In this document: positions 1-64,000 of the stretch, piece by piece | How positions within the stretch are numbered: the stretch's first letter is position 1 | Layout of the letters: each line of letters begins with the position of its first letter | Source of the DNA: Nitrosopumilaceae archaeon | Lineage (GTDB): Archaea; Thermoproteota; Nitrososphaeria; Nitrososphaerales; Nitrosopumilaceae | Direction: 5' to 3' | NCBI GenBank assembly: GCA_965209085.1 | Contig: OZ242376.1 | Span: forward strand, 1,408,001-1,472,000 | Length of the DNA stretch: 64,000 bases | Made by a program: the position numbers and the translations under genes | Notes under the pieces: generated by a model | What the model was told of the DNA's origin: nothing | Databases searched by the model: none | What the model saw: the letters and a program-made list of their open reading frames with translations, nothing else

Positions 1-1117
1 CGCTGCCTGCCTCGGCATATTCTTTGATGTATTTTTGAGGTTCTTTTATCATAAGATGCGTGTCAAATGGTATCAGAGTAAGTGGGCGCATCTGTGCGAG
101 TTTTTTGGAATCAAATGTCACGTTTGGAACAAACTTGCCGTCCATTACATCCATGTGTATTACATCCGCCCTTCCCTCGGCGCATTTTTGAACCTCTTTG
201 TCCAGATTTTGCATATCGCCTGCGATTATAGATGGGGCGATTGAAAACTGCATGTCAAGTTCTGATTTTACTATCGGTGCAATATCTGATGCCGGAGCCT
301 TGCCGTGCCATGCAGGATTGTCTTCCATGTGTTCTACCGCTTTGCCTTTTATGGTTCGTGCTATGATAATGCTTGGCGCACCTTTGGTATTTTTTGCCCG
401 GTTTAACGCATCAGATATCTGCTCTATGCGGTGACCGTCTATCTCTATAACATTCCAGCCAAAAGCTTTCCATTTTTCCCCCGTACGCCACCGCGAAGGA
501 TTTTTCCACATTTTTGAGATATCATCGCCGACGAGATTTTCATCAAGCGGCATTATTTTTTCAGTGTATGAATCCTGCTGGATAAAATTACGGTCAAGTA
601 TTACCGTAAGATTATCCGCCTTGAATTTGGATGCGGCCATTGCAGCTTCCCAGACCTGTCCCTCGTCAGATTCTCCATCACCCATTATCGTGTACACTCT
701 GTAATCTTTTCCGTCCAAGCGTCCTGCAAGCGCCATGCCGAGTGAAAATGAAAGTCCGATTCCAAGCGAGCCGCCGCAAAATTCCACTCCGGGGCATTTT
801 AAATCCGGATGTCCCTGCAGTTTGCTCCCAAATTTTCGCAGTGTTAAAAGCTGTGATTTTTCAAAATATCCTGCCACTGCAAGATTTGAAAATAACCCCG
901 GAGCTGCGTGTCCTTTGGAGAGTACCAGTCTGTCCCTCTCAGCCCATGTGGGGTTTTTAGAATCATATCTGAGGTGTTTTCCAAACAAAGTCCCCACGAT
1001 CTCTGCCATCGAAAACGAACCTCCAGGATGGCCAGAACCGGCGTCAGTTGTCGCATCTATGACCAGATTGCGCGCCTCTTTGATATTTTTTTTAATTCCG
1101 CAATAGTTTTGAGCCAA
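1..1117 (-). CDS. Transketolase N-terminal (TPP-binding) domain fused to ribulose-phosphate 3-epimerase; runs off the window start
   Basis: Manual translation (absent from the ORF track). TTG start at 1117; GSGHPGGSFS, DRLVLSKGHAAP, LQGHPD and GDGESDEGQVWEAAM (transketolase), then in frame IAPSIIAGD...IHMDVMDGKFVPN...FDTHLMI (RPE). Confidence 0.92.
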   Translation of the reverse strand, partial: MAQNYCGIKKNIKEARNLVIDATTDAGSGHPGGSFSMAEIVGTLFGKHLRYDSKNPTWAERDRLVLSKGHAAPGLFSNLAVAGYFEKSQLLTLRKFGSKLQGHPDLKCPGVEFCGGSLGIGLSFSLGMALAGRLDGKDYRVYTIMGDGESDEGQVWEAAMAASKFKADNLTVILDRNFIQQDSYTEKIMPLDENLVGDDISKMWKNPSRWRTGEKWKAFGWNVIEIDGHRIEQISDALNRAKNTKGAPSIIIARTIKGKAVEHMEDNPAWHGKAPASDIAPIVKSELDMQFSIAPSIIAGDMQNLDKEVQKCAEGRADVIHMDVMDGKFVPNVTFDSKKLAQMRPLTLIPFDTHLMIKEPQKYIKEYAEAGS

Positions 1118-1198
1118 TATACGGAAACGATTACAGAATAAATAAAAATCTACTTGAATATAGCCAAAATTTAAAACCATCGATCAGAATCAATCCGT

Positions 1199-1582
1199 AT
1201 GGACGTATTGATACAAATGCCGCTCATCATATATGATGACAAATGCAGCCTATGTTCGCTGTTTGCAAAGACTGTATCATTTTTTGGACGCTACAGAATA
1301 TCGCTTGTGGGCCATTATTCAAAAGACGGTCAGAATATGCGTTCCGCACTTGGAGATCATGCAACTGAAATGTTCTGGCTTTTGGATGGGACAGTTGCAT
1401 TTGGCGGAAGATCCGCCATACTGCCGTTGCTGTATCATACTAGCAGGGCGCTGCTTGGAAAAATTCCCCCCTCAAAGCATGGAAAAATTCAAAGTGCCGA
1501 CTGTACAGCATGCAAGGGACCAAAGGCGGTATTTTTCAGATCCGCAAGTCTGATACGGCAGTCACAGAAAATACAAATCTAA
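1199..1582 (+). CDS. DCC1/DUF393-like thiol-disulfide oxidoreductase family protein
   Basis: N-terminal IYDDKCSLC (DxxCxxC) motif. Confidence 0.75.
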   Translation: MDVLIQMPLIIYDDKCSLCSLFAKTVSFFGRYRISLVGHYSKDGQNMRSALGDHATEMFWLLDGTVAFGGRSAILPLLYHTSRALLGKIPPSKHGKIQSADCTACKGPKAVFFRSASLIRQSQKIQI

Positions 1583-1707
1583 TATCCGCGGCTGTTTCTA
1601 TCCGGTTTGTCCACATCGGGATTTCTAAATCCGTGTTTTATCATCATGTGGTTGAGAAACCTTGCATCATCATCAAAGTGCTCCCCGCATACGGTACAAT
1701 TTGCCAA
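1579..1707 (-). CDS. Small C2H2 zinc-finger protein (42 aa)
   Basis: Manual translation MANCTVCGEHFDDDARFLNHMMIKHGFRNPDVDKPDRNSRGY gives C-x2-C-x12-H-x4-H; 4-bp convergent overlap with the previous gene. Confidence 0.7.
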   Translation of the reverse strand: MANCTVCGEHFDDDARFLNHMMIKHGFRNPDVDKPDRNSRGY

Positions 1708-1821
1708 TTATAACCAGTTTTTTACAGTAGTTATAAATTGTATAATTTTGATTTTCTCAAATCATGTCGGAAATATTTCCCAATACGATGATTGGGATTT
1801 AATATTTGAGAGAATAGAATA

Positions 1822-1940
1822 AACGCCAGCACTGTTGCTTCCCAAGAGCTCTCGCATCTAAGTAACACAACAGCGACATCAGGTTTGACTTCCAAGTTCG
1901 GAATGGGATTGGGTCGCACCCTGACACTATGACCGGCTAG
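1822..1940 (-). rRNA. rrf: 5S rRNA
   Basis: Reverse complement GCCGGTCATAG...CCCAATCCCATTCCGAACTTGGAAGTCAAACC...GCTGGC; conserved CCGAAC and paired termini; ends approximate. Confidence 0.93.
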
Positions 1941-2031
1941 TTAGACTACATACGGGCTATCTATTAATGTAACGTATTTTTTGCATTTTCCTACGAATGA
2001 TTATATTCAGCATACGGGTTTGTTGCATCGT

Positions 2032-2141
2032 AGCCCGATAGTCTAGCGGTCAATTGGCATAAAATGCCAGATCAAGGATCCCGCGCTCTGGTTCTTTGGA
2101 GAAGATACGCGGGGGCGGCAGTTCGAATCTGCCTCGGGCTA
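2032..2141 (+). tRNA. tRNA-Gln(CTG) with two introns (D-loop ~2054-2075; canonical 37/38 at 2092-2106)
   Basis: Acceptor AGCCCGA/TCGGGCT, anticodon stem CCGCG/CGCGG, T-arm GGCAG-TTCGAAT-CTGCC; removing 22 + 15 nt gives a 73-nt cloverleaf. Confidence 0.88.
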
Positions 2142-2144
2142 TTA

Positions 2145-2744
2145 CTATCTAGAAGCTTGCGCTATGCGTTCAAGTTCGTGTTTTTTCTTAACGGACGGTG
2201 ATGCAGGATCGTTTGCCGCTGCAAGAATCAGATGGTTTGCCAGATATTCTTCCACGGTTGTAGGATTTGAAAACGCCGCTTCTTTTACACCATCAGCGAT
2301 AAACCGAAGTGCCAAATCCACGCGTCTTATGGGTGAGACGTCTACTGAAACATGGTAGACTGTTCCTCCGTATACGATTCTAGTCGTATCCTCGTTTGGA
2401 GCTGACATTTCCACAGCACGTACTAGGACTTCGACGGGATTTTTGCCCGTTTTCAGCTCGATTATTGTAAATGCGGCTTTGATCGTTTTCATAACACGTG
2501 ATTTTTTACCAGTCATGCGTCCTGTGTTTTTTGCGTGTTTTTTGCCAAAATGCATCAGTTTGTTGGCAAGTCTTTCAACAATATTCGTGTCATTTTTGTT
2601 AAATCGTTTTAATGCAGAACGGCCGTACGTATAAGGCAGTACGGAATTACGCAAAGATATCGAAGTTTTCAGACCCGGATCTATTATTTCAATGCCAGAT
2701 GTATCCCACTTTCTAAACAATAGCATATTTTTTGTCTCAGTCAT
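2145..2744 (-). CDS. rps7: 30S ribosomal protein uS7
   Basis: [32 protein letters not shown]. Confidence 0.97.
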
Positions 2745-3178
2745 CGTCTTGGTTTCTCCTTTTTGCCTATGACAAGCTCGTGCAATGAGGTATCGTTTAC
2801 TTTGAATACTTTGAATCTGACTCCAGGTATATCACCCATGGCTCCACCCTGTGTGGCGCCCATTCCTTCCACATGCACCTCGTCGTGTTCGTCAATAAAG
2901 TTCATGGCCCCATCACGCGGCAGAAATGCCGTAATAGTTTTGCCATTTTTTATCAATTGTACGCGCACACATTTTCGGACAGCAGAGTTTGGCTGTTTTG
3001 CCTCTATGCCGACTTTTTCCAAAACAATTCCGCGCGCTTGCGGAGATCCTGCCATCGGGTTTGCCTTGCGGTCAAGTCCAAGCTCGCGGCGTTTGTATCT
3101 AGATATTGCCCAGCGTTGTTTTTTACGCTTTAAACGTAAAACGCGTCCTGCAAACAAACCAAGTGGAGACTTTGCCAT
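2741..3178 (-). CDS. rps12: 30S ribosomal protein uS12
   Basis: [29 protein letters not shown]. Confidence 0.98.
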
Positions 3179-3184
3179 CTGTCA

Positions 3185-3649
3185 TTACAGCTCCATCATT
3201 GTCCTTTGCGGCGTGTTTATCATTATGCGCGAAATATCAAAATATCTTCGTGCAAGAATTTTTGCCCTCTCTACGTTGCGCCCGTTGCGCCCCACTGCAA
3301 GACCCTTGTTGTTTGCACCAACCATGACTGTTGCTTGCAATCCTCCAAGATCATCTTTTGATATTGTAACATCGGTAACGAGTTTTTCATTTATCGCCTT
3401 TGCGATGAATTTTTCCGGCTCTTTTATATATTCCACAACCTCTACGGTTTTTTGGATTTTGTTGATTAGTGATTTTATGTTGACAGCACCCTTGCCTATG
3501 GCTTTTCCCATGTCGCCCGGTTCAACCACGAATATTATACGATCAAGTTTTTCATCTTCCACACAGTCTTTAGGTTGCGTATGTGTGACTTTTTGAAACA
3601 GTGAAATGTATTGTAGTTGTTCTGTGGATAATTTTATAGATTGTTTCAT
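3185..3649 (-). CDS. nusA: Archaeal NusA (two KH domains)
   Basis: GKAIGKG and GLAVGRNG KH motifs; conserved position in the rpo operon. Confidence 0.95.
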   Translation of the reverse strand: MKQSIKLSTEQLQYISLFQKVTHTQPKDCVEDEKLDRIIFVVEPGDMGKAIGKGAVNIKSLINKIQKTVEVVEYIKEPEKFIAKAINEKLVTDVTISKDDLGGLQATVMVGANNKGLAVGRNGRNVERAKILARRYFDISRIMINTPQRTMMEL

Positions 3650-3697
3650 GCGAATGCCATTCTACCGTGGTTTTTAGAGCAGACATTTAAACTTATT

Positions 3698-3991
3698 TTA
3701 TACATTATTTGCCTCCTTGCCGATTATTGATCTTACAGTAGCATCAGGTATGGATGATATTGATATTGCTGAGACTCTAAACTGTACACCGCAAAATTTT
3801 CCCAAAGCGACCGATGTTCCATCAAAGTCCTTGTATGGCACCTTTAATTTTTCTGCAAATCCAGACTCTGCGGATTTTGATACCACAACTAGCTTTGCTT
3901 TTGAGACGTTTGCGGCAACTTGTTTTTGCCCAAAAGAGCAGTTGCCCTCTTTTATCGAATCCTTTAGTGTTTTCTCCAAGAGTGTTACCAT
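3698..3991 (-). CDS. rpl30e: 50S ribosomal protein eL30 (L7Ae/L30e family)
   Basis: GTSVALGKFCGVQFRVSAISI; lies between rpoA and nusA. Confidence 0.88.
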   Translation of the reverse strand: MVTLLEKTLKDSIKEGNCSFGQKQVAANVSKAKLVVVSKSAESGFAEKLKVPYKDFDGTSVALGKFCGVQFRVSAISISSIPDATVRSIIGKEANNV

Positions 3992-4075
3992 GATGTAAAC
4001 AATTCTTATGATGGCTTTATAGTTTTACGTTATTCAACTTTGCATTTCTGACGCCAAAAAGGTATGTTTGGTTCG

Positions 4076-7000
4076 TTATTTTTTCTTGGCAACTTGCATG
4101 TACAAGTCAACTGTGCCGGTTCCAATCGGTATGTTGCTTCCCACGATGACATTCTCTGTAACACCCTTTAGTCGTTCAGTCTCGCCTCCAAGAGCGGCTC
4201 GTGCTATGGTTGGAACCGTGATTTCAAATGCAGCTCTGGCCAAAACGCTGTCTTTTGTTCCCGCAATACCGTGCCGTCCAATCTGCTGCATATATCCCCT
4301 AGAGCACATTAGATCTGATACGAGCATGATGTATCTTAGATCCACTTCAAGACCCTGATCTGCTAGTGTGTTGTGTAGCTCGTTTATGAGTGAGTTGCGA
4401 GCTGCCTCGATTCCCAGCGCTCCGGCAATTTCAAATACATTGTTTGTGCGGACATTTTTTCTGTCAATGCCCTCTACTGCCAACACTTTTGCAAGATTTG
4501 AACCCGTGGTTTGTATGACCCATTGACCGTCATTTTGTACCATTGTGACGCGTTCAATGTCAGGTACGCCCTTTACAGTGGTGTTTAGTACCTTGTTGCG
4601 TATTGTTATAACGGTGGGTACATCTGATTCTTCTACAAGTTTTAAAACAAGAATGTTGTCAAATTCTTCAATCTTGAATTTTTTGTTTGATGTTAGCACG
4701 TCCACTATATCCTGCATTGTACATCCTCGCTCCTTTAGTCTATCCTCGTTGAATGTTATTTTGATTTCTGTTGCATAGTCTGTATCTATTTCGCCTACAA
4801 GAATGTTGATTTTAGTTTGTAAAATATTTCGTGCAATGGAAACTGCCTTTTCGCGCGAAGTTTTTGATTCATCATCAAGGTAAATATCCATAGTGGGGGT
4901 GTTTGGTTTTTTGCGCGCATCCACCAGTTCAATCAGCCGTGGAAGACCCAGCGTAACGTTTCTTTCTCTAATTCCTGCAAAGTGGAACGTACGCAGCGTC
5001 ATTTGTGTTCCAGGCTCTCCAATAGACTGCGCGGTAACTATTCCCACTGCTTGGCCCGGTTCTACTTTGGCGCGGTTGTACAAGCTAAGACCTTTTTTGG
5101 CCACTTTTTCTATGCCTTCTTTACTCAGATCAGCTTTCATGAGTGCATCAGTGACAATTTGGCGCAGTCGCGGGTTGTAGGTTTTGGCGTATTTTTTAAC
5201 TGCAGAATCCCTGTCATGCACGGTTGATTTTGCGCCCGAATCAACTATGATTTGTGATTCGATGAGACGGTTGATGTTGAAAGCCTCACCATGATCGCTC
5301 TTTGCCACGTCGATGCCATCCTCACCGTACAAGAATTGTATGATATGGCCGTGTGTATCACGTACCGTTCCATCATATTCCAAACGTATGTGCTCTAGTG
5401 CGTTGATAAGTCTACGTTGCATATATCCACTCTGCTGTGTTCTAACTGCCGTATCCACAAGTCCTTCACGTCCTCCCATGGCGTGGAAGAAAAATTCCAA
5501 TGCCGAAAGACCTTCACGATAATTGGATTTTACAAATCCGTGCGCATCTGGGTTGTCATCGTGTTCTTCAAAGTGCGTCAGTGCCCTGTTGTTAAATCCG
5601 GTAAGCAGTCTTTTTCCTCGTCTTGACTGTTGGCCTAGCGCACCTGCCATCTGACCGATGTTGAGTGAGGAGCCACGGGCTCCAGTTGTAGCCATTATTT
5701 TTCCAGCGTTTGTATGATCAAATGCTTGATCTGCGGAACTTCCGGCCAAATCCCTGGCTTTGGATAGTTCGTTTACAATGTATGCCTCCAAAGCCTCGTT
5801 TGGTGAGAGACCACGGGTAAGCTTTAATGTTCCTTTTTTGTAATCGCTAATAAATCCGTCAATTGTTTTGTAGCTTTTTTGTATGTTGTCCAATATGCCG
5901 TTGCGTACTTTTTCATCTAGTTCTAGATCCGCATAACCGTAGCTAAATCCATAGTGTGTGATGAATTGTTTTGCTATAATCAAGATCGAGTTTAAGAATA
6001 TTTTTGCCGGTTCGTTACCGTAATCTTTTGCAATTCTGTGCAGAACACTTTCAGGCTCTTCTGCACCGATGGATGATTTGTCAATTACGCCGCTGATGAG
6101 TTCACCGTTTTTAATTACAACATCTTTTACCTTATCAGACGTTCCTTTTGCCCATTTTGACGTCATTACATAATTGAAATCTTTTGGAAGAAAGAGTGAA
6201 AATAGCTGTTTTCCAGTATACAGTTTGCCTGTTTTTGACGGAGTAGGAAGATTACCCGAATATCCACCAAGCATTGCAAGATTTGCAAATTCTTCAGCCG
6301 ATAGGAACGTATCGTCTTTTGTCAAAAGATAAGAGCCGGTGATAAAGTCACGCAGTCCGCCGATAATTGGTCCGCCATATCTTGGAGAGATTAGCTGATC
6401 CTGAACCCTCATAAGCAACAGCGCTTCGGCTCTGGCCTCTTCGCTTTGCGGCACGTGCAGATTCATCTCATCGCCATCAAAGTCAGCATTGTACGGAGGA
6501 CATACGGACGGATGTAGACGGAATGTTTTGCCCGGCAGAACGTGTACGTGATGTGCCATTATTGACATTTGGTGGAGTGATGGTTGTCTGTTGAACATTA
6601 CAATGTCCCCCTTTAGCAGATGACGTTCCACTAGATATCCAATCTCCAAGGATTCAGCTATTGTTGATCGGTCTTCTACAAAATCCAGACGAATTTTTAC
6701 ACCATCTGGACGCACGATATAATTTACTCCAGGATATGTGTCAGGTCCGTTTATGACAAGATTGCGCATGCGTTCAATGTTCCATTCGGTTACAATTTCT
6801 GGGATTGTAAGTTTTTTTGCAATTACTTCTGGAACTCCTACTTCGGATAAATCCAAATTTGGATCAGGGGATATGACAGTCCTGCTTGAAAAGTCAACCC
6901 TTTTGCCCGAGAGTGATCCTCTAAATCTGCCTTCTTTTCCCTTTAATCTTTGTGTCAAAGTCTTCAACGGTCTGCCCGAACGGTGATGGGCTTGTGGAAT

Positions 7001-7858
7001 GCCAGATACCTCGTTGTCAAAGTATGTGGTGGCATGGTATTGTAAAAGATCTACCAAATCCTGCACTATAAGGGGCGGTGTACCTGCTTCTTTGCTTTCC
7101 TTTAAGCGCTGGTTGACGCGGATTATATCCACCATCTTGTGTGTAAGATCGTCCTCGGATCTTATTCCAGTTTCCAATATGATCGAAGGTCTGACGGTAA
7201 CTGGTGGAACTGGAAGCGCTTGGAGGATAAACCACTCTGGTCTTGCAGCTGATGGATCATATCCCAACAATTTTAGGTCACTGTCAGGTATTTGTGAGAA
7301 TCTTTCACGTATGGTAATCGGAAGCAGTCGATTTTCGCCCACTTCGGTTTTTTCTATAAAGATTGTAGGTTTTGTAAAGATGAGTTCGTACTGGGTTTTT
7401 CCGCAGTGAGGGCATTCCTTTGCTTTTCTTGCTATTTCAAGTATTTTTTCCGGAATGTGTTTTTGTGATAATACAGTGTATGCTGCTTCACGTTTTTGTA
7501 TGTTGGTAAAGTCTTCAAGATCAGTCTGGGTCACTTTAAGACGAGAACATGATCTGCATGAGATCAAAAGAAGTTTGTGTATGTTATCTATGAATGCAAT
7601 GTGCAGTATGGGTTCTGCAAGCTCCAAATGTCCAAAGTGTCCCGGACAGCGTGCTGCCATGTTTCCACATGTAAGGCATTTTTGTCCCGGCTCTAGTGTT
7701 CCAAGTCGTCCATCCATAAGACCTCCCTGTACAGGTATTCCATCCTCGTCATACGTTTCTGGAACGGTAATCTCAGCTACTGAATATTTTCTAATTTCGG
7801 TAGGTGACCATACCGAAAAACGGATTGATCGTATTGCTTTTGTAGTCTGTATAGACAT
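4076..7858 (-). CDS. rpoA: RNA polymerase largest subunit, fused A'/A'' (Rpo1)
   Basis: Catalytic NADFDGD motif, Zn-binding CxxC, AQSIGEPGTQMT; unsplit 1260 aa. Confidence 0.98.
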   Translation of the reverse strand: MSIQTTKAIRSIRFSVWSPTEIRKYSVAEITVPETYDEDGIPVQGGLMDGRLGTLEPGQKCLTCGNMAARCPGHFGHLELAEPILHIAFIDNIHKLLLISCRSCSRLKVTQTDLEDFTNIQKREAAYTVLSQKHIPEKILEIARKAKECPHCGKTQYELIFTKPTIFIEKTEVGENRLLPITIRERFSQIPDSDLKLLGYDPSAARPEWFILQALPVPPVTVRPSIILETGIRSEDDLTHKMVDIIRVNQRLKESKEAGTPPLIVQDLVDLLQYHATTYFDNEVSGIPQAHHRSGRPLKTLTQRLKGKEGRFRGSLSGKRVDFSSRTVISPDPNLDLSEVGVPEVIAKKLTIPEIVTEWNIERMRNLVINGPDTYPGVNYIVRPDGVKIRLDFVEDRSTIAESLEIGYLVERHLLKGDIVMFNRQPSLHQMSIMAHHVHVLPGKTFRLHPSVCPPYNADFDGDEMNLHVPQSEEARAEALLLMRVQDQLISPRYGGPIIGGLRDFITGSYLLTKDDTFLSAEEFANLAMLGGYSGNLPTPSKTGKLYTGKQLFSLFLPKDFNYVMTSKWAKGTSDKVKDVVIKNGELISGVIDKSSIGAEEPESVLHRIAKDYGNEPAKIFLNSILIIAKQFITHYGFSYGYADLELDEKVRNGILDNIQKSYKTIDGFISDYKKGTLKLTRGLSPNEALEAYIVNELSKARDLAGSSADQAFDHTNAGKIMATTGARGSSLNIGQMAGALGQQSRRGKRLLTGFNNRALTHFEEHDDNPDAHGFVKSNYREGLSALEFFFHAMGGREGLVDTAVRTQQSGYMQRRLINALEHIRLEYDGTVRDTHGHIIQFLYGEDGIDVAKSDHGEAFNINRLIESQIIVDSGAKSTVHDRDSAVKKYAKTYNPRLRQIVTDALMKADLSKEGIEKVAKKGLSLYNRAKVEPGQAVGIVTAQSIGEPGTQMTLRTFHFAGIRERNVTLGLPRLIELVDARKKPNTPTMDIYLDDESKTSREKAVSIARNILQTKINILVGEIDTDYATEIKITFNEDRLKERGCTMQDIVDVLTSNKKFKIEEFDNILVLKLVEESDVPTVITIRNKVLNTTVKGVPDIERVTMVQNDGQWVIQTTGSNLAKVLAVEGIDRKNVRTNNVFEIAGALGIEAARNSLINELHNTLADQGLEVDLRYIMLVSDLMCSRGYMQQIGRHGIAGTKDSVLARAAFEITVPTIARAALGGETERLKGVTENVIVGSNIPIGTGTVDLYMQVAKKK

Positions 7859-10800
7859 CTAGATTCTCTCCTTTATCATGAGTCTAGGTGCCACTATCAG
7901 ACTCTGCATCTCTTGCAGCAATAGTTTGAATGCATATGCAACTGACACTGAAGAAACTTTTGCCTTGTCTCCGCAAACTTTGCACACGTATTTGCGCTGT
8001 TTTACATCATGATATGCAACAAGACCGCATCTTTCACATACGTAAATGTCAGATTTGTCCGATTCGTCAAGAAGTCTGTCTTTTAGGATCATCGAGGCAC
8101 CGTATGCGATTATGCAGTCACGCTCCATTTCACCAAAACGCAGTCCTCCGCCTCGTGCCCTGCCTTCGGTTGGCTGTTTTGTAAGCATCTGAACCTGACC
8201 TCTGGCCCTTGCGTGTATTTTATCTGCAACCATGTGATGAAGTTTTTGATAGTATACAACTCCGATAAACACCTCTACGGGGAATGGTTTTCCAGTACGT
8301 CCGTCGTACATTATTTCTTTTCCAGAATATTTGAAACCAGTTTCATCCATGATCTTGCGTACCTCTTCCATTTTTTCTCCCACAAATGCAGAACCATCAA
8401 ACTGCGTACCTCGCAATGCTGCAGCCTTGCCGGTAATGGATTCCATAAACATTCCAACGGTCATACGTGATGGAAATGCATGCGGATTTATCAAAACGTC
8501 CGGCGTGATTCCTTCTGCCGTATATGGAAGATCTTCTAATTTTGCCAAAATACCCAATACACCTTTTTGCCCGTGTCTTGCTGCAAATTTATCTCCAATT
8601 TCCGGAGTTCTAACGTCTCGGACCCGGACTTTGTACATTTTACCACCCTCGTTTGATTGTGTCATAACCACAGTATCCACCACGCCTTTTTCAGAAGGTC
8701 GTACGCCAATGGATGTATCACGTCTGTACGGTCCAGTAGAATCCATTTCACGGTATTCTTCCATGAATCGTGGAGGACTGGTTTTGCCAATCAAAATGTC
8801 GCCACCAATTACTGGTGATTCTGATGCTATAATGCCGTCATCTTCCAAGAGCCTGTATAATTTTTCTCCCTTGTATCCCCTTATGTTGGCTTCAGCATTT
8901 GGTATCTCAAATGCATCACGCATTCCACCAGGATACTGTTTTGCCTCTGCATCATATATGCGGTAAAAGAACGTCCGGCCAAGACCGCGGTCAACTGGGG
9001 CCTGACCTATTACAATTGCATCCTCTATGTTGTAGCCATCAAACGGTAACACTGCAACTATGCAATTCTGACCCGCAGGTCTTTCTTCAAGACCCAGCAG
9101 ACCCATTGCCTTTGTGGTAACTATTGGGGTTTGAGGATACAGCATAAGATGCTGTCTCACATACGTGCTAGTATTCATCATCGGTGTTGAGAATCCAAGG
9201 CTCTGTTTTGCCATTGCAGATTCGTATGTGTTTCTTGGAGACTGGTTGTGTTCAGGATAAGGAATGATGGATGCGCCAGCTCCTAGTATTGCAGATGAGA
9301 ATATTTCAAGGTGTGTACGTTTGGATGTTTTCTTTTCATCTAGCGTAATGTAACAATTTTCCTCTTCGTTTGCATCCGTGAGCTCTATTATTCCCATGCG
9401 CAAAAGATCTCTCCAACCCAATAGTTTTTTGGAGATCTTGTCCAGTATATCCGAGGTAAGTAATGAATGACCATCTTTTATGATGATCAACGGTCTCATT
9501 ATGCGACCTGCGTTGCAATTTACATAAAATCTGCTCGTGGCCCCTTCTTTTTCCGGTTTGTGGAAAGAGATTCCAATATGCGGATCTATTTTTGATGAGC
9601 GTCTTAGTGCACGCATTGAATCTGCCAACTGTTGTCCATCTTTTACATATCCAACAAGCTTGCCGTCCACAAATACGCGTGCGCTGTCTTTTTTGTCATC
9701 ATCTTTAGCTTCGGTAAAATGCACGACGCCAAGTTCAAACATTTTTTCCACAATTTCCTGCGATGGAACACTGATGGATATTATTGCAGAAAGTGCAAGA
9801 TTTTTTACAAGACCACAGTTTGATCCTTCAGGAGTTTCACTTGGACATATGCGACCAAAGTGTGTTGCGTGAAGATCACGTGCTTCAAAGTTTGGCTGTG
9901 TTCTGCTAAGAGGAGATTGGATGCGGCGAAGGTGGCTTATTGTTGAGAGATAGTTTGTCCTATCAAGCAGTTGCGTTACTCCAACTCTGCCTCTACCCCA
10001 GTTTCCAGTTGCAATGGCATTGTTGAGTTTGTCCGTGACGATTCCAGGACGAATTGATGCAGATACTGCGTTTATTCCTCTTTTTTGTCCGGATCTTTCC
10101 AGCTGGTATTTCATATCACGTGTCAGATTTCTAAACGCCGTACGGAACAAGTCTGCCAGCATTTGTCCGGCAAATTTTACCACTTTGTTGCCATAATGAT
10201 CTTTGTCGTCCGGCTCTATCCAGCCGCGTTTTAGCTCCAACAGTTTGCATGTTGCTTCTCCAAGAAATTGTGCTTTTTCCCTGCGATTTTCCGGAGTTTT
10301 TCCAAGGTGCGGGAGAAGACCCCAGTCCAAAAGTATTTCAGCACGTTTTATTTGAAATTCTTCTAGCATTCCAGGCGCTATTCTTTTACTGATGTAGACG
10401 ATAGCATCCTTTGATGTAGGTACTTCGCCAGCTTTTTCAAAAGATCCCTCTAGTTCGTTTTGAATCTCATCGTTGAGTGATGTGGAAGATGCAATATCCT
10501 TGTCAGATTCAAGACCAAGTGCTCGCATTAACGTAACCACCGGTATGTCCACAGGTGAACCTGGAATTCTTGCAACAATCAGTCCGTCATTTTTCATAAT
10601 TAGTTCCAGTTTTGCCCTGTATCCAACTATGGACGAGTAAATTTTTGCTTTAAAGACAGGATTGCCTCCCACAGTTTCTTTGTCAACAATTATTTTATTG
10701 TATGAGAGATCTTCCAATCCCACTATTACTCGCTCTGATCCGTTTATGATAAAGTATCCACCAGGATCCAACGGATCCTCGCCGTACTCTATTAGTTTCT

Positions 10801-11206
10801 CATCTTGAAAGCTGTACAGTATGCACGCATTTGATTTTACCATGACCGGAACATCTCCGATATGTATGAATTTTGATTCCAAAGTCTTTCCGTCTTCTAC
10901 GACACTTGCTTCCACCATTACGGGAGCCGCGTATGAGACGTTACGGAGTCTAGCTTCTGCGGGAGCAATGTTTGTGATAGAACCGTCCAGTTCCATCATG
11001 CGAGGTTTTTGCAATTTTATTTTTCCAAGCTGCACTTTGTACGGATATTCTGCGTTTTCAATTTCAATTTGGCTCACTTCCTTGATGATACTTTGCAAAC
11101 CTGATTCTAGAAATTCGTTAAACGAGTTGATGTGCTGTTTTGCAATTCCTTCTTTACGGAGTATGTCCTGTATTATTGGCCAGCGTTTTCCAGATGTATC
11201 TGCCAT
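7859..11206 (-). CDS. rpoB: RNA polymerase subunit B (Rpo2)
   Basis: GDKFAARHGQKG, GGLRFGEMERD, C-terminal Zn ribbon. Confidence 0.98.
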   Translation of the reverse strand: MADTSGKRWPIIQDILRKEGIAKQHINSFNEFLESGLQSIIKEVSQIEIENAEYPYKVQLGKIKLQKPRMMELDGSITNIAPAEARLRNVSYAAPVMVEASVVEDGKTLESKFIHIGDVPVMVKSNACILYSFQDEKLIEYGEDPLDPGGYFIINGSERVIVGLEDLSYNKIIVDKETVGGNPVFKAKIYSSIVGYRAKLELIMKNDGLIVARIPGSPVDIPVVTLMRALGLESDKDIASSTSLNDEIQNELEGSFEKAGEVPTSKDAIVYISKRIAPGMLEEFQIKRAEILLDWGLLPHLGKTPENRREKAQFLGEATCKLLELKRGWIEPDDKDHYGNKVVKFAGQMLADLFRTAFRNLTRDMKYQLERSGQKRGINAVSASIRPGIVTDKLNNAIATGNWGRGRVGVTQLLDRTNYLSTISHLRRIQSPLSRTQPNFEARDLHATHFGRICPSETPEGSNCGLVKNLALSAIISISVPSQEIVEKMFELGVVHFTEAKDDDKKDSARVFVDGKLVGYVKDGQQLADSMRALRRSSKIDPHIGISFHKPEKEGATSRFYVNCNAGRIMRPLIIIKDGHSLLTSDILDKISKKLLGWRDLLRMGIIELTDANEEENCYITLDEKKTSKRTHLEIFSSAILGAGASIIPYPEHNQSPRNTYESAMAKQSLGFSTPMMNTSTYVRQHLMLYPQTPIVTTKAMGLLGLEERPAGQNCIVAVLPFDGYNIEDAIVIGQAPVDRGLGRTFFYRIYDAEAKQYPGGMRDAFEIPNAEANIRGYKGEKLYRLLEDDGIIASESPVIGGDILIGKTSPPRFMEEYREMDSTGPYRRDTSIGVRPSEKGVVDTVVMTQSNEGGKMYKVRVRDVRTPEIGDKFAARHGQKGVLGILAKLEDLPYTAEGITPDVLINPHAFPSRMTVGMFMESITGKAAALRGTQFDGSAFVGEKMEEVRKIMDETGFKYSGKEIMYDGRTGKPFPVEVFIGVVYYQKLHHMVADKIHARARGQVQMLTKQPTEGRARGGGLRFGEMERDCIIAYGASMILKDRLLDESDKSDIYVCERCGLVAYHDVKQRKYVCKVCGDKAKVSSVSVAYAFKLLLQEMQSLIVAPRLMIKERI

Positions 11207-11458
11207 TTAGACTTCCACCACGTATCTATAATATTCTGAAACGCCTGCAGTATGGCTGTCTCGGATCACTCTAATCATGTCTCCAGGTTTTACGCCAAGG
11301 CCAACTATGGCAGGATCATTTGCAAGTATGAGAGGTAGTTCTGTGGGCTGGCAGTGGTATTTTTCCAAAACTGCCAAAGCTTCATCCATGGTCATAAGTT
11401 CGTGTTTTGGTACATAGACATGATCTGGTACAAGTATTGGTATCTTTTTTGTCGCCAA
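11207..11458 (-). CDS. rpoH: RNA polymerase subunit H (Rpo5)
   Basis: HVYVPKHE, LPLILANDPA, YYRYV. Confidence 0.96.
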   Translation of the reverse strand: MATKKIPILVPDHVYVPKHELMTMDEALAVLEKYHCQPTELPLILANDPAIVGLGVKPGDMIRVIRDSHTAGVSEYYRYVVEV

Positions 11459-11726
11459 TCAATACAACTCCAATTCAGAGAACGCAGATTGAATTTTAAC
11501 CCGCAATATGTTAAAAATACATCGAGCGGTTAATATATATCTAGAGGGTTTTTTTAGAATATTTCAAATATTTTGAGTCAATAGAGGTTCTATTAACGGC
11601 TCAAATTCCAGTATCATGGATCATACCGTATTGGCAGATTTTCTCATATATGCAGAGTGTTTATGCGATCAAAAAATGCCTATTATCGGATTAACCATTA
11701 TATACTATCTAGTGGTTATAGATACT

Positions 11727-12557
11727 GTGAAAAATGGTTTTTTTCTTGTTGCATTTACCGCCATTCTTTTGACGGGCACTCTTGCATCCCAAGTATACGG
11801 GCAGTCTTTTCAGATTACCATAGAGACTGACAAGGACATGTACAGTCCAGGTGAGACCATAACTGTCAGCGGCATCATAAACAAGCTTACAAGTAATGAG
11901 GAAATAACCATGCTATTTCGAGAACCAAATGGAAATTTTAATAGTGCAGATCAAATAATTCCAGCAGAGGATAATACATGGTCCACTCAGATCAAACTTT
12001 CACCAAAAGCCAAAGCTGGCATATACACCATTAGTGTATTATATGGCAAATGGGCAAATGAAGCCACATTAACCGTCGGTCAGGGAACCGCTATTGCAGG
12101 AACAGCGATACAAAACATACAACCTGCAATAACACCAGAGGGTACTCTGGTATTTGATTTAGAAGGTACTGGGATCAACTACAAGATAACAGGTGGAAGT
12201 ATAAAATCAATATATCCAGATGTGGATTCTAATTCTCTAATAATAGAGATAGATGCCACAGATAATGGAATGTTGACAATATCACTTCCAAGAGCGGTCA
12301 TAGATTCTGACATTGAGAGTAATCTAAACGGAGATTTTTTCGTTCTAGTTGACAATGAAGAGAATGATTATGAAGAAACAGAAACTACAGAAACATATAG
12401 AACTTTGAACATAGAATTTTACGCAGGTTCTGAAATAATAGAGATAATCGGCACCATGGTGATACCAGAGTTTGGCATTGTAGCAATCGTAGTACTAGCC
12501 GTTTCACTTGTATCCATAATAGCTATAACGTCAAGATCAAAACTGACAAGACTGTAA
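11727..12557 (+). CDS. PEFG-CTERM sorting-domain surface protein
   Basis: Signal peptide, Ig-like domain (TDKDMYSPGETITVSG), C-terminal VIPEFG + TM + basic tail; GTG start at 11727 preferred. Confidence 0.9.
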   Translation: MKNGFFLVAFTAILLTGTLASQVYGQSFQITIETDKDMYSPGETITVSGIINKLTSNEEITMLFREPNGNFNSADQIIPAEDNTWSTQIKLSPKAKAGIYTISVLYGKWANEATLTVGQGTAIAGTAIQNIQPAITPEGTLVFDLEGTGINYKITGGSIKSIYPDVDSNSLIIEIDATDNGMLTISLPRAVIDSDIESNLNGDFFVLVDNEENDYEETETTETYRTLNIEFYAGSEIIEIIGTMVIPEFGIVAIVVLAVSLVSIIAITSRSKLTRL

Positions 12558-12599
12558 ATTCTACATTGGAAACTTTGTATAAAACACTCATTCGGCATA

Positions 12600-13065
12600 C
12601 AATGTCACGTTTAACGCATATGTGGATTGCATGCCAAGATGGTGTTTCTAGATACATAACTGCTGTTAGAGTTTTTGAGCATATCATCTAAGAAAACATA
12701 AGATTCCATGGTATGCACAGATTCAAAACTTCTGTACAGATACTCTCGGACAATGGCGCACAATTTACGTCCAAACGGTGCCAAGAGCCCAAAGTCATGG
12801 ATGTCAACGGGCTTTTGAGAACGAATTGTTGCATAGGGGAATCAAGACAATAAACTCAAGACTGCGCCACCTTCAAACTAGCGGTAATCTGAAACGGTTC
12901 TTTCGTACCCTGAAAGAAGAGATGTCATTTTACGGAGATTTGGACAAATTCATCAAATACTAAGGAGCAATTACATTTTTCACTGGACATTGAAAATGGT
13001 TAAACTACACTAAATGTGCATCAGGACAGGATTCCGTCCAGGACAGACATGATAAATCCTAGAGA
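12600..13065 (+). mobile_element. Degraded IS481-like (DDE integrase core) transposase remnant
   Basis: Fragments in different frames: WIACQDGVSRYIT, QILSDNGAQFTS, HLQTSGNLKRFFRTLKEE; stops and frameshifts; no intact terminal repeats found. Confidence 0.75.
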
Positions 13066-13123
13066 CTTTTTACGTCAAATCGGCTTGAATGTATAAATAC
13101 TAGGCATATTAAATTAAACCAAG

Positions 13124-13966
13124 ATGAAGACATACAGAAACGGCGCAATATTAGCAGTTCTAGTTGCCATGATGGTATTTGGAACCGCTTTTAGTTCTGC
13201 AAACGCAGCAACTGGTCTATCAATAAAGCTTGAAACAACCGACGATCAAAAAGTGATGGTGAGTGGATCTACAGGATCATCAGGCGATATAACTATGCAG
13301 ATCATAGGTTCAGATGGTGTTAAAATAATACAATTTGGTCAATTTACTCCAGTGGATTTGACGTATGAAGGTTTTTTCACAGTTGGAGGCTATGATTGGA
13401 TAAAAGATGGAACATATACAGTCAATTTGGCTCAAGGTAAAAGTACTGCCACTGCAAAAATCGCTGTAAAAGATAGCAGTGTTGTAAAATTGTTTGATTT
13501 TGAAGGATCATATGCAATGACAGAGAAAATGGATCAAACAAAAGACCCAACCAAGACTGACACCATGAAGACTGAACTAGGTCTAACCCTCGTGGATATT
13601 TCTGAAGAAGGTGCAGTCATGATAATGATTACAGGTAATACAGACAAATCTGAAGAAGTCACTGTCCAAGTAAGAGCTCCCAATGGTAACATTGTTGGAT
13701 TTGATCAAGTGCCACCAAATGCTGATGGTACGTTTGCCATAAATATGAGAATAGGCGGAGACTTGGGTAAACAGGACGGAATATACACTATTACTGCACA
13801 ACAAGGAGATAAAGCACAGTATATTGACAATGTTGAGGTAGAAATCGTAGATGGCGTCATAATTCCAGAATTTGGTTCTGCAGCAATCATTGTACTTGTA
13901 GTAGCCATAGTATCCATAGTTGCAATTACCTCGCGCTCTAGACTAAGCATACAGCCAAAACTTTAA
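13124..13966 (+). CDS. PEFG-CTERM surface protein with an internally duplicated Ig-like domain
   Basis: Signal peptide; two similar modules ending DGTYTVNLAQG and DGIYTITAQQG; IIPEFG + TM. Confidence 0.9.
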   Translation: MKTYRNGAILAVLVAMMVFGTAFSSANAATGLSIKLETTDDQKVMVSGSTGSSGDITMQIIGSDGVKIIQFGQFTPVDLTYEGFFTVGGYDWIKDGTYTVNLAQGKSTATAKIAVKDSSVVKLFDFEGSYAMTEKMDQTKDPTKTDTMKTELGLTLVDISEEGAVMIMITGNTDKSEEVTVQVRAPNGNIVGFDQVPPNADGTFAINMRIGGDLGKQDGIYTITAQQGDKAQYIDNVEVEIVDGVIIPEFGSAAIIVLVVAIVSIVAITSRSRLSIQPKL

Positions 13967-14060
13967 CAACACTTTTTCTTTTTATTTTTCGACCACATAT
14001 CGTAAGATATGGTCATTATCAGATCAACTATAAATATAGTAATATCATCGTTAAATCAAG

Positions 14061-14867
14061 ATGAATATACACATAACATACGCACTGTTGGCAGTATTTG
14101 TTGCAATTCTAATTACTCCAGCATATGGAGAAAGTGCATCCCCAATAACCGTATCCACAGACAGTGATACATATGATCACGAGTCCAAAATATCCGTTAC
14201 TGGAAACGTTGAATCCATAAGATCTGGCATACCGATCACATACAAAGTCACAAGCCCCACTGGTAATATTGTAACAATAGGTCAAAACGAAGTCAATGAT
14301 GATGGAACATTTGCATTTACATTAAACACAAAGGGCAATACTTGGAAATATGACGGCGAATATGTCATACGCGTTCAATACGGCAGCAATATAGACAACT
14401 GGGCGGTTGTAAATTTGGTTGGAGGCGAAATGGTATCAAATACAGTAACACCTCCAGAATCCATACGTGGTGCAGAATGTTCAGATACGTCAATTGCAGT
14501 TGCAGACAATTGCGTTCCATACACGCTTACCAGTGGAGAATTGATCAACACTGTGATTGACGATAATTCGATTACGTTGAACGTAAATACCGAAGATGGT
14601 CCAGGTTCGCTTGAATTATCCGAATTACGTAGTGTTTTGTTAGATACCCATACAGTACTTGTTGACGGTGAACAATGGGACGATGTGATGATTGATGAGA
14701 ACACAGTCACGGTAATGTATCCTGCAGGCACAACAAGTATTATCATATATGCAGCAAAGGTCATTCCAGAATTTGGAACCATAGCAGCAATTGTTTTGGC
14801 CATCGCCATAATGTCGGTTCTTGCAGTAACTGCCAAAACACGACTCGGAATACAACCAAAAATCTAA
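14061..14867 (+). CDS. PEFG-CTERM surface protein
   Basis: Signal peptide, VSTDSDTYD Ig-like domain, VIPEFG + TM + KTR. Confidence 0.9.
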   Translation: MNIHITYALLAVFVAILITPAYGESASPITVSTDSDTYDHESKISVTGNVESIRSGIPITYKVTSPTGNIVTIGQNEVNDDGTFAFTLNTKGNTWKYDGEYVIRVQYGSNIDNWAVVNLVGGEMVSNTVTPPESIRGAECSDTSIAVADNCVPYTLTSGELINTVIDDNSITLNVNTEDGPGSLELSELRSVLLDTHTVLVDGEQWDDVMIDENTVTVMYPAGTTSIIIYAAKVIPEFGTIAAIVLAIAIMSVLAVTAKTRLGIQPKI

Positions 14868-14986
14868 ACCGTATTTTTTATTTTATTTAATATTTGGCTG
14901 CAAATACAGCCTTTGTAATCATATAAGATATATTTTCAGCGCATATTTACAGAAAAGGGTATATAGAATAAAGATTAGTTTTTAAT

Positions 14987-15796
14987 ATGCAGTATTGGGT
15001 TGTTGCTCTTTTGGCCTTTGGGATATTTTCAGGTTATGCATACGGTCAGGAGGTAAAACAGTTGGAAGTGTACACGCCATCTTCAACATATTATGAGGGT
15101 GATGTGCTGATATTGGGCGGCAGTGTGGCCAAAATATTGACAAATGACCCCCCAGTTACCATACAGGTATTTTCACCAACAGATGATGTCGTAGATGTTG
15201 CCCAGATAGACATATCACTTGACGGCAGCTTTGCACATACCATGATTGCGTCTGGACCGCAGTGGTCAAAGACCGGTGAGTATCGGATAGTGGCAAATTA
15301 CGGGGGGGTAAGCGACAATGCGGAATTTCAATTTATTAAAACAGACAAGCGTGAAGAAATAACATCCAATTACGAGGTTGACGCCGGCAATGCTGGCACG
15401 TTTGATGTAGGATATACCATACGCGGAGGATCCGTAGACGAGGTTCTAATCGACACACACGGACTTGCAATCGTATTTTCCATCACAGCGCACGATGCAG
15501 GGGAGATAACAGTAAACATTCCAAAAGAATTTGTCGATGCGCAAGACTCGAATGGTAATTCAATTGATTTCATAGTTCTAGCAGACGATGTACAGGTTTT
15601 GCATACGGAGAGCATCTCTGATGCTGTAAATAGAAAAATTACAGTTCCATTTTCAAAAGATAGTACTGAAATTCGTGTAATTGGAACGCATGCAATACCT
15701 GAATTTGGAGTGGCAACATTAATCATATTTGGTGCCGCAATTTCAGCCATTATTCTGACTCATTTGCGGATGCCTGGATTAAAATCCGTATTTTGA
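14987..15796 (+). CDS. PEFG-CTERM surface protein
   Basis: Signal peptide, same two-domain layout, AIPEFG + TM. Confidence 0.9.
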   Translation: MQYWVVALLAFGIFSGYAYGQEVKQLEVYTPSSTYYEGDVLILGGSVAKILTNDPPVTIQVFSPTDDVVDVAQIDISLDGSFAHTMIASGPQWSKTGEYRIVANYGGVSDNAEFQFIKTDKREEITSNYEVDAGNAGTFDVGYTIRGGSVDEVLIDTHGLAIVFSITAHDAGEITVNIPKEFVDAQDSNGNSIDFIVLADDVQVLHTESISDAVNRKITVPFSKDSTEIRVIGTHAIPEFGVATLIIFGAAISAIILTHLRMPGLKSVF

Positions 15797-16933
15797 TTTT
15801 AACGGGGATACTGCACGAAGTTCCTTTACGGCTTTTTTGACAGCATCAACTGTTGTGTCAATCTCTTCTTTGGTGTTAAAGATGCCAAGGCTGAGCCGCA
15901 GAGAGCCTGTTATCTGCTCGTGTGAAAATCCCATCGCCAAAAGAACGTGTGATGCTTTTTGCGTTCTGACAGAACATGCAGAGCCTGTAGATGCGGCTAT
16001 GCCGTACTCGTCCAATTTTATTATCAGATCCTCGCCGTTAACACCAAGGAATGTAAAATGGGCATTGCCACATATTCTCATCTTGGCATCGCCGTTGTAC
16101 GCGGTGTGCGATATCTCCGAGCATATCCTCTCAATCAGCCTGTTTTTCAGAGCCATTATTCGCATGGTATCATCTCCAAGGTTCTCGCGTGCAATCCTGC
16201 ACGCAACACCAAATCCGGCAATGCCAGAAACGTTTTCAGTGCCGGATCGCATGCCATTTTCCTGCCCGCCTCCCAAAATAATCGGATCAAGTTTTACACC
16301 GCGCCGTACATAAAGTGCCCCCACACCTTTGGGGCCGTTTATTTTATGGGAAGATATTGAGAGCAGGTCAGATCCAAGATCCTGGACGTTAACTGGGATT
16401 TTTCCCACAGCCTGCACCGCATCAGTATGAAGCAGTATGTTCTTTTTTTTACATTCCTGCGATATTTCTCTGATGGGCTGTACGGTTCCAACCTCGTTGT
16501 TTGCAAGCATGACTGATACAAGGCGGGTTTTTTCAGTTATTGCATGGGTTATTTTTTGCACATCAATTATGCCTGATTTGTCCGGTGCAACATATGTTAC
16601 GGTGCATTTGGATTTTTCAAGCATTCTGCACGGCTCCAATACGGCATCATGTTCTATGGACGTGGTTACAATATGTCCATTCACATCCGTCATTGCCCCG
16701 CGTATTGCAGTATTGTTTGATTCTGTACCTCCGGATGTAAACAAAATTTCCCCAGGTGAGGCTCCAATCAGTTCGGCAACATATCCGCGCGCAATATTTA
16801 CTATTTTTTCTGCCGCACGCCCGTACCCGTGAATGGACGACGGATTGCCGTATTGTTTACTCAAAACCTGCTGCATCTTGTTCAAAACTTCCTCTCGTAC
16901 CGCAGTGGATGCGGCGTTGTCAAGATAGATCAA
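15779..16933 (-). CDS. iscS: Cysteine desulfurase (IscS/NifS type)
   Basis: IYLDNAAST, FTSGGTESNN, SSHKINGPKG, STGSACS. Confidence 0.95.
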   Translation of the reverse strand: MIYLDNAASTAVREEVLNKMQQVLSKQYGNPSSIHGYGRAAEKIVNIARGYVAELIGASPGEILFTSGGTESNNTAIRGAMTDVNGHIVTTSIEHDAVLEPCRMLEKSKCTVTYVAPDKSGIIDVQKITHAITEKTRLVSVMLANNEVGTVQPIREISQECKKKNILLHTDAVQAVGKIPVNVQDLGSDLLSISSHKINGPKGVGALYVRRGVKLDPIILGGGQENGMRSGTENVSGIAGFGVACRIARENLGDDTMRIMALKNRLIERICSEISHTAYNGDAKMRICGNAHFTFLGVNGEDLIIKLDEYGIAASTGSACSVRTQKASHVLLAMGFSHEQITGSLRLSLGIFNTKEEIDTTVDAVKKAVKELRAVSPLKSKYGF

Positions 16934-17739
16934 TTCCTCACCGCGTTTGCCCCGCCCTGCACATATCCTCTGCCATCCACTATAACGGACTTGAATCCAA
17001 TCAGACGCAGGGGCCCATCAAGTATCTTTGCAGTATCCAAATTTAAAATCCTCTCCACGTCCTCTTTTCCCACCTCTATTTTGGCAATCCCTCCAATGTC
17101 TCGCACACGCACCTGCCGCGCCCCCGTGGAGTTTTTTACCACAGTCTCGGCAAGCTCTATTCGAATCAGACGCTCTGCTGTAACCTGCGTTCCCCATGGA
17201 ACACGGGATGCAAGACACGAGTTTGACGGCCTATCCCATACTGTCATTGAGAGTTTTTTTGCCTCCCTGCGCACATCTTTTTTGGAAAATTCGCATTCAA
17301 CAAGCGGGCTGCGTATTCCATTTTTTTTCATTGCATCAATTCCAGGCCTGTAATCTCCCAGATCGTCTGTGTTTGTCCCATCAGCTATGACATCAATTTT
17401 CAATTCGGATGCAAGGGATAAAAGCCGTCCTGCCAGTTCCGTTCTGCAGTGGTAGCACCGGTTTTTCCCATTTGCTACAAAGTCAGGATTTTCCAGCTCG
17501 TTATAGTTTATCATCGTATGCTTTATGCCAATCTGTTTGCAGATTGATTTTGCAGAATCCAGCTCGTCCCTTGAGAGCGTCTTATAGTCGGCAGTAACTG
17601 CCACTGCTGCATATCCGAGAGTTTTGTATGCTGCAGATGCTACTAGCGCGCTATCAACGCCTCCTGAAACTGCCACGATGACTCCGTCAAGACCTTTGAA
17701 CCATCCGCAAAGATTTTCAAAGTTTTGCATTTTTTCCAC
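16930..17739 (-). CDS. larE: ATP-dependent sulfur transferase LarE
   Basis: PP-loop SGGVDS, RCYHCR, DGTNTDD..DYRPG, SNSCLASR. Confidence 0.92.
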   Translation of the reverse strand: MEKMQNFENLCGWFKGLDGVIVAVSGGVDSALVASAAYKTLGYAAVAVTADYKTLSRDELDSAKSICKQIGIKHTMINYNELENPDFVANGKNRCYHCRTELAGRLLSLASELKIDVIADGTNTDDLGDYRPGIDAMKKNGIRSPLVECEFSKKDVRREAKKLSMTVWDRPSNSCLASRVPWGTQVTAERLIRIELAETVVKNSTGARQVRVRDIGGIAKIEVGKEDVERILNLDTAKILDGPLRLIGFKSVIVDGRGYVQGGANAVRN

Positions 17740-18937
17740 CCATCATATCCCGAAGCATTTGTTCGGTTTTGCCAAACGGTTCCCCAGTATGCCCAGAAAC
17801 TGCCCGTATATCGTCTGCCTCGATCTTGAACGTTCCTTCCGATTCATTTGTTTTGAACCGGATTTTAAATTCCATGCCCCCTACTGCAAGATTGACACTC
17901 TCCTCGGTGCGTTTTGCAATTATGCGTTTTTCAGTACGCATTCGGACCCCAAGGGTTCCAGTTTCGGACATTAAAATTCCGGCAAGATCGGATGCAGAGT
18001 CCGTACCGCATATTACAGTCAGTGTGTGTGCGGGGCGCCCTTTTTTTCCAGTTACCGGAGCTGATGTCACATCCTTGGCTCCCATTGACATCAGTTTTTC
18101 CATGGCATAGCCCAAAACTTCCCCGCTTACATCATCAATGCACGTTTCAAGAACTGCCACTGTATCTCCCATGTGTACGGTTGCAGCAGATCCGCGCACC
18201 AGTTTTAGCACGTTTGCAAAATCTTCAAAGTCGTTTTTCCCGGCCCCGTATCCAATTTTGTCAATCCCCATGGCAGGATAAAATTGCAGACATTCAGATG
18301 CCATGGTGCGCAGCATGCATGCGCCCGTCGGCGTTACCATCTCTGTTTCAGAAGAGGTGCCAGTTATTTTTATACAGCTGTTCTGAAAAATTTCCAAGAC
18401 TGCAGGAGCAGGATTTGATGCCTTGCCGTGTGAAAACTTCACGTATCCTCCGCCGACTCCCACGGGCATTGTCAGTATGTCCTCATCATACAATCCAAGG
18501 CTCTCCAATGCGGCAGCAGTTCCTGCAATGTCAAGTACTGTATCAAAGGATGCCATTTCATGAAAGTGAACTGATTCGGCAGGTTCTCCATGCACGCCAG
18601 ATTCTGCCAGAATTAGAGCCTGCACGCTTTTATCTGCAAATTTGCATGCGTTATTTGAGAGTCCGGTATTTTTGCATGCGCCAGCTATGCACTCTGCCAC
18701 ATTTTTACCAGTATGCAGATTCCCTTCTCCGTCAGTTTCCAGTACAAGTTTTGTTGCAGATATGCCGCATTTTTGCACTTTGATAAATTCAAGTTTTCGT
18801 ATGCTTGTGCCGGCAATTTGTGCCCCCGCATTGGCGCATTTTTTAATTTTTTCAACGTCAGCTCCCATGTCCACCAAAGAGCAAAGCAGCATATCTCCTG
18901 CAATTCCTGCAATTTGAGGATCAACTACCAATACCAT
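17717..18937 (-). CDS. larC: Nickel-pincer cofactor nickel insertase LarC
   Basis: GIAGDM, VHFHE, APAPA, EMVTPTGA, ETCIDD, ETGTLGVR. Confidence 0.92.
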   Translation of the reverse strand: MVLVVDPQIAGIAGDMLLCSLVDMGADVEKIKKCANAGAQIAGTSIRKLEFIKVQKCGISATKLVLETDGEGNLHTGKNVAECIAGACKNTGLSNNACKFADKSVQALILAESGVHGEPAESVHFHEMASFDTVLDIAGTAAALESLGLYDEDILTMPVGVGGGYVKFSHGKASNPAPAVLEIFQNSCIKITGTSSETEMVTPTGACMLRTMASECLQFYPAMGIDKIGYGAGKNDFEDFANVLKLVRGSAATVHMGDTVAVLETCIDDVSGEVLGYAMEKLMSMGAKDVTSAPVTGKKGRPAHTLTVICGTDSASDLAGILMSETGTLGVRMRTEKRIIAKRTEESVNLAVGGMEFKIRFKTNESEGTFKIEADDIRAVSGHTGEPFGKTEQMLRDMMGGKNAKL

Positions 18938-18980
18938 GCATCAAATGTGGTTGAAAAATGCTTATAAAATTATTGAATGT

Positions 18981-19304
18981 CTAGTTTTGCCCCGCTTCCC
19001 GTATGGCTGTAGAATAGTCACATTTTGCCCGCAGGCGCATATATGGCACGAGTTTGTAGTGTATGCTGTATAATCCATGCTCATCCTTGAAGATAATGCC
19101 TTTTTGCACCAGCGAGACAAGCCCCCTTGACATTTTTTTTGCCGCCTGCGTGTCCCCGTCCACGCATACGCGCGCCCGCATCAGCTGATACTGCTCCAAT
19201 GTAAAGACCAAATCGCCAAGTTCCGTTACAAGGGGCCAGACTATATAATCCCAGACAAACCTCCGGTTTTCAGTAGCTGATGCGTATTTGCCTTTTTCAT
19301 TCAA
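18981..19304 (-). CDS. Hypothetical protein, possibly winged-helix-like
   Basis: Intact 107 aa ORF; SRGLVSLVQKGII..YSI resembles a wHTH wing. Confidence 0.6.
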   Translation of the reverse strand: MNEKGKYASATENRRFVWDYIVWPLVTELGDLVFTLEQYQLMRARVCVDGDTQAAKKMSRGLVSLVQKGIIFKDEHGLYSIHYKLVPYMRLRAKCDYSTAIREAGQN

Positions 19305-19345
19305 TATTTAATATAGATCTGAATTTAGTTATAACTGAATAGATA

Positions 19346-20059
19346 TTGTCCCGAACAAACATTGAGGAATCACTGGAGATTTTGGATGAGCAAGGGTGGG
19401 AGATGGATGCTCTTCTCAAAGACTTTATGCGCGGCACCGTATCCACAATTGACTCGCCCATAGAGGTGGGGGGAGTCGTATTTCACATACCATACCTTGC
19501 AGCGCACAAAAAATACGTCCTATGGAAATGTTTTTGGCCAGACTGCCACAACTGCTGCGAGAGACAGGGGAGGCTTCCTCTAACATCAGATGATCTTGTA
19601 ACAATCGGAGCCGGCCTGAAATATTCAAAAACTTCGGAATTTATTAAAAATGAAACACTCGTTGCCACATGGTCGGAGCCGCCCTCAGATGGCCAGCCTG
19701 AAATTATAATGACGTCTGTAACCTTGAAGAGAAAAAAAGATGAGAGTGTAAATGATGATGGTACCCACATAAAATGCAGATTTTTGGACGATGAGGGAGG
19801 ATGCAGCACGCATCCTGCAAGACCGGGCGTCTGTTACCTGTATCCGTTTTCCACATGGTTGGTAAACAAATCAGGAAACGCCATAGTGCATGCATCATAT
19901 CAGATAACAGGTGACTGTCCTGGATTTTATCTTGCAGACAAACCCGAACAAATGCACGATGAGGGAGTCTTTGATGATTATGCCAAGATCATATACGATT
20001 ATAATATGAAATCAAACCGCACAGTACGCGAGGGGTTTGGTTCCGCAGATATGCTCTAG
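19346..20059 (+). CDS. YkgJ-family cysteine-cluster (CxxCxxCC) protein
   Basis: CFWPDCHNCC...CRFL...CSTHPARPGVCYLYPF. Confidence 0.85.
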   Translation: MSRTNIEESLEILDEQGWEMDALLKDFMRGTVSTIDSPIEVGGVVFHIPYLAAHKKYVLWKCFWPDCHNCCERQGRLPLTSDDLVTIGAGLKYSKTSEFIKNETLVATWSEPPSDGQPEIIMTSVTLKRKKDESVNDDGTHIKCRFLDDEGGCSTHPARPGVCYLYPFSTWLVNKSGNAIVHASYQITGDCPGFYLADKPEQMHDEGVFDDYAKIIYDYNMKSNRTVREGFGSADML

Positions 20060-21072
20060 GCCTGGGCCACTTTTGCCAAATGCCGCAGTTTTATGTCCAT
20101 TCCAAAACGATCCTCATTACGTTTCATGTATCTGAATATCGCAAGCATATTTACAATCTGTGTTATAGGATTGAACTTGCCGTCAATTTTTTTGCGTACA
20201 AAATCGTATACTGTACCGTATATTGCAAAATGTTTGGCAACCTGTTTCTCATATTCTGGTATGTTGTCTACATTATTCACAAAAATATCAGCACATTCCA
20301 TGCTTGGAATTATGCCCTCCCCTAGCAGCGGAAACACGGTTCCTATGGACTCGCCCACCCCCACTATGTTGCCGTCCGAATACGGCATACAGTTTTCCGG
20401 CGTTGCAAGCCGTATTGGTCTGCCCACGGTTTTGATGATTTTGCCGCCGTGTTTTTTTAGAAATTTATTAGTCTCAATTACGTGGTTTTTTTTGTAATCG
20501 CCAGCTCCTATGTGGGCCGTCTTTTCACCTAGTGGAAAATACCAAAAGTATCCGGACATTCCCTTAAAGGCGTGTACAAAGAAATCATCGTATGGAACTT
20601 TGTCCTCGTACTGGACTTTATACTCGTATGTTGGAAGAAAAAAATCGTTTTTAATGCGCGGCAGGTACGAGCGGTGAAAGCCAGTACAGTCCACAATGAG
20701 ATCGTATTTTGATTCAATTTCACTTTTTGCCGGAGCTTTGCCGTAGTGGACGGTGCAGTTTTTTACAAGATCCTGAATCAGTCCTATTTTATCGTACGTG
20801 CACAAACCGTGCAGTGCAATATCGAATTTTTTTCCAGCGCAAGATATGTGCATAAATTTTCCATCGTGTATTACGTATTTTTCAAAATCAATTCCTGACA
20901 TTTCACACAGCTGTGCCATGCGGCTTTTTGATGATCCCCACGCGCATATGGAGTCGTGTCGGTCTTTTGTCATGCGCTCATAACCGGTTACCTCGTGATC
21001 GTCCTTTAGGCGGGAGAGAAGATAACTCCCCGCAACACCCATTCCCATTACGGCAATCTTCATTGTGCGCAT
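20056..21072 (-). CDS. FAD-dependent oxidoreductase, geranylgeranyl reductase-like
   Basis: GMGVAG Rossmann motif, ICAWG, GYFWYFP, VGESIG..PLLGEGI. Confidence 0.85.
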   Translation of the reverse strand: MRTMKIAVMGMGVAGSYLLSRLKDDHEVTGYERMTKDRHDSICAWGSSKSRMAQLCEMSGIDFEKYVIHDGKFMHISCAGKKFDIALHGLCTYDKIGLIQDLVKNCTVHYGKAPAKSEIESKYDLIVDCTGFHRSYLPRIKNDFFLPTYEYKVQYEDKVPYDDFFVHAFKGMSGYFWYFPLGEKTAHIGAGDYKKNHVIETNKFLKKHGGKIIKTVGRPIRLATPENCMPYSDGNIVGVGESIGTVFPLLGEGIIPSMECADIFVNNVDNIPEYEKQVAKHFAIYGTVYDFVRKKIDGKFNPITQIVNMLAIFRYMKRNEDRFGMDIKLRHLAKVAQA

Positions 21073-21115
21073 TATTTTCTAGCCTATTAATAAATTAAAA
21101 CTTGTACGCGCGCGT

Positions 21116-23959
21116 CTATTCCAAAAGTATCGCAGGTTTTAGCGGTCTTGAGTGTCTTGCCTTTCCCTTTGGATCGCATTTTGCCCCATCATCCTCGGAA
21201 AACACGCGCAGCTTGGCGCCAAACTGTGCTGTTGCAAGATCTGCTAGTATGCTAGTAAAGATCGTTTTCTCGTCAGGCAATCCGTTTTCTGCCACGTATT
21301 TGCGTACCTCTTCAGTCTCTGAGAGTATATCTTTGATTGATTTTTGAACATAGTCAGGCGATTTTTTTACATTTTGTGTGGCAGGATTGGAGAGCAGTTT
21401 TGGCATAATTTCCCCCATATTTGATGCGCCATTTTGCACATATTGTAGAATGCATTCGTACGAGTCAGATTTCATCACTCCGGCAGTGTAAACGGTAATT
21501 GTCTTTGGAGACATTTTTGTCACCTTTAATATCTTGGATATGTCATCCAAAACCCGCCGTAACAGATCTTCTCTCATGTCAGCACCATCCCATTGCGTAT
21601 CGGCATCTTTGGGCCATGATGATTTTGATGCGCGCATCTTATTGCCAAGTTTTTCCCACATTTCTTCGGCCATGTGCGGTACAAATGGCGAGAGCATTAA
21701 CGTCCTTGCGGATTCTATTTTGCCCAATACCGCAGGTCTTTGGGTTCTTCCTCTAGCTGCCATTCTCTTTGCATGCCACTGCACATCCGAGTCCAAACCG
21801 TACAGTATTGTATGAAGTGCCTCCCGCAGCCGCATCTTTTCGATGAGTTTTGTGGTTTCGCGTATGGTTTTGTTTAACTTTGATAAAAGCCATACGTCTT
21901 CAGGTTCCTCACACGGACCGTCCGGTTCCGGTCTGCAGTTTGAGAGCATTGATCCAAGACGGCGTGATATGCTGTCAACTGAATCAATGTTAAAGTCAGC
22001 ATCCTGTAAAAGCTCAGAGGATACCAGGATTGCCGCGCGTATAGGATCCGCACCGTACTTGCGTATGGCCTGCCGCAGGGGTATTATGTTTCCCATTGAT
22101 TTTGACATTTTCTTCCCATACATTAGGACAGAGCCGTTTACCACGATCTGTTTTGGCCATTTTTCCTCGCCGTATATTGCAACATGGTTTAACACAAAAA
22201 AGGAGAGATGGTTTGGCACCAGATCCCTTCCAGAATGTCTTGAATCAACTGGATAAAAATACTCGAATGATTCGCGCGCCTCCTTTGCACCCTCGCACAG
22301 TCCATCCGGCGTGCCCTCCCCCAAAAAGACATAGTTGAAAAATTCCATCCCCATCTCTTCGGGTTTTATTTTTCCATCGTTTACCAGGCGCGATATCGTA
22401 TAATACGACATGTATATGACAGAATCTGTCAGACTCTCCATCACCCAGTCTTTATCCCACGGCAGCGGCGTTCCAAGACCGTGCTGGCGCGCGCATGCCC
22501 TCTGATGCAGCCAGCTTAGTGTATGGTGAAATTCGGTTTCAATCTCTGCTGGAAGTATCTGCATATTGTTCAGGCATTTTGCAGCTTTTGCCTTCCATTC
22601 ATCGTCTCCGTAATTTAGAAACCACTGATTTTCAAGCATCTTTACAACGCATACTGCGCCGCACCTGCACCTTACCGGAGGATTTGCCATTTCCAGCATA
22701 TTTTCTGCTTTGTTTTGCCCCTCTAACCATTCGTGGACTGTTTGTTTTGCATCCGATACCTTGAGGTTTACAAATTTACCGGCATTAACAGTCATTGTGC
22801 CGGCGTAAAATTCTTTTGCATAGATCTCTTTTGTTGATTCTTCAAGACGCGGATCGTTTTGATCCCGTATGCCGTATTTTTGTACCTGCTCTTGTGCAGG
22901 AATATTCCCGAATTCGGGGGATTTTATTATTACAATCGGCTTTATCGCAGATGCTTTTGCTGCAAACGCGCCACCACCTGCTGCAAGATCTTTTAGTGCG
23001 CAATAGTCAAACGGGGCGTGTGCCGGAACTGACATGACTATTCCCGTACCCACGTCGGTTTTTACAAACGGGGCTGGAAATATCGGCACGTGTGTTCCTT
23101 TATAGTCGGTTGCATCAGAGCCGCATATTTTTGAGCCCGGGATTTTTTCATGGCGTGTTATTTTTTTTCCAAGATACGAGAGTTTGTCAGCACACTCGGG
23201 GCTGACAATCCATTTTTCCCCATCAGCTGTTATTTTTTCATACATTATATCCGGATTTACCCACAGATTTGTCACTCCAAATACGGTTTCTGCGCGCAGC
23301 GTGGCAGCAGGCAGTACGCATCCCTCATATTCGAATTTTATTACAGAGTATTCTGTAAAGTCCGGCTCCACATCGCCCATCGTATCGTGCTGCGATACTG
23401 GATTTTCATCCTTTGGACACCATCCGACCGGATGCGAGCCCTGCACTATGAGGTTTTTATTTTTCAACGTATTTGCCTGCCATTCTATAAATTTCTGATA
23501 CGGTTTGTCAATAGTCGTAAATTCCCGCCTCCAGTCAATGGAATATCCCATTTCTATCATTCCCTGTTTTATTTCGGCGCTAAAATAATCGGCAATTTTT
23601 ATCGGCTCTACAAATCCTTTTACAATTTCTTTTGGCACACCATACAGGCCTTCTAGAGCATTTATGATCTCCTTATCCTGCGCCGCCACTCTTTTTGCCA
23701 TTCCAAGTATCGGAGTTCCCGTATAGTGAAATGCCATCGGAAATAATACGTTATACCCCATCATCCGCAGGAATCGTGCATGTACGTCTGCTGTAGTGTA
23801 TGTTCTGCCGTGTCCCACGTGCTGCGGTGAATTTGGATACGGGTATGCCACAGTGATGAATTTTTTCTCTCTTGCGTCCGGCTCTGTCTCAAAGTCTTTG
23901 TCTTTTGACCATTGTTGCTGCCACTTCTCCTCTAGTTTGCTCCAGTTTACTTTATCCAT
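21116..23959 (-). CDS. leuS: Leucine--tRNA ligase
   Basis: YPYPNSPQHVGH (HIGH), GTGIVMSVPAHAPFD editing domain, KMSKS. Confidence 0.97.
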   Translation of the reverse strand: MDKVNWSKLEEKWQQQWSKDKDFETEPDAREKKFITVAYPYPNSPQHVGHGRTYTTADVHARFLRMMGYNVLFPMAFHYTGTPILGMAKRVAAQDKEIINALEGLYGVPKEIVKGFVEPIKIADYFSAEIKQGMIEMGYSIDWRREFTTIDKPYQKFIEWQANTLKNKNLIVQGSHPVGWCPKDENPVSQHDTMGDVEPDFTEYSVIKFEYEGCVLPAATLRAETVFGVTNLWVNPDIMYEKITADGEKWIVSPECADKLSYLGKKITRHEKIPGSKICGSDATDYKGTHVPIFPAPFVKTDVGTGIVMSVPAHAPFDYCALKDLAAGGGAFAAKASAIKPIVIIKSPEFGNIPAQEQVQKYGIRDQNDPRLEESTKEIYAKEFYAGTMTVNAGKFVNLKVSDAKQTVHEWLEGQNKAENMLEMANPPVRCRCGAVCVVKMLENQWFLNYGDDEWKAKAAKCLNNMQILPAEIETEFHHTLSWLHQRACARQHGLGTPLPWDKDWVMESLTDSVIYMSYYTISRLVNDGKIKPEEMGMEFFNYVFLGEGTPDGLCEGAKEARESFEYFYPVDSRHSGRDLVPNHLSFFVLNHVAIYGEEKWPKQIVVNGSVLMYGKKMSKSMGNIIPLRQAIRKYGADPIRAAILVSSELLQDADFNIDSVDSISRRLGSMLSNCRPEPDGPCEEPEDVWLLSKLNKTIRETTKLIEKMRLREALHTILYGLDSDVQWHAKRMAARGRTQRPAVLGKIESARTLMLSPFVPHMAEEMWEKLGNKMRASKSSWPKDADTQWDGADMREDLLRRVLDDISKILKVTKMSPKTITVYTAGVMKSDSYECILQYVQNGASNMGEIMPKLLSNPATQNVKKSPDYVQKSIKDILSETEEVRKYVAENGLPDEKTIFTSILADLATAQFGAKLRVFSEDDGAKCDPKGKARHSRPLKPAILLE

Positions 23960-23991
23960 AAAACCAAGTCCGCGATGCTAATATTTTACTG

Positions 23992-24450
23992 CTAAGAATC
24001 CGGAACGTATGTTCCAACAAGCTTTGCCTCCCCTATCACGTGTCCATCCATTGCTCCCCTTAATGCAGCCGCATCAGCGCCTTTTTTTAGATTCAAGTCA
24101 GTATCTAGTGCATACAGTACAAAGACGTACGTGTGTATTTTATCAGGTGGTGCCGGACCGCCATATTTTGCACTGCCAAAATCACTCACACCCTGAGAGC
24201 ATCCTTTTGGGATGGAGGATTCGTCAATTTTATCCGTATTTGGCAAAATGTTCCATACAAGCCAATGCGTCCAGGTTTTGCCAACTACTTTTTTTGCATC
24301 AGGATCGTCCATTATCAGCGCAAGCGACTTGGAGTTTGGAGGGACACCAGATATGGATAACGGCGGGCTGGAATTTTTGTTTTTGTATCCGTATTTTTTT
24401 GGAATCTCCCCCATATCATCAAATGCCGGACTAGAGAGTGAAAACGTCAT
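23992..24450 (-). CDS. YbhB/YbcL (PEBP) family protein
   Basis: DDPDA, WTHWLVWNI, YGGPAPP..HTY.F.LYALD. Confidence 0.92.
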   Translation of the reverse strand: MTFSLSSPAFDDMGEIPKKYGYKNKNSSPPLSISGVPPNSKSLALIMDDPDAKKVVGKTWTHWLVWNILPNTDKIDESSIPKGCSQGVSDFGSAKYGGPAPPDKIHTYVFVLYALDTDLNLKKGADAAALRGAMDGHVIGEAKLVGTYVPDS

Positions 24451-24498
24451 GTGCAAAGTTTTCTGCACGCAAAAATAAAGCTTGCTACAATACTGTCT

Positions 24499-24879
24499 TT
24501 ACTGCTCTAAAATTATGCGGTTATTGTGTACTGACATTACAGAACCCCCGTGTTTTTTTATTTCCAGTTTTAGCCTCATATCAAGCGTGGCCACTATTCC
24601 CCCATGTTTTTCAACGTGCCGTATTAATGCCCCATCTGCCCGGCGCCCTCCAATCTCTATCTCTGGCATTTTTTTTGCCCGCTCCAGCGCAGATAATGCT
24701 GTCGGACTTTTTTCAGGATCTTTTGATAGTCCGTAAAGTTCGCGTAAAACTGTATCAGGTGCAAGAAATCTTACAGGTCCAATTTCATCATCAAGTGAAT
24801 CGATGTTTTTTATCCGCGAGTTTGCCATGTGCATCAAAAAGCTGGTATCGCACAGTACGTCAGGCAACTGTTCCAGCAC
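24499..24879 (-). CDS. PIN-domain protein (Fcf1/Utp24-like)
   Basis: VLCDTSFL, VLREL, ADGAL, VATLD; overlaps the aIF2-gamma 3' end. Confidence 0.85.
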   Translation of the reverse strand: MLEQLPDVLCDTSFLMHMANSRIKNIDSLDDEIGPVRFLAPDTVLRELYGLSKDPEKSPTALSALERAKKMPEIEIGGRRADGALIRHVEKHGGIVATLDMRLKLEIKKHGGSVMSVHNNRIILEQ

Positions 24880-26131
24880 CGATTAATCGCCATCTGTCAG
24901 TGATTCTGCTGCTGATGGCGGCACGACCTTTTTTGAATATGCATACGGGACGTCTAAATTCCACAGTTATTTTTCCGTCTTTTGCCTTTGTAACTTTACA
25001 AAGTTCAGGCGAGGTGCCTACACTGAACCTCAGCATGTCGCCTATTTTTATCGGAGGTACTTTTACAGTAGATGACATTCCGACTGCAGAATCAAAAAGA
25101 CTAGTCTCAAATGATGCACTCATCATACTTTCAGGAAGAGTTCCAGGTTTGCCTATTACAGCACCAATCAGTGAATCACCGCCGGTCATCGAGGGATCCA
25201 GTTTTGTTCCAATAGCCACGAGTCCTCCGGGAAGAACAGTATCCACCAAGCCAGCTCCGGTTCCAAGTGAATCAATCGTTGTTATGATCGGAGTGTACGT
25301 ATTTTTTTTGCCTTCCTGTACTCCGGGTTTTATTTCGATCTCATCGCCCACTTTGAAAACTCCCACAGTCAGCGATCCCCCTATAACACCGCCCTTTATT
25401 TTTGGTATTTTTGTGCCAGGTTTGTTTACATCAAACGAACGCAGTACGTGCATTACCGGATCAGCTTTGCTGTCGCGCTCTGGTGTTTTTATCTGCGATT
25501 CAATCAAACCCACAAGTGCGTCTTTGTTCAGACCCGACTGTGCCGAAACTGGCACGATTGGCGCGTTTACTTTGAATTTTTTCATAAATTTTTCCATGTC
25601 AGAATGATTCGCAATTGCCTCATCATATGTCAACAGATCAACTTTGTTTTGCACCACCACCAGCTGTTTTATTCCAAGAATTTGCAGTGCCAAAAGATGT
25701 TCTTCAGTCTGCAGCTGTGGTACTTTTTGATCAGCTCCGATTACCAAAATGCCGCCATCCATCAGGGCGGCGCCAGATAGCATGTTTGCCATAAGACTTT
25801 CGTGGCCCGGACTGTCCACTATGCTTACCACCCGGGTAAGTTCGGATTTTTTCCCACAATTGGTGCATTTTGATTCTGTGGAATATCCCTCAGGTTCCGG
25901 ACATTTGGAGCATTTGTAAAACGCCACATCCGAATATCCCACCCGTATTGTAATTCCGCGTTTTAGTTCCTGGCTGTGCGTGCTGGTCCACACGCCGGTA
26001 AGCGACTGTACAAGTGTGGTTTTTCCATGATCCACGTGTCCTGCGGTTCCTATGTTGATGCAAGGTTGGCGTCCGTATTTTTTTACATACCAGTCTGGAA
26101 GATCATCTTTCCAATGTGTCAATATGCACAT
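24860..26131 (-). CDS. eif2g: Translation initiation factor 2 subunit gamma
   Basis: GHVDHGKTT, ELKRGITI, Zn ribbon, DSPGHE, QNKVD; true start may be a few codons downstream. Confidence 0.97.
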   Translation of the reverse strand: MCILTHWKDDLPDWYVKKYGRQPCINIGTAGHVDHGKTTLVQSLTGVWTSTHSQELKRGITIRVGYSDVAFYKCSKCPEPEGYSTESKCTNCGKKSELTRVVSIVDSPGHESLMANMLSGAALMDGGILVIGADQKVPQLQTEEHLLALQILGIKQLVVVQNKVDLLTYDEAIANHSDMEKFMKKFKVNAPIVPVSAQSGLNKDALVGLIESQIKTPERDSKADPVMHVLRSFDVNKPGTKIPKIKGGVIGGSLTVGVFKVGDEIEIKPGVQEGKKNTYTPIITTIDSLGTGAGLVDTVLPGGLVAIGTKLDPSMTGGDSLIGAVIGKPGTLPESMMSASFETSLFDSAVGMSSTVKVPPIKIGDMLRFSVGTSPELCKVTKAKDGKITVEFRRPVCIFKKGRAAISSRITDRWRLIGAGTVA

Positions 26132-26169
26132 GGGTATTCCCCGTATGTTTAAGTTATTCTTTTTTCAAT

Positions 26170-26216
26170 ACTGTAAACTTGGTGTATGCGCACTAGTATG
26201 GATCTTCTTGGAATTG
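26170..26216 (-). repeat. End-repeat copy A
   Basis: Reverse strand CAATTCCAAGAAGATCCATACTAGTGCGCATACACCAAGTTTACAGT. Confidence 0.8.
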
Positions 26217-26251
26217 AACCAAAAAAATGGTCTATTATTTTCACAATAATA

Positions 26252-26455
26252 TCAATCCATGCCATCATGTTCTAATTTAGAACGCAAATAACGCATATCC
26301 GGACCACCTTTTATCCTATTACAAATTCCACACGAGTCCGCACCAGCGTCCATGCCGCTACTAGATCTAGGTTTTATATGATCAACTTGTAAATTTTATC
26401 CTGTAATGGTTTTTACAGCCATTGCAAAACTTGGATTGTTTTTCATAATCTGAAG
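26252..26455 (-). pseudogene. HNH endonuclease domain remnant
   Basis: YEKQSKFCNGCKNHY, a frameshift, then NLQVDHIKPRSSSG...CGICNRIKG...MRYLRSKL; no N-terminus. Confidence 0.72.
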
Positions 26456-26522
26456 ATTTTAACATTAAAGTTTCTGAATTAAATAAATAGTAAATACTGA
26501 ATTAAAATGCAATCTTACATAC

Positions 26523-27250
26523 TTGGGAATAATAATTAAATCTAGTATAATAAATTATTACAGCCAATCTATTACTTCTCCGCCCTCTTCGTATGGAACG
26601 GAATCGGTGTCATCATTCACAAGTAATCATATTAATATTGTTGATTATATATATTTTCATATCGACGAATTATTCTTAAGAGAATTACGTACAGAATTTG
26701 ATCAATATATGAGCATTATAAATATTCTAGAAAGAAAAGCTCAAAATCTAAGTGTCATATCTACCATATTAATTACAATATTAATTGGTACTAAAATTCT
26801 TGATAATAATGCTTCATTACACGTACTTGTTCCATTATCTATTACTGTTGGTTTATTATTAGCATCAATTGTATCTAGTCGTTTTGCAGCTGGCATTCAT
26901 GGACAAGTAATGCATATTAATTTTAGACAATTTTTTATTTTAAATCGTGTTGGAGGTGAACAATATTCTATAAATGATGATAAAATTAATCAATTCATAA
27001 TACATGATTCAATAACAATAAATGGAAAAAAATCTTCTACTAGTGATGCATCCCAAGAAAATAAATCAATTAATCTGCAGATATGTCTAATCAACGAATA
27101 TAATGGCTTTACATAATGCAGTACGAAATGGTAAACGTATCGCTAAACAGGTTAAACGTGCTCAAAAATATTTTAATCTTGGAGTAATTTCATCAGTTAT
27201 TACAGTAATCATATTATCATCATATTTGGCAAAAATTATACCGAATTAAC
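26523..27250 (+). pseudogene. Frameshifted 3-TM membrane protein resembling Pycsar effector (PycTM/DUF5706) topology
   Basis: ERKAQNLSVISTILITIL (TM1), TM2, soluble loop; after a frameshift near 27100 continues IMALHNAVRNGKRIAKQVKRAQKYFNLG + TM3 to a stop at 27250; start codon uncertain. Confidence 0.5.
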
Positions 27251-27305
27251 ATCCCCTTGTAACAAAATATTACAAACTCACAATAACAAAAAGATCACTT
27301 TCAAG

Positions 27306-27355
27306 CAATCCAAAGAAGATCCATATTCATGTCCATGTGCCTACAAGTTTACAGT
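27306..27355 (+). repeat. End-repeat copy B
   Basis: CAATCCAAAGAAGATCCATATTCATGTCCATGTGCCTACAAGTTTACAGT. Confidence 0.8.
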
Positions 27356-27365
27356 GCCTTTTTTT

Positions 27366-27788
27366 CTATTTGGATTTTTTTTCAGGTTTATCTTTTGTCT
27401 TTTCTTCAGATTTTGCTCCAGTCTTTTCTTCTTTTTTTGTTTCCGGGATTATGCCGTCCAGTCTGCAGTTTATTTGATACATTTCCTCTGTAATTTGATT
27501 TCCACGCACGAGTTTGCGCTTACGCGTGCCAGTTTCAGCCTTGTTCAAACCCACGCCAGGTGACAATAATACGTATTTACGCGCTCCGCCGTGTACGTCC
27601 TGTCTCATTGGAACGCCAGACTTGTCGCTGCCGCCGGTTATCTTTATTTTGCCTCTAAATCCAACTATGGCCGCGTCCGTTTCTTTGCCAATCTCCAACC
27701 CCAACAACGGTGTAGCCTCGGCATCCTTTAGCTCTTTTGTCATGGATTTTCCCTTTGTGTCAGATATAGTGAGCTTAAAGCTTGCCAT
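27366..27788 (-). CDS. rps6e: 30S ribosomal protein eS6
   Basis: KITGGSDKSGVPMR, RKRKLVRGN. Confidence 0.96.
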   Translation of the reverse strand: MASFKLTISDTKGKSMTKELKDAEATPLLGLEIGKETDAAIVGFRGKIKITGGSDKSGVPMRQDVHGGARKYVLLSPGVGLNKAETGTRKRKLVRGNQITEEMYQINCRLDGIIPETKKEEKTGAKSEEKTKDKPEKKSK

Positions 27789-27867
27789 GTAAACAATTTG
27801 CGTTAAGATAAGTCTAATTAACGTTTAGATCATTCATAGTTAAATTCATGTTCTTTCTTGTATGTAT

Positions 27868-27990
27868 GTGTCTGAACCTGTCTCTTGTCCAAAATGTAGC
27901 GAGGAGATGGTAGACGTACAAGTGTGTCATCTTATCTGTCCGCGATGCGGCTCCCATCTAGACTGTTCAGAAAAAGGGATTTTTTGGTAA
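27868..27990 (+). CDS. CPxC(G) zinc-finger microprotein (40 aa)
   Basis: Manual translation MSEPVSCPKCSEEMVDVQVCHLICPRCGSHLDCSEKGIFW; below the ORF-track size cut-off. Confidence 0.75.
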   Translation: MSEPVSCPKCSEEMVDVQVCHLICPRCGSHLDCSEKGIFW

Positions 27991-28013
27991 ATTTACCACA
28001 TGCTGACTTTTAA

Positions 28014-28187
28014 TCACATGCCTGTTCTGTCGGGAATATAATCAGCTGCCATGTTTATTGCCTCGTTTTTCATAACTTCCAGATATTCTTCATATCCGTC
28101 TCCGTATCCGCAGTGGGTGCATTCAACGCGCGTCATCTCTTCGTTGACTGTTGCAACTTCTCCGCATTTTGGGCATCTTGCATCCAA
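28014..28187 (-). CDS. Small zinc-ribbon protein (57 aa)
   Basis: Manual translation MDARCPKCGEVATVNEEMTRVECTHCGYGDGYEEYLEVMKNEA...; TATA-like TTATATAG upstream. Confidence 0.78.
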   Translation of the reverse strand: MDARCPKCGEVATVNEEMTRVECTHCGYGDGYEEYLEVMKNEAINMAADYIPDRTGM

Positions 28188-28241
28188 TACGTACGGATTA
28201 TTTTGAAGCTATATAATGTTAATCGACATATTTTGGTGCAT

Positions 28242-28315
28242 GCGGGGTTAGTCCAGCCTGGTAGGACGTCAGCTTCCCAAGCTGAAGGTCGCGTGTTCAA
28301 ATCCCGCACTCCGCA
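28242..28315 (+). tRNA. tRNA-Gly(CCC)
   Basis: GCGGGGT/ACTCCGC acceptor, TCAGC-TTCCCAA-GCTGA anticodon arm, TTCAAAT loop; one T-stem mismatch. Confidence 0.92.
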
Positions 28316-28316
28316 T

Positions 28317-29300
28317 TTATTTCAGATCATCAAGTGCCTGCCGTATTGAATCACGGTCTGATGCATCAGGTGTGGCGCACAAATATGCTTCAAAATCTTC
28401 GCGTGCTCCGGCATTGTTTTGCCGCTGCATTCTTGCAATAGCGCGGTTTTTGTATATTGGGCCATATCTGGTGGCGTTTATTGATATTGCTTTGGTATAA
28501 AATTCCTCAGCCTTGTCATACGATTGTAATTTCAGATGGTAATTTCCAATACCCCTGTACGCAAGGTATGATCTCGGGTTTATCTCCAGTGCTCTCTCAT
28601 AATGCGGTATGCACTCGCTGGAATTTTTTTCATTGAATATGGAACCTAGCAACGAGTGTGCCGTAGAATTTAACGGGTCAAGCAGTATGGCTTTTTTTAA
28701 CGATTCTAACGCCTCGTCGGAATTTCCAAGAAGATTTTGTTTTTCTGAGAGAAAACACAGTCTGTTTGAAAGGCGTTTATCCTCAGAACCTGGCATTGCA
28801 GAGAGTTTTTCAGGCGGTGCAATTAAAATTGCAATATATCCATCCTCGGACCAGAGGGCATCAAACTGATCTTCAGGTATGACTCCCATTTGAAATTCCC
28901 CATGCTCATCTTGCTGAGGTATATAGTGCAGTATTGTTTTTGATTCGTTATCATAACCGGATATTACAGAGGCATGCTGGATTGTACGCGATATTCCAGG
29001 CAGTATGACTATTGGGGGAATTCCACCGTCTATGATCTTTCGCAGATCGTTCATTCCAGAATGCAATACAATGCACCCCAAACCGTGACGTTCTGCAAGT
29101 TCCATCCCCTCTATGAGTATGCTGCCGTTTACTTTGGGGTATTTTTTTGCAATCTCAACGGCCGATTCCATAGGTAAAGTGACATTCCAGTATTTTGATA
29201 CTGCATTTATCGACAGTGGGAGGCATATGTTATCCTCATTTACCGGCGGCAGTATCAGATCTCGATCAGAGGACATGGTTTGTTTCTGCGGTTTTTCCAA
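28317..29300 (-). CDS. C39-like (papain-fold) peptidase domain + TPR repeats
   Basis: NICLPLSINAVSKYW (Cys), QHASVISGYD (His/Asp); C-terminal TPRs (ALEINPRSYLAYRGIG). Confidence 0.85.
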   Translation of the reverse strand: MEKPQKQTMSSDRDLILPPVNEDNICLPLSINAVSKYWNVTLPMESAVEIAKKYPKVNGSILIEGMELAERHGLGCIVLHSGMNDLRKIIDGGIPPIVILPGISRTIQHASVISGYDNESKTILHYIPQQDEHGEFQMGVIPEDQFDALWSEDGYIAILIAPPEKLSAMPGSEDKRLSNRLCFLSEKQNLLGNSDEALESLKKAILLDPLNSTAHSLLGSIFNEKNSSECIPHYERALEINPRSYLAYRGIGNYHLKLQSYDKAEEFYTKAISINATRYGPIYKNRAIARMQRQNNAGAREDFEAYLCATPDASDRDSIRQALDDLK

Positions 29301-29309
29301 TAATACTCT

Positions 29310-29840
29310 TTACGTGTGGGCAAATTTCAAAAGCATTTCACGTCCCTCATCTGTCTCTTCTGGATGAAACTGGGTGCCAAACATGTTTTTTCCGCCAACG
29401 CGTACAAATTCGTTTTTACAGGCATCCGATCCTCCAAGGCATTCAAGTTTGGATCCCAAATTTGCAATCTCATACCTGTGGCTTTCAAATACATGCCGTA
29501 TTCCCGCTTTGCACAGAGGGTTTTCTTCAAATATAACAGTCTCTTTTCCCCTGCGCGGTTCAGACATGCTGCGTAAAGTTCCGCCAAGAGTCAGGGCCAG
29601 CATTTCTGCACCGTAGCATATTCCAAAAAGTGGTTTGTCATGAGAATATGCATGTCTTATCACCGCAGAATTTACAATGTTTGTTTTTTTGTTGTTGGTT
29701 TTTCTACCAGAGAGTATAAACGAATCATGTTTTTGTATATTCCATTTCAAATTATCCGGAGTCAGTCTTGCATCCAAAAGATTGCCAAGACACTGCTCTA
29801 TATGGCCGGTAAAAGCGGATCCGTTGTCAACTAGCAGCAC
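29310..29840 (-). CDS. Stand-alone class I glutamine amidotransferase
   Basis: VDNGS, FGICYGAE, GTQFHPE catalytic triad. Confidence 0.9.
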   Translation of the reverse strand: MLLVDNGSAFTGHIEQCLGNLLDARLTPDNLKWNIQKHDSFILSGRKTNNKKTNIVNSAVIRHAYSHDKPLFGICYGAEMLALTLGGTLRSMSEPRRGKETVIFEENPLCKAGIRHVFESHRYEIANLGSKLECLGGSDACKNEFVRVGGKNMFGTQFHPEETDEGREMLLKFAHT

Positions 29841-29841
29841 A

Positions 29842-32682
29842 TTACTTTCCTACTTCGACGGCTATATAGTGCATTTCCAATACGCTATCACGTGTAAGTA
29901 TGGTTCCAAAGTTGAGTACATCCTCAGTTTCCCACAGGAATATCCTAGAGGCACGCGGTTTTACATAATCGGATATGAATTCGTTTACCAGATCTTCTGT
30001 ATCATCTCTTTGTATATCCGTATAAAAGAACGCCTCTGCTTGTACAAATGTTACAGGTATCTGAAGTGACGCCGGTTCTACAATCTCCAATTCAGATTCT
30101 GTAAACAGTGAACGAACTATACTCACTCTATCATCCCTGCTCAGTGCCATATCTTTAGCATTCAACGATGTGGTTGGAGCCACGCCGGAAAGTTTTTCCA
30201 AATATGCCTCAAATGCTTCCTCTTGCGTATCTCCAAGACCCACGTGGTATTCGCCTGTAAATGCAGCTCCAACTGCGGCAATAGTTCCCAGCTGTGCAAC
30301 CACTCCGCCTGCACCTGCAGTATATACTGGGATAAAGTACGTATCATGTTCCCCTACCCGGTACAATATGTTATCACCTATACGCGGATTGCGCAAAAGT
30401 GTCTTTAGCTGTGCAAAGTCCGGATCCCTGTCAAGTGCCTCACGCACGGCGGTTGGACCGATTAATTTTGTAGTAGAATTTAATGGAATTTCATAAAACT
30501 GCATTTTGCCCAGATTTGGCATGTCGTTTTGAACGATCATAAATCCTGCAAGATTACGTCCCTGCGAGCCGCGCAATTCCAAGGATAACAGTCCAAGAAA
30601 TTCCGTCTGGTTGAATCCGGGGGGTTTTGCCTCTATGTAGTATGTGTCAAGACCTGCAGGAATTTCGTAAAATTCGTTTGCTTGGATGTATTTTTCAATG
30701 TCCGTTACGTGGTAAAAATTGTACATGCTTGTTTTCCAATTGAACAATTCTGCAGGATATCTTGCCTGTGTTGCAAGCCAATCGGGCATTGGTTCAAATT
30801 TATCCCCGTACTGGCTTTCAAACATTTTTGTGAAAAAATCATCTCCCACTTTTAAGAGTCGGATATCGCCATCATACGTGTCAATTAACGCATATCCAAC
30901 CAGGCGTATGTAGAAATTTTCAGACGACCACGGAACGTTGTCAGCTTTGATTCCGAATATGAGCGGCATTAGCCAATAGGTTTTTTCCCCGTCAGTTACT
31001 GGATACGAATCAATGTCCTTGCCAAAGAAATTGTACACAAAGTACGGGTATAGTTGCGACATTCTGTCGTTGATGTCCTTGTATCGCATCAAATGTACCG
31101 GTTCGCTGGGAAACGAGAGCACAAAGTTGGGCTCAAATATCCAGCTTAATGGAGGCGATAAGGTTATGCCCCCAAGTCCTTCGTAAAATACGCCGTTTAA
31201 TTCCGCGCTCTCCACCCTATTCTCAGGATATGTCGACCATGTTTCTTCCAACAGTCCTCCCTCTCCGTAGTAAATCGTGCGCTGATCAAAGAATGTTGCA
31301 CTGTCAATAATCTGACCTTTTGTCGCATCAAGTGTCAAAAATCCGTTTGGGACGTGCGTATACACCAAATGTTCATTGTACCATCTGTTTCCAATGTCAA
31401 CTGACGGCGGGAGAACCGGCTTCATGGATGCAGTCCAGTACAGCGTGTTGTTAAAGCGAAGTATGTCATTGTCCTCAAAATCAACGTATGGAATCAGCCC
31501 AATTTCCGGTTTTAGTTTTGCAAATGCTGCCTCCCAGTCCCATACGCGTATGACGTCAAGTACGTCAGAGTTTTCAGCAACATATCCAGGTATGTTGTTT
31601 GGCTGTACTGAGACCAAATCCACATTGTGTGTGTTTAGCTGTATCTTGTCTAGCTCTGCAAGATGTCTGTTTACTCCAATCTGCTGTGCAGTGTATGGGC
31701 CAAGGTATTCTATTTTTTTTGCATCTGCAATTCCATCGTTTACCGCCATTATTCCTCCCATGGATATTCCAATGGCGGCGATAACTATGATGCGTAATAA
31801 AACATCTTTTGGCATCATGTGTGTCAGCACTTTTGAACGTACGCGATCCATTGCTGCAAATACAATTAATGCTGATCCGGTAACAAGAAAGCCGGCTATC
31901 GTATATCTTGTATTATAATCAATGTCACTTGTAAAAAACAGGTTAAACCCAGACCATATTATTCCGATGCCCACTACTGCTTCCATAACGGACACATATC
32001 GGCGGTAGTTTGGTTTTGATTCCCCGTGTACGTACGAAGTGATAATTCCCAGTATGTGGTGCAATCCAAGATACAGCAACAATCGCAGGCCAATTGCTCC
32101 AAGTACAGGAGGTATAAGCAAAAGTAATGCAGGTATCATTGGGATTACAATGTCCGCGCCGTACGAAGTATCAGTCGGCGGAGTTACAAACGGAAGCATA
32201 AACAGTTTGGCAATATTTTCTAACCCAAGATAGTCTCCGTTGATGAATTCCATGGCGGCAAATCCAAATAGTACGTTTGTGAAAAATGCTCCAAACAGCA
32301 GAATTTTTGTAATCTGCCACACCACAAACGAGATCGTGCCTAGTTTGTATTTTTTATAATCTTGGAGGTTTTGTATATTTGGGTTCGGGCCAGATGAGAT
32401 AAACGTGATAAGGGTGCTGACAGCATACCAAAAAATTGAAGAACGGGAGACAATGTTGACGCGAACCAGCGCAATGATTGCAAGTATAACCGCAGATACC
32501 AGCGAGTAAAAGAGCGGTTTTGTAAACTGATCGTCAAACTCACTCACATTCATAAAGAATGAGATTGCGGGCTTGCCCACCACAACGAGTACAAGTATTG
32601 CTATGAATACAATTATACCCAATCGGACGATATTGCCCGCATTTGGAGGCGGTTGTGGTATTTCAGTGGATGCGCTATACAA
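29842..32682 (-). CDS. UPF0182 family membrane protein
   Basis: Multi-TM N-terminus; IRVWD, WYNEHLVYTH, IYYGE, IDTYDG, YPAELF, YHVTD. Confidence 0.88.
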   Translation of the reverse strand: MYSASTEIPQPPPNAGNIVRLGIIVFIAILVLVVVGKPAISFFMNVSEFDDQFTKPLFYSLVSAVILAIIALVRVNIVSRSSIFWYAVSTLITFISSGPNPNIQNLQDYKKYKLGTISFVVWQITKILLFGAFFTNVLFGFAAMEFINGDYLGLENIAKLFMLPFVTPPTDTSYGADIVIPMIPALLLLIPPVLGAIGLRLLLYLGLHHILGIITSYVHGESKPNYRRYVSVMEAVVGIGIIWSGFNLFFTSDIDYNTRYTIAGFLVTGSALIVFAAMDRVRSKVLTHMMPKDVLLRIIVIAAIGISMGGIMAVNDGIADAKKIEYLGPYTAQQIGVNRHLAELDKIQLNTHNVDLVSVQPNNIPGYVAENSDVLDVIRVWDWEAAFAKLKPEIGLIPYVDFEDNDILRFNNTLYWTASMKPVLPPSVDIGNRWYNEHLVYTHVPNGFLTLDATKGQIIDSATFFDQRTIYYGEGGLLEETWSTYPENRVESAELNGVFYEGLGGITLSPPLSWIFEPNFVLSFPSEPVHLMRYKDINDRMSQLYPYFVYNFFGKDIDSYPVTDGEKTYWLMPLIFGIKADNVPWSSENFYIRLVGYALIDTYDGDIRLLKVGDDFFTKMFESQYGDKFEPMPDWLATQARYPAELFNWKTSMYNFYHVTDIEKYIQANEFYEIPAGLDTYYIEAKPPGFNQTEFLGLLSLELRGSQGRNLAGFMIVQNDMPNLGKMQFYEIPLNSTTKLIGPTAVREALDRDPDFAQLKTLLRNPRIGDNILYRVGEHDTYFIPVYTAGAGGVVAQLGTIAAVGAAFTGEYHVGLGDTQEEAFEAYLEKLSGVAPTTSLNAKDMALSRDDRVSIVRSLFTESELEIVEPASLQIPVTFVQAEAFFYTDIQRDDTEDLVNEFISDYVKPRASRIFLWETEDVLNFGTILTRDSVLEMHYIAVEVGK

Positions 32683-32756
32683 ATCTAATCATATTCTCAA
32701 ACATGGTAATTAATATTTTGCCAATAATTCCGTGTTTTACGGCATAAAACCCCTAT

Positions 32757-33875
32757 TCAGGCCAAGGTATGGGCAGTTCCCTTACAAATCATGTATACGG
32801 CCGCAAATCGCTCTATTTCCAGTTCCGTCTCTTTTGGCCAGGGTCCGTATTTTTTCCCACAAAGGGAGAATTGTATCGGGCATTTTACCCTTATTTTTAC
32901 CGGATCAGAGTCAATGATACACGCATCCCTGTAGGGATCAAATTTTATCAAATCCTTGCACAGTATTTTTGCCATGCCGCTTTTGCCGTTTATGGATCCA
33001 GGCATGCGGAATATTCTATGAATATCGCCAGTTACCTGCGTGTCGATGCACGCTCCAAGAATACTCTGGGCGTTTTTGAGATTATCTGCAAATTTTGTAT
33101 ATTCAGATTCCATGTCAGAGGATCGTTTTGGGGCGTTTTTGCCGAAAAATTTCTTTGCGATGCGTCCGTGCCATCCGGGATCATTGTTAGCTGGAAATTT
33201 TTTCCGGTCCATGGTATGACGTCTTATTCCGTATGTTTCAGGCATTGCATTATAAAATCTGACATAATCTCCCAGTGCTGTCCTAGAGCGAGATTCAAGT
33301 ACGTTGTATGCAGTCTTGGCAGTATGCACATGAAATCCCTCGTTACCTGAAAAATAAGTCTCTATAAGATTTGAGTCTATTCCAAAATCCTCCTGCAGTA
33401 TGTCAATTAGTTTTAAGACTTCTTTTTTTGCAGCATTGATGCATTTTTTGCACGTCAATGAACTGGTCGTATGTTTTGTAGAACCGCATTGCGGACATTC
33501 GGATGTATTATTTGAAACGTTTCCGCACTCTCCGCATATCACACATGTATGTGATGGTCTGCATTCAAGATGAAGATCTTTTGCATCAATATCAAATATC
33601 AAATCCGAACCCTGCCAATCTTTTTTTCTCATTTCCATGTTTGGAAACAGGTAATAGCTGTTCGAACAATATACGTCGGATGGGGAATTTTCCACCAAGA
33701 GCAGCCGCAGTGCGTTCTTATCACGTATGGCAATATGGCGAATCATGCCGCTGGTAAATTTTTTATATCCAAATTCCCTTTTCATAATTTCCGTTGGAAT
33801 TGGAATTTCAGACATGTGTGAGAGATAGTATCTCTTGAATGATTTTTCAAGCAGTTTTACATCAGTATCATTCAT
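32757..33875 (-). CDS. priS: DNA primase small subunit
   Basis: REFG, DLIFDIDAKD, Zn insertion, YFSGNEGFH, DIHRIFRMPGS; start set at MNDTDV (ATGA overlap with priL). Confidence 0.93.
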   Translation of the reverse strand: MNDTDVKLLEKSFKRYYLSHMSEIPIPTEIMKREFGYKKFTSGMIRHIAIRDKNALRLLLVENSPSDVYCSNSYYLFPNMEMRKKDWQGSDLIFDIDAKDLHLECRPSHTCVICGECGNVSNNTSECPQCGSTKHTTSSLTCKKCINAAKKEVLKLIDILQEDFGIDSNLIETYFSGNEGFHVHTAKTAYNVLESRSRTALGDYVRFYNAMPETYGIRRHTMDRKKFPANNDPGWHGRIAKKFFGKNAPKRSSDMESEYTKFADNLKNAQSILGACIDTQVTGDIHRIFRMPGSINGKSGMAKILCKDLIKFDPYRDACIIDSDPVKIRVKCPIQFSLCGKKYGPWPKETELEIERFAAVYMICKGTAHTLA

Positions 33876-34903
33876 GCTATTTTTTTTCGTCCAAAATGCA
33901 GTGGGGTAAATATGCCGTCGCATTTTTCGTTTGCAAAACACATGTCCCAACTCTTGATCTTTTCACATGAAGGGCACGTATATTTTGTCCCGCCCGATGC
34001 TCCGGATAGATTTCGCAGCTGATACATCGTAATACGCTCGTTATAGTCTGGTGCATTTTTAAAAAGCGGGGCAATCTGTTCCACACTCTGTCCGCGGTTT
34101 AACAGAAATGTACCAAGCATAAATCTGCCCGAATGCGGAAGATTTTCCCCTTTTTCAAGAATCTCAATTGCATGTTTTATGCACGGCGGATGCTCTCCGC
34201 TTACCTGTACGGTTTCACTTACAAATTTTTTGGCAATTTCTGTCAATTCTGCAACCGGTGCTTCAAAACCGGCATGCATTGCGGGCATTTTTGCAGAACG
34301 TATTTTTTCCTGAATGTATGAATCTATTTCCATGCGCAACAACCGGACAGATTCGTGGCGCGTAAGGTACACCTGGCCTTTGGAAACGCGTCTGTTTACC
34401 AGGTTCCATTCACGTTCGTGAAAGTTTGCAGCGCGCACCAAATAATCCTGTACAGGTACCAAAATATCATCATCCGTGTGTCCGATGTTAACCGAAAAGA
34501 GATCCCCGATTAATCGTTTTGCCAGCTCAAATTTATCTGCAGGATGTATTCTCAAATCCACTTCAAGGTTTTTTTCGGCCCGCCTTGCCTCTGCAAGTGC
34601 AAACCGGCGCACCAAAGTCTGCATTCCGCACAGCTTTAAGAGTATGACTGCAACCAAAAACGACAAAGTTTCATGCATGATACGCCTTGGGTCAGGTGCG
34701 ACAGGAAGTGCTTCATACACGCCCCCGTCTGCTGCAGTGCGTATGCGTTTCATTGCCGTGTCTATAAATACGCGCATGTCCGGATCCGTTCCAAGCACCT
34801 CCAACGTAAATCCAAGGTTCCGTATGTATGAGCCAGCATCCTCAACAAACGGATATTTTGCAATTTCCAAAGGACCTAGTTTAAGCATACATGTGTATGC
34901 CAT
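33872..34903 (-). CDS. priL: DNA primase large subunit
   Basis: AKYPF, HPPCI, NLPHSGRF, YTCPSC Fe-S domain. Confidence 0.92.
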   Translation of the reverse strand: MAYTCMLKLGPLEIAKYPFVEDAGSYIRNLGFTLEVLGTDPDMRVFIDTAMKRIRTAADGGVYEALPVAPDPRRIMHETLSFLVAVILLKLCGMQTLVRRFALAEARRAEKNLEVDLRIHPADKFELAKRLIGDLFSVNIGHTDDDILVPVQDYLVRAANFHEREWNLVNRRVSKGQVYLTRHESVRLLRMEIDSYIQEKIRSAKMPAMHAGFEAPVAELTEIAKKFVSETVQVSGEHPPCIKHAIEILEKGENLPHSGRFMLGTFLLNRGQSVEQIAPLFKNAPDYNERITMYQLRNLSGASGGTKYTCPSCEKIKSWDMCFANEKCDGIFTPLHFGRKKIA

Positions 34904-34926
34904 ATCCGCCTTAAAAATAAATTTCC

Positions 34927-35271
34927 CTATGCCGTAGTCAAAAGCAATATGGCGCGGGCAATATCGCCGTCGGATTCTGTCAGGGCATTTATTGCCTTTT
35001 CCTTGTCGACGCTAGATTGCTGACAGACAAGATCAATGTCCTCATCGGAGAATATTGGAACGTCTAGCTCTTTTTCCTCGTAACCGTCCGAAGTGATTGT
35101 AAAGATTGACTTGTCTTTTGATTTCATCTCTGTTACTTCTGGTTTTGATAGGATAATCTCTTTTTTGTCTGTTCTAATCAGCACTTCACGCACATTTGGC
35201 ATATCTTGCATATCAAGACCCATTTTGTCCATCATGCGCCGCATATTGCGGTTGCCTCCGCGCATCATCAT
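34927..35271 (-). CDS. nac: Nascent polypeptide-associated complex protein
   Basis: MRRMMDKMGL; UBA-like DIDLV..GDIARAIL. Confidence 0.93.
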   Translation of the reverse strand: MMMRGGNRNMRRMMDKMGLDMQDMPNVREVLIRTDKKEIILSKPEVTEMKSKDKSIFTITSDGYEEKELDVPIFSDEDIDLVCQQSSVDKEKAINALTESDGDIARAILLLTTA

Positions 35272-35286
35272 TACAAGTTAACCTGT

Positions 35287-35742
35287 CTATCGTTTTAAGG
35301 TATCCCTCGTGCGCACCGCCATCCCTCTGCTCATGCTTTGAATGGTTTTGCATGAAAGTACAGCTTTGCCTACCGCTATGACTTTGCCTCTGTGTAAAAC
35401 CGGAACATCAGAACCCACTTTGATGTTTTTGCCGCATCTTACCACGTGTGAACAAAAAACGGATTTGCCCTGCTCGACGAATGGCTTTGAATCATCATCC
35501 ACACTTAGACAGAAATTTTCCCGAAAACGTTTATTTTTTACAAGCAGTTGTGCCAAATGAACCGTTACTGCCAGCCCACCGTCGATTCTCAGCGTGCATA
35601 AAAGTTTGCCATCAGATGAGGCAGAACGTATGCGGCCATTTTTTCTTGAAAAAACAAATTCTATTTTTTTTGGAAGCTTGGCGGAGACTCCCAATCCAAA
35701 CAATGCATCCACCGTATTGCGCAGTTTTACAAGATGATCCAA
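35287..35742 (-). CDS. PUA-domain protein (TGT C-terminal-like)
   Basis: SRKNGRIR, PFVEQGKSVF, AVGKA. Confidence 0.85.
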   Translation of the reverse strand: MDHLVKLRNTVDALFGLGVSAKLPKKIEFVFSRKNGRIRSASSDGKLLCTLRIDGGLAVTVHLAQLLVKNKRFRENFCLSVDDDSKPFVEQGKSVFCSHVVRCGKNIKVGSDVPVLHRGKVIAVGKAVLSCKTIQSMSRGMAVRTRDTLKR

Positions 35743-35861
35743 TATTTTTTATGCATTTTATACCGCATATTAGTCAAGCTGGAAAAACATAGCCGGTTTC
35801 AAATTTGCCGCCATGACGTAGAGTAATTTTTAGCGATAGATTAACAAGATACCCCGCATGC

Positions 35862-36335
35862 ATGCAGAACATGTCAGAGTCAGAGCTGTCGGTTAGGCGT
35901 ATAAACGATGGAACCGTGATAGATCACATTGATGAAGGTAAAGGTCTTCAAGTACTTTCTGCCATGGGTATTGACGGCAAAGATGGAGAGCTTGTCACAA
36001 TAGCCTTGAACGTACCAAGCGGAAAATACAGTAAAAAAGACATCATAAAGATAGCGGGTAAATTTCTAAAAAATGACGATACAAACAAGCTTGCAATAAT
36101 AGCGCCAAAAGCGACCATCAATATAATACGAGGATACAAGCTTGTGGAAAAACGCCGCGTTGCGCTGCCAAATGAAATTGAGAGAATTTTTCGGTGTACA
36201 AATCCAGACTGCATAACAAACAGTACGGAAACCATAGATACGGTGATGGATGTTGTTGAAAAACAAGGTCCGATGTTAAAATGCAGATACTGCAGCAGGA
36301 TACTGGACGTAAACAGGCTTGATTATGAACAATAA
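35862..36335 (+). CDS. pyrI: Aspartate carbamoyltransferase regulatory subunit
   Basis: GTVIDHI, KKDIIKI, CTNPDCITN, CRYC. Confidence 0.96.
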   Translation: MQNMSESELSVRRINDGTVIDHIDEGKGLQVLSAMGIDGKDGELVTIALNVPSGKYSKKDIIKIAGKFLKNDDTNKLAIIAPKATINIIRGYKLVEKRRVALPNEIERIFRCTNPDCITNSTETIDTVMDVVEKQGPMLKCRYCSRILDVNRLDYEQ

Positions 36336-36386
36336 TTCCAAATCAGAGCGTGCATCAAATGGCTTTAATGTGGCATATGGGATTGT

Positions 36387-36992
36387 ATGTGCATGTCAGT
36401 AAAGTCTTCGATAAAAGCCATAACACGATCACTTGAATCCGTTCAGGATGATAGAACGTATCTGATAAAACACACACGTGATGCAGTATCCCTGTGCAGT
36501 CAATCCATTATAGCCGTGCACGGTCAGGATTTACCCACAGCAAAGAAAAAAGCTGCAAAAGCTGCAGGTCTTATTAAAAAATACAGGCCAAAAGCTGTTG
36601 GTGTACTATCAAAATATCTTTCCATGCCAGAGCAGGAATATACGGAGGCCATGTCAATAATTGCAATTGCAGAAAAAAAACCCATACCCTCGCATACTGT
36701 GCTTGGAGTTTCAGGCGATTCGTACGTACTAGGACTGTTGGACTGCATAGGAGAAATGAAAAGAATGATGGTGGATATGATCAGATTCGACAAGATAGAT
36801 GATGCTGAAAAGATCTTTAATGCAATGGAGGATCTTTTTGCACAACTTTACCCGTTTGCCTCACTAGACAAGGTAATCAAAGAAGCACGCAGAAAACTTG
36901 ACGTTGACCGCATGATATTGGAAAGCTCCCGTACTGTCATAACAGAGGAGATACGGCGCGCGGAATTTGTCAGGGCACTAAAAGATAGGTAA
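36387..36992 (+). CDS. Translin/Trax-family protein
   Basis: QEYTEA, YVLGLLDCIGE, RRKLD motifs. Confidence 0.85.
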   Translation: MCMSVKSSIKAITRSLESVQDDRTYLIKHTRDAVSLCSQSIIAVHGQDLPTAKKKAAKAAGLIKKYRPKAVGVLSKYLSMPEQEYTEAMSIIAIAEKKPIPSHTVLGVSGDSYVLGLLDCIGEMKRMMVDMIRFDKIDDAEKIFNAMEDLFAQLYPFASLDKVIKEARRKLDVDRMILESSRTVITEEIRRAEFVRALKDR

Positions 36993-36997
36993 TATTA

Positions 36998-37082
36998 TGC
37001 GGGCGATGGGATTCGAACCCACGAACTCCTAAGAGACTAGCCCCTCAAGCTAGCGCCTTTGGCCAGGCTGGGCTACACCCGC
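36998..37082 (-). tRNA. tRNA-Leu(GAG)
   Basis: Reverse complement GCGGGTG...CTAGC-TTGAGGG-GCTAG, long variable arm, GTTCGAATC, CGCCCGCA. Confidence 0.95.
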
Positions 37083-37131
37083 ACGCATATTCCATGCAGG
37101 GTTTTTATAATCCTTGGTCAACATCGCAAAT

Positions 37132-37368
37132 ATGCTTATTCCGATAAGATGTTTTACATGCGGCACTCTCATAGCAGACAAGGATGTAGAATATCAGGAA
37201 AAAATCAAAGCCGGAGAGAACCCAAAAAAAGTGTTGGACGATCTTGGCGTGAAAAGATACTGTTGCAGGCGTATGCTCATGACAAGCGTAAAAACAGTGA
37301 CACAGATTATCCCATTTTACGAGGCAACCTACAAGAGAAGTAAGGAAGTTCAAGCAGAGCTAGAATAA
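37132..37368 (+). CDS. rpoN: RNA polymerase subunit N (Rpo10)
   Basis: IPIRCFTCG...RYCCRRM. Confidence 0.97.
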
Positions 37369-37369
37369 T

Positions 37370-38602
37370 TTGCCAGATATAACGTCAATTTTTGCCCGTA
37401 CCGTATACAACAGCAGGGGTTCAAAGACTATAGAAACGGACGTTACAGTTCAGGGAGGTTATACGGGCAGAGTCTGCGCCCCGTCAGGAGCAAGCGTGGG
37501 CAAATACGAGGCGGTTGCTTTTCCAAACGGCGGTCCGGAAAAATGCGTGCAGATACTGCATGATAATTCATCAAAATTTTCAGGTGTCGATGCAGCCAGT
37601 GCAGAGAGCGTGTATAAAGCGCTGCGTGTTATTGATTCAACTCCAGGTTATTCCATTATAGGCGGCGCCACAGCGTTTGCAATTTCAATAGCAGCAGCTG
37701 ATGCTGCTGCAAAAGAGCGCAAAGTTCCGCTCTTTGAATTTCTCTCAGGTAAAAGTAAACATTATTTTCCGTATCCACTTGGCAACATACTTGGAGGCGG
37801 AGCGCATGCAGGGCCAGGTACTCCGGACATTCAGGAGATACTTGTGTGCGCCATCGGGGCAAAGACTGTTCGCAATGCAATAGAGACAAATTTTGCTGTG
37901 CACAAGGAGGTTGGAAAATTATTGAAAAAATCCGATGCTTCTTTTACAAACGGCAGGGGTGATGAAGGCGGCTGGGCTCCAAAAATGGACAACCATGCAG
38001 CTTTGGAAATTTCCGCCAAAGCGTGTGAAAATCTCGGATATACGCTTGGCAAAGAAGTTTCGCTTGGCGTTGATTTTGCATCATCCACCCAGTGGAACGG
38101 ATCAAAATACGCGTACGAACGGGCCGGATTTGAAAACGATTCCGGTCAGCAGATAGATTTCGTCTCAGAGATTATAGAAAAATTCAAACTCAAATATGCC
38201 GAAGATGCCGTGCACGAGGAGGCATTTTCGGATATGGCAGAGCTTGTAGCAAAGTTTCCAAACGTCATGATTACCGGAGACGATATTACCGTTACAAACA
38301 GGGAAATCCTAGAAAAGGCAATATCCGCAAATGCCTGTAATGCTGCAATCCTAAAAGTAAATCAAGCCGGTTCCCTGTACGATGCCCTAGAATTTGCAAC
38401 GCTTGCAAAGGAGAGCGGCATATCAATCATAACTTCACACAGATCCGGCGAATCGACGGATTCTCACATATGTCACATCGGTTTAGCCACAGGCTCAAAG
38501 ATGCTCAAAGTCGGCATAGTCGGGGGCGAAAGGATTGCAAAATTGAACGAAATGATTCGCATATCAGAGCATGATTTAATATGCGGTATGGCAGAGTTTT
38601 AA
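37370..38602 (+). CDS. eno: Enolase
   Basis: PSGASVG, GDEGG, LKVNQAG, SHRSGES. Confidence 0.96.
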   Translation: MPDITSIFARTVYNSRGSKTIETDVTVQGGYTGRVCAPSGASVGKYEAVAFPNGGPEKCVQILHDNSSKFSGVDAASAESVYKALRVIDSTPGYSIIGGATAFAISIAAADAAAKERKVPLFEFLSGKSKHYFPYPLGNILGGGAHAGPGTPDIQEILVCAIGAKTVRNAIETNFAVHKEVGKLLKKSDASFTNGRGDEGGWAPKMDNHAALEISAKACENLGYTLGKEVSLGVDFASSTQWNGSKYAYERAGFENDSGQQIDFVSEIIEKFKLKYAEDAVHEEAFSDMAELVAKFPNVMITGDDITVTNREILEKAISANACNAAILKVNQAGSLYDALEFATLAKESGISIITSHRSGESTDSHICHIGLATGSKMLKVGIVGGERIAKLNEMIRISEHDLICGMAEF

Positions 38603-38609
38603 AAATTAC

Positions 38610-39233
38610 ATGGCACAACAAGCTGATTCACAGGACATAAACAAGTTGATTCTTACCACGGGAATACGCGTTGGTACACAGGTTCGTACCAAGTTTATGG
38701 AACAATTCACTGCAAAGACTAGCGATGATGGTCTGTATAGAATAAACCTTGATATGACAATGGCACGTATTACCACAGCGGCCAAATTCATACAGCGCAT
38801 AGGAATTGAAAATCTTATCGTATATTCTGGCAGAGAACATGCAAACACGTCTGTTGAAAAATTCTGCGAGGTTACAGGAGCTACAAAGATGACTGGCAGA
38901 TTTATGCCCGGAACTTTGACAAATCCGTCGTTGCCGTATTATATAGAACCAAAACTTCTCTTTGTCTCTGATCCTCAAGTTGACGTACAGGCCATAACAG
39001 AGGCGACAAACGCCGGAATTCCCGTAATAAGCATTTCAAACACAGACAATATAACATCCAATGTTGATTTGATAATACCTGCAAACAACAGGGGCAGAAA
39101 AGCGCTTGCCACAGCATACTGGCTTTTGGCGCGGCAGATGCTAGTTGAAAGGGGCGATATCGGTCAAAATGACATGATGGAGCTTGGCATCGACGACTTT
39201 GAGACAAAACTTAGTGAAGATGCCACAGAATAG
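38610..39233 (+). CDS. rps2: 30S ribosomal protein uS2
   Basis: GRFMPGTLTNP, IPANNRG. Confidence 0.96.
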   Translation: MAQQADSQDINKLILTTGIRVGTQVRTKFMEQFTAKTSDDGLYRINLDMTMARITTAAKFIQRIGIENLIVYSGREHANTSVEKFCEVTGATKMTGRFMPGTLTNPSLPYYIEPKLLFVSDPQVDVQAITEATNAGIPVISISNTDNITSNVDLIIPANNRGRKALATAYWLLARQMLVERGDIGQNDMMELGIDDFETKLSEDATE

Positions 39234-39275
39234 GGTTAATCGAGTTTTTATACGCGGTTTGGTTTTATTTTACAG

Positions 39276-40220
39276 TTGACGTGTACAGCAGTTGCTCCAG
39301 CAAAGGTCATACTTTTTGGCGAACATTTTGTCGTTCATGGAACCAGTGCCGTGCTTTGTGCAATAGACATGCACATCCAAGTTGCAGCTGCGGTAACAGA
39401 TGAGCCCTTGCTGCATATTGAATCCAAAATAAAATCATGTAAAACCAACATTACAGACGGCGCCGTTCCAGATACACTAGGTCCGCTTGCATACATTGCA
39501 AGAAAAATGTCTGAAAAATCAGGCCGCACCGGCGGCATACACATGAAGATTGATTCGCAGATACCTCATAGAGCCGGACTTGGATCCTCATCGGCATGTT
39601 GCATTGCCGCAACGCGCGCTGTTGTAGGACTTTATCCAGAATGCGTACACGAGGATGTCTTCAAAATTGCCCTGCAAGCTGAGAGAACCGCATTTGCAAA
39701 CGCATCCGGAGCTGACAGTGCGGCAAGTATGCACGGAGGTGTGCTGCGTTTTGATGCCGGATCTGATTTTAAAAGACTGCAATGTGCCACAAATCTGAGC
39801 CTGCTGGTGGCAAATTCTGGAATACAAAGGAGTACAACCCGGATTGTCGCACATGTTGGGGAATTTCGTGCCAAAAATGCTGCAAAATTTGAGAGTTTGT
39901 GCAGAAAAGAATCAGAGCTTGTTGCAAATGCCATACCGGCTCTTAAAGATGGAAATTTGGAAAAAATTGGCGCATATCTAAAGGAAAATCAGTCATATCT
40001 GGATGAGATCGGCATCTCAAATGGGACGCTGAAGGAGATGATTGGTATTGCAGACCGTTATGGGTATGGCTCCAAGATAACAGGTGCCGGTGGCGGAGGA
40101 TGTATCATATCAGTTGTTCCACCAGAGAGGCAAAATACTGCGATAAAGGCGCTCAAAGATGCCGGATACGAATCATATGCTGTAAAAATTGATTATTCTG
40201 GAGTGCGTGTGATAAACTAG
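39276..40220 (+). CDS. mvk: Mevalonate kinase
   Basis: PAKVILFGEHFVV, GLGSSSA, SGAD, KITGAGGGGC. Confidence 0.94.
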   Translation: MTCTAVAPAKVILFGEHFVVHGTSAVLCAIDMHIQVAAAVTDEPLLHIESKIKSCKTNITDGAVPDTLGPLAYIARKMSEKSGRTGGIHMKIDSQIPHRAGLGSSSACCIAATRAVVGLYPECVHEDVFKIALQAERTAFANASGADSAASMHGGVLRFDAGSDFKRLQCATNLSLLVANSGIQRSTTRIVAHVGEFRAKNAAKFESLCRKESELVANAIPALKDGNLEKIGAYLKENQSYLDEIGISNGTLKEMIGIADRYGYGSKITGAGGGGCIISVVPPERQNTAIKALKDAGYESYAVKIDYSGVRVIN

Positions 40221-40263
40221 CAGATGTAGTATTTTTATCTGCCGAGTTTACAGGGGGTTTTAG

Positions 40264-41013
40264 ATGATTCTGATAAAACTTGGCGGCTCGGTCATAACCG
40301 AAAAGAAAAAACCTCAAACGCCCAGAAAAAAAATCATAGTAAAAATAGGCCGTGCAATATCCAAAATCACAGAACCGGTAATCATAGTTCACGGAGGCGG
40401 CTCGTTTGGTCATTTTTGGTCCGTAAAATACGACATGCATACAAAAGAGGCAAAATACGCGCCAAAAGGAGTGGCGACGGTAAAAAATTCAATGGTTGCT
40501 CTAAATAATATTGTGCTAGATGGACTGTTAAAAGGCGGTACTGCGCCGTACTGTTCTCCGCCATTTGGCATAACGCGCGCGGGAAAACTTTTGCCGCACG
40601 GGGTAAAAGAGATTGCAGAAATTGCCAGATACGGGCTCGTACCGGTAACATATGGGGATGCCATGTGGCATTCCAAGGGTAAGTCGTTTATACTATCAGG
40701 GGATAGAATAATGACAATGTTGGCGCTGGCTTTAAAACCCAAAATGTGCATATTTGCCACAAACGTGGACGGTCTTTATGAAAATCTTGCAGGCGGTAAA
40801 CTGATACGCAATGCAGACAAAGGCAATGCAAAAATTCTCGCCGTAATGACGGATGTGACAGGCGGTATGATGCGCAAGGTAATGGAGGCAAAAAAAATAT
40901 CCAGCATGGGTACAGATGTATATTTTGTAAACGGCAACAAACCGGACAGGATTGCAGCAGCAGCAGGGGGGAGAAAATTCCCGTGCACGAAATTTGGAGG
41001 TAGGAAACGATGA
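40264..41013 (+). CDS. ipk: Isopentenyl phosphate kinase
   Basis: IKLGGSVIT, HGGGSFGH, SGD, DVTGGM. Confidence 0.92.
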   Translation: MILIKLGGSVITEKKKPQTPRKKIIVKIGRAISKITEPVIIVHGGGSFGHFWSVKYDMHTKEAKYAPKGVATVKNSMVALNNIVLDGLLKGGTAPYCSPPFGITRAGKLLPHGVKEIAEIARYGLVPVTYGDAMWHSKGKSFILSGDRIMTMLALALKPKMCIFATNVDGLYENLAGGKLIRNADKGNAKILAVMTDVTGGMMRKVMEAKKISSMGTDVYFVNGNKPDRIAAAAGGRKFPCTKFGGRKR

Positions 41014-41648
41014 CCGAAATGCTAGTCAGAGTTGACGAGAGTGACAATCAAATTGGAACCGAGGAGAAAGTAAAATGCCACCAGATAGACGGCATGCTCC
41101 ACAGAGCTTTTACAGCACTGCTTTTTGATTCAAACGGAAAATTATGTTTGTGCAAAAGAAGCGCATCAAAAATGCTCTGGCCCAGCTACTGGGACGGAAC
41201 ATATGCAAGCCATCCACGTGAAAACGAATCCTATGCGGATTCTGGAATTCGCCGCATGCCAGACGAGGTTGGAGCAGTATGCCCAGTAGATTATCTGAAT
41301 AAATTTGAATATCACGTACCCTACAAGGATATAGGTTCAGAAAACGAGATATGTGCAACGCTAATTGGCGTTATAGATGATGCAAGAATAATTGATCCAA
41401 AACCTGAAGAGGTAAGCCAGGTTAGATGGGTTACATCAGATGAAATCTCAGGTTTGCTGCGCGAGGATCCCGCCTCGTACTGTCCGTGGATGATAATAGC
41501 GCTGTACTTTATGCGCGATTCAAAAAAAGACATTCTGCAAAAATATGCAGGCGTGTTAAATGACTGGCTTGGGGAGGATTTGCGCTCGCAGTTTTTACCG
41601 GCAATCAAAAAACACATGTCTGAGGACAAATGGAGGCTGTTGCGTTGA
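41010..41648 (+). CDS. idi: Isopentenyl-diphosphate delta-isomerase, type 1
   Basis: LHRAF, KMLWP..W..SHP, ENEIC, EEV. Confidence 0.92.
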   Translation: MTEMLVRVDESDNQIGTEEKVKCHQIDGMLHRAFTALLFDSNGKLCLCKRSASKMLWPSYWDGTYASHPRENESYADSGIRRMPDEVGAVCPVDYLNKFEYHVPYKDIGSENEICATLIGVIDDARIIDPKPEEVSQVRWVTSDEISGLLREDPASYCPWMIIALYFMRDSKKDILQKYAGVLNDWLGEDLRSQFLPAIKKHMSEDKWRLLR

Positions 41649-42625
41649 ATATAAAACAGATACAAAAAAACGGCACATCGCTAAACAGCCGCATAAATTC
41701 GGCCATAAACGGCAAACCTGATGCGCTGTATGATGCAGCATTGCATATGATATCAAATGGGGGCAAACGGCTGCGCCCGTACATGGCAATCAAGAGCTGC
41801 ATTATGCTTGGCGGTAAAAAATCAGACGCTGTACCGGCAGCTCTGGCAATAGAAATGATACATAATTTTACGCTCGTGCATGACGATATTATGGACAATG
41901 ATGAAATTCGCCACGGCATCCCAACCGTGCATAAAAAATACGGCCTGCCTGTTGCAATACTTGCAGGAGATGTGCTTTTTTCAAAGGCTTTTGAAACTGT
42001 TGCATGTTCAAAAATTCCGCAAAAGATATCCTCAGGGCTTACAGAAAAGCTTGCAAAAGCGTGCACGGATGTGTGTGAGGGACAAATGTTAGATATTGGC
42101 ATGGCAACTGCCAAAAAAATTCCCACCAGGTCTCAGTATATCGAAATGATCCGGAAAAAAACTTCGGCTCTCTTTGATGCAGCGTGTTCAATGGGTGCAA
42201 TATCTGCAGGAGCACCGGTAAAAGATATTGTAAAGCTTGGATCATTTGGCAACAGTCTTGGAATCGCATTTCAGATAACTGACGATATAATAGGTGCAAT
42301 GGGGGATTCATCCGTAACCAAAAAGCCCGTAGGAAACGACATCAGAGAGGGTAAAAAATCCATGCCCATACTTGTTGCACTTGAAAGATCAAACAGTACG
42401 CAGCGCAGAGCCATTTCAAAATGTTTTGGCAACAAACATTCCACAAAATCAGATCTAAAGGCGGCAGTTTTGGCGATGCGTGAGTCAGGTGCCGAAAAAG
42501 AATCAAGGGATATTGCCAAAAAATATGCGCGTTCTGCGGCAGGATCGCTTTTAGCGTATTCAGGATCCTCCTCCAAGGGGGAATTAATCGGCCTTTTGGA
42601 CTTTATTTTAAAGAGGGAACAGTAG
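41630..42625 (+). CDS. Polyprenyl (GGPP) synthase
   Basis: GGKRLRP, HDDIMD..RHG, FQITDD. Confidence 0.94.
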   Translation: MEAVALNIKQIQKNGTSLNSRINSAINGKPDALYDAALHMISNGGKRLRPYMAIKSCIMLGGKKSDAVPAALAIEMIHNFTLVHDDIMDNDEIRHGIPTVHKKYGLPVAILAGDVLFSKAFETVACSKIPQKISSGLTEKLAKACTDVCEGQMLDIGMATAKKIPTRSQYIEMIRKKTSALFDAACSMGAISAGAPVKDIVKLGSFGNSLGIAFQITDDIIGAMGDSSVTKKPVGNDIREGKKSMPILVALERSNSTQRRAISKCFGNKHSTKSDLKAAVLAMRESGAEKESRDIAKKYARSAAGSLLAYSGSSSKGELIGLLDFILKREQ

Positions 42626-42626
42626 G

Positions 42627-44333
42627 ATGGACGAGAATCTCATAAAAGAGATCAGAGGTTTTGCCCTGCAAAACGCCAGTGCCCATGGCGGAAGCACTGA
42701 CTCAAAAATTATAGTTGGTAAAATTCTAGGTTCAAGACCGGAACTTCGTGCCATGACAGGGGAAATAATCCCGCAGATACAGTCCATTGTAAAGGAGGTA
42801 AACGCCATGTCTGCAGCGGATCAGAGCGTAGAATTGAAATCATCATATCCGGATCTTGCAAAACCAAAGCCAAAACAGGCGCAACGTGGACTCCCAGAGC
42901 TCAAAGATGCAAAAAAAGGTGGCGTGATTACAAGATTTCCGCCAGAACCTAGCGGTTATCCGCACATAGGACACGCAAAGGCTGCAATCATAAACGAACA
43001 GTACGTGCAAATGTACGGTGGCAAAAAAATACTCCGTATGGATGATACAAATCCGGAGAGTGAGAGACTCGAGTATTATGCTGCAATAAAAGTGGGTCTT
43101 GAGTGGCTTGGCATAGAATATGATATCGTAAAGAACACCTCTGATGATATCGACATGCTTTTGAGAAAGGGTGCTGCGCTTGCAAATTCCGGAGACATTT
43201 ATGTATGCACGTGCAAACGCGATCAGGTGCGCGATAACCGCGCGGCAAAAAAAGAATGCAAGTGCAGAAAACTTGACGTATCTGATGCAATGGAAAGATG
43301 GGACAAAATGTTTGAAAAATACAAACCTGGACAGGCTGTTGCAAGATTGCGCGGCGATATGAGCTCAGATAATACTGTAATGCGTGACCCCGTAATGTTC
43401 CGCATCGTAGAAGGCAAACATCCTCTGCTTGGAACAAAGTATCCGGTCTGGCCAAGCTATGATTTTGCAATATCCATAGAGGATAGTGTGGACGGCGTAA
43501 CTCATGCATTCCGCTCCAAAGAATACGAGATGCGCGCCCAGTTGTACTATGACATACTAGAGAGGCTCTCCATGAGAAAGCCTCAGGTTTTGGTCTTCTC
43601 AAGGCTCTCTTTGGATGGCATGCCCGTATCAAAGCGTCTGATAAGACCCCTCATAGAAGAGGGCAAGGTTTCAGGATACGATGATCCGCGCCTGCCCACC
43701 ATCGAGGCGCTAAAACGCAGAGGCATAACTTCTGATGCTGTAAGAAAATTCGTCATCTCTTTGGGCATGACAAAATCAGATACGATAGCCCCATTTGATT
43801 CGCTTGTGGCATTTAACAGACAGATTATAGATCCATCCTGTGTGAGGCTCTTTATGGTAAAAGAACCAGTAAAGTGTCTGATATCAGGTCCTCTCCCATC
43901 GGAGATTAAAATTGCAAACCATCCAACACAGGACATGGGAGAGCGTACGGTGCGCGTAAGCAGAAGCGTATATCTGGAGAAATCAGACGTTGATGGCCTA
44001 AAGTCTGGATCCATGCTGCGTCTTTTGGGGCTTGGCAATATTCGAATAAACAGAGTCGATGAACAGTTGGATGCTGAATACATAGATGATGATCACAGCT
44101 TGAAGATTCCAAAGGTGCAGTGGGTCTCAGAGGATGGAGCCTGCGAGGTAAAACTGTTGGTGCCCGGAGCCTTGTTCATCGGAGACAAGTTTAACGAAAA
44201 AAGCATGGTAGAGACAAAAACATTTGTAGAGGCACACTATGCATCTCTCAAAGAAGGACAGATGGCACAAATGGTTAGAGTCGGATACTGTAGAAAAGAA
44301 TCTCAAAAAATGGCAGTATACACCCACGGGTAG
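42627..44333 (+). CDS. gltX: Glutamate--tRNA ligase
   Basis: RFPPEPSGYPHIGH, DDTNP, DDPRLPT. Confidence 0.97.
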   Translation: MDENLIKEIRGFALQNASAHGGSTDSKIIVGKILGSRPELRAMTGEIIPQIQSIVKEVNAMSAADQSVELKSSYPDLAKPKPKQAQRGLPELKDAKKGGVITRFPPEPSGYPHIGHAKAAIINEQYVQMYGGKKILRMDDTNPESERLEYYAAIKVGLEWLGIEYDIVKNTSDDIDMLLRKGAALANSGDIYVCTCKRDQVRDNRAAKKECKCRKLDVSDAMERWDKMFEKYKPGQAVARLRGDMSSDNTVMRDPVMFRIVEGKHPLLGTKYPVWPSYDFAISIEDSVDGVTHAFRSKEYEMRAQLYYDILERLSMRKPQVLVFSRLSLDGMPVSKRLIRPLIEEGKVSGYDDPRLPTIEALKRRGITSDAVRKFVISLGMTKSDTIAPFDSLVAFNRQIIDPSCVRLFMVKEPVKCLISGPLPSEIKIANHPTQDMGERTVRVSRSVYLEKSDVDGLKSGSMLRLLGLGNIRINRVDEQLDAEYIDDDHSLKIPKVQWVSEDGACEVKLLVPGALFIGDKFNEKSMVETKTFVEAHYASLKEGQMAQMVRVGYCRKESQKMAVYTHG

Positions 44334-44338
44334 TTTAA

Positions 44339-45202
44339 ATGAAAATTGCAAGAATAAAATTTGACGGTTATGAGACTTATGGTTTTGTCCGAAACGGCAA
44401 AATATCCACCAAAGATGAGATGATAGACAATACAGGCATACCCCTTCCCCAGGAAATCAAGGAATTTTTATTTGACGGCTGGTTTGAAGAGGTAATGCGT
44501 AAAAATCCAAAGCTGCCGTACGCATTAGATCTCTCAGATATTCAACTGCTCGCTCCGATTCCAAACCCGCCGAAGATAATCTGTCTTGCATTCAACTATT
44601 CAAAACATGCCAAAGAGCAGGGAGTCTCCTCGCCAAAAGATCCGGTTCCTGTGATGAAGCCCCGTACTGCCCTGTGCGGCAGTGGCGCTAAAATCGAGCT
44701 TGCAGATCCGGTAAAGGATCTAGATTACGAGGCAGAGCTTGCGCTGATAATTGGAAAGAGATGTAAAAATGCAAGTTTAGAGGATGCAAAAAAAGCCGTA
44801 TTTGGGTATATGGTGCTCAACGACGTTTCTGCCCGGGATATACAGTTCAAAGACGGACAGTTTACCCGTGCAAAAGGATTTGATACGTTTGCTCCGTGCG
44901 GTCCGTGGATTACAACAGCAGATGAGATAAATGATCCCAATAATCTGTATATAAAAACAAGGGTAAATGATCAGATGCGTCAGAATTCATCCACTAGTAA
45001 GATGACTGTAAAACCGTACGAGGTTGTATCAAAACTAAGCTCCACCATGACTTTGGAGAGTGGGGATATCATATCAACAGGAACTCCGGCCGGCGTCGTT
45101 TTGGGCAGCAATTTGAAATATCTGCAGGATGGAGACGTTATTCACATTGAAATTGAAAATCTTGGCCACATTAGCAACACCGTAAAAGACATCAGAGGGT
45201 AG
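44339..45202 (+). CDS. Fumarylacetoacetate hydrolase family protein
   Basis: DYEAELA, NDVSARD, KGFDTF, TGTPAGV. Confidence 0.93.
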   Translation: MKIARIKFDGYETYGFVRNGKISTKDEMIDNTGIPLPQEIKEFLFDGWFEEVMRKNPKLPYALDLSDIQLLAPIPNPPKIICLAFNYSKHAKEQGVSSPKDPVPVMKPRTALCGSGAKIELADPVKDLDYEAELALIIGKRCKNASLEDAKKAVFGYMVLNDVSARDIQFKDGQFTRAKGFDTFAPCGPWITTADEINDPNNLYIKTRVNDQMRQNSSTSKMTVKPYEVVSKLSSTMTLESGDIISTGTPAGVVLGSNLKYLQDGDVIHIEIENLGHISNTVKDIRG

Positions 45203-46091
45203 ATTTTCTGTATGCAAGCATGCATGCGCCATATACGCCGGCAGCGTCTCCGAGTTTGTTTTTTAATATCGGGGTTTTTACATTGCCCAATCCTAACTGG
45301 TGCATCCGCATTGCCCCTTCGGTGTACAAAAAATCCACATTTGATACTCCGCCTCCCAGTATTATCACGTCCGGATCAAGTATTGCCACAACGTTTCCAA
45401 GCCCCACTGCAAAGTCGTGCAAAAATTCATCTTTCCACCGCATCTCTGCCTTGCCATCTCCAAGGGATTGGATTATCTCTTTTAGCGGTTTTTTTGCATT
45501 TCCTGTCAGATTTGACCATCTCTGCTCCAATGCCGTGCCAGAGATGTGCGCCTCTACGCATCCGTATTTGCCGCAATAGCATGCAAATCCTCCGCTAGGA
45601 TGTATGCTATGATGCCCCCATTCGCCTGCAGCATACGTGGCACCTCCGTATATGCTGCCGTTTATCACGATGCCGCCTCCCACGCCAGTTCCCATTATTG
45701 CGCCAAAGACGGTTCCGTATCCCATTCCAGATCCTGCAGCCGATTCGGCCAGGGCAAAACAGTTTGCATCATTTTCCACTGTAACGTTTATTCCAAGTTT
45801 TTGCTGTAAATCGGATGTAAAATTTTTTCCAGCAAGACACTGCGTATTGCTGTTTTTTATTATTCCCGTCGGGGCACTTCCGGGTGTGCATATTCCAACA
45901 GGACATATGCCGGATGATGAATTTTTCACAAGATCTTTTACCATACGTGTAATTGTTTCCAGTATTTTTTCATAATCGTTTTTTGGAGTTTGCAGACGTA
46001 TTTTTTTAATATGATTTGTGGCAAAACCGGATACAAAAACGCCTTCTATCTTTGTTCCACCCAAATCTATGCCGACACATTCGTACGGCAT
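45192..46091 (-). CDS. ROK family sugar kinase (Mak/fructokinase-like)
   Basis: GIDLGGTK, ENDANC, GTGVGGG, GEWGH, CYCGKYGCVE. Confidence 0.92.
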   Translation of the reverse strand: MPYECVGIDLGGTKIEGVFVSGFATNHIKKIRLQTPKNDYEKILETITRMVKDLVKNSSSGICPVGICTPGSAPTGIIKNSNTQCLAGKNFTSDLQQKLGINVTVENDANCFALAESAAGSGMGYGTVFGAIMGTGVGGGIVINGSIYGGATYAAGEWGHHSIHPSGGFACYCGKYGCVEAHISGTALEQRWSNLTGNAKKPLKEIIQSLGDGKAEMRWKDEFLHDFAVGLGNVVAILDPDVIILGGGVSNVDFLYTEGAMRMHQLGLGNVKTPILKNKLGDAAGVYGACMLAYRKSTL

Positions 46092-46108
46092 TGTACAGCA
46101 GATTATCC

Positions 46109-47734
46109 TTATCCCATTGGCGGCATGCCGCCGGCAGATCCTGGACCTCCGGATACGGCAATGACGTCATCTATACGTAATATCATGGTTGCAGCCTCTG
46201 TTGCTGATTTTACAATCTGCTCTTTGACCGCCGTTGGTTCCACGATATCAAGATGAAACATGTCTACGATTTTTGAATTTCTAGCATCAATGCCGGTCCA
46301 TTTCTGACCCTGGCTTTGTTTTGCACGAAGCGTTGCCAAAGTATCAATTGGATCCATTCCAGCATTCTCAGATATTGTCATAGGTATTGATTCTAGCGCT
46401 TCTGCGTATTTTTTAATCGCAAGCTGCTCTCTGCCGTCAAAAGCGTTCGCCCATTCCTTTAGATTCATTGCAATATACGCTTCTGGAGATCCGCCGCCTG
46501 CCACAATGGAGGGTTTTTCGATCACATCTTTGACAACCATGAGGGAGTCATGGATTGAACGATCAACCTCGTCTATTACGCGCTGTGTTCCGCCGCGTAT
46601 CAAGAGCGTGACAGAGCGAGGGTTGCTGCATCCTTCTATGAAGACCCACTTGTCTGATTCTATTTTTCGCTGTTCAACCTTGTTTGCGTTTCCAAGATCA
46701 GCTGAGGTTATATCGTTAATGTTTGATATTACCCGACCGCCTGTGGCTTTGGCAAGTTTTGTCATGTCACTTTCTTTGATACGGCGTACTGCCAAAATTC
46801 CGTATTTTGCAAGATAGTGCTGTGCCAAATCGTCTATGCCTTTTTGACACAGTAATACGTTTACTCCCGCGTTGTGCAGTTTGTCCACCATTGTCTTTAG
46901 CATGCGGTTTTCCTCATCTAGAAACATCTGCATTTGGTTTGGGTCGCTAATTCTAATTTCAGAGCTAATCTCAGTTTTTTCAATTTCCAAAGCTGAGTTA
47001 AACAGTGCAATCTTTGCATTTTGCATGCGTGTTGGCATTCCACTGTGTACAACTTCTTTGTCCAATACAATTCCTTTAATGACTGAAGTATCCTGGATTG
47101 ATCCTCCCGCTTTTTTCTCGACTTTGATGTCATCTAGATCAACTGTAAATTTTTCCGCGTTTCTTACCACAATACTCATAATTGCTTTTACCACCACTTT
47201 GGAGAGCGGATCCCCGTCTTCGGAGATTAATTTTGACTGCATACTGGTTTTTGCAATTTTTAGTAAAATTTCCTCATCATCGGGTTTTACTATTTTGGCC
47301 ATGCCTTGCAACAGTTCCAGTGTTTTTTCTGATGCCAACTGATATCCTTCAACGATTACGGATGAATGGACGTTTCTTTTGAGTAAATCTTCGGCTTTTT
47401 CTAACAGGGCACCGCCAAACACCACAGATGATGTTGTGCCATCGCCTACTTCGTTGTCCACGGTTTTTGCAATTTCAACCATCATTTTTGCCGCAGGATG
47501 CTGCACGTCTATCTCTTTTAGTATTGTCGCACCATCGTTTGTTATCGTGACATCGCCCAGCGAGTCAACAAGCATCTTGTCCAAACCACGAGGACCAAGG
47601 CTAGATCGCACCAAATCTGCTACAAGTTTTGCAGCCGTAATGTTGTTTTGCTGTGCTTCCTTGCCTTTTTGCTGCAGGGCACTCTCTTTAAGGACTATAA
47701 CAGGACCCTGAGGAGTTTGCTGTATTGATGCCAT
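46109..47734 (-). CDS. ths: Thermosome (group II chaperonin) subunit
   Basis: LGPRGLDKML, TNDGATIL, GDGTTS, GGM tail. Confidence 0.97.
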   Translation of the reverse strand: MASIQQTPQGPVIVLKESALQQKGKEAQQNNITAAKLVADLVRSSLGPRGLDKMLVDSLGDVTITNDGATILKEIDVQHPAAKMMVEIAKTVDNEVGDGTTSSVVFGGALLEKAEDLLKRNVHSSVIVEGYQLASEKTLELLQGMAKIVKPDDEEILLKIAKTSMQSKLISEDGDPLSKVVVKAIMSIVVRNAEKFTVDLDDIKVEKKAGGSIQDTSVIKGIVLDKEVVHSGMPTRMQNAKIALFNSALEIEKTEISSEIRISDPNQMQMFLDEENRMLKTMVDKLHNAGVNVLLCQKGIDDLAQHYLAKYGILAVRRIKESDMTKLAKATGGRVISNINDITSADLGNANKVEQRKIESDKWVFIEGCSNPRSVTLLIRGGTQRVIDEVDRSIHDSLMVVKDVIEKPSIVAGGGSPEAYIAMNLKEWANAFDGREQLAIKKYAEALESIPMTISENAGMDPIDTLATLRAKQSQGQKWTGIDARNSKIVDMFHLDIVEPTAVKEQIVKSATEAATMILRIDDVIAVSGGPGSAGGMPPMG

Positions 47735-47779
47735 GAATTTAATCTATAATGAACCCATATTTATGATGTTCGTATGCGA

Positions 47780-49543
47780 TTATTGCAGTGGTTTTACGTA
47801 TGCGTGCTCTTTTACGTTTACAATGCCCCCGGCAGTTATCCTCACCGAAGGTATTGCTAAAAACGGCAAAAACAGCGGTACAAGATGAGGTCTTGAAAAA
47901 TTGCAGCCAGCATCATGCAAAATGTCACCTATTAATGCAAAGTTTTTTTCCACCTTGTTGAACGGATCAGAGGAGATTATGCCACCCACCTGTAGTGGCA
48001 TTTTGGCCAAGGTTTTTCCATCTTTGGTAACTGCCATACCGCCTCCGGACGAGCTGGCCTCATTTGCGGCAAGTGCCATATCCTGCTCGTTTGTACCAAG
48101 TACAATCAGATTGTTTTCATGAAAACTCCACGTGGATGCAAATGCGCCCACTTGTGCGCCAAAATTTTCAAGAAATCCCACCGCATGTTTGCCTCCAAGT
48201 CTGAGCCTATCAAATGCTGCAACTTTCCAGATATCCTTCCCAGGTGATGCACAGACGTTATTATCCCGTACCTCAAGTTGTGCCAAAGAAGCTCTTGTAA
48301 CAATTTCTGTTTCCATGCGTATAACGTTTGCAATTGCCTCATTGGAGTGTGATTTTATAGCAAAATCTTTTGCATGTAATTTTGCAATTTTTACCGTTTT
48401 GTACAGCCATGAAGGAATTGCGGGTTTTTTTGCACGCCGTATGATTTTACCTTTTGATGCGACCAGCGTACCTCCGAGAAACACTTTGTCGATGTTGCAT
48501 GGTTTTTTCAAATTTTCTAAAACCAACATGTCTGCAAGTCGTCCCGGCGCTATTCCCCCAAGGTCTCCGGACATTCCATAATAATCAAAACAGTTTCTAG
48601 ACGCGATTGTTATCGCCCGTACCGGATCCATTCCAAGATCTATTGATTTTTGCACGCAATGATCAATATGGCCGAATTTTTGTATATCTTTTGTATCCAA
48701 TCCGTCCGTACAGAACATCATACGATCCGTGTACGTATTTTTTAAGAGAACGTCGTTTATGATACGATCCAAATCCCGCCGTATGGATCCCTCGCGCACC
48801 ATTACCCACATGCCAAGTCTGAGGCGTTCAATAGTCTGTGCAAAATCAGTGGGTTCATGGCACGAAATGATTCCTGATGCAACGTATGCGGCAAGTTTTT
48901 TTCCCGAAGCTCCGGCAGTATGGCCGTTTACAATGCAATTCTCATCTAGTGCATATCCAATTTTACGCATTGTTTTACGATCCTGGTTTGTAACCTTTGT
49001 CCAGGAAAACACCTCGCCAAGTCCCACTGTGTCAGAATCACGCAGTGCGGATTTTTCCTGTGATTCTGTCAGTGATTTTGCGCCGCTGAATTTTGGATCT
49101 ACTGGAAGTCCTCCCGGAATGGTGTGAAATATTCTCATCGGCGTGCATTTTGTCATTTTTTGAAATGCTAAAAATCCCCGATATCCGGCGACGCTTGTGA
49201 TATCTATTGAATCGGCAAACAGTGTGGTTGTTCCATGCAAGAGTGATTTTTCTGCCAAATCCCATGGCAGTACAAATTGGTCAATGTGCGTATGAGGATC
49301 CGCAAATCCTGGAACAAGGTATTTTCCGTCCATCTGATAGGTTTTTGTTCTTGACCCTATGGTATGTGCCGCATCATATCCCACATATGCAATGCGTCCG
49401 TTCGCCACGGCAATCTGCGTATCTGGAATAATCTCTCCAGTATACACAGAAACAAGCGTACATCCTCCAAGTACAAGATCAGCTTTTTTCCGCCCCATAG
49501 CCACGTCGTTTAACACGTTTATCGATTTAGAGAGTTTTTCCAC
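47780..49543 (-). CDS. ade: Adenine deaminase
   Basis: PGFADPHTHID, CHE, REGS, FCTD, IAPGRLAD. Confidence 0.88.
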   Translation of the reverse strand: MEKLSKSINVLNDVAMGRKKADLVLGGCTLVSVYTGEIIPDTQIAVANGRIAYVGYDAAHTIGSRTKTYQMDGKYLVPGFADPHTHIDQFVLPWDLAEKSLLHGTTTLFADSIDITSVAGYRGFLAFQKMTKCTPMRIFHTIPGGLPVDPKFSGAKSLTESQEKSALRDSDTVGLGEVFSWTKVTNQDRKTMRKIGYALDENCIVNGHTAGASGKKLAAYVASGIISCHEPTDFAQTIERLRLGMWVMVREGSIRRDLDRIINDVLLKNTYTDRMMFCTDGLDTKDIQKFGHIDHCVQKSIDLGMDPVRAITIASRNCFDYYGMSGDLGGIAPGRLADMLVLENLKKPCNIDKVFLGGTLVASKGKIIRRAKKPAIPSWLYKTVKIAKLHAKDFAIKSHSNEAIANVIRMETEIVTRASLAQLEVRDNNVCASPGKDIWKVAAFDRLRLGGKHAVGFLENFGAQVGAFASTWSFHENNLIVLGTNEQDMALAANEASSSGGGMAVTKDGKTLAKMPLQVGGIISSDPFNKVEKNFALIGDILHDAGCNFSRPHLVPLFLPFLAIPSVRITAGGIVNVKEHAYVKPLQ

Positions 49544-49677
49544 ACATATTTTCAGACGTTTGTCCTAAATTAATTATAGCAACTTGAATCCATAGGTGCG
49601 CATTTTTAGAATTGTATTATCGTATATTGGGCAAGAATTTTTTAATCTTTAAATTGAAGACTAGAGGCATCACGCCT

Positions 49678-49959
49678 ATGAACTATCCAAAGGAGATCAA
49701 AAGATACTGTCCAAAATGCAATAAACACACCACACAAAAGGTCTCCATATACAAGCCAGGAAAACGCAGGGCTTCTGCCATAGGGGAAAGACGTCACGCA
49801 GAAGATAAAAAAGGCTATGGGGGTCAGAAATTTCCAAAACTTGCAAAACCTGCCAAAGTAACGAAAAAAATTACGCGTCTGCTTACATGTCCAGTATGCA
49901 AAAAGAAATTCAACACATATGGAATCAGAATCAAGAAATTTGAGTTGGTGGCAGTATGA
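49678..49959 (+). CDS. rpl44e: 50S ribosomal protein eL42 (L44e)
   Basis: YCPKCNKHT, GYGGQ, CPVC. Confidence 0.97.
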   Translation: MNYPKEIKRYCPKCNKHTTQKVSIYKPGKRRASAIGERRHAEDKKGYGGQKFPKLAKPAKVTKKITRLLTCPVCKKKFNTYGIRIKKFELVAV

Positions 49960-50153
49960 AGAGAAACCATGTCCTAATTCCCGAACCAAGGAGTAATTTT
50001 AACAAAGTAAAATGCGACGAATGCAATGAAGAACAAATCGTATACTCTCATGCATCCACGCGCGTTACATGCAATTCGTGCGGAAATGACTTGGCAACTC
50101 CAACCGGATCTCTAGCCAAAATAAACGGAACAGTTTCAGGCAAAGTTGATTAA
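49956..50153 (+). CDS. rps27e: 30S ribosomal protein eS27
   Basis: VKCDEC..QIVYSHA..CNSC..PTG. Confidence 0.97.
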   Translation: MKRNHVLIPEPRSNFNKVKCDECNEEQIVYSHASTRVTCNSCGNDLATPTGSLAKINGTVSGKVD

Positions 50154-50717
50154 ATTTTCATAATCTTGCATCGTATTGATGTTTGTTCCCAGTTTTATCT
50201 CATCAAATATGACGTAATCCTCCCTTACCGGCGTATTTTTTCCAGCATATGAAGATGCATCTATCAGCATTGCTCCTGTATGCACGCATTCATTTTCCGT
50301 TCCAGGTCCGATAATTCCCAAAACGTCTGAAAATTTTTTTGTCATTACAAAGCTTGTCCAAACTGAATCTTTTTTGCACATTTTGATCATGCGCGTTAAC
50401 GTTTGTAAATCAAGAAGCGGCATATCGCCTGAAATTATCAAAACTTTTCCTTGCATATTTTCTAGCACATCCCCAAGATCTTCAGAATATCCATATCCGG
50501 CAGTACGTATTGTATGCATGCCCGCGCCTGCCAATACTGCTGCAGTATCTGGAGCGTTTGCGCTTGTAGCGCACAATATGCGGTCAAATAATCCAGAATC
50601 TGACAAAATTTTTACAGTGCGCACCACCATCGCCTCCCCGTTTATCTCCAACAACAGTTTCTCTCCGGCAGATTTCATACGGGTGCCGCGTCCACCTGCC
50701 ATCACTACGGCGTTCAT
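50136..50717 (-). CDS. cobY: Adenosylcobinamide-phosphate guanylyltransferase (MobA-like NTP transferase)
   Basis: MAGGRGTRM..EK, GYGYSEDL, NINT; in the cob cluster; start set at MNAVVM. Confidence 0.85.
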   Translation of the reverse strand: MNAVVMAGGRGTRMKSAGEKLLLEINGEAMVVRTVKILSDSGLFDRILCATSANAPDTAAVLAGAGMHTIRTAGYGYSEDLGDVLENMQGKVLIISGDMPLLDLQTLTRMIKMCKKDSVWTSFVMTKKFSDVLGIIGPGTENECVHTGAMLIDASSYAGKNTPVREDYVIFDEIKLGTNINTMQDYENLINFA

Positions 50718-51445
50718 GAGAGCACTACGTACGTGATGACAAACGATACTCGTCCTATCTCGTTTGCAGCTCCGATTACGTCCCCGGTTATTCCTCCAAA
50801 TCCGCGCTCTGCCAAAATTACAATTAAAACTGCTGCAATAGATGAGCATGCAATGGCTGCAATGGCTACAGGTCCTCCAAAGAGTGCCAAAGGGGCTAAA
50901 GCTGTGGCGGATGCGACATAAAGTCTCCATCTATGGCGCATTGCACGCACAAACGGCACACTAGAGCCTGTTTTTGAAGATGATCCAACAGATGCCACAA
51001 GCACCATGGAGAATTTTGCCGAAGATTCGCCAAAGAGCAGTATCCAAAAAATTGCCTCCCCGTCTGCAACCGAAAGGGCTGCCACCATTGCTGCGACATA
51101 CAATGTGATTGCTGCAACCCCTCCGGTTCCAACCGATACGTCCCTCATTGCGGCCAATTTTTCAGATATGGTGCCGCGCCTCATCAGTCCGTCTGCAAAA
51201 TCTGCCAGTCCGTCCGTATGGTGCAGTCCAGTAATCAGCATTGTTGCTGCAACCAGAAAAAATGCCGCAATTATATGATCCACTCCGGCATAATACAGTC
51301 CAAGACCTGCCATTCCAAGTACAAATCCCATTAAAAGACCGATGGCAGGAAATGCGTGCATGTTTTTTGCAGTATCCTCCAGCGTGTGCGAACCGGAGGG
51401 AACAATTGTTAAAAATGAAAAAACGGCAGAAAACATGTTAGACAT
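50714..51445 (-). CDS. cobS: Cobalamin synthase
   Basis: TGLHHTDGLADFADG, MRD, GGITGDVIGA.NE. Confidence 0.93.
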   Translation of the reverse strand: MSNMFSAVFSFLTIVPSGSHTLEDTAKNMHAFPAIGLLMGFVLGMAGLGLYYAGVDHIIAAFFLVAATMLITGLHHTDGLADFADGLMRRGTISEKLAAMRDVSVGTGGVAAITLYVAAMVAALSVADGEAIFWILLFGESSAKFSMVLVASVGSSSKTGSSVPFVRAMRHRWRLYVASATALAPLALFGGPVAIAAIACSSIAAVLIVILAERGFGGITGDVIGAANEIGRVSFVITYVVLS

Positions 51446-52412
51446 AAACCCACCATCCCACATAAGAGAGTGCTGCAATTACGGGCAGTACAAACATGAC
51501 GCAGAAAATTAACGCGCATGTTTTCATAATGCGTAAAGCATCCCGGATATGCGCCGTGTTTAGCGGTTTGTTCCCCCCGCATATTGTATAATGGCCTGAT
51601 TTTTCAAGCGTAACGCAAAGTGCCCCGGCAAGTGCTGCCATCGGATACCCAGCGTTTATACTCTGCGTGCACGAGCTGTGTTTTCTCATTATCTTGTATG
51701 AATTTTTCCAGTCCATTCCAAGCAAGGCCGCAGAGAAGATCATAGCATATGCTGTAAGTCTTGATGGAAGATAGTTTAGTATTGTATCACATACGGCTGC
51801 AAATCGTCCAAGATTTAAAAAAATTCCGTTTTTGTATCCAATCATGGAATCTGCCGTGTTTATCGCCCGGTATACAAATGCGCCGGGCAATCCAAAGAAT
51901 GCAAAATAAAACATCGGTCCGGTTATCCCATCAGATGTATTCTCAGAGACGCTCTCAAGTGTTCCAGATACCAAATGTTCGTATTGCAGATTTCCGGTAC
52001 GGCGTTTTACAATCATGGCAAGATTCCCCCTGGCGCATTTTATGTCTCCAGCGTCCAGGGATTCAATTACACGTGTTGCATGCGCCTGCATTCCACGCAC
52101 GGCAATTGTGCTCTTTAACAACAGTATGCTAGAAATTGTCAAAACCAGCACCATTGCAGCACCTTTTAGCAATGCTGATACGGCATACTCTAGTGCAAAC
52201 AGCAGCGATGCGACCATAACGCATACTCCCATGACGCCTACAGCGCCCAGTAGCAGTTCTTCGCGCATTTTACCTGTTCTAAAATGCGGAATTATTTCAC
52301 CGTATATTCGGCCCATCCATGCAGTGGGATGGTATCTGCTTGGCGGATCTCCAAATAACATGTCAAGTGCCAGCGCAGATACTGCCACAATGGCTGCATA
52401 TTCTGGAATCAT
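51438..52412 (-). CDS. cbiB: Adenosylcobinamide-phosphate synthase
   Basis: GDPP..HP, ESVSENTSDG, NTADSMIGY, NAGYP. Confidence 0.93.
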   Translation of the reverse strand: MIPEYAAIVAVSALALDMLFGDPPSRYHPTAWMGRIYGEIIPHFRTGKMREELLLGAVGVMGVCVMVASLLFALEYAVSALLKGAAMVLVLTISSILLLKSTIAVRGMQAHATRVIESLDAGDIKCARGNLAMIVKRRTGNLQYEHLVSGTLESVSENTSDGITGPMFYFAFFGLPGAFVYRAINTADSMIGYKNGIFLNLGRFAAVCDTILNYLPSRLTAYAMIFSAALLGMDWKNSYKIMRKHSSCTQSINAGYPMAALAGALCVTLEKSGHYTICGGNKPLNTAHIRDALRIMKTCALIFCVMFVLPVIAALSYVGWWVYV

Positions 52413-53236
52413 TTCAGCATCCTCTCGATTGCCGCAATGTTTACGTTTTTGCGTACAATTTTGGCAATGTTTTCAATATTTCTCTCCAATGCATCACCGT
52501 TTTTCAATACGGAATTAAAAGATCCGCCCAAAGAGTCCTCCTCTGGCAGATTTGTTTTCACATACGGTACAAGACCCAGTACCGGTATGCCAATGAGTCT
52601 ATGCAGGCGAGCAAATCCTGGCTCTAGTATTTTTTTATCGCCCCGAAATTTGTTAAATATGCATCCTTTAACCAAATTCCTGTGTTTTTTTTGCAGCAAC
52701 TGCATCGTTCCGACAAGGCTTGCAAACGATCCGCCTCTGTCAATATCTGTAACAAGCAGCGTGGGAGTTTTCATAATGTTTGCAATACGCATGTTTGCAA
52801 TGTCATATTTTTGCAGATTTATCTCGGCCGGAGACCCGGCACCTTCTATTATTACAAGATCGTACAACTTGCAGAGTCTCTTTAGCGCAGCTGTTGCATG
52901 TTCGAATCCTTTTTTTGGTGCAAATTCATAGTATTCTTTTGCACTCATGATATTGCGGCGTTTTCCATCAACGTATACCGTACTGGAATTATCACTTTTT
53001 GGTTCCAATACGATCGGATTCATATCAGAGTTAGGTTTTATTCCCGCCGCAATTGCCTGAAGTGCCTGCGCCTGGGAAATTAAGAATCCATCCCCCCTGT
53101 ACGTAAAACGTGACATGTTTTGGGATTTAAAGGGTGCAACAGAATATCCCATTTTATGAAATAACCTACACATTGCCGCTACCAGCGTGGTCTTGCCCAC
53201 ATTGGAAGATGTGCCCTGCACCATGAGCGTATTCAT
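52409..53236 (-). CDS. cbiP: Cobyric acid synthase, synthetase domain only (275 aa)
   Basis: QGTSSNVGKT, PFKSQNMS, EGAGSPAEINL, DIDRGG, PEEDS; no glutaminase domain. Confidence 0.9.
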   Translation of the reverse strand: MNTLMVQGTSSNVGKTTLVAAMCRLFHKMGYSVAPFKSQNMSRFTYRGDGFLISQAQALQAIAAGIKPNSDMNPIVLEPKSDNSSTVYVDGKRRNIMSAKEYYEFAPKKGFEHATAALKRLCKLYDLVIIEGAGSPAEINLQKYDIANMRIANIMKTPTLLVTDIDRGGSFASLVGTMQLLQKKHRNLVKGCIFNKFRGDKKILEPGFARLHRLIGIPVLGLVPYVKTNLPEEDSLGGSFNSVLKNGDALERNIENIAKIVRKNVNIAAIERMLK

Positions 53237-54312
53237 ACGGATTTTAACGCCTCCAAGAGTTTGAGGTTTTCTGTCCGGGTTTTTACCGCGATGCGTATGT
53301 GATGGGCGCATAAAGCGCCAAAAGAGGTGCAGTCACGCACGAGTATTTTACGTTCTGCAAGTTTTCTCCAGAGTGTACGCGATTCATACCTTGTACGCAC
53401 AAGTATAAAATTAGCTGACGGGTTTGGCACGCATTTGTATCCGTCTATTTTGTTTATGTTTTTCTGTAGAAATTCTGATTCTTTTTTTATCAGACGGTGC
53501 GCCTTTTTCAAATGCGTTTTGTATGAGGATACTGCAGCGCATGCTGCCATTTGTGCCAAAACTGAAACGTTCCACGGCATGGAGGTACGGTTTAACAAAT
53601 CAGCCATGGTTTTGTTTGCAATACTGTATCCTGCCCGGACTCCTGGAATTGCAAATGATTTTGTAAGTGAACGCAGTACAAAGAGGTTTTTTCTTTTTGG
53701 TGCGTAAAGTGCAACCGATCTGCTTTTTCCTGGTACAATTTCTATAAACGATTCATCCACAAACAAAATAGACGATTTTGATTCTGCCTCATTGGCAATA
53801 TACAGCACGTGTTCTTTCTCTAACAGCTCGCCTGTGGGATTGTTCGGGTTACATACGAATATGCATCCGTTTTTTGGCATTACTTTTGAAAATTTCTCCA
53901 GATTTTCTCCAAGATTCATTGCGGTAAATTTTGTTACGCGATGACCTGCAAGCGATGCTGCGGATTCATATTCGGAGAATGTGGGATTTACCACGCATAT
54001 ATTGGAATTTTCCGGCAATACGTTGCTGCAAAATCTGTATATGATTTCAGTTGCCCCGTTGCCAACTGCAATTGTATTTGCACGCGTTCCCACATACGAT
54101 GCTAGACATTCTTTCATTTTCCTCGAGTCAGGATCAGGGTATTTTTCAGCTTTTGTGAGTGCAGAACGCATGGCGTGGGCTACTTTTGGTGGAGGCCCCC
54201 CCGGAAGTACGTTTGAGCTAAAATCAACCATGCCCTTTCGCATATCCCTAATGGAGAACAATCCTCCGTGTTTTTCCCGCATGTGCGCTGCCGCCCTGTT
54301 GGAGAGTTTCAT
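53233..54312 (-). CDS. cobD: Threonine-phosphate decarboxylase (PLP-dependent)
   Basis: HGG, DFSSN, NPNNPTG, DESF, SLTKSFAIPGVRAGY. Confidence 0.85.
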   Translation of the reverse strand: MKLSNRAAAHMREKHGGLFSIRDMRKGMVDFSSNVLPGGPPPKVAHAMRSALTKAEKYPDPDSRKMKECLASYVGTRANTIAVGNGATEIIYRFCSNVLPENSNICVVNPTFSEYESAASLAGHRVTKFTAMNLGENLEKFSKVMPKNGCIFVCNPNNPTGELLEKEHVLYIANEAESKSSILFVDESFIEIVPGKSRSVALYAPKRKNLFVLRSLTKSFAIPGVRAGYSIANKTMADLLNRTSMPWNVSVLAQMAACAAVSSYKTHLKKAHRLIKKESEFLQKNINKIDGYKCVPNPSANFILVRTRYESRTLWRKLAERKILVRDCTSFGALCAHHIRIAVKTRTENLKLLEALKSV

Positions 54313-54460
54313 GAGGTTTCTTTTATTTTGCCGATTTAGTATGTTGTGTTTTCCAAGGTGCACGGATTGGCTTTGAAGTCATGATATGCAAACGTAATAC
54401 AGGTACCAGGTTTTGCCTGAATTTGTCATTCGCTTAAATTCAAATTTTTGTACATATGGT

Positions 54461-54649
54461 ATGCCAGATGAATCATGCAGATGTTGCGGAGGTTCGTTAG
54501 TTGATCGCAAATTATGTAAAAAATGCTTCCAAAGCACATCCGAGATGTGTACTGAATGCGGAAGTCACACTTTGGAGAAATTTCACATCATGTGCAATAT
54601 CTCAGACAATGACGTACAAGTGTGCCAAACCCGTGCAAGTGTGATTTAA
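54461..54649 (+). CDS. Small Cys-rich zinc-ribbon protein (62 aa)
   Basis: CRCCGG...CKKC...CTECG...HIMC. Confidence 0.7.
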   Translation: MPDESCRCCGGSLVDRKLCKKCFQSTSEMCTECGSHTLEKFHIMCNISDNDVQVCQTRASVI

Positions 54650-54658
54650 AATCCAAGA

Positions 54659-56485
54659 CTAGATTCTTCGTTTTTCGCGGGAAATACTGTCTTTGTTTTG
54701 GTTTGAACCCTCGTTATTTCCAGAATCCTTCTTTTCGGATTTGTCCTGGCGGTCATATCGCCCTCCACTGTGTTCGGATCCTCGATCATCGCTCCTGTTA
54801 AAACGTCCGCCGCTGCGATCTGATCCTCTCTCAAATCTGCCGCCGCTGCTACCTCTATCAGGGCGTCCGCCGTCCCGTCCAGAACCTCTACTTTCAAATC
54901 TGCCGCCGCTACTGCCTCTATCAGGGCGTCCGCCGTCCCGTCCAGAACCTCTACTTTCAAATCTGCCGCCGCTACTGCCTCTATCAGAGCGTCCGCCGTC
55001 CCGTCCAGAACCTCTACTTTCAAATCTGCCGCCGCTACTGCCTCTATCAGGGCGTCCGCCGTCCCGTCCAGAACCTCTACTTTCAAATCTGCCGCCGCTA
55101 CTGCCTCTATCAGGGCGTCCGCCATCGCGTCCAGGACCTCTGCGTTCAAATCTGCCGCCGCTACTGCCTCTATCAGAGCGTCCGCCGTCCCGTCCAGAAC
55201 CTCTACTTTCAAATCTGCCGCCGCTGCTGCCTCTATCAGGGCGTCCGCCATCGCGTCCTGGACCTCTGCGTTCAAATCTTCGATTATCATGTCCAAAACC
55301 TCCACGACCACCGCCGCGTCCGAATCCGCCGCGCGATACCTGGCGTTTTAGAGGATCCGGTATGTCAACTTTTATTCCCATCTCTTTATTCAGATCAGTC
55401 ATCTCTACCTTTACTTTTCTTTTTATCATCTCAAAATCCGGTGCAGACGAGTATGATACTAGTGTTATCGCCTTGCCTTTTTCACCCGCCCGTGCCGTTC
55501 TTCCGATACGGTGAAAGTAAATCATCTCCTGGTTTGGTATGTCATAGTTTATCACCAGAGCTACGTGCGGAACATCTATGCCTCTAGCTGCCACATCAGT
55601 TGCCACCAATATGTCAGCTTTGCCAGTTCGGAATTTTGTCATGGACTGTTCCCGTCTGTGCTGTGACATGTCACCTTCTATGGCTACTGCGTCAAAGCCC
55701 ATTTTTCGAAGATCGTGTGTAACATCCCTGGTACGGTATTTTGTAGAACAAAATACAATTGACTGCATTGTGCCATTTTTCTTTATAAAATCTACTAGAT
55801 GATCCATTTTTTCTTTGTCTCGTATAACCAGAAATGACTGATCTATTCCCTCGCCGCTTAAATCGTCGTTGTCAAGCAGAAACTGTTTTGGATTTCTCAG
55901 ATAATTCTCTGCCAATCTTAAAATTTCAACTGGCATGGTAGCTGAGAAAAGCGAAACCACTTTTTCTTCCGGTGTGAGATCCATGATAAACTGTATGTCG
56001 TCTATAAATCCCATATCCAGCATGGTATCTGCCTCATCCAATACCATGTATGAGATATCGTCCAAATTGACAGAGCCGCGTTTTAAATGATCTATGAGCC
56101 TGCCAGGTGTTGCTACAAGAATTTCCACTCCGCGTTTTATTGCATCCAGTTGCGGCCCCATGCTTTGCCCGCCATATATGGTAGTCACTCGCAGTTTGGT
56201 ATATTTTGCAAATTTTTCAATTTCAACAGATATCTGGTTTGCAAGCTCTCTAGTTGGAGCAATTACAAGTCCTTGAATTCCAGATCCTGGCTGTAATCTT
56301 TCAATCATGGATATAGCATATGCGGCAGTTTTGCCAGTTCCAGTATGAGCTTGTCCTATTACGTCACGACCAGTAAGTAAAACAGGTATGGCAGCTTGCT
56401 GTATTGGAAACGCCTCTTCAAAACCATTTTCGTCGAGCGCGGCGATTATCTGCTCTCCGATTCCCATATCTCTAAATGTTGTCAT
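54659..56485 (-). CDS. DEAD-box RNA helicase with a long RGG/SR-rich repetitive tail
   Basis: Q motif, TGTGKT, PTRELA, DEAD, SAT, HRIGRTAR. Confidence 0.96.
   Translation of the reverse strand: MTTFRDMGIGEQIIAALDENGFEEAFPIQQAAIPVLLTGRDVIGQAHTGTGKTAAYAISMIERLQPGSGIQGLVIAPTRELANQISVEIEKFAKYTKLRVTTIYGGQSMGPQLDAIKRGVEILVATPGRLIDHLKRGSVNLDDISYMVLDEADTMLDMGFIDDIQFIMDLTPEEKVVSLFSATMPVEILRLAENYLRNPKQFLLDNDDLSGEGIDQSFLVIRDKEKMDHLVDFIKKNGTMQSIVFCSTKYRTRDVTHDLRKMGFDAVAIEGDMSQHRREQSMTKFRTGKADILVATDVAARGIDVPHVALVINYDIPNQEMIYFHRIGRTARAGEKGKAITLVSYSSAPDFEMIKRKVKVEMTDLNKEMGIKVDIPDPLKRQVSRGGFGRGGGRGGFGHDNRRFERRGPGRDGGRPDRGSSGGRFESRGSGRDGGRSDRGSSGGRFERRGPGRDGGRPDRGSSGGRFESRGSGRDGGRPDRGSSGGRFESRGSGRDGGRSDRGSSGGRFESRGSGRDGGRPDRGSSGGRFESRGSGRDGGRPDRGSSGGRFERGSDRSGGRFNRSDDRGSEHSGGRYDRQDKSEKKDSGNNEGSNQNKDSISREKRRI
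54831..55279. repeat. Coding tandem repeat, 7 x 63 bp plus a partial unit
   Basis: TCAAATC recurs at 54831, 54894, 54957, 55020, 55083, 55146, 55209 and 55272; encodes FE(S/R)RG(S/P)GRDGGR(P/S)DRGSSGGR. Confidence 0.97.
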
Positions 56486-56578
56486 ATTTTTACTCTGGCA
56501 ATGACAGAAAGCTCATTGCGCAGTCTGTCATATTTCCAAATGTTGTTCTTATATGCTGACTAATAAACGCTTATAATT
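56486..56578 (-). promoter_or_regulatory. DEAD-box helicase promoter and structured ~60-nt 5' leader
   Basis: TATA-like TTATAAGC at ~56569-56576; perfect inverted repeat ATGACAGA (56501-56508)/TCTGTCAT (56524-56531). Confidence 0.55.
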
Positions 56579-56635
56579 TGAATCTGTGAGGTTATCGTGC
56601 ATTTCCACGCCTAAATTTCTTAAAATTCTAGATCG

Positions 56636-56804
56636 CTATTTTTTCCATATTACCCTAACTACCACTAGGCTAATCAAAGCTGTCAACGAGAACGTCATAA
56701 CTACCACCATTAATCTTGCCAATCCGTCAAATCCAAAATATGCCATGGGTATGCCTATGATCTGACTGAATGAAAATTATGAATGTTTTTTTTCCTTTGC
56801 CCAT
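56636..56804 (-). pseudogene. Frameshifted small two-TM membrane protein
   Basis: MGKGKKTFIIFI, then in a shifted frame SQIIGIPMAYFGFDGLARLMVVVMTFSLTALISLVVVRVIWKK*. Confidence 0.45.
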
Positions 56805-56844
56805 AAAGTATGACTTTATCATACCTTTTTTTAATCATACCTAC

Positions 56845-57875
56845 ACCATAACGGCCATTATTGACAAGATTGAACGGAACGAGAAACGATTAGAATCAAT
56901 GCAAAACGAGATTGATGCAAAAAACAGAATGATTGAATCCCTTCTTCAACGCCATCGATCATGCTATGAAAACTCAAACACTCCGTCTTCAAGCAGGTCT
57001 TTGCAGCAAAAAGAGTAAAAACATGACACGTATTGCACGTGAAATCGGAGATCTACCTCCAAAGGGCAAAGCCAGAAGGAAAACAAGGATACAGATGTAT
57101 CTTGCATAAACACAATCCATCAAGTATTGTAAGACATGATGTAGAAAAAATCAGATGTGTATGCAGTTCCAGGATGAAATACTCACATACGATGACCCAA
57201 GATATGTTGGACTACAAACAATCTGTTGCAGTTGAAACGCCACGAGATCGAGGTTCTCGTCTGTCCGAATTGCAATTGAATGCATAAAGCAGAAAACGAT
57301 CTGCCAAGAATGGGATCGTACGGTGAGAACATTGTGGCATTTATCGGACAGTGTAGAGCAGAAAGACTGCCCATGCATGCAATTCCAAACATGGTAAAAC
57401 AGTATGCAGTATAACAATCGTAACATCCACAGTATCCAACGTACTCTCAAATATTACAGATTCAATGGAAAATGACGCCAAATCCATCACAAACGAGGTA
57501 ACAATCTCACCCCATGTTCATATCGATGAGACATCGTACAGTTTGGATGGAGATCTTGTATGGATATTGGCATTGATGCACAAAAACACGGTGGCAATGA
57601 TCATGAACAAGAGCCGCGGCGTGTACGTAATGGATTCGTATATGGACAAATAAGATGATATTGTGATAACTGACGGATACAATGTGTACAAAAGATTTGA
57701 TTCTGGCAGTATGCATCAGCGGTGCAGGGTTCATGAAATACATGAGGCAAAACATGTAGGCATGTATGCAGGGCGGCGTGATTCTATGATGAGGATGTCA
57801 AACTTTCTTACCTGCATTTGGACATGGAAAATGCAGGGCAAAAGCGTGTTTGACGAGGTGTTGGCTATTGTTTAA
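56845..57875 (+). mobile_element. Degraded IS66-family transposase
   Basis: Coiled coil + YENSNTPSS, HIDETSY..VWI, ITDGYNVY..HQRC.VH, TCIWTWKMQG; multiple stops/frameshifts and an internal deletion. Confidence 0.82.
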
Positions 57876-57938
57876 TAGGTAAATTCATACGAATAAATGG
57901 CAAACGTTGATATAAAATGCAAGCTTGCATACTTGCGA

Positions 57939-58151
57939 TTAAAGTTTTAAGCCCAATTCTCGTATTATATCATTAACATAAATTGTAGGTAACATTCGTT
58001 CATATTGAAAATATCTAGTTTTATTATTTTCAGGATTACTAATTATCAATTTGTTACTCGCATTAGTGGGATTTGGGTTTTGACTGATATTTCCTCCTAA
58101 TACTGTAAGAAGATTATAAGCCTCATGTCCGCTAATCCATTCGTCTCCCAA
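57939..58151 (-). CDS. HicA-like small protein (toxin fold, catalytic GSH motif not seen)
   Basis: ISGHEAYNLLTVLG...LPTIYVNDIIRELGL fits the HicA pattern; overlaps the HicB-like gene. Confidence 0.5.
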   Translation of the reverse strand: MGDEWISGHEAYNLLTVLGGNISQNPNPTNASNKLIISNPENNKTRYFQYERMLPTIYVNDIIRELGLKL

Positions 58152-58350
58152 TTTTAATCACTTTTGACTCCTCTAGTTCTTTACCTTCTTTATTCATATA
58201 TTTGAGATAAAAATCAACACCTTCTTCTAAATTCTGTTTTAATTTATCATCCGTTTTTGCAAATACTGAAACTGCAGGATATTCTGCACATTTTCCTATA
58301 CAATAACCATCGTATGATTTCTTAATCATGTGGATGTCATTATTACTCAT
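58132..58350 (-). CDS. HicB-like antitoxin
   Basis: DGYCIGKCAEYPAVSVFAKTDDKLKQNLEEGVDFYL; GAGGTG Shine-Dalgarno upstream of the ATG. Confidence 0.7.
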   Translation of the reverse strand: MSNNDIHMIKKSYDGYCIGKCAEYPAVSVFAKTDDKLKQNLEEGVDFYLKYMNKEGKELEESKVIKIGRRMD

Positions 58351-58418
58351 ATTTTGCTGCACCTCTGTAAATAACCCACCATGTTTACATTTAAACTAAG
58401 CGATCAGCATTTTTAATC

Positions 58419-58471
58419 CAATCGAAAGAAGATCCATAATCATGCCTATACACCGATAAGTTCATAGAACC
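58419..58471 (+). repeat. End-repeat copy C
   Basis: CAATCGAAAGAAGATCCATAATCATGCCTATACACCGATAAGTTCATAGAACC. Confidence 0.78.
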
Positions 58472-58702
58472 ATAATTTGAACTGCGAACACGTTTGTCTC
58501 ACAGTTACAGTGAGATACGCTGTAAACGGCCCACGGATGCACAGCATAAATCCGGTTTAATTGAATTTTAATAAATCTGTGCGATTTCTCAAAATGAGCA
58601 AATCTTCTGCAATCCCCATCATCATGATTTAATGCATCATCTCATATGGGAACGAACTGGGACGAATACGCTTTATAATGTACCATCGGTGCACAGATTT
58701 AT

Positions 58703-58777
58703 GCCAATGTAGCTCAGCCTGGCTAGAGCATTCGCCTTGTAAGCGAAAGGTCGAGGGTTCAAAGCCCTCCATTGGCT
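58703..58777 (+). tRNA. tRNA-Thr(TGT)
   Basis: GCCAATG/CATTGGC, TTCGC-CTTGTAA-GCGAA, GAGGG-TTCAAAG-CCCTC. Confidence 0.95.
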
Positions 58778-58885
58778 TAAACTATGATAAAACAACAGAT
58801 TTGTCGTTATTCTTGTATTGAATCGACAGTCATATACGCAGTACAGGTATGTTCAGTTTTTATATCATTAAAGATAACATGTGGC

Positions 58886-59095
58886 ATGAAATTTCGCAGA
58901 ATCAAGCCAAAAAAACTCAAGGTGCTTACGCTCATGTTTTTTGGTACGGGAGGTCTTGGCATAATAATGGGACTGCGTTCGGGGGATTTTAACATGACGT
59001 CCATTGGAACAAGTTTTATCTGCATAGGGGGATTTATCGGGTGGATGTTTCTTACAGGCAAACACGATCGCGATCCGCGTAAGAGGAAAAAATAA
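58886..59095 (+). CDS. Small two-TM membrane protein
   Basis: Basic termini flanking two hydrophobic helices; TATA-like TTTATAT upstream. Confidence 0.7.
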   Translation: MKFRRIKPKKLKVLTLMFFGTGGLGIIMGLRSGDFNMTSIGTSFICIGGFIGWMFLTGKHDRDPRKRKK

Positions 59096-59170
59096 TTTAC
59101 AGACGGGTTAATGAATGATTTTTATCGATTTATTGGAACACTTTTTTATGTACATATATGAACCCAAATC

Positions 59171-60628
59171 ATGAAGCGCGACTATGACGTCATAATAGCA
59201 GGTGGAGGATTGGCAGGAACGATTGCAGCACAATCCGTGCACAAATATTCTAATGGAAATTTATCCATTTTGGTTATAGATCGCAGCCCAGAGCACATGC
59301 CGGGAAGCAAGAGCGTTGCAGGATGGATCTGTGGCGATGCTGTAAGTAAAGAAACAGTTGACTATATGACAGAACGTTTAGGCACCAAATGGGAGAGTCC
59401 GGAGATTGAACACAAAGTAAAGGGAGTAATGGCGTTTTCTCCTGACAGGCAGACATCAATACCTTTTGACGGGGACGGGTACATGTTGAACAGAAAACTA
59501 CTTCCCGAGAGACAGAATCAAAGATGTAAAAATATGGGAATAGAATTTGCATACAAGACCAATCTTGGCGGATTGTTGTATGAAAACGGCCAAGTAACCG
59601 GTGTGCGCGGGACGGGTTCAGATGGAGCAGCATTCAAAAAAACTGCCAGTATTGTAATTGATGCAACCGGAATTACGTCCATGCTGCGCAACCAGATTGA
59701 AAATACCACAAAGATTGAAAAAAAGATAGACAGACACGATATAGAGTCAACCGGCAGGCACATTATGGACTTTGAAACAGGAGAGGAGGATCTTACCGAA
59801 TTTGATCCAGATTACTGTATAATACATCTAGATCAGGATATTGCGCCAGGAGGATACGGCTGGGTTTTTCCAAAAGGCAAAAACAAAGTAAACATCGGCC
59901 TTGGCGTTGAAAAATCTCTTTTGGAGAAACGCAACAAGAGACTTGGACAAAATAGCAACGTATCCAAATTGATAAACGAATATGTAAAAAGAAACCGTGC
60001 GATAAAAAACCCCATCATATCCACTGACGAATCAGATGTATACAATGCCACCGGAAATTTCCAAGTCTCGGTGCGCCGGCAAAACGACTGTCTAGTTGCA
60101 GGTGGATTTATGCTTGTAGGCGATTCTGCATGGATGCCAAAACCGCTTGATGCGGGAGGAATAGGTCCGGCCCTGATTGCCGGTACGATTGTAGGCAAGT
60201 GTGCAGCTCTTGCAATTGAAAGCGGCGACTGTAGCGAATCAGGACTGTGGCAGTACAACAGGGAATTTATACGCGAATACGGATATAAAACGGCAGGTTT
60301 GGAAATTTTTCGAAGGCTGATTCAGACATTAAGCAACGATCAGATAAGTTACGGCATGAAACATTTTCTTGGCAATTTGGACGTGGAGGCAATATCAAAG
60401 GGTGAGCATCCTGATTTTGGCGCACTAGGTAAAATGGGCATGATGATACGCGGTATTTTGAACAAAAACCTAGCAAAGGGTCTGCGGTTTACTAGCGGAG
60501 AAAACAGATGGCTGACTGACCATTACAACAACTATCCAGAATCCCCCGAGGGTTTTGAGGCATGGAGTGCAAAACTGCGTACGCGTCTTGGGGATGCAAA
60601 TACAAAACTTGCAATGTATCAAAACTAG
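59171..60628 (+). CDS. Geranylgeranyl (DGGGPL) reductase family flavoprotein
   Basis: GGGLAG, ICGDAV, DATG, GYGWVFPK, VGDSA..PLDAGGI. Confidence 0.9.
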   Translation: MKRDYDVIIAGGGLAGTIAAQSVHKYSNGNLSILVIDRSPEHMPGSKSVAGWICGDAVSKETVDYMTERLGTKWESPEIEHKVKGVMAFSPDRQTSIPFDGDGYMLNRKLLPERQNQRCKNMGIEFAYKTNLGGLLYENGQVTGVRGTGSDGAAFKKTASIVIDATGITSMLRNQIENTTKIEKKIDRHDIESTGRHIMDFETGEEDLTEFDPDYCIIHLDQDIAPGGYGWVFPKGKNKVNIGLGVEKSLLEKRNKRLGQNSNVSKLINEYVKRNRAIKNPIISTDESDVYNATGNFQVSVRRQNDCLVAGGFMLVGDSAWMPKPLDAGGIGPALIAGTIVGKCAALAIESGDCSESGLWQYNREFIREYGYKTAGLEIFRRLIQTLSNDQISYGMKHFLGNLDVEAISKGEHPDFGALGKMGMMIRGILNKNLAKGLRFTSGENRWLTDHYNNYPESPEGFEAWSAKLRTRLGDANTKLAMYQN

Positions 60629-60696
60629 ATGTATTTACGCTCATTCGTGTTTTTATTGGTAAAAATTCTTAAGTTTGCCGTATTTTGAATAACTGT

Positions 60697-61344
60697 ATGG
60701 CTACGGATGCACGCATACTGGATTTGGTTGCAGAACTGATACGCAAGGGTCACGGCGAAATGCACGTTTTGGAGAGGATAAAAAGGGCGGCACTGCAAAA
60801 CGAGGTAATATCCGTGAACGAGCGAAGGTACATTGAATCTCTTGCGGAAAAATTTCTTAGGCTGAATGAAACAAAACAAACGCCAAAACCTGTTGCAGAA
60901 CCCATTTTGGCGCCGCAAACAAAACCTGTACCGCATGCAGAGTATGCACCTGCGAGGATAAAAAAACTCCGTATACCGATAAAAAAAATCTTAATGGTTG
61001 CAATAATATCCGCAATTGCAGCAGCTGCATACGCTGGTGTAAACACGTTTGGTTTTCCAGGTGCAGATACTGCACCTGTTTTTGAATTTTCCATAAATAC
61101 TGATGCTGTAAATTATCGCATAGGCGACATTGTTTCCGTGTACGGGAGTGCAAAAAAGGATGTAAAAATATCCGTACTAGATACATCCAACAACATTGTT
61201 TGGTTTGATGAGATCTCACCGGATTCTTCGTACAGTTATTCCATACTCATAATAGCGGCCGGAGACGGTTGGAATGCTGGAGAATATACTGTCATGGCAT
61301 CATACGGTGCAGAATATGATTCTGTAAAAATTACCATGCAATAG
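60697..61344 (+). CDS. Single-pass membrane protein with a C-terminal Ig-like domain
   Basis: Charged N-terminal domain, Pro-rich linker, TM, then INTDAVNYRIGDIVSVYG...GEYTVMASYG. Confidence 0.75.
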   Translation: MATDARILDLVAELIRKGHGEMHVLERIKRAALQNEVISVNERRYIESLAEKFLRLNETKQTPKPVAEPILAPQTKPVPHAEYAPARIKKLRIPIKKILMVAIISAIAAAAYAGVNTFGFPGADTAPVFEFSINTDAVNYRIGDIVSVYGSAKKDVKISVLDTSNNIVWFDEISPDSSYSYSILIIAAGDGWNAGEYTVMASYGAEYDSVKITMQ

Positions 61345-61351
61345 GCTGCGT

Positions 61352-61912
61352 TTATTCATATACCATTAGATCTTTTTCTTCAAGCATTGCGTGAAGATTG
61401 TTTATCGAACGGTATACGTCTGATTCTTTTTTTGCGCCAGTACAGACAAGCTTGCCGGATGCAAACAGCAGAATGACGGTTTTTGGATCCACCATGCGGT
61501 GTATGAGACCTGGAAACTGTTCTGGCTCGTACATGCTTCGCGGCAGTACCCTGGCTGCTTTTTCCAAATGTATTTTGCCTCCAAGATTTATGGCAGCCAC
61601 TATGTTTTGAACCGTGACAACTGCGTCTTTTTTAATATCAATTTTTTTTTCCCGCAGTTTTTGCACCACGGTGCGGACCGCTTTAATTGCCATCTCTTCG
61701 GATTTTGCGCCAGTGCAGACCATTTTACCGGTTCGAAATATCAGCGTGGCAGTGCGAGGATTTTCCAATCTGAATACAAGTCCTGGAAACTGTTCTGGGT
61801 GGTATTCTGTCTTTGGGTGTTTTTTTGTAACCTCGATTAGGTCGATTTTTTGGTCTACGGAAGCAGATGCGACCACATTTTCTACGCTAATTACTGGTTT
61901 TGTCTGCGGCAT
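61352..61912 (-). CDS. tbp: TATA-box binding protein
   Basis: Two repeats: YHPEQFPGL and YEPEQFPGL. Confidence 0.98.
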   Translation of the reverse strand: MPQTKPVISVENVVASASVDQKIDLIEVTKKHPKTEYHPEQFPGLVFRLENPRTATLIFRTGKMVCTGAKSEEMAIKAVRTVVQKLREKKIDIKKDAVVTVQNIVAAINLGGKIHLEKAARVLPRSMYEPEQFPGLIHRMVDPKTVILLFASGKLVCTGAKKESDVYRSINNLHAMLEEKDLMVYE

Positions 61913-62014
61913 GAGTAATGTTCAGGCTCACTATATATAAACTACTTAAGCCGGCGAATATTTTGACATTTTTTGCCGATATGCATATGCCAATTTTACA
62001 AAATTTTCTGATTG

Positions 62015-62419
62015 TTAGTGGCGCCCTATCCACCGATACCTAAACTCTTCATCGATGATTTCCGATTTTAGATGTTTTGTAGAATGTACTGGCATGGGCA
62101 TTTTGATCCTAAAGAATCCCGGCTTGCCTTTGCACGGTATTGGAACGCGCAGTCTCTTTGGGTTTTTTAGAGCAATCATGCATGAACCGTTCTCATCAAA
62201 AATGCAAGAGTCAATCTTTGCATACCCCACGATGGCTCCGGTAACCAGATTTTTACAGTCCATACCTAGCCGGATGCATTCACTTTTGCAGATGCGTATG
62301 GGCGAATGTATGTAAAGTCTGTCAGGGGAATATTTTTGTACAAAAGGCACGAATGTTTTTTCTCCAGACATGCACAGTTCAGCATACGGTTGTCTTAACG
62401 AGCGGCACGTTATGTACAT
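62015..62419 (-). CDS. ASCH-domain protein (divergent)
   Basis: SLRQPYAEL..GEK, LYIH, GAIVG, PIPCKGKPGFF. Confidence 0.8.
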   Translation of the reverse strand: MYITCRSLRQPYAELCMSGEKTFVPFVQKYSPDRLYIHSPIRICKSECIRLGMDCKNLVTGAIVGYAKIDSCIFDENGSCMIALKNPKRLRVPIPCKGKPGFFRIKMPMPVHSTKHLKSEIIDEEFRYRWIGRH

Positions 62420-62540
62420 TGAATTTTCAGTCAAATCCGCAGACGGGAATTCATGGAGGTTTGAATATGTTTCGTTTTATTTGAATCAAATAATGCGGAT
62501 TTTACCACAACTTTTATCCATGCATGCGGATTTGTATCAT

Positions 62541-63296
62541 ATGGCACTTTTGTCGGTAAGAGATATTAAAAAAAACTTTGGCGGGGTTACCGTACTTGAC
62601 GGCGTGAATATGGATTTGGAGTCAGGTAAAATATACCAGCTGATAGGATCCAACGGTAGCGGCAAGACCACCCTGATCGACATCATAAGCGGACGAATAC
62701 GCTCTGATGGCGGAAGCGTAACACTTGACGGAAATGACATAACACATGCAGGACAGCTTGACACGTATCGGGCAGGTCTTGCAAGAACGTTTCAGATACC
62801 TAGACCCTTTCGCAAGCTTACCACCATTGAAAACATGTCAGTATCAGCAAATGAAAACCCTGGCGAATCATTTCTAAGGGCGTCCATTTACAGGCTTTGG
62901 CGCAAACGCGAACGTCAGGTGTATGAAAAAGCATCGTCGGTCGTAAAATGGATCGGCCTTGATGCAAGAGCTAATGAGGAGAGTCAAAATTTGAGCGGGG
63001 GGCAGCAAAAACTGTTAGAAACAGGCAGAGTGATGATGATAAATCCCAAAATTGTGCTGCTTGATGAGCCAATCGCGGGAGTAAACCCTACGCTAGCGCA
63101 CCACATATTCAAAAAGATACGCGAGTTGGCAGTGGGGAAAAACGTCACGTTTCTTATTATAGAGCACAGGCTTGACATATCACTTGATTATATGGATCAC
63201 GTTTTCGCACTTGACGGTGGGCGCATAATAGCGCACGGCGGATCTGATGAAATTTTAAAACATCCGGCCGTAATAGAGTCATATCTTGGTGAATAG
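62541..63296 (+). CDS. livG: Branched-chain amino acid ABC transporter ATPase, LivG-like
   Basis: GSNGSGKTT, ARTFQIPRPF, LSGGQ, LLDEP.AG, IEH, V.ESYLG. Confidence 0.88.
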   Translation: MALLSVRDIKKNFGGVTVLDGVNMDLESGKIYQLIGSNGSGKTTLIDIISGRIRSDGGSVTLDGNDITHAGQLDTYRAGLARTFQIPRPFRKLTTIENMSVSANENPGESFLRASIYRLWRKRERQVYEKASSVVKWIGLDARANEESQNLSGGQQKLLETGRVMMINPKIVLLDEPIAGVNPTLAHHIFKKIRELAVGKNVTFLIIEHRLDISLDYMDHVFALDGGRIIAHGGSDEILKHPAVIESYLGE

Positions 63297-63297
63297 G

Positions 63298-64000
63298 ATG
63301 GAAAAATATGCCATAAGAGTAAAGGGGATAAGATCAGGATACGGACAAAGTAACATACTCTTTGGCGTGGATTTTGAGGCCATAGAAAAAAAGATTACAG
63401 TAATTGTTGGTCCAAACGGCGGAGGAAAGAGCACTCTTCTAAAGAGCATATTCGGCCTTTGTACCATACACGAAGGTTCTGTAGAATATTTTGGAAAAAA
63501 CATTACCTCAAAGCAGCCCCACACCATATCGCGCATGGGGGTGGCATATCTGCCGCAGACAAACAACGTGTTTACAAATCTAACCATACGTGAAAATCTC
63601 TCAATGGCAGCATACGCTGTCAGTGAATCAGCAAAGTTGCACAGAATTACAAGTGTGCTAGAATCGTTTCCATTTTTGCATCAAAGATCCGGCGCCAAAG
63701 CGGGTACGCTAAGCGGCGGACAAAAACAGATGCTAGCCATGGCAATGGCGCTGATGCGGGAGCCAAAGGTCATGCTCTTTGATGAACCTACTGCTAATCT
63801 TGCCCCAAAGATGGCCATGGAGGTAATGAAAAAAATATCCCAGATGCGCGAAGAGTTTGATGCTACAATTGTTCTAGTTGAGCAAAACGTGCGGCGCGCA
63901 CTGCAGATAGGCGATATGGCATATATTATAGCAAACGGCAAACTAGCATACAGTGGTTCGGTCAAAGAGCTGGCATCGCATCCGGATCTTGGCAGACTCT
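63298..64000 (+). CDS. livF: Branched-chain amino acid ABC transporter ATPase, LivF-like; runs off the window end
   Basis: Manual translation: GPNGGGKST, YLPQTNNVF, AGTLSGGQKQMLAM, FDEPTANLAP, VEQN. Confidence 0.88.
   Translation, partial: MEKYAIRVKGIRSGYGQSNILFGVDFEAIEKKITVIVGPNGGGKSTLLKSIFGLCTIHEGSVEYFGKNITSKQPHTISRMGVAYLPQTNNVFTNLTIRENLSMAAYAVSESAKLHRITSVLESFPFLHQRSGAKAGTLSGGQKQMLAMAMALMREPKVMLFDEPTANLAPKMAMEVMKKISQMREEFDATIVLVEQNVRRALQIGDMAYIIANGKLAYSGSVKELASHPDLGRL

Follow-up and report, generated by a model that had tools for sequence, protein, structure and literature searches.

The question raised by this locus is how a 1.2-kb AT-rich segment came to lie between rps6e and eif2g, two essential translation genes, in a 64,000-nt stretch of DNA from a Nitrosopumilaceae archaeon (hereafter the window, in whose coordinates positions are given unless the genome is named). 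The first-pass annotation had taken this island for a transposase-free cassette bounded by terminal inverted repeats (TIRs), moved in trans and carrying defence-like cargo. Part of that description holds, in that the island is a DDE-transposon derivative bounded by TIRs, with passenger genes, in a core intergenic spacer. With regard to its present state we arrive at a different view: the island is very likely a fossil, the transposase-deleted remnant of an IS6-like transporter IS.

The island is bordered on its left by eif2g (24860-26131, minus strand) and on its right by rps6e (27366-27788, minus strand). The limits first proposed for it, 26170 and 27355, are correct for the repeat blocks, but the repeat reaches 3 nt further out on each side (26167 and 27358), and the corrected span is 26167-27358, or 1192 bp. 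Its description as AT-rich is borne out by a GC content of 29.4% as compared to 41.2% for the genome, with 25-30% inside the island and 43-50% in the flanking genes. The two ends are as follows:

26167-26216, plus strand: left TIR (nhmmer E = 4e-11; alignment with 14 other ends from the genome; inverted repeats)
27306-27358, minus strand: right TIR (nhmmer E = 1.5e-15; inverted repeats; alignment of ends)

Each end contains two perfect inverted blocks separated by a variable spacer, exactly where they had been reported. The 12-bp outer block ACTGTAAACTTG at 26170-26181 is matched at 12 of 12 positions by its complement at 27344-27355, and the 13-bp inner block TATGGATCTTCTT at 26197-26209 has its complement at 27313-27325. 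While both conserved blocks are perfect (25/25 positions), the spacers between them have diverged, being 15 nt long in the left end and 17 nt in the right end and poorly alike. From the tip inwards, the left TIR consists of the tip AATACTGT, starting at 26167, the outer block, the 15-nt spacer, the inner block TATGGATCTTCTT and then GGAATTG, and the right TIR of the tip GGCACTGT, ending at 27358, the outer block, the 17-nt spacer and the inner block.

Repeats of this kind could in principle be host sequence, such as a regulatory palindrome or a terminator hairpin split by foreign DNA, or a chance match. In favour of chance, a lone perfect 12-mer inverted pair arose in 76 of 300 dinucleotide shuffles of positions 25500-28100 and is unremarkable; two co-linear blocks, on the other hand, were obtained in 1 of 2000 shuffles and are remarkable. 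The 13-mer is present 3 times in the window, where 0.09 occurrences are expected. A scan of 25900-27600 against Rfam (E <= 1) gave a single sub-threshold match (19.5 bits versus a gathering score of 65.7) and no RNA family, and a sigma-70 promoter and terminator scan of the island, using a model that is wrong for an archaeon, yielded 9 sites versus 10.5 expected. The third 13-mer belongs to a solo end further along the window, which is accompanied by a transposase fragment:

58416-58471, minus strand: third, solo bipartite end (13-mer at 58426-58438; about 50 nt like the right end; nhmmer E = 9e-15)
57892-57942, plus strand: relic of a transposase 3' end, about 480 nt inside the solo end (tblastn and blastn)

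Two small ORFs beside the solo end (57939-58362) were considered as a HicAB pair and rejected, Pfam support being absent at E <= 0.1.

A profile of the bipartite end run with nhmmer over the whole 1.69-Mb genome gave 22 matches at E <= 0.5 (about 20 copies). The two blocks are conserved across 15 aligned ends, in agreement with the earlier description of the ends as bipartite and about 50 bp long. In the alignment, conserved outer and inner blocks, the former starting GGTTCTGTAAA and the latter containing ATGGATCTTCT, enclose a variable middle into which three copies have 8 nt inserted; a GAATTG motif makes up the fourth zone. These ends are bipartite and about 50-57 nt in length, and the family consensus starts GGTTCTGT.

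The same-genus genome G001 provides a view of the spacer as it may have been before the insertion. When the sequences are aligned, the two flanks of the island have 8 columns in common, which in G001 belong to a single CTTTTTCT stretch, and this defines the following features at the island:

26159-26166, no strand: target-site duplication, left copy CTTTTTTC, abutting the left tip (G001 alignment A2)
27359-27366, no strand: target-site duplication, right copy TTTTTTTC (G001 alignment)

The two copies, CTTTTTTC and TTTTTTTC, are T-rich and identical at 7 of 8 positions, and the right copy shares its last base with the rps6e stop codon (27366-27368, minus strand), of which it is the first. The initial reading, which saw no target-site duplication, is corrected by this 8-bp repeat and its single-copy counterpart in G001. 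The distance from flank to flank is 69 bp in G001 versus 1275 bp in the genome with the island, and 30 nt separate the rps6e and eif2g ORFs in G001 as called. Judging from this alignment, G001 has the precise empty site, with an 8-bp duplication at the island. Because the left tip lacks the GG found in the family, it is the duplication and the empty site that fix the exact left boundary. The proposed comparison of the rps6e-eif2g spacer in relatives has in this way supplied an empty site, and neither repeat block is present in it, although G001 does carry a 56-nt copy of the end, with 91% identity, at another place. The empty site and the family of about 20 further copies in the genome together exclude the repeats as host sequence, and we give this explanation and that of a chance match practically no credence.

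Across 40 relatives that were searched, the flanking genes were matched in 37 of 41 genomes (G000 counted), and in all 17 family genomes with both flanks on one contig the matched segments were at most 305 nt apart. The stretch with the island was present with 0 differences in contigs of 4 sequencing runs, which may include the source sample. No joint skipping the island was found in the contigs of these runs, and contigs cannot prove that an empty allele is absent.

The search for further paired copies of the end, suggested in the first-pass annotation, was rewarding: other pairs were found in the genome, one of which encloses an intact transposase. One 3040-bp element is present as two copies, b (genome positions 570889-575328) and c (1312905-1315944), and copy b is split by an IS of 1.4 kb, which is unrelated and occurs more than 25 times in the genome. 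In element c the ends are inverted, with a perfect match over only 26 nt followed by a weak one, and between them is a gene for an intact 371-aa zinc-finger and DDE transposase, with small family-less ORFs on both sides. This protein matches PF13610 (DDE_Tnp_IS240; E = 1.4e-15, 58.1 bits versus a cut-off of 27), and its best NCBIfam match is the IS6 family transposase NF033587 (E = 1.4e-33), which is covered over the whole profile; against the NCBI IS6 equivalog it scores 116.3 bits, just under the cut-off of 125. There is also a weak IS1/IS1595-type zinc-binding match at the N-terminus. A perfect 8-bp duplication, TGTGATAA, borders copy b, and no such duplication was seen at element c. The flanks of b have no match in G001, so that no empty site of copy b was found there. 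In one further case in this genome two ends, d and c, are 124 bp apart.

The IS6 family is marked by 8-bp repeats, a GG tip dinucleotide and a cTGTt motif (Varani et al. 2021, PMC7986276), and G1, G2 and G7 are conserved at IS6 ends (Harmer and Hall 2019, PMC6807381). The right end of the island, GGCACTGT, fits the GG tip, G7 and cTGTt marks; the left end, AATACTGT, keeps G7 and CTGT and has AA where the family has GG. The 8-bp duplication is 7/8 at the island and perfect in sibling b and in 19 of 60 loci elsewhere. A DDE transposase gene is absent from the island, which has a 27-codon relic with three stops, and is present in sibling c. A likeness to IS481, IS21 and Tn7 had been proposed; the family is instead IS6-like, with GG tips, CTGT at positions 5-8, an 8-bp duplication and a DDE_Tnp_IS240 transposase. 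Since the island has no transposase gene of its own, we file it as an IS6 derivative and not as an IS. Its putative family assignment rests on the ends, the 8-bp duplication and the weak relic.

The interior of the island contains three degenerate genes:

26455-26532, plus strand: relic of the 3' end of an IS6-like transposase gene, last 27 codons (blastn, tblastn, translation, multiple alignment)
26252-26465, minus strand: putative HNH endonuclease pseudogene in two overlapping frames, reading toward the left end
26661-27249, plus strand: membrane-protein pseudogene, about 196 aa, three predicted helices (homologues P0002 and P0003; alignment A1)

The view that the interior is free of transposase needs a qualification, in that there is no working transposase but a degenerate 3' relic at 26455-26532. 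In blastn searches the relic has 75% identity over 64 nt to the 3' end at genome positions 1312350-1312413 (E = 8e-5) and 78% identity over 51 nt to another transposase 3' end (E = 3e-4). The corresponding tblastn match, 56% over residues 345-371, has an E-value of 4.8 and is weak alone, the DNA match at E = 8e-5 being the stronger. Three in-frame stops are seen in the translation, and a five-way alignment of the relic with four other 3' ends displays the match. The similarity ends abruptly upstream, so that about 1.03 kb of the transposase gene has been lost.

The HNH pseudogene has one frameshift near 26390-26400 and, as we read the frame, a start at about 26465. Its C-terminal fragment scores 16.2 bits against PF01844, below the cut-off of 21.4 (E = 0.011), and matches in BLASTP, with an E-value of 5e-7, the HNH domain (PF01844, E = 4.8e-12) of a methylase-HNH protein at locus L111, with VDH and C-x-x-CN-x-x-KG retained. 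The gene for that protein, in genome G115, adjoins a family transposase at a locus without definable element ends. In the same genome, a bounded element (L105, 2987-6674) holds a similar 505-aa methylase-HNH gene (tblastn to the fragment, E = 0.023). A word-based homologue search with the 47-aa HNH fragment returned zero candidates.

The membrane-protein gene has ATC at 26661-26663 where its homologues, which start MDEL, have ATG, and its frame shifts near 27097, a point through which the intact homologues run. These are P0002 (196 aa, 80% identity) and P0003 (194 aa, 75% identity), members of a tiny family, for which a search of 1.84 billion representatives yielded 10 proteins at E <= 0.001. 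The gene has zero Pfam, PADLOC or NCBIfam assignments, and none of the genome and metagenome contigs searched encodes a relative. A predicted structure of P0002 is helical with three long helices (mean pLDDT 66.4, too weak for a fold search). The Pycsar protein PycTM was pursued as a lead (Atlas language-model clusters with 15% and 12% of members PycTM, score 0.93) and dropped, PF18967 being matched at E <= 1 in 0 of 8 family members; no pyrimidine cyclase was found in the island.

The proposal that the island is a functional non-autonomous cassette, of the type known as mobile insertion cassettes (MICs), which is or was recently moved in trans and delivers defence cargo, draws on several of these observations. 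The island has no transposase and yet has passenger genes, the genome encodes one intact transposase, in an element whose ends are of this type, and perfect blocks next to a diverged spacer are what selection on the blocks would produce. The perfection of the blocks is however partly circular, as they were defined after the match was seen. The interior is single-copy in this genome by blastn, none of 88 loci around transposases of the family had the membrane gene, the conserved GG is replaced by AA at the left tip, and by eye in the end alignment the island ends resemble those of element c only loosely. As for defence, both cargo genes are pseudogenes and PADLOC returned zero matches for the four ORF fragments of the island. 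Mobilisation in trans and defence cargo are accordingly not upheld, and we regard the cassette proposal as improbable.

The relic transposase, the two cargo pseudogenes and the AA for GG at the left tip all argue that the island is a fossil. The order of its parts is the same as in element c, namely end, outward-reading passenger, transposase, passenger, end. The original element would have carried a gene for a zinc-finger and DDE transposase of IS240/IS6 type between two passenger slots, the first presumably holding an HNH nuclease gene reading toward the left end and the second, past the transposase stop on the side of the right end, a gene for a small membrane protein. In intact relatives, the transposase would bind the two conserved blocks of each end, and cleavage may occur at the GG tips, followed by joining to a target cut with an 8-bp stagger. 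At this locus, an element with bipartite TIRs of about 50 nt inserted into a spacer of about 34 nt, from the rps6e stop codon to the eif2g promoter, and duplicated 8 bp. Whether it decayed there or had already lost its transposase on arrival is a closer matter, and the general decay of the island inclines us slightly to decay in place.

The island might also be a chimera, in which two related elements piled up at one promoter site and an internal deletion left the outer end of each. Its end spacers differ (15 versus 17 nt, poorly alike), and pile-ups exist in the family: another element tip abuts the duplication at loci L062 and L096, at L065 it lies 21 nt out, and ends d and c have been mentioned above. 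Yet the ends of a single element need not match, those of element c agreeing over 26 nt only; the order of parts equals that of element c; and neither an internal third copy of the duplication nor an internal end was found in the island. A chimeric origin is in our opinion unlikely, and a single decayed insertion is the reading that we retain in what follows.

To place the island among its relatives, the transposase was searched in 200 other genomes of the family. Matches at E <= 1e-20 were obtained in 80 of these (77 of 197 without the unpublished genomes G092, G107 and G108, which count only toward the tallies for the transposase and the degenerate end pattern), and they span 20 of 27 genera (G000 counted). 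The exact degenerate pattern of the end was found in 0 of the 200 genomes; the pattern is too strict and misses even the 91%-identity copy in G001. We extracted 60 loci with 3.5-kb flanks and kept 19 in which the inverted repeats scored at least 15 and the 8-bp duplication was perfect, leaving out the other 41, the tips of which could not be fixed. The 19 elements are 1454-4645 bp in size, which indicates that passengers are usual in this IS6-like family.

We also examined the position of the element tips relative to the neighbouring host genes. At the island, the relevant host feature is:

26120-26153, minus strand: host eif2g promoter region and start (conserved in G001; flank analysis)

A TATA-like CTTAAA at 26153-26148 is located 14-19 nt outside the island tip, and the eif2g starts are a TTG at 26122, 45 nt from the tip and equal to the start called in G001, and an ATG at 26131. 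As a baseline, 954 long ORFs of this genome were aligned on their first ATG, and TATA-like hexamers are most frequent 29 nt ahead of it, a distance consistent with transcripts that are leaderless or nearly so. Both here and in the 19 elements of other genomes, tips precede TATA-like boxes by about 14-16 nt and start codons by 43-48 nt at frequencies far above random.

For this genome the sample consisted of 22 ends, which are the nhmmer matches at E <= 0.5 minus the one at 1533393, which lacks the outer block so that no tip can be defined, plus one at 2987 from a local search. With positions counted outward from the tips, an ORF start at +42 to +46 was found for 10/22 ends (9.8% at random), at least 8 A/T among the 10 positions +12 to +21 for 13/22 (16% at random), both together for 9/22 (1.5% at random) and a TATA-like hexamer starting at +12 to +17 for 9/22 (3.1% at random); the windows were picked after seeing the data, and the binomial tails of 1e-8 to 1e-11 overstate the case.

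The elements of the other genomes gave a comparable picture. A TATA-like hexamer starting at +12 to +17 was present in 10 of the 19 elements or, counted by end, in 10 of 38, as compared to 2.7% of random positions in the same loci (tail 5e-8). The strict double rule held for 4/19 elements (1.3% per end at random), and a relaxed rule, with a start at +40 to +50 and at least 7 A/T, for 10/19 (5.7% per end). The hexamer starts clustered at +11 to +17 and within the duplication, with few elsewhere. A smaller set with 1.5-kb flanks agrees, in that 4 of 5 clear-ended elements have a start within +44 to +48 at one of their ends. The genes downstream were varied host genes, as far as their names can be taken from reading. 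Four different elements, each in another genome, occupied one and the same position in a near-identical promoter that precedes genes for secreted proteins of about 285 aa.

Elements might be seen next to promoters simply because insertions elsewhere did not survive. On the far side of 14 promoter-proximal elements, the nearest ORF of at least 80 aa was 92-526 nt away in 9 and at most 19 nt away in 3, including the island, and none was found in 2; room to insert elsewhere was usually present, which argues for targeting and not for survival alone. The orientation was unbiased, the proximal end being upstream of the transposase gene in 5 cases and downstream in 5.

The preference for promoter-proximal targets is a statistical one. 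As its cause we infer, with moderate confidence, that in Nitrosopumilaceae the archaeal promoter is what IS6-like transposons recognise when selecting a target, inserting so that the nearest tip precedes the TATA box by about 14-16 nt. The 8-bp duplication would then come to lie just upstream of the BRE position, with the tip 43-48 nt before the start codon. Such a mechanism would place cargo beside promoters, those of core genes included, and leave the promoters unbroken, and pile-ups may follow from the duplication re-creating the target. The guide could be the bent promoter itself, bound by TBP and TFB, or a DNA motif. An A-run ending in G is seen in several duplications and is a candidate for such a motif.

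Taken alone, the island is an ordinary dead transposon, and it illustrates that 1.2 kb of foreign DNA can be accommodated even in a spacer as short as 34 nt separating two essential genes of translation. Its wider value is as an entry point to widespread, long-ended and passenger-carrying IS6-like elements of ammonia-oxidising archaea. Should the transposase indeed read promoters, these elements would be a prokaryotic counterpart of the promoter-tethered integration of eukaryotes, would explain how compact archaeal genomes tolerate cargo transposons, and might serve as a natural tool for placing genes beside archaeal promoters. Our search of the full-text literature yielded nothing on archaeal IS6-like elements that target sites by their distance from a promoter, and on IS6-like elements in Nitrosopumilaceae it found only family counts; supplements may list IS6 copies. 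One survey reports 244 IS of 13 families in 20 thaumarchaeal genomes, and the word cargo is absent from the accessible part of its text (PMC6563490). The words promoter, TATA and passenger are each absent from the accessible part of another text (PMC13343696).

Among known systems, the closest likeness is to IS6/IS26: sibling c has a DDE_Tnp_IS240 transposase with IS6 as its best NCBIfam match, and GG tips, G7, CTGT and the 8-bp duplication are shared. Like the longer members of that family, the transposase of element c has an additional zinc-binding region at its N-terminus. The family is described with repeats of 15-20 bp, a single passenger-carrying member, ISDsp3, and two MITEs in ISfinder, of 227 and 336 bp (PMC7986276), and archaeal 'IS6' members are noted to have longer repeats and may deserve a family of their own (Harmer and Hall, PMC6807381). 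The elements studied here differ in having bipartite ends of about 50-57 nt versus 15-20 nt, a size of 2.5-4.6 kb with passengers on both sides of the transposase gene, a promoter-proximal target preference and a score just under the NCBI IS6 cut-off. Their hosts are Nitrosopumilaceae, and the word Thaumarchaeota does not occur in the accessible portion of PMC6807381. Long bipartite ends, regular passengers and promoter-proximal insertion are an unusual combination that may set this lineage apart within the IS6-like elements.

Two non-autonomous types of element also invite comparison. As defined in PMC6542083, mobile insertion cassettes include MIC231 of Bacillus cereus (Chen et al. 1999, cited there). 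The island resembles such cassettes in that IS-type TIRs surround passengers, here pseudogenes, with no transposase gene. MIC231 is reportedly moved in trans by the IS231 transposase and present in several copies, whereas the island is a decayed single copy from a different IS family and still has a relic of its own transposase. With MITEs it shares the presence of both IS ends and the absence of the transposase, but its 1192 bp include a transposase relic as well as two former genes, so that it is not an ORF-less miniature.

With regard to the choice of target, the Ty3 retrotransposon offers a parallel: by way of TFIIIB, which includes TBP together with a TFB-like factor, it is directed to Pol III promoters, and its distance from the TATA-type promoter is almost constant. 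The likeness is one of outcome only, Ty3 having the integrase of a eukaryotic LTR retrotransposon, which is of an unrelated class.

Transposons of the IS6-like family to which the island belongs accumulate at single sites. In the right flanks of three loci from other genomes (L062, L096 and L065) and at 1312781/1312905 in the source genome, G000, a second element has its tip either immediately next to the first element's target duplication or a few tens of nucleotides away. In four genomes from three genera (loci L075, L091, L096 and L098), four elements occupy the identical position of a near-identical promoter, upstream of genes for secreted proteins of about 285 aa. The four elements differ in size (2557-4408 bp) and in their tips, and the insertion site shows the duplication TTAAAAAG or TTAAAAAA, followed by ATATACATAAATA or similar. 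The coincidence reflects either a hot spot that was struck repeatedly or an old insertion held in common.

The source genome also contains an unrelated insertion sequence of about 1.4 kb, present in more than 25 copies with 85-99% identity, and the region at 470-582 kb is dense in nested elements. One copy has broken the transposase gene of element b, a copy of the 3040-bp IS6-like element. Example copies in G000 are:

572799-574204, unrelated ~1.4-kb insertion sequence
849315-850720, unrelated ~1.4-kb insertion sequence
256869-258277, unrelated ~1.4-kb insertion sequence

Elsewhere in the window, a solo copy of the island's bipartite end is accompanied by a relic of a transposase 3' end, and two small ORFs occupy the slot between them:

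58416-58471, minus strand, solo copy of the bipartite end
58132-58362, minus strand, small ORF
57939-58151, minus strand, small ORF
57892-57942, transposase 3' relic

A toxin-antitoxin pair was considered as the identity of the two small ORFs but found no support in Pfam. Several short, overlapping ORFs lie at 56586-57875; their products look like fragments of another, different transposase, and similar fragments adjoin other ends of the IS6-like family elsewhere in the genome. A 608-aa DEAD-box-helicase-like ORF occupies 54659-56485 (minus strand), and the C-terminal third of its product is a long array of near-identical repeats with a G/R/D/S-rich motif.

In sequencing run X2, the part of the island at 26222-26578, which holds the HNH gene and the transposase relic, is represented by an identical contig at a depth of about 2900. 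A further contig from this run, 348 nt long and with a depth of about 31, aligns to this part but departs from it by 28 differences and 11 gaps; it is a diverged second version from the same sample.

In the flanking host genes, the lysine-rich C-terminal tail of rps6e (window 27366-27400) differs in both frame and stop codon from its likewise lysine-rich counterpart in the same-genus genome G001 (L007, 2052-2085). The eif2g and rps6e coding regions share an inverted match of 15 nt (93%), at 25542-25556 and 27525-27539, which is probably due to chance.

Passenger-type genes also adjoin family transposases in genome G115, each encoding a fusion of a DNA methylase and an HNH nuclease (PF01555 + PF01844):

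L105, 5098-6612, plus strand, methylase-HNH fusion
L111, 5242-6687, plus strand, methylase-HNH fusion

The L105 gene lies inside an element that is bounded by a perfect 8-bp duplication.

What the first reader, a model, noticed from the sequence alone, without database searches (positions are those of the whole stretch)
56583..58471. The same end-repeat family brackets a second, unrelated island ~30 kb away
Seen: copy C (58419-58471) aligns ungapped to copy B (27306-27358) at 40/53 positions and shares ATACACC with copy A. At the other edge, 56583-56637 resembles the reverse complement of C at both ends (TCTGTGAGGTTATCG-TGCAT vs TCTATGAACTTATCGGTGTAT; TTAAAATTCTAGATCGCT vs TTAAAAATGCTGATCGCT). 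The cargo differs: a small TM pseudogene, a nested IS66 relic and a HicBA-like pair. In both islands the left end lies just upstream of the TATA box of a leftward housekeeping gene (eif2g; DEAD helicase). Inference: one mobilisation system with interchangeable cargo and possibly promoter-proximal targeting.
Basis: partly seen in the sequence, partly recalled or inferred. Interest (0 to 1): 0.72.

Follow-up and report, generated by a model that had tools for sequence, protein, structure and literature searches.

The report
Decayed IS6-family cargo transposon relic
The 1.9-kb island between the DEAD-box helicase gene and tRNA-Thr is the dead remnant of an IS6-family transposon that carried passenger genes, and it matters mainly because intact cargo-carrying relatives exist in this and related ammonia-oxidising archaea.

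Summary
Copy C belongs to a real repeat family (C vs B 40/53). Copy D is its partner, although D alone is barely above background. The clinching evidence is a 10-nt direct repeat, ATAATTTGAA, that abuts both ends and reads as an 8-bp target duplication.

The repeats are terminal inverted repeats of an IS6-family element. An intact 3,040-bp master copy lies elsewhere in the genome (C1:1312905-1315944). It has 25-bp perfect ends, a 371-aa DDE_Tnp_IS240 transposase and three passenger ORFs. A 99.6-99.9% identical twin is flanked by an 8-bp duplication.

Island 2 is colinear with that master. From left to right it holds:
- end D
- a small membrane ORF
- a shared 39-bp block
- an IS66-family relic, sitting where the transposase gene was
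- the last 14 transposase codons
- a HicB/HicA-like pair, in place of the master's two passenger ORFs
- end C

Island 1 holds the same transposase stub and is absent from a same-genus genome.

The "one mobilisation system, exchangeable cargo" reading is supported. Relatives carry 2.7-5.0 kb IS6-type units, two of them with restriction-modification cargo. Promoter targeting is not supported. Island 2 itself is an immobile fossil.

The parts
56573..56580 (.). Left copy of the target-site duplication ATAATTTG. Identity with the right copy continues 2 nt further, to 56582.
   Evidence: The 8-mer occurs 94 times on the + strand of the 1.69-Mb genome.
56581..56637 (+). Copy D, the degenerate left terminal inverted repeat. 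The terminal block is 56583-56602. A second block, about 56621-56642, resembles the inner part of C.
   Evidence: Best match to the family terminus in the spacer, but 81/2000 shuffles reach it. Second block: 93/5000 shuffles. E=28 genome-wide.
56636..56746 (-). 36-aa ORF with one predicted membrane helix, reading outward. It occupies the slot that holds a 125-aa membrane-protein gene in the master element.
   Evidence: Translation. No tblastn similarity to the master's 125-aa protein, so homology is not shown.
56805..56843 (-). 39-bp block 95% identical to the stretch just upstream of the membrane-protein gene in both master copies. It is found nowhere else in the genome.
56845..57890 (+). IS66-family transposase relic with stops, frameshifts and an internal deletion of about 240 bp. 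The right boundary is exact. The left boundary is approximate.
   Evidence: tblastn against an intact paralogue gives E=8e-37 and 1e-16. That paralogue is DDE_Tnp_IS66 at 72.8 bits. The 3' boundary is shared with more than 10 copies.
57892..57933 (+). Stub of the IS6-family transposase gene: its last 14 codons, 13/14 identical to the master with one stop. DNA similarity runs to 57948.
   Evidence: It also matches 26482-26532 in island 1 (D8).
57939..58151 (-). 70-aa ORF, HicA-like by predicted fold (alpha-beta-beta-beta-alpha).
   Evidence: AlphaFold2 mean pLDDT 79.6. Foldseek top hit is HicA3 4p78_C, TM 0.60/0.62, E=0.16. VIA Z=4.8, rmsd 3.1, 62 aligned. ESM Atlas 0.82. No Pfam hit at E<=10.
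58132..58362 (-). 76-aa ORF (the 72-aa form starts at 58350), HicB-like by language-model features only.
   Evidence: ESM Atlas 0.90-0.91 to HicB-named clusters. 9 relatives of 48-984 aa by phmmer; none of the 7 scanned has a Pfam hit. No PDB or PADLOC hit. The model was too poor to use, pLDDT 54.
58405..58471 (-). Copy C, the long (about 65 nt) right terminal inverted repeat. Its outermost base is 58471.
   Evidence: E=1.6e-16; E=9e-8.
58472..58479 (.). Right copy of the target-site duplication ATAATTTG. Identity continues to 58481.
26167..27358 (.). Island 1, a second decayed derivative. It comprises end A (26167-26232), a transposase stub of the last 27 codons (26449-26529), membrane ORFs (26523-27249, +) and end B (27292-27358). 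It is flanked by CTTTTTTC (26159-26166) and TTTTTTTC (27359-27366).
   Evidence: It is absent from same-genus G001, where eIF-2gamma and S6e are about 70 nt apart.

Best explanation
Window 56581-58471 is a fossil of an IS6-family transposon of the passenger-carrying kind (a 'transporter IS').

Shown:
- C and D are its terminal inverted repeats.
- An 8-bp (apparent 10-nt) target duplication flanks it.
- Its interior is colinear with an intact 3,040-bp master element in the same genome.
- Only the last 14 codons of the transposase gene remain, directly after the 3' end of an IS66-family relic.

Inferred course of events:
1. An IS6-type DDE transposase cut and joined the two ends into the helicase/tRNA-Thr spacer. 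It was encoded either by the element itself or by a sister copy. This created the 8-bp duplication that is typical of the family.
2. An IS66-family element later landed in or beside the transposase gene, and most of that gene was lost.
3. The IS66 copy and the left end then decayed.

The element can no longer move by itself. It probably cannot be moved in trans either, because 5 of the 14 outermost positions of D differ from the family terminus.

The cargo slot between the transposase 3' end and the long end-repeat holds a HicB/HicA-like pair here and other genes in sister copies. This is the basis of the 'interchangeable cargo' impression.
For: Repeat family:
- C vs B 40/53, A vs C 34/45.
- At least 10 further genomic copies.

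Master element C1:1312905-1315944:
- 25-bp perfect inverted ends.
- Twin at 570889-575328, 99.6% identical over 1919 nt and 99.9% over 1130 nt. Identity ends at the termini, and the twin carries the 8-bp duplication TGTGATAA.
- Its 371-aa protein is DDE_Tnp_IS240, 58.1 bits against a cut-off of 27.

Island 2:
- The 10-nt direct repeat abuts both ends. Joint chance with the terminal match is about 1e-5.
- 39-bp block at 95% identity to the master.
- Transposase stub, 13/14 aa.
- C is 83% identical to the master's long end over 53 nt.

Insertion status:
- The helicase and tRNA-Thr are neighbours (gaps about 70-1520 nt) in 7 of 18 same-family genomes.
- Homology with same-genus G001 stops at 56572, one base before the duplication.
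- Island 1 has an empty site in G001.

8-bp duplications also flank passenger-carrying IS6-type units in relatives: G006 (ATAAAACA, 2733 bp) and G014 (AAATTAAC, 2826 bp). The IS6 family is defined by 8-bp duplications and short conserved inverted repeats (PMC7986276, passages seen).
Against: - D alone is at background level: E=28 genome-wide, about 4-5% of shuffles or genome chunks, and absent from the A/B/C profile list.
- The exact duplication is ambiguous. A strict 8-bp reading requires D to begin AATCTG instead of GGTTCTG.
- The master copy at 1312905 itself has no duplication.
- No relative shows a clean empty site for island 2. G001 has a different neighbour gene upstream of the helicase, and its tRNA-Thr lies on another contig.
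- The small membrane ORF shows no detectable similarity to the master's 125-aa protein.
- Apart from the 39-bp block, the D-side interior does not align with the master.
Confidence: 0.85

Rival explanations
1. The island is a still-mobile, non-autonomous cassette (a mobile insertion cassette) that the master element's transposase moves in trans.
For: It has both ends plus a target duplication and no transposase of its own. One intact transposase gene of the same element type exists in the genome. The HicAB-like ORFs are intact.
Against: There is only one copy of this cargo in the genome. D differs from the family terminus at 5 of its 14 outermost positions and has a 1-nt gap. C is only 83% identical to the master end. 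The IS66 relic inside is riddled with stops, so the insertion is old.
Confidence: 0.07
2. C is a solo end relic. D and the flanking 10-mer are chance, and the island is ordinary strain-specific spacer DNA with a nested IS66.
For: D is not significant on its own. The flanks are AT-rich, which inflates short repeats.
Against: The 10-mer sits exactly at both termini, with a joint chance of about 1e-5. The interior holds two further master-specific pieces in the right order and orientation, the 39-bp block and the transposase stub.
Confidence: 0.04
3. The direct repeats are attachment sites of an integrase-mobilised island next to tRNA-Thr.
For: The island lies 231 nt from a tRNA gene and is bounded by a direct repeat.
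Against: No integrase ORF was noticed among the ORFs of at least 40 aa listed for the island. The repeat does not overlap the tRNA. The ends are inverted repeats of an IS6-type terminus, and the repeat length fits the family's 8 bp.
Confidence: 0.02

Closest known systems
IS6 family insertion sequences (IS26, IS257, IS240 group), including the single passenger-carrying member ISDsp3
   Same: The transposase has the DDE_Tnp_IS240 domain. Inverted ends start GG, and 8-bp target duplications are seen. These match the family description in PMC7986276 (passages). From my recall, not from a call, IS257 ends start GGTTCTG and IS26 ends GGCACTG. That would match the GGTTCTG of most copies and the GGCACTG of copy B.
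   Different: Typical members are 700-890 bp with one ORF. The review lists only one member with a passenger gene and two MITEs. Here the units are 2.7-5.0 kb, with cargo on both sides of a 371-458-aa SWIM-finger transposase. The inverted ends are 25-51 bp, and one end extends to about 65 conserved nt.
Mobile insertion cassettes (IS ends plus cargo, no transposase)
   Same: Islands 1 and 2 have IS-type inverted ends and a target duplication, with non-transposase genes and no working transposase.
   Different: Both still contain the 3' stub of the transposase gene. They therefore arose by decay of full elements rather than as dedicated cassettes. Mobility in trans is untested and unlikely for island 2. 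The concept is recalled and seen only in search listings.
IS66 family (single-ORF ISBst12-like form)
   Same: The relic at about 56845-57890 matches intact genomic paralogues that hit DDE_Tnp_IS66 (72.8 bits) and weakly zf-IS66.
   Different: It is a dead copy nested in the IS6-type element. It is not the system that made the island's ends.
HicAB type II toxin-antitoxin pairs
   Same: Two small overlapping ORFs. The 70-aa product is predicted to have the alpha-beta3-alpha fold, with HicA chains among the top structural hits. The 76-aa product lies nearest HicB-named clusters.
   Different: There is no hit to the HicA_toxin or HicB Pfam models at E<=10. Structural scores are in the range of common small folds (Z 4.8). 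By my reading of the sequence, no histidine sits where I recall the catalytic one to be. That position is recalled, not tested.

Membership tests
IS6 family | Transposase with the IS240-type DDE domain | tested here: met
   The master copy scores 58.1 bits against a cut-off of 27. Island 2 keeps only the last 14 codons (13/14 identical). Island 1 keeps the last 27 codons (15/27 identical, with stops).
IS6 family | Short conserved terminal inverted repeats | tested here: met
   The master has 25-bp perfect ends. C matches at E=9e-8. D is degenerate: 17 of 21 aligned columns match, with one gap.
IS6 family | 8-bp direct target duplication | tested here: met
   Twin copy TGTGATAA 8/8. Island 2 ATAATTTG(AA). 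Island 1 7/8. G006 ATAAAACA. G014 AAATTAAC. The master copy at 1312905 has none.
IS6 family | Simple organisation: about 0.8 kb, with a single transposase ORF filling the element | tested here: not met
   The master is 3,040 bp with three further ORFs. Relatives are 2.7-5.0 kb. It is therefore a passenger-carrying variant.
IS6 family | Transposition through cointegrates | not testable with these tools
   No experiment was possible.
Mobile insertion cassette | IS-type ends and a duplication around cargo, no transposase, moved in trans | tested here: inconclusive
   The structure is met. Mobility was not tested. There is a single copy in the genome.
IS66 family (nested relic) | DDE_Tnp_IS66 transposase | tested here: met
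   The relic matches an intact paralogue at E=8e-37. That paralogue hits PF03050 at 72.8 bits against a cut-off of 23.1. The relic's own pieces give no Pfam hit.
HicAB toxin-antitoxin | HicA_toxin and HicB-type domains recognisable by sequence | tested here: not met
   No Pfam hit at E<=10. No hit to a HicA- or HicB-type model in NCBIfam at E<=10. No PADLOC hit at E<=1. No HicB-type chain among the four weak PDB matches of the sequence profile at E<=10.
HicAB toxin-antitoxin | HicA double-stranded-RNA-binding-like fold | tested here: inconclusive
   pLDDT 79.6. HicA3 TM 0.60, E=0.16. Z=4.8, tied with unrelated small folds.

The most novel reading that the evidence does not exclude
The IS6-type elements of this family of ammonia-oxidising archaea may be a distinct class of cargo-carrying DDE transposons of 2.7-5 kb. 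They have two cargo slots around a SWIM-finger transposase. One slot would be driven from a roughly 65-nt conserved end that doubles as a portable promoter. The elements would shuttle addiction and defence modules (restriction-modification, HicAB-like pairs) and small membrane proteins within and between genomes. A 2019 survey stated that passenger-carrying transposons had not been detected in archaea.
Probability: 0.35. Interest if true: 0.55.

Novelty: new variant of a known kind. Interest (0 to 1): 0.36.

Why it matters
The island itself is an ordinary fossil. The family behind it is the more useful result. Whole units of 2.8-5.0 kb with passenger genes occur as 99.6-100% identical second copies in this genome (3.0 kb) and in two other genomes of the family, G014 and G050. 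Where flanks could be read, they carry 8-bp duplications. This shows that IS6-type transposases move cargo in ammonia-oxidising archaea, including a DNA methyltransferase gene (N6_N4_Mtase, 157 bits) and type I restriction-modification pieces. The IS6 review lists a single passenger-carrying member (PMC7986276). The thaumarchaeal mobilome survey states that passenger-carrying transposons had not been detected in archaea (PMC6563490, passage). The elements also mark sites of genome rearrangement next to housekeeping genes.

Tried and rejected
- Searching for D with a profile of A, B and C found nothing at E<=100. The two ends of the master are alike for only 25 nt, so that profile was the wrong probe.
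- No Pfam hit for the five pieces of the IS66 relic or for island 1's ORFs at E<=0.01. A weak BBP1_C hit on the first piece (E=0.0017, below the cut-off) was ignored.
- No hit to any HicA- or HicB-type model or chain for the HicB/HicA-like ORFs. Pfam was searched at E<=10, NCBIfam at E<=10, PADLOC at E<=1, and a PDB sequence profile at E<=10. The few weak hits were to unrelated families.
- The word-indexed protein search found only the query itself.
- The HicB-like single-sequence model was too poor to search with (pLDDT 54).
- Foldseek gave no PDB match at E<=0.001 for the HicA-like model.
- The master's passenger proteins were not found in 11 relatives' transposase loci or elsewhere in the genome.
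- Rfam finds only the tRNA in 56000-59200.
- The exact left boundary of the IS66 relic could not be fixed.
- An integrase/attachment-site reading and a 'solo relic' reading were considered and rejected (see rivals).
- Promoter targeting was rejected as unproven.
- Literature searches for IS6 elements with passengers in Thaumarchaeota found no description. Supplementary tables of PMC6563490, which hold its IS coordinates, were not opened and may list these elements as plain IS.
Full report
SETTING. The window is C1:1408001-1472000 of a single-contig 1.69-Mb genome with 41% G+C. The genome encodes archaeal AmoA (394.7 bits), so the organism is an ammonia-oxidising archaeon. The finding lies in the spacer between a leftward DEAD-box helicase gene (54659-56485) and tRNA-Thr(UGU) (58703-58777).

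THE OBSERVATION.
About 1.6e-4 such pairs are expected among all pairs in the window.
- The repeat finder reports the B/C pair as 67 nt at 72%. It reports A (26181-26225) as the inverted partner of both B and C.
- A profile of A, B and C finds at least 10 more copies in the genome at E<0.01, so the family is real.
- D is not in that list, even at E<=100.
- With a profile of the terminal 30 nt of six strong copies, D scores 5.8 bits, E=28.
- Its terminal 20 nt are the best match to the family terminus in the 1.9-kb spacer. However, 81/2000 dinucleotide shuffles and 88/1768 equal-sized genome chunks do as well.

WHAT RESCUES D. The other genomic copies led to a complete element at C1:1312905-1315944 (3,040 bp) with 25-bp perfect inverted ends, GGTTCTGTAAACTTATCGGTGCATA. 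A twin lies at 570889-575328. It is 99.6% identical over 1919 nt and 99.9% over 1130 nt, and is interrupted by a 1.4-kb DDE_Tnp_4 element. Identity stops at the termini, and the twin is flanked by an 8-bp duplication, TGTGATAA.

The master encodes four ORFs, in this order:
- an 83-aa ORF, which follows the long end and reads inward;
- a 96-aa ORF, on the same strand;
- a 371-aa protein on the opposite strand, which is an IS6-family transposase (DDE_Tnp_IS240, 58.1 bits against a cut-off of 27);
- a 125-aa membrane protein next to the other end.

The two ends agree for only 25 nt. The end next to the two small ORFs is conserved among copies for about 65 nt, and this is the A/B/C type. That explains why the A/B/C profile missed D.

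Island 2 is this element in the opposite orientation:
- C is 83% identical to the long end over 53 nt.
- 57892-57933 encodes the last 14 residues of the transposase, 13/14 identical with one stop.
- 56805-56843 is 95% identical to the 39 nt just upstream of the master's membrane-protein gene. That block occurs nowhere else in the genome.
- D sits where the short end should be.
- The 10-mer ATAATTTGAA lies immediately outside D (56573-56582) and immediately outside C (58472-58481).

The 8-mer ATAATTTG occurs 94 times per genome strand. Allowing five offsets and multiplying by the 4% chance of the terminal match gives about 1e-5. I read this as the family's 8-bp target duplication plus two ambiguous bases.

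ANATOMY AND HISTORY. Between the 39-bp block and the transposase stub lies an IS66-family relic (about 56845-57890).
- It matches an intact genomic paralogue at E=8e-37 and 1e-16. That paralogue is DDE_Tnp_IS66 at 72.8 bits.
- It carries stops and frameshifts and lacks about 240 bp.
- Its 3' end at 57890 is the boundary shared by more than 10 genomic copies.
- The transposase stub starts two bases later.

From this I infer that the IS66 copy inserted near codon 356 of the transposase gene and that the rest of the gene was later lost. The order and mechanism of these events are not shown.

Where the master has its 96- and 83-aa ORFs, island 2 has two overlapping ORFs of 70 and 76 (or 72) aa.
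- The 70-aa product folds with confidence (pLDDT 79.6) into alpha-beta3-alpha. HicA chains are among the top hits in both structure searches, but at weak scores: TM 0.60, E=0.16, Z=4.8.
- The 76-aa product lies nearest HicB-named clusters in the ESM Atlas, at 0.90-0.91.
- Neither product hits any HicA- or HicB-type sequence model.

'HicBA-like' therefore remains a lead.

The 36-aa ORF at 56636-56746 has one hydrophobic helix. It shows no similarity to the master's membrane protein. I cannot say whether it is a pseudogene.

IS IT AN INSERTION?
- In 7 of 18 same-family genomes (G002, G003, G004, G007, G013, G015, G016) the helicase and a 90-99% identical tRNA-Thr lie about 70-1520 nt apart. In the window they are 2.2 kb apart.
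- In the other 11 genomes the two lie on different contigs, lie far apart, or match only weakly.
- No relative gives a clean empty site. In same-genus G001, homology upstream of the helicase ends at 56572, one base before the duplication, and is followed by a different gene.
- Island 1 is clearer. G001 has eIF-2gamma and S6e about 70 nt apart. Its spacer aligns with the two flanks of island 1 once a single copy of (C/T)TTTTTTC is removed.
- 9 of 12 same-family genomes searched show the two genes within about 250 nt of each other.
- Island 1 also keeps the last 27 codons of the transposase gene.

CARGO AND TARGETING. The slot between the transposase 3' end and the long end holds different genes in different copies:
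- the master and its twin: two coiled-coil ORFs;
- island 2: the HicB/HicA-like pair;
- island 1: a 197+48-aa membrane ORF;
- a fourth relic at 1311962-1312781: about 300 nt that include a short dispersed repeat.

The transposase family is present in 26 of 60 other genomes of the taxonomic family at E<=1e-20. Whole units defined by identical second copies, or by ends plus a duplication, are long:
- G006: 2,733 bp, duplication ATAAAACA, with membrane-protein ORFs.
- G014: 2,826 bp, 51-bp ends, duplication AAATTAAC.
- G014: 4,027 bp with an N6_N4_Mtase gene (157 bits).
- G050: 4,976 bp with type I restriction-modification pieces.
- G015: 1,788 bp with the transposase gene as its only long ORF.

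The 'one system, exchangeable cargo' reading is therefore supported, at the level of the family.

Targeting is not supported. 8 of 16 catalogued ends lie within 200 nt upstream of a start codon. In a compact genome that is expected for insertions that survive in spacers. Island 1's other end touches the S6e stop codon.

COMPARISON WITH WHAT IS KNOWN. The IS6 review (PMC7986276; passages read) describes elements of 700-890 bp with 8-bp duplications. It lists two MITEs, a zinc-finger clade with longer transposases, and a single member with a passenger gene. Its archaeal clades named in the passages are halophiles, Thermococcales, Methanococcales and Sulfolobales. The thaumarchaeal mobilome survey (PMC6563490; passages read) reports 244 IS of 13 families. 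[quoted passage not shown] My four literature searches found no description of such IS6 units. I did not open that survey's supplementary IS tables.

VERDICT. The finding is real and explained. It is a dead, IS66-disrupted derivative of a passenger-carrying IS6-family transposon, bounded by its inverted ends and an 8-bp duplication. Island 2 itself is of low interest. The family of 2.7-5-kb cargo-carrying IS6 units in ammonia-oxidising archaea is a modestly new variant of a known kind.

Noticed in passing
window 58703-58777; loci L004, L009, L010: In all 7 same-family genomes where the helicase and tRNA-Thr are neighbours, the tRNA lies on the opposite strand relative to the window. The next gene (58784-59095) keeps the window's orientation in L004, L009 and L010. 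Same-genus G001 shares the window's orientation of the tRNA relative to that next gene, so this small inversion seems genus-level and is not obviously tied to island 2.
   Followed up: partly
genome C1:1312905-1315944 and 570889-575328 (outside the window): These are the intact 3,040-bp IS6-family element with three passenger ORFs of unknown function, and its twin, which is disrupted by a 1.4-kb DDE_Tnp_4 element. They are the only copies of these passenger ORFs in the genome.
   Followed up: yes
L031:1322-5348 and L032 (G014); L035:433-5408 and L036 (G050): IS6-type units of 4,027 and 4,976 bp are present as 100% and 99.98% identical second copies. They carry an N6_N4 DNA methyltransferase plus a 386-aa unknown ORF, and type I restriction-modification pieces (Methylase_S, split N6_Mtase).
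   Followed up: partly
genome C1:1312639-1312720 (outside the window): A repeat of about 80 nt has roughly 30 copies at 77-93% identity across the genome, seen as a block of hits when the master element's flank was searched. It is possibly a miniature element and was not characterised.
   Followed up: no
window 54765-55342: Seven tandem 63-nt units encode the arginine/glycine-rich repeats in the C-terminal tail of the DEAD-box helicase. The G001 orthologue has a similar but differently phased repeat tail.
   Followed up: no
genome C1:1625891-1625967 and 1624446-1625884 (outside the window): Another long-type IS6 end has an intact-looking 1.44-kb IS66-family element inserted only 7 nt inside it. 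IS66 copies have therefore landed in IS6-type elements more than once in this genome.
   Followed up: partly
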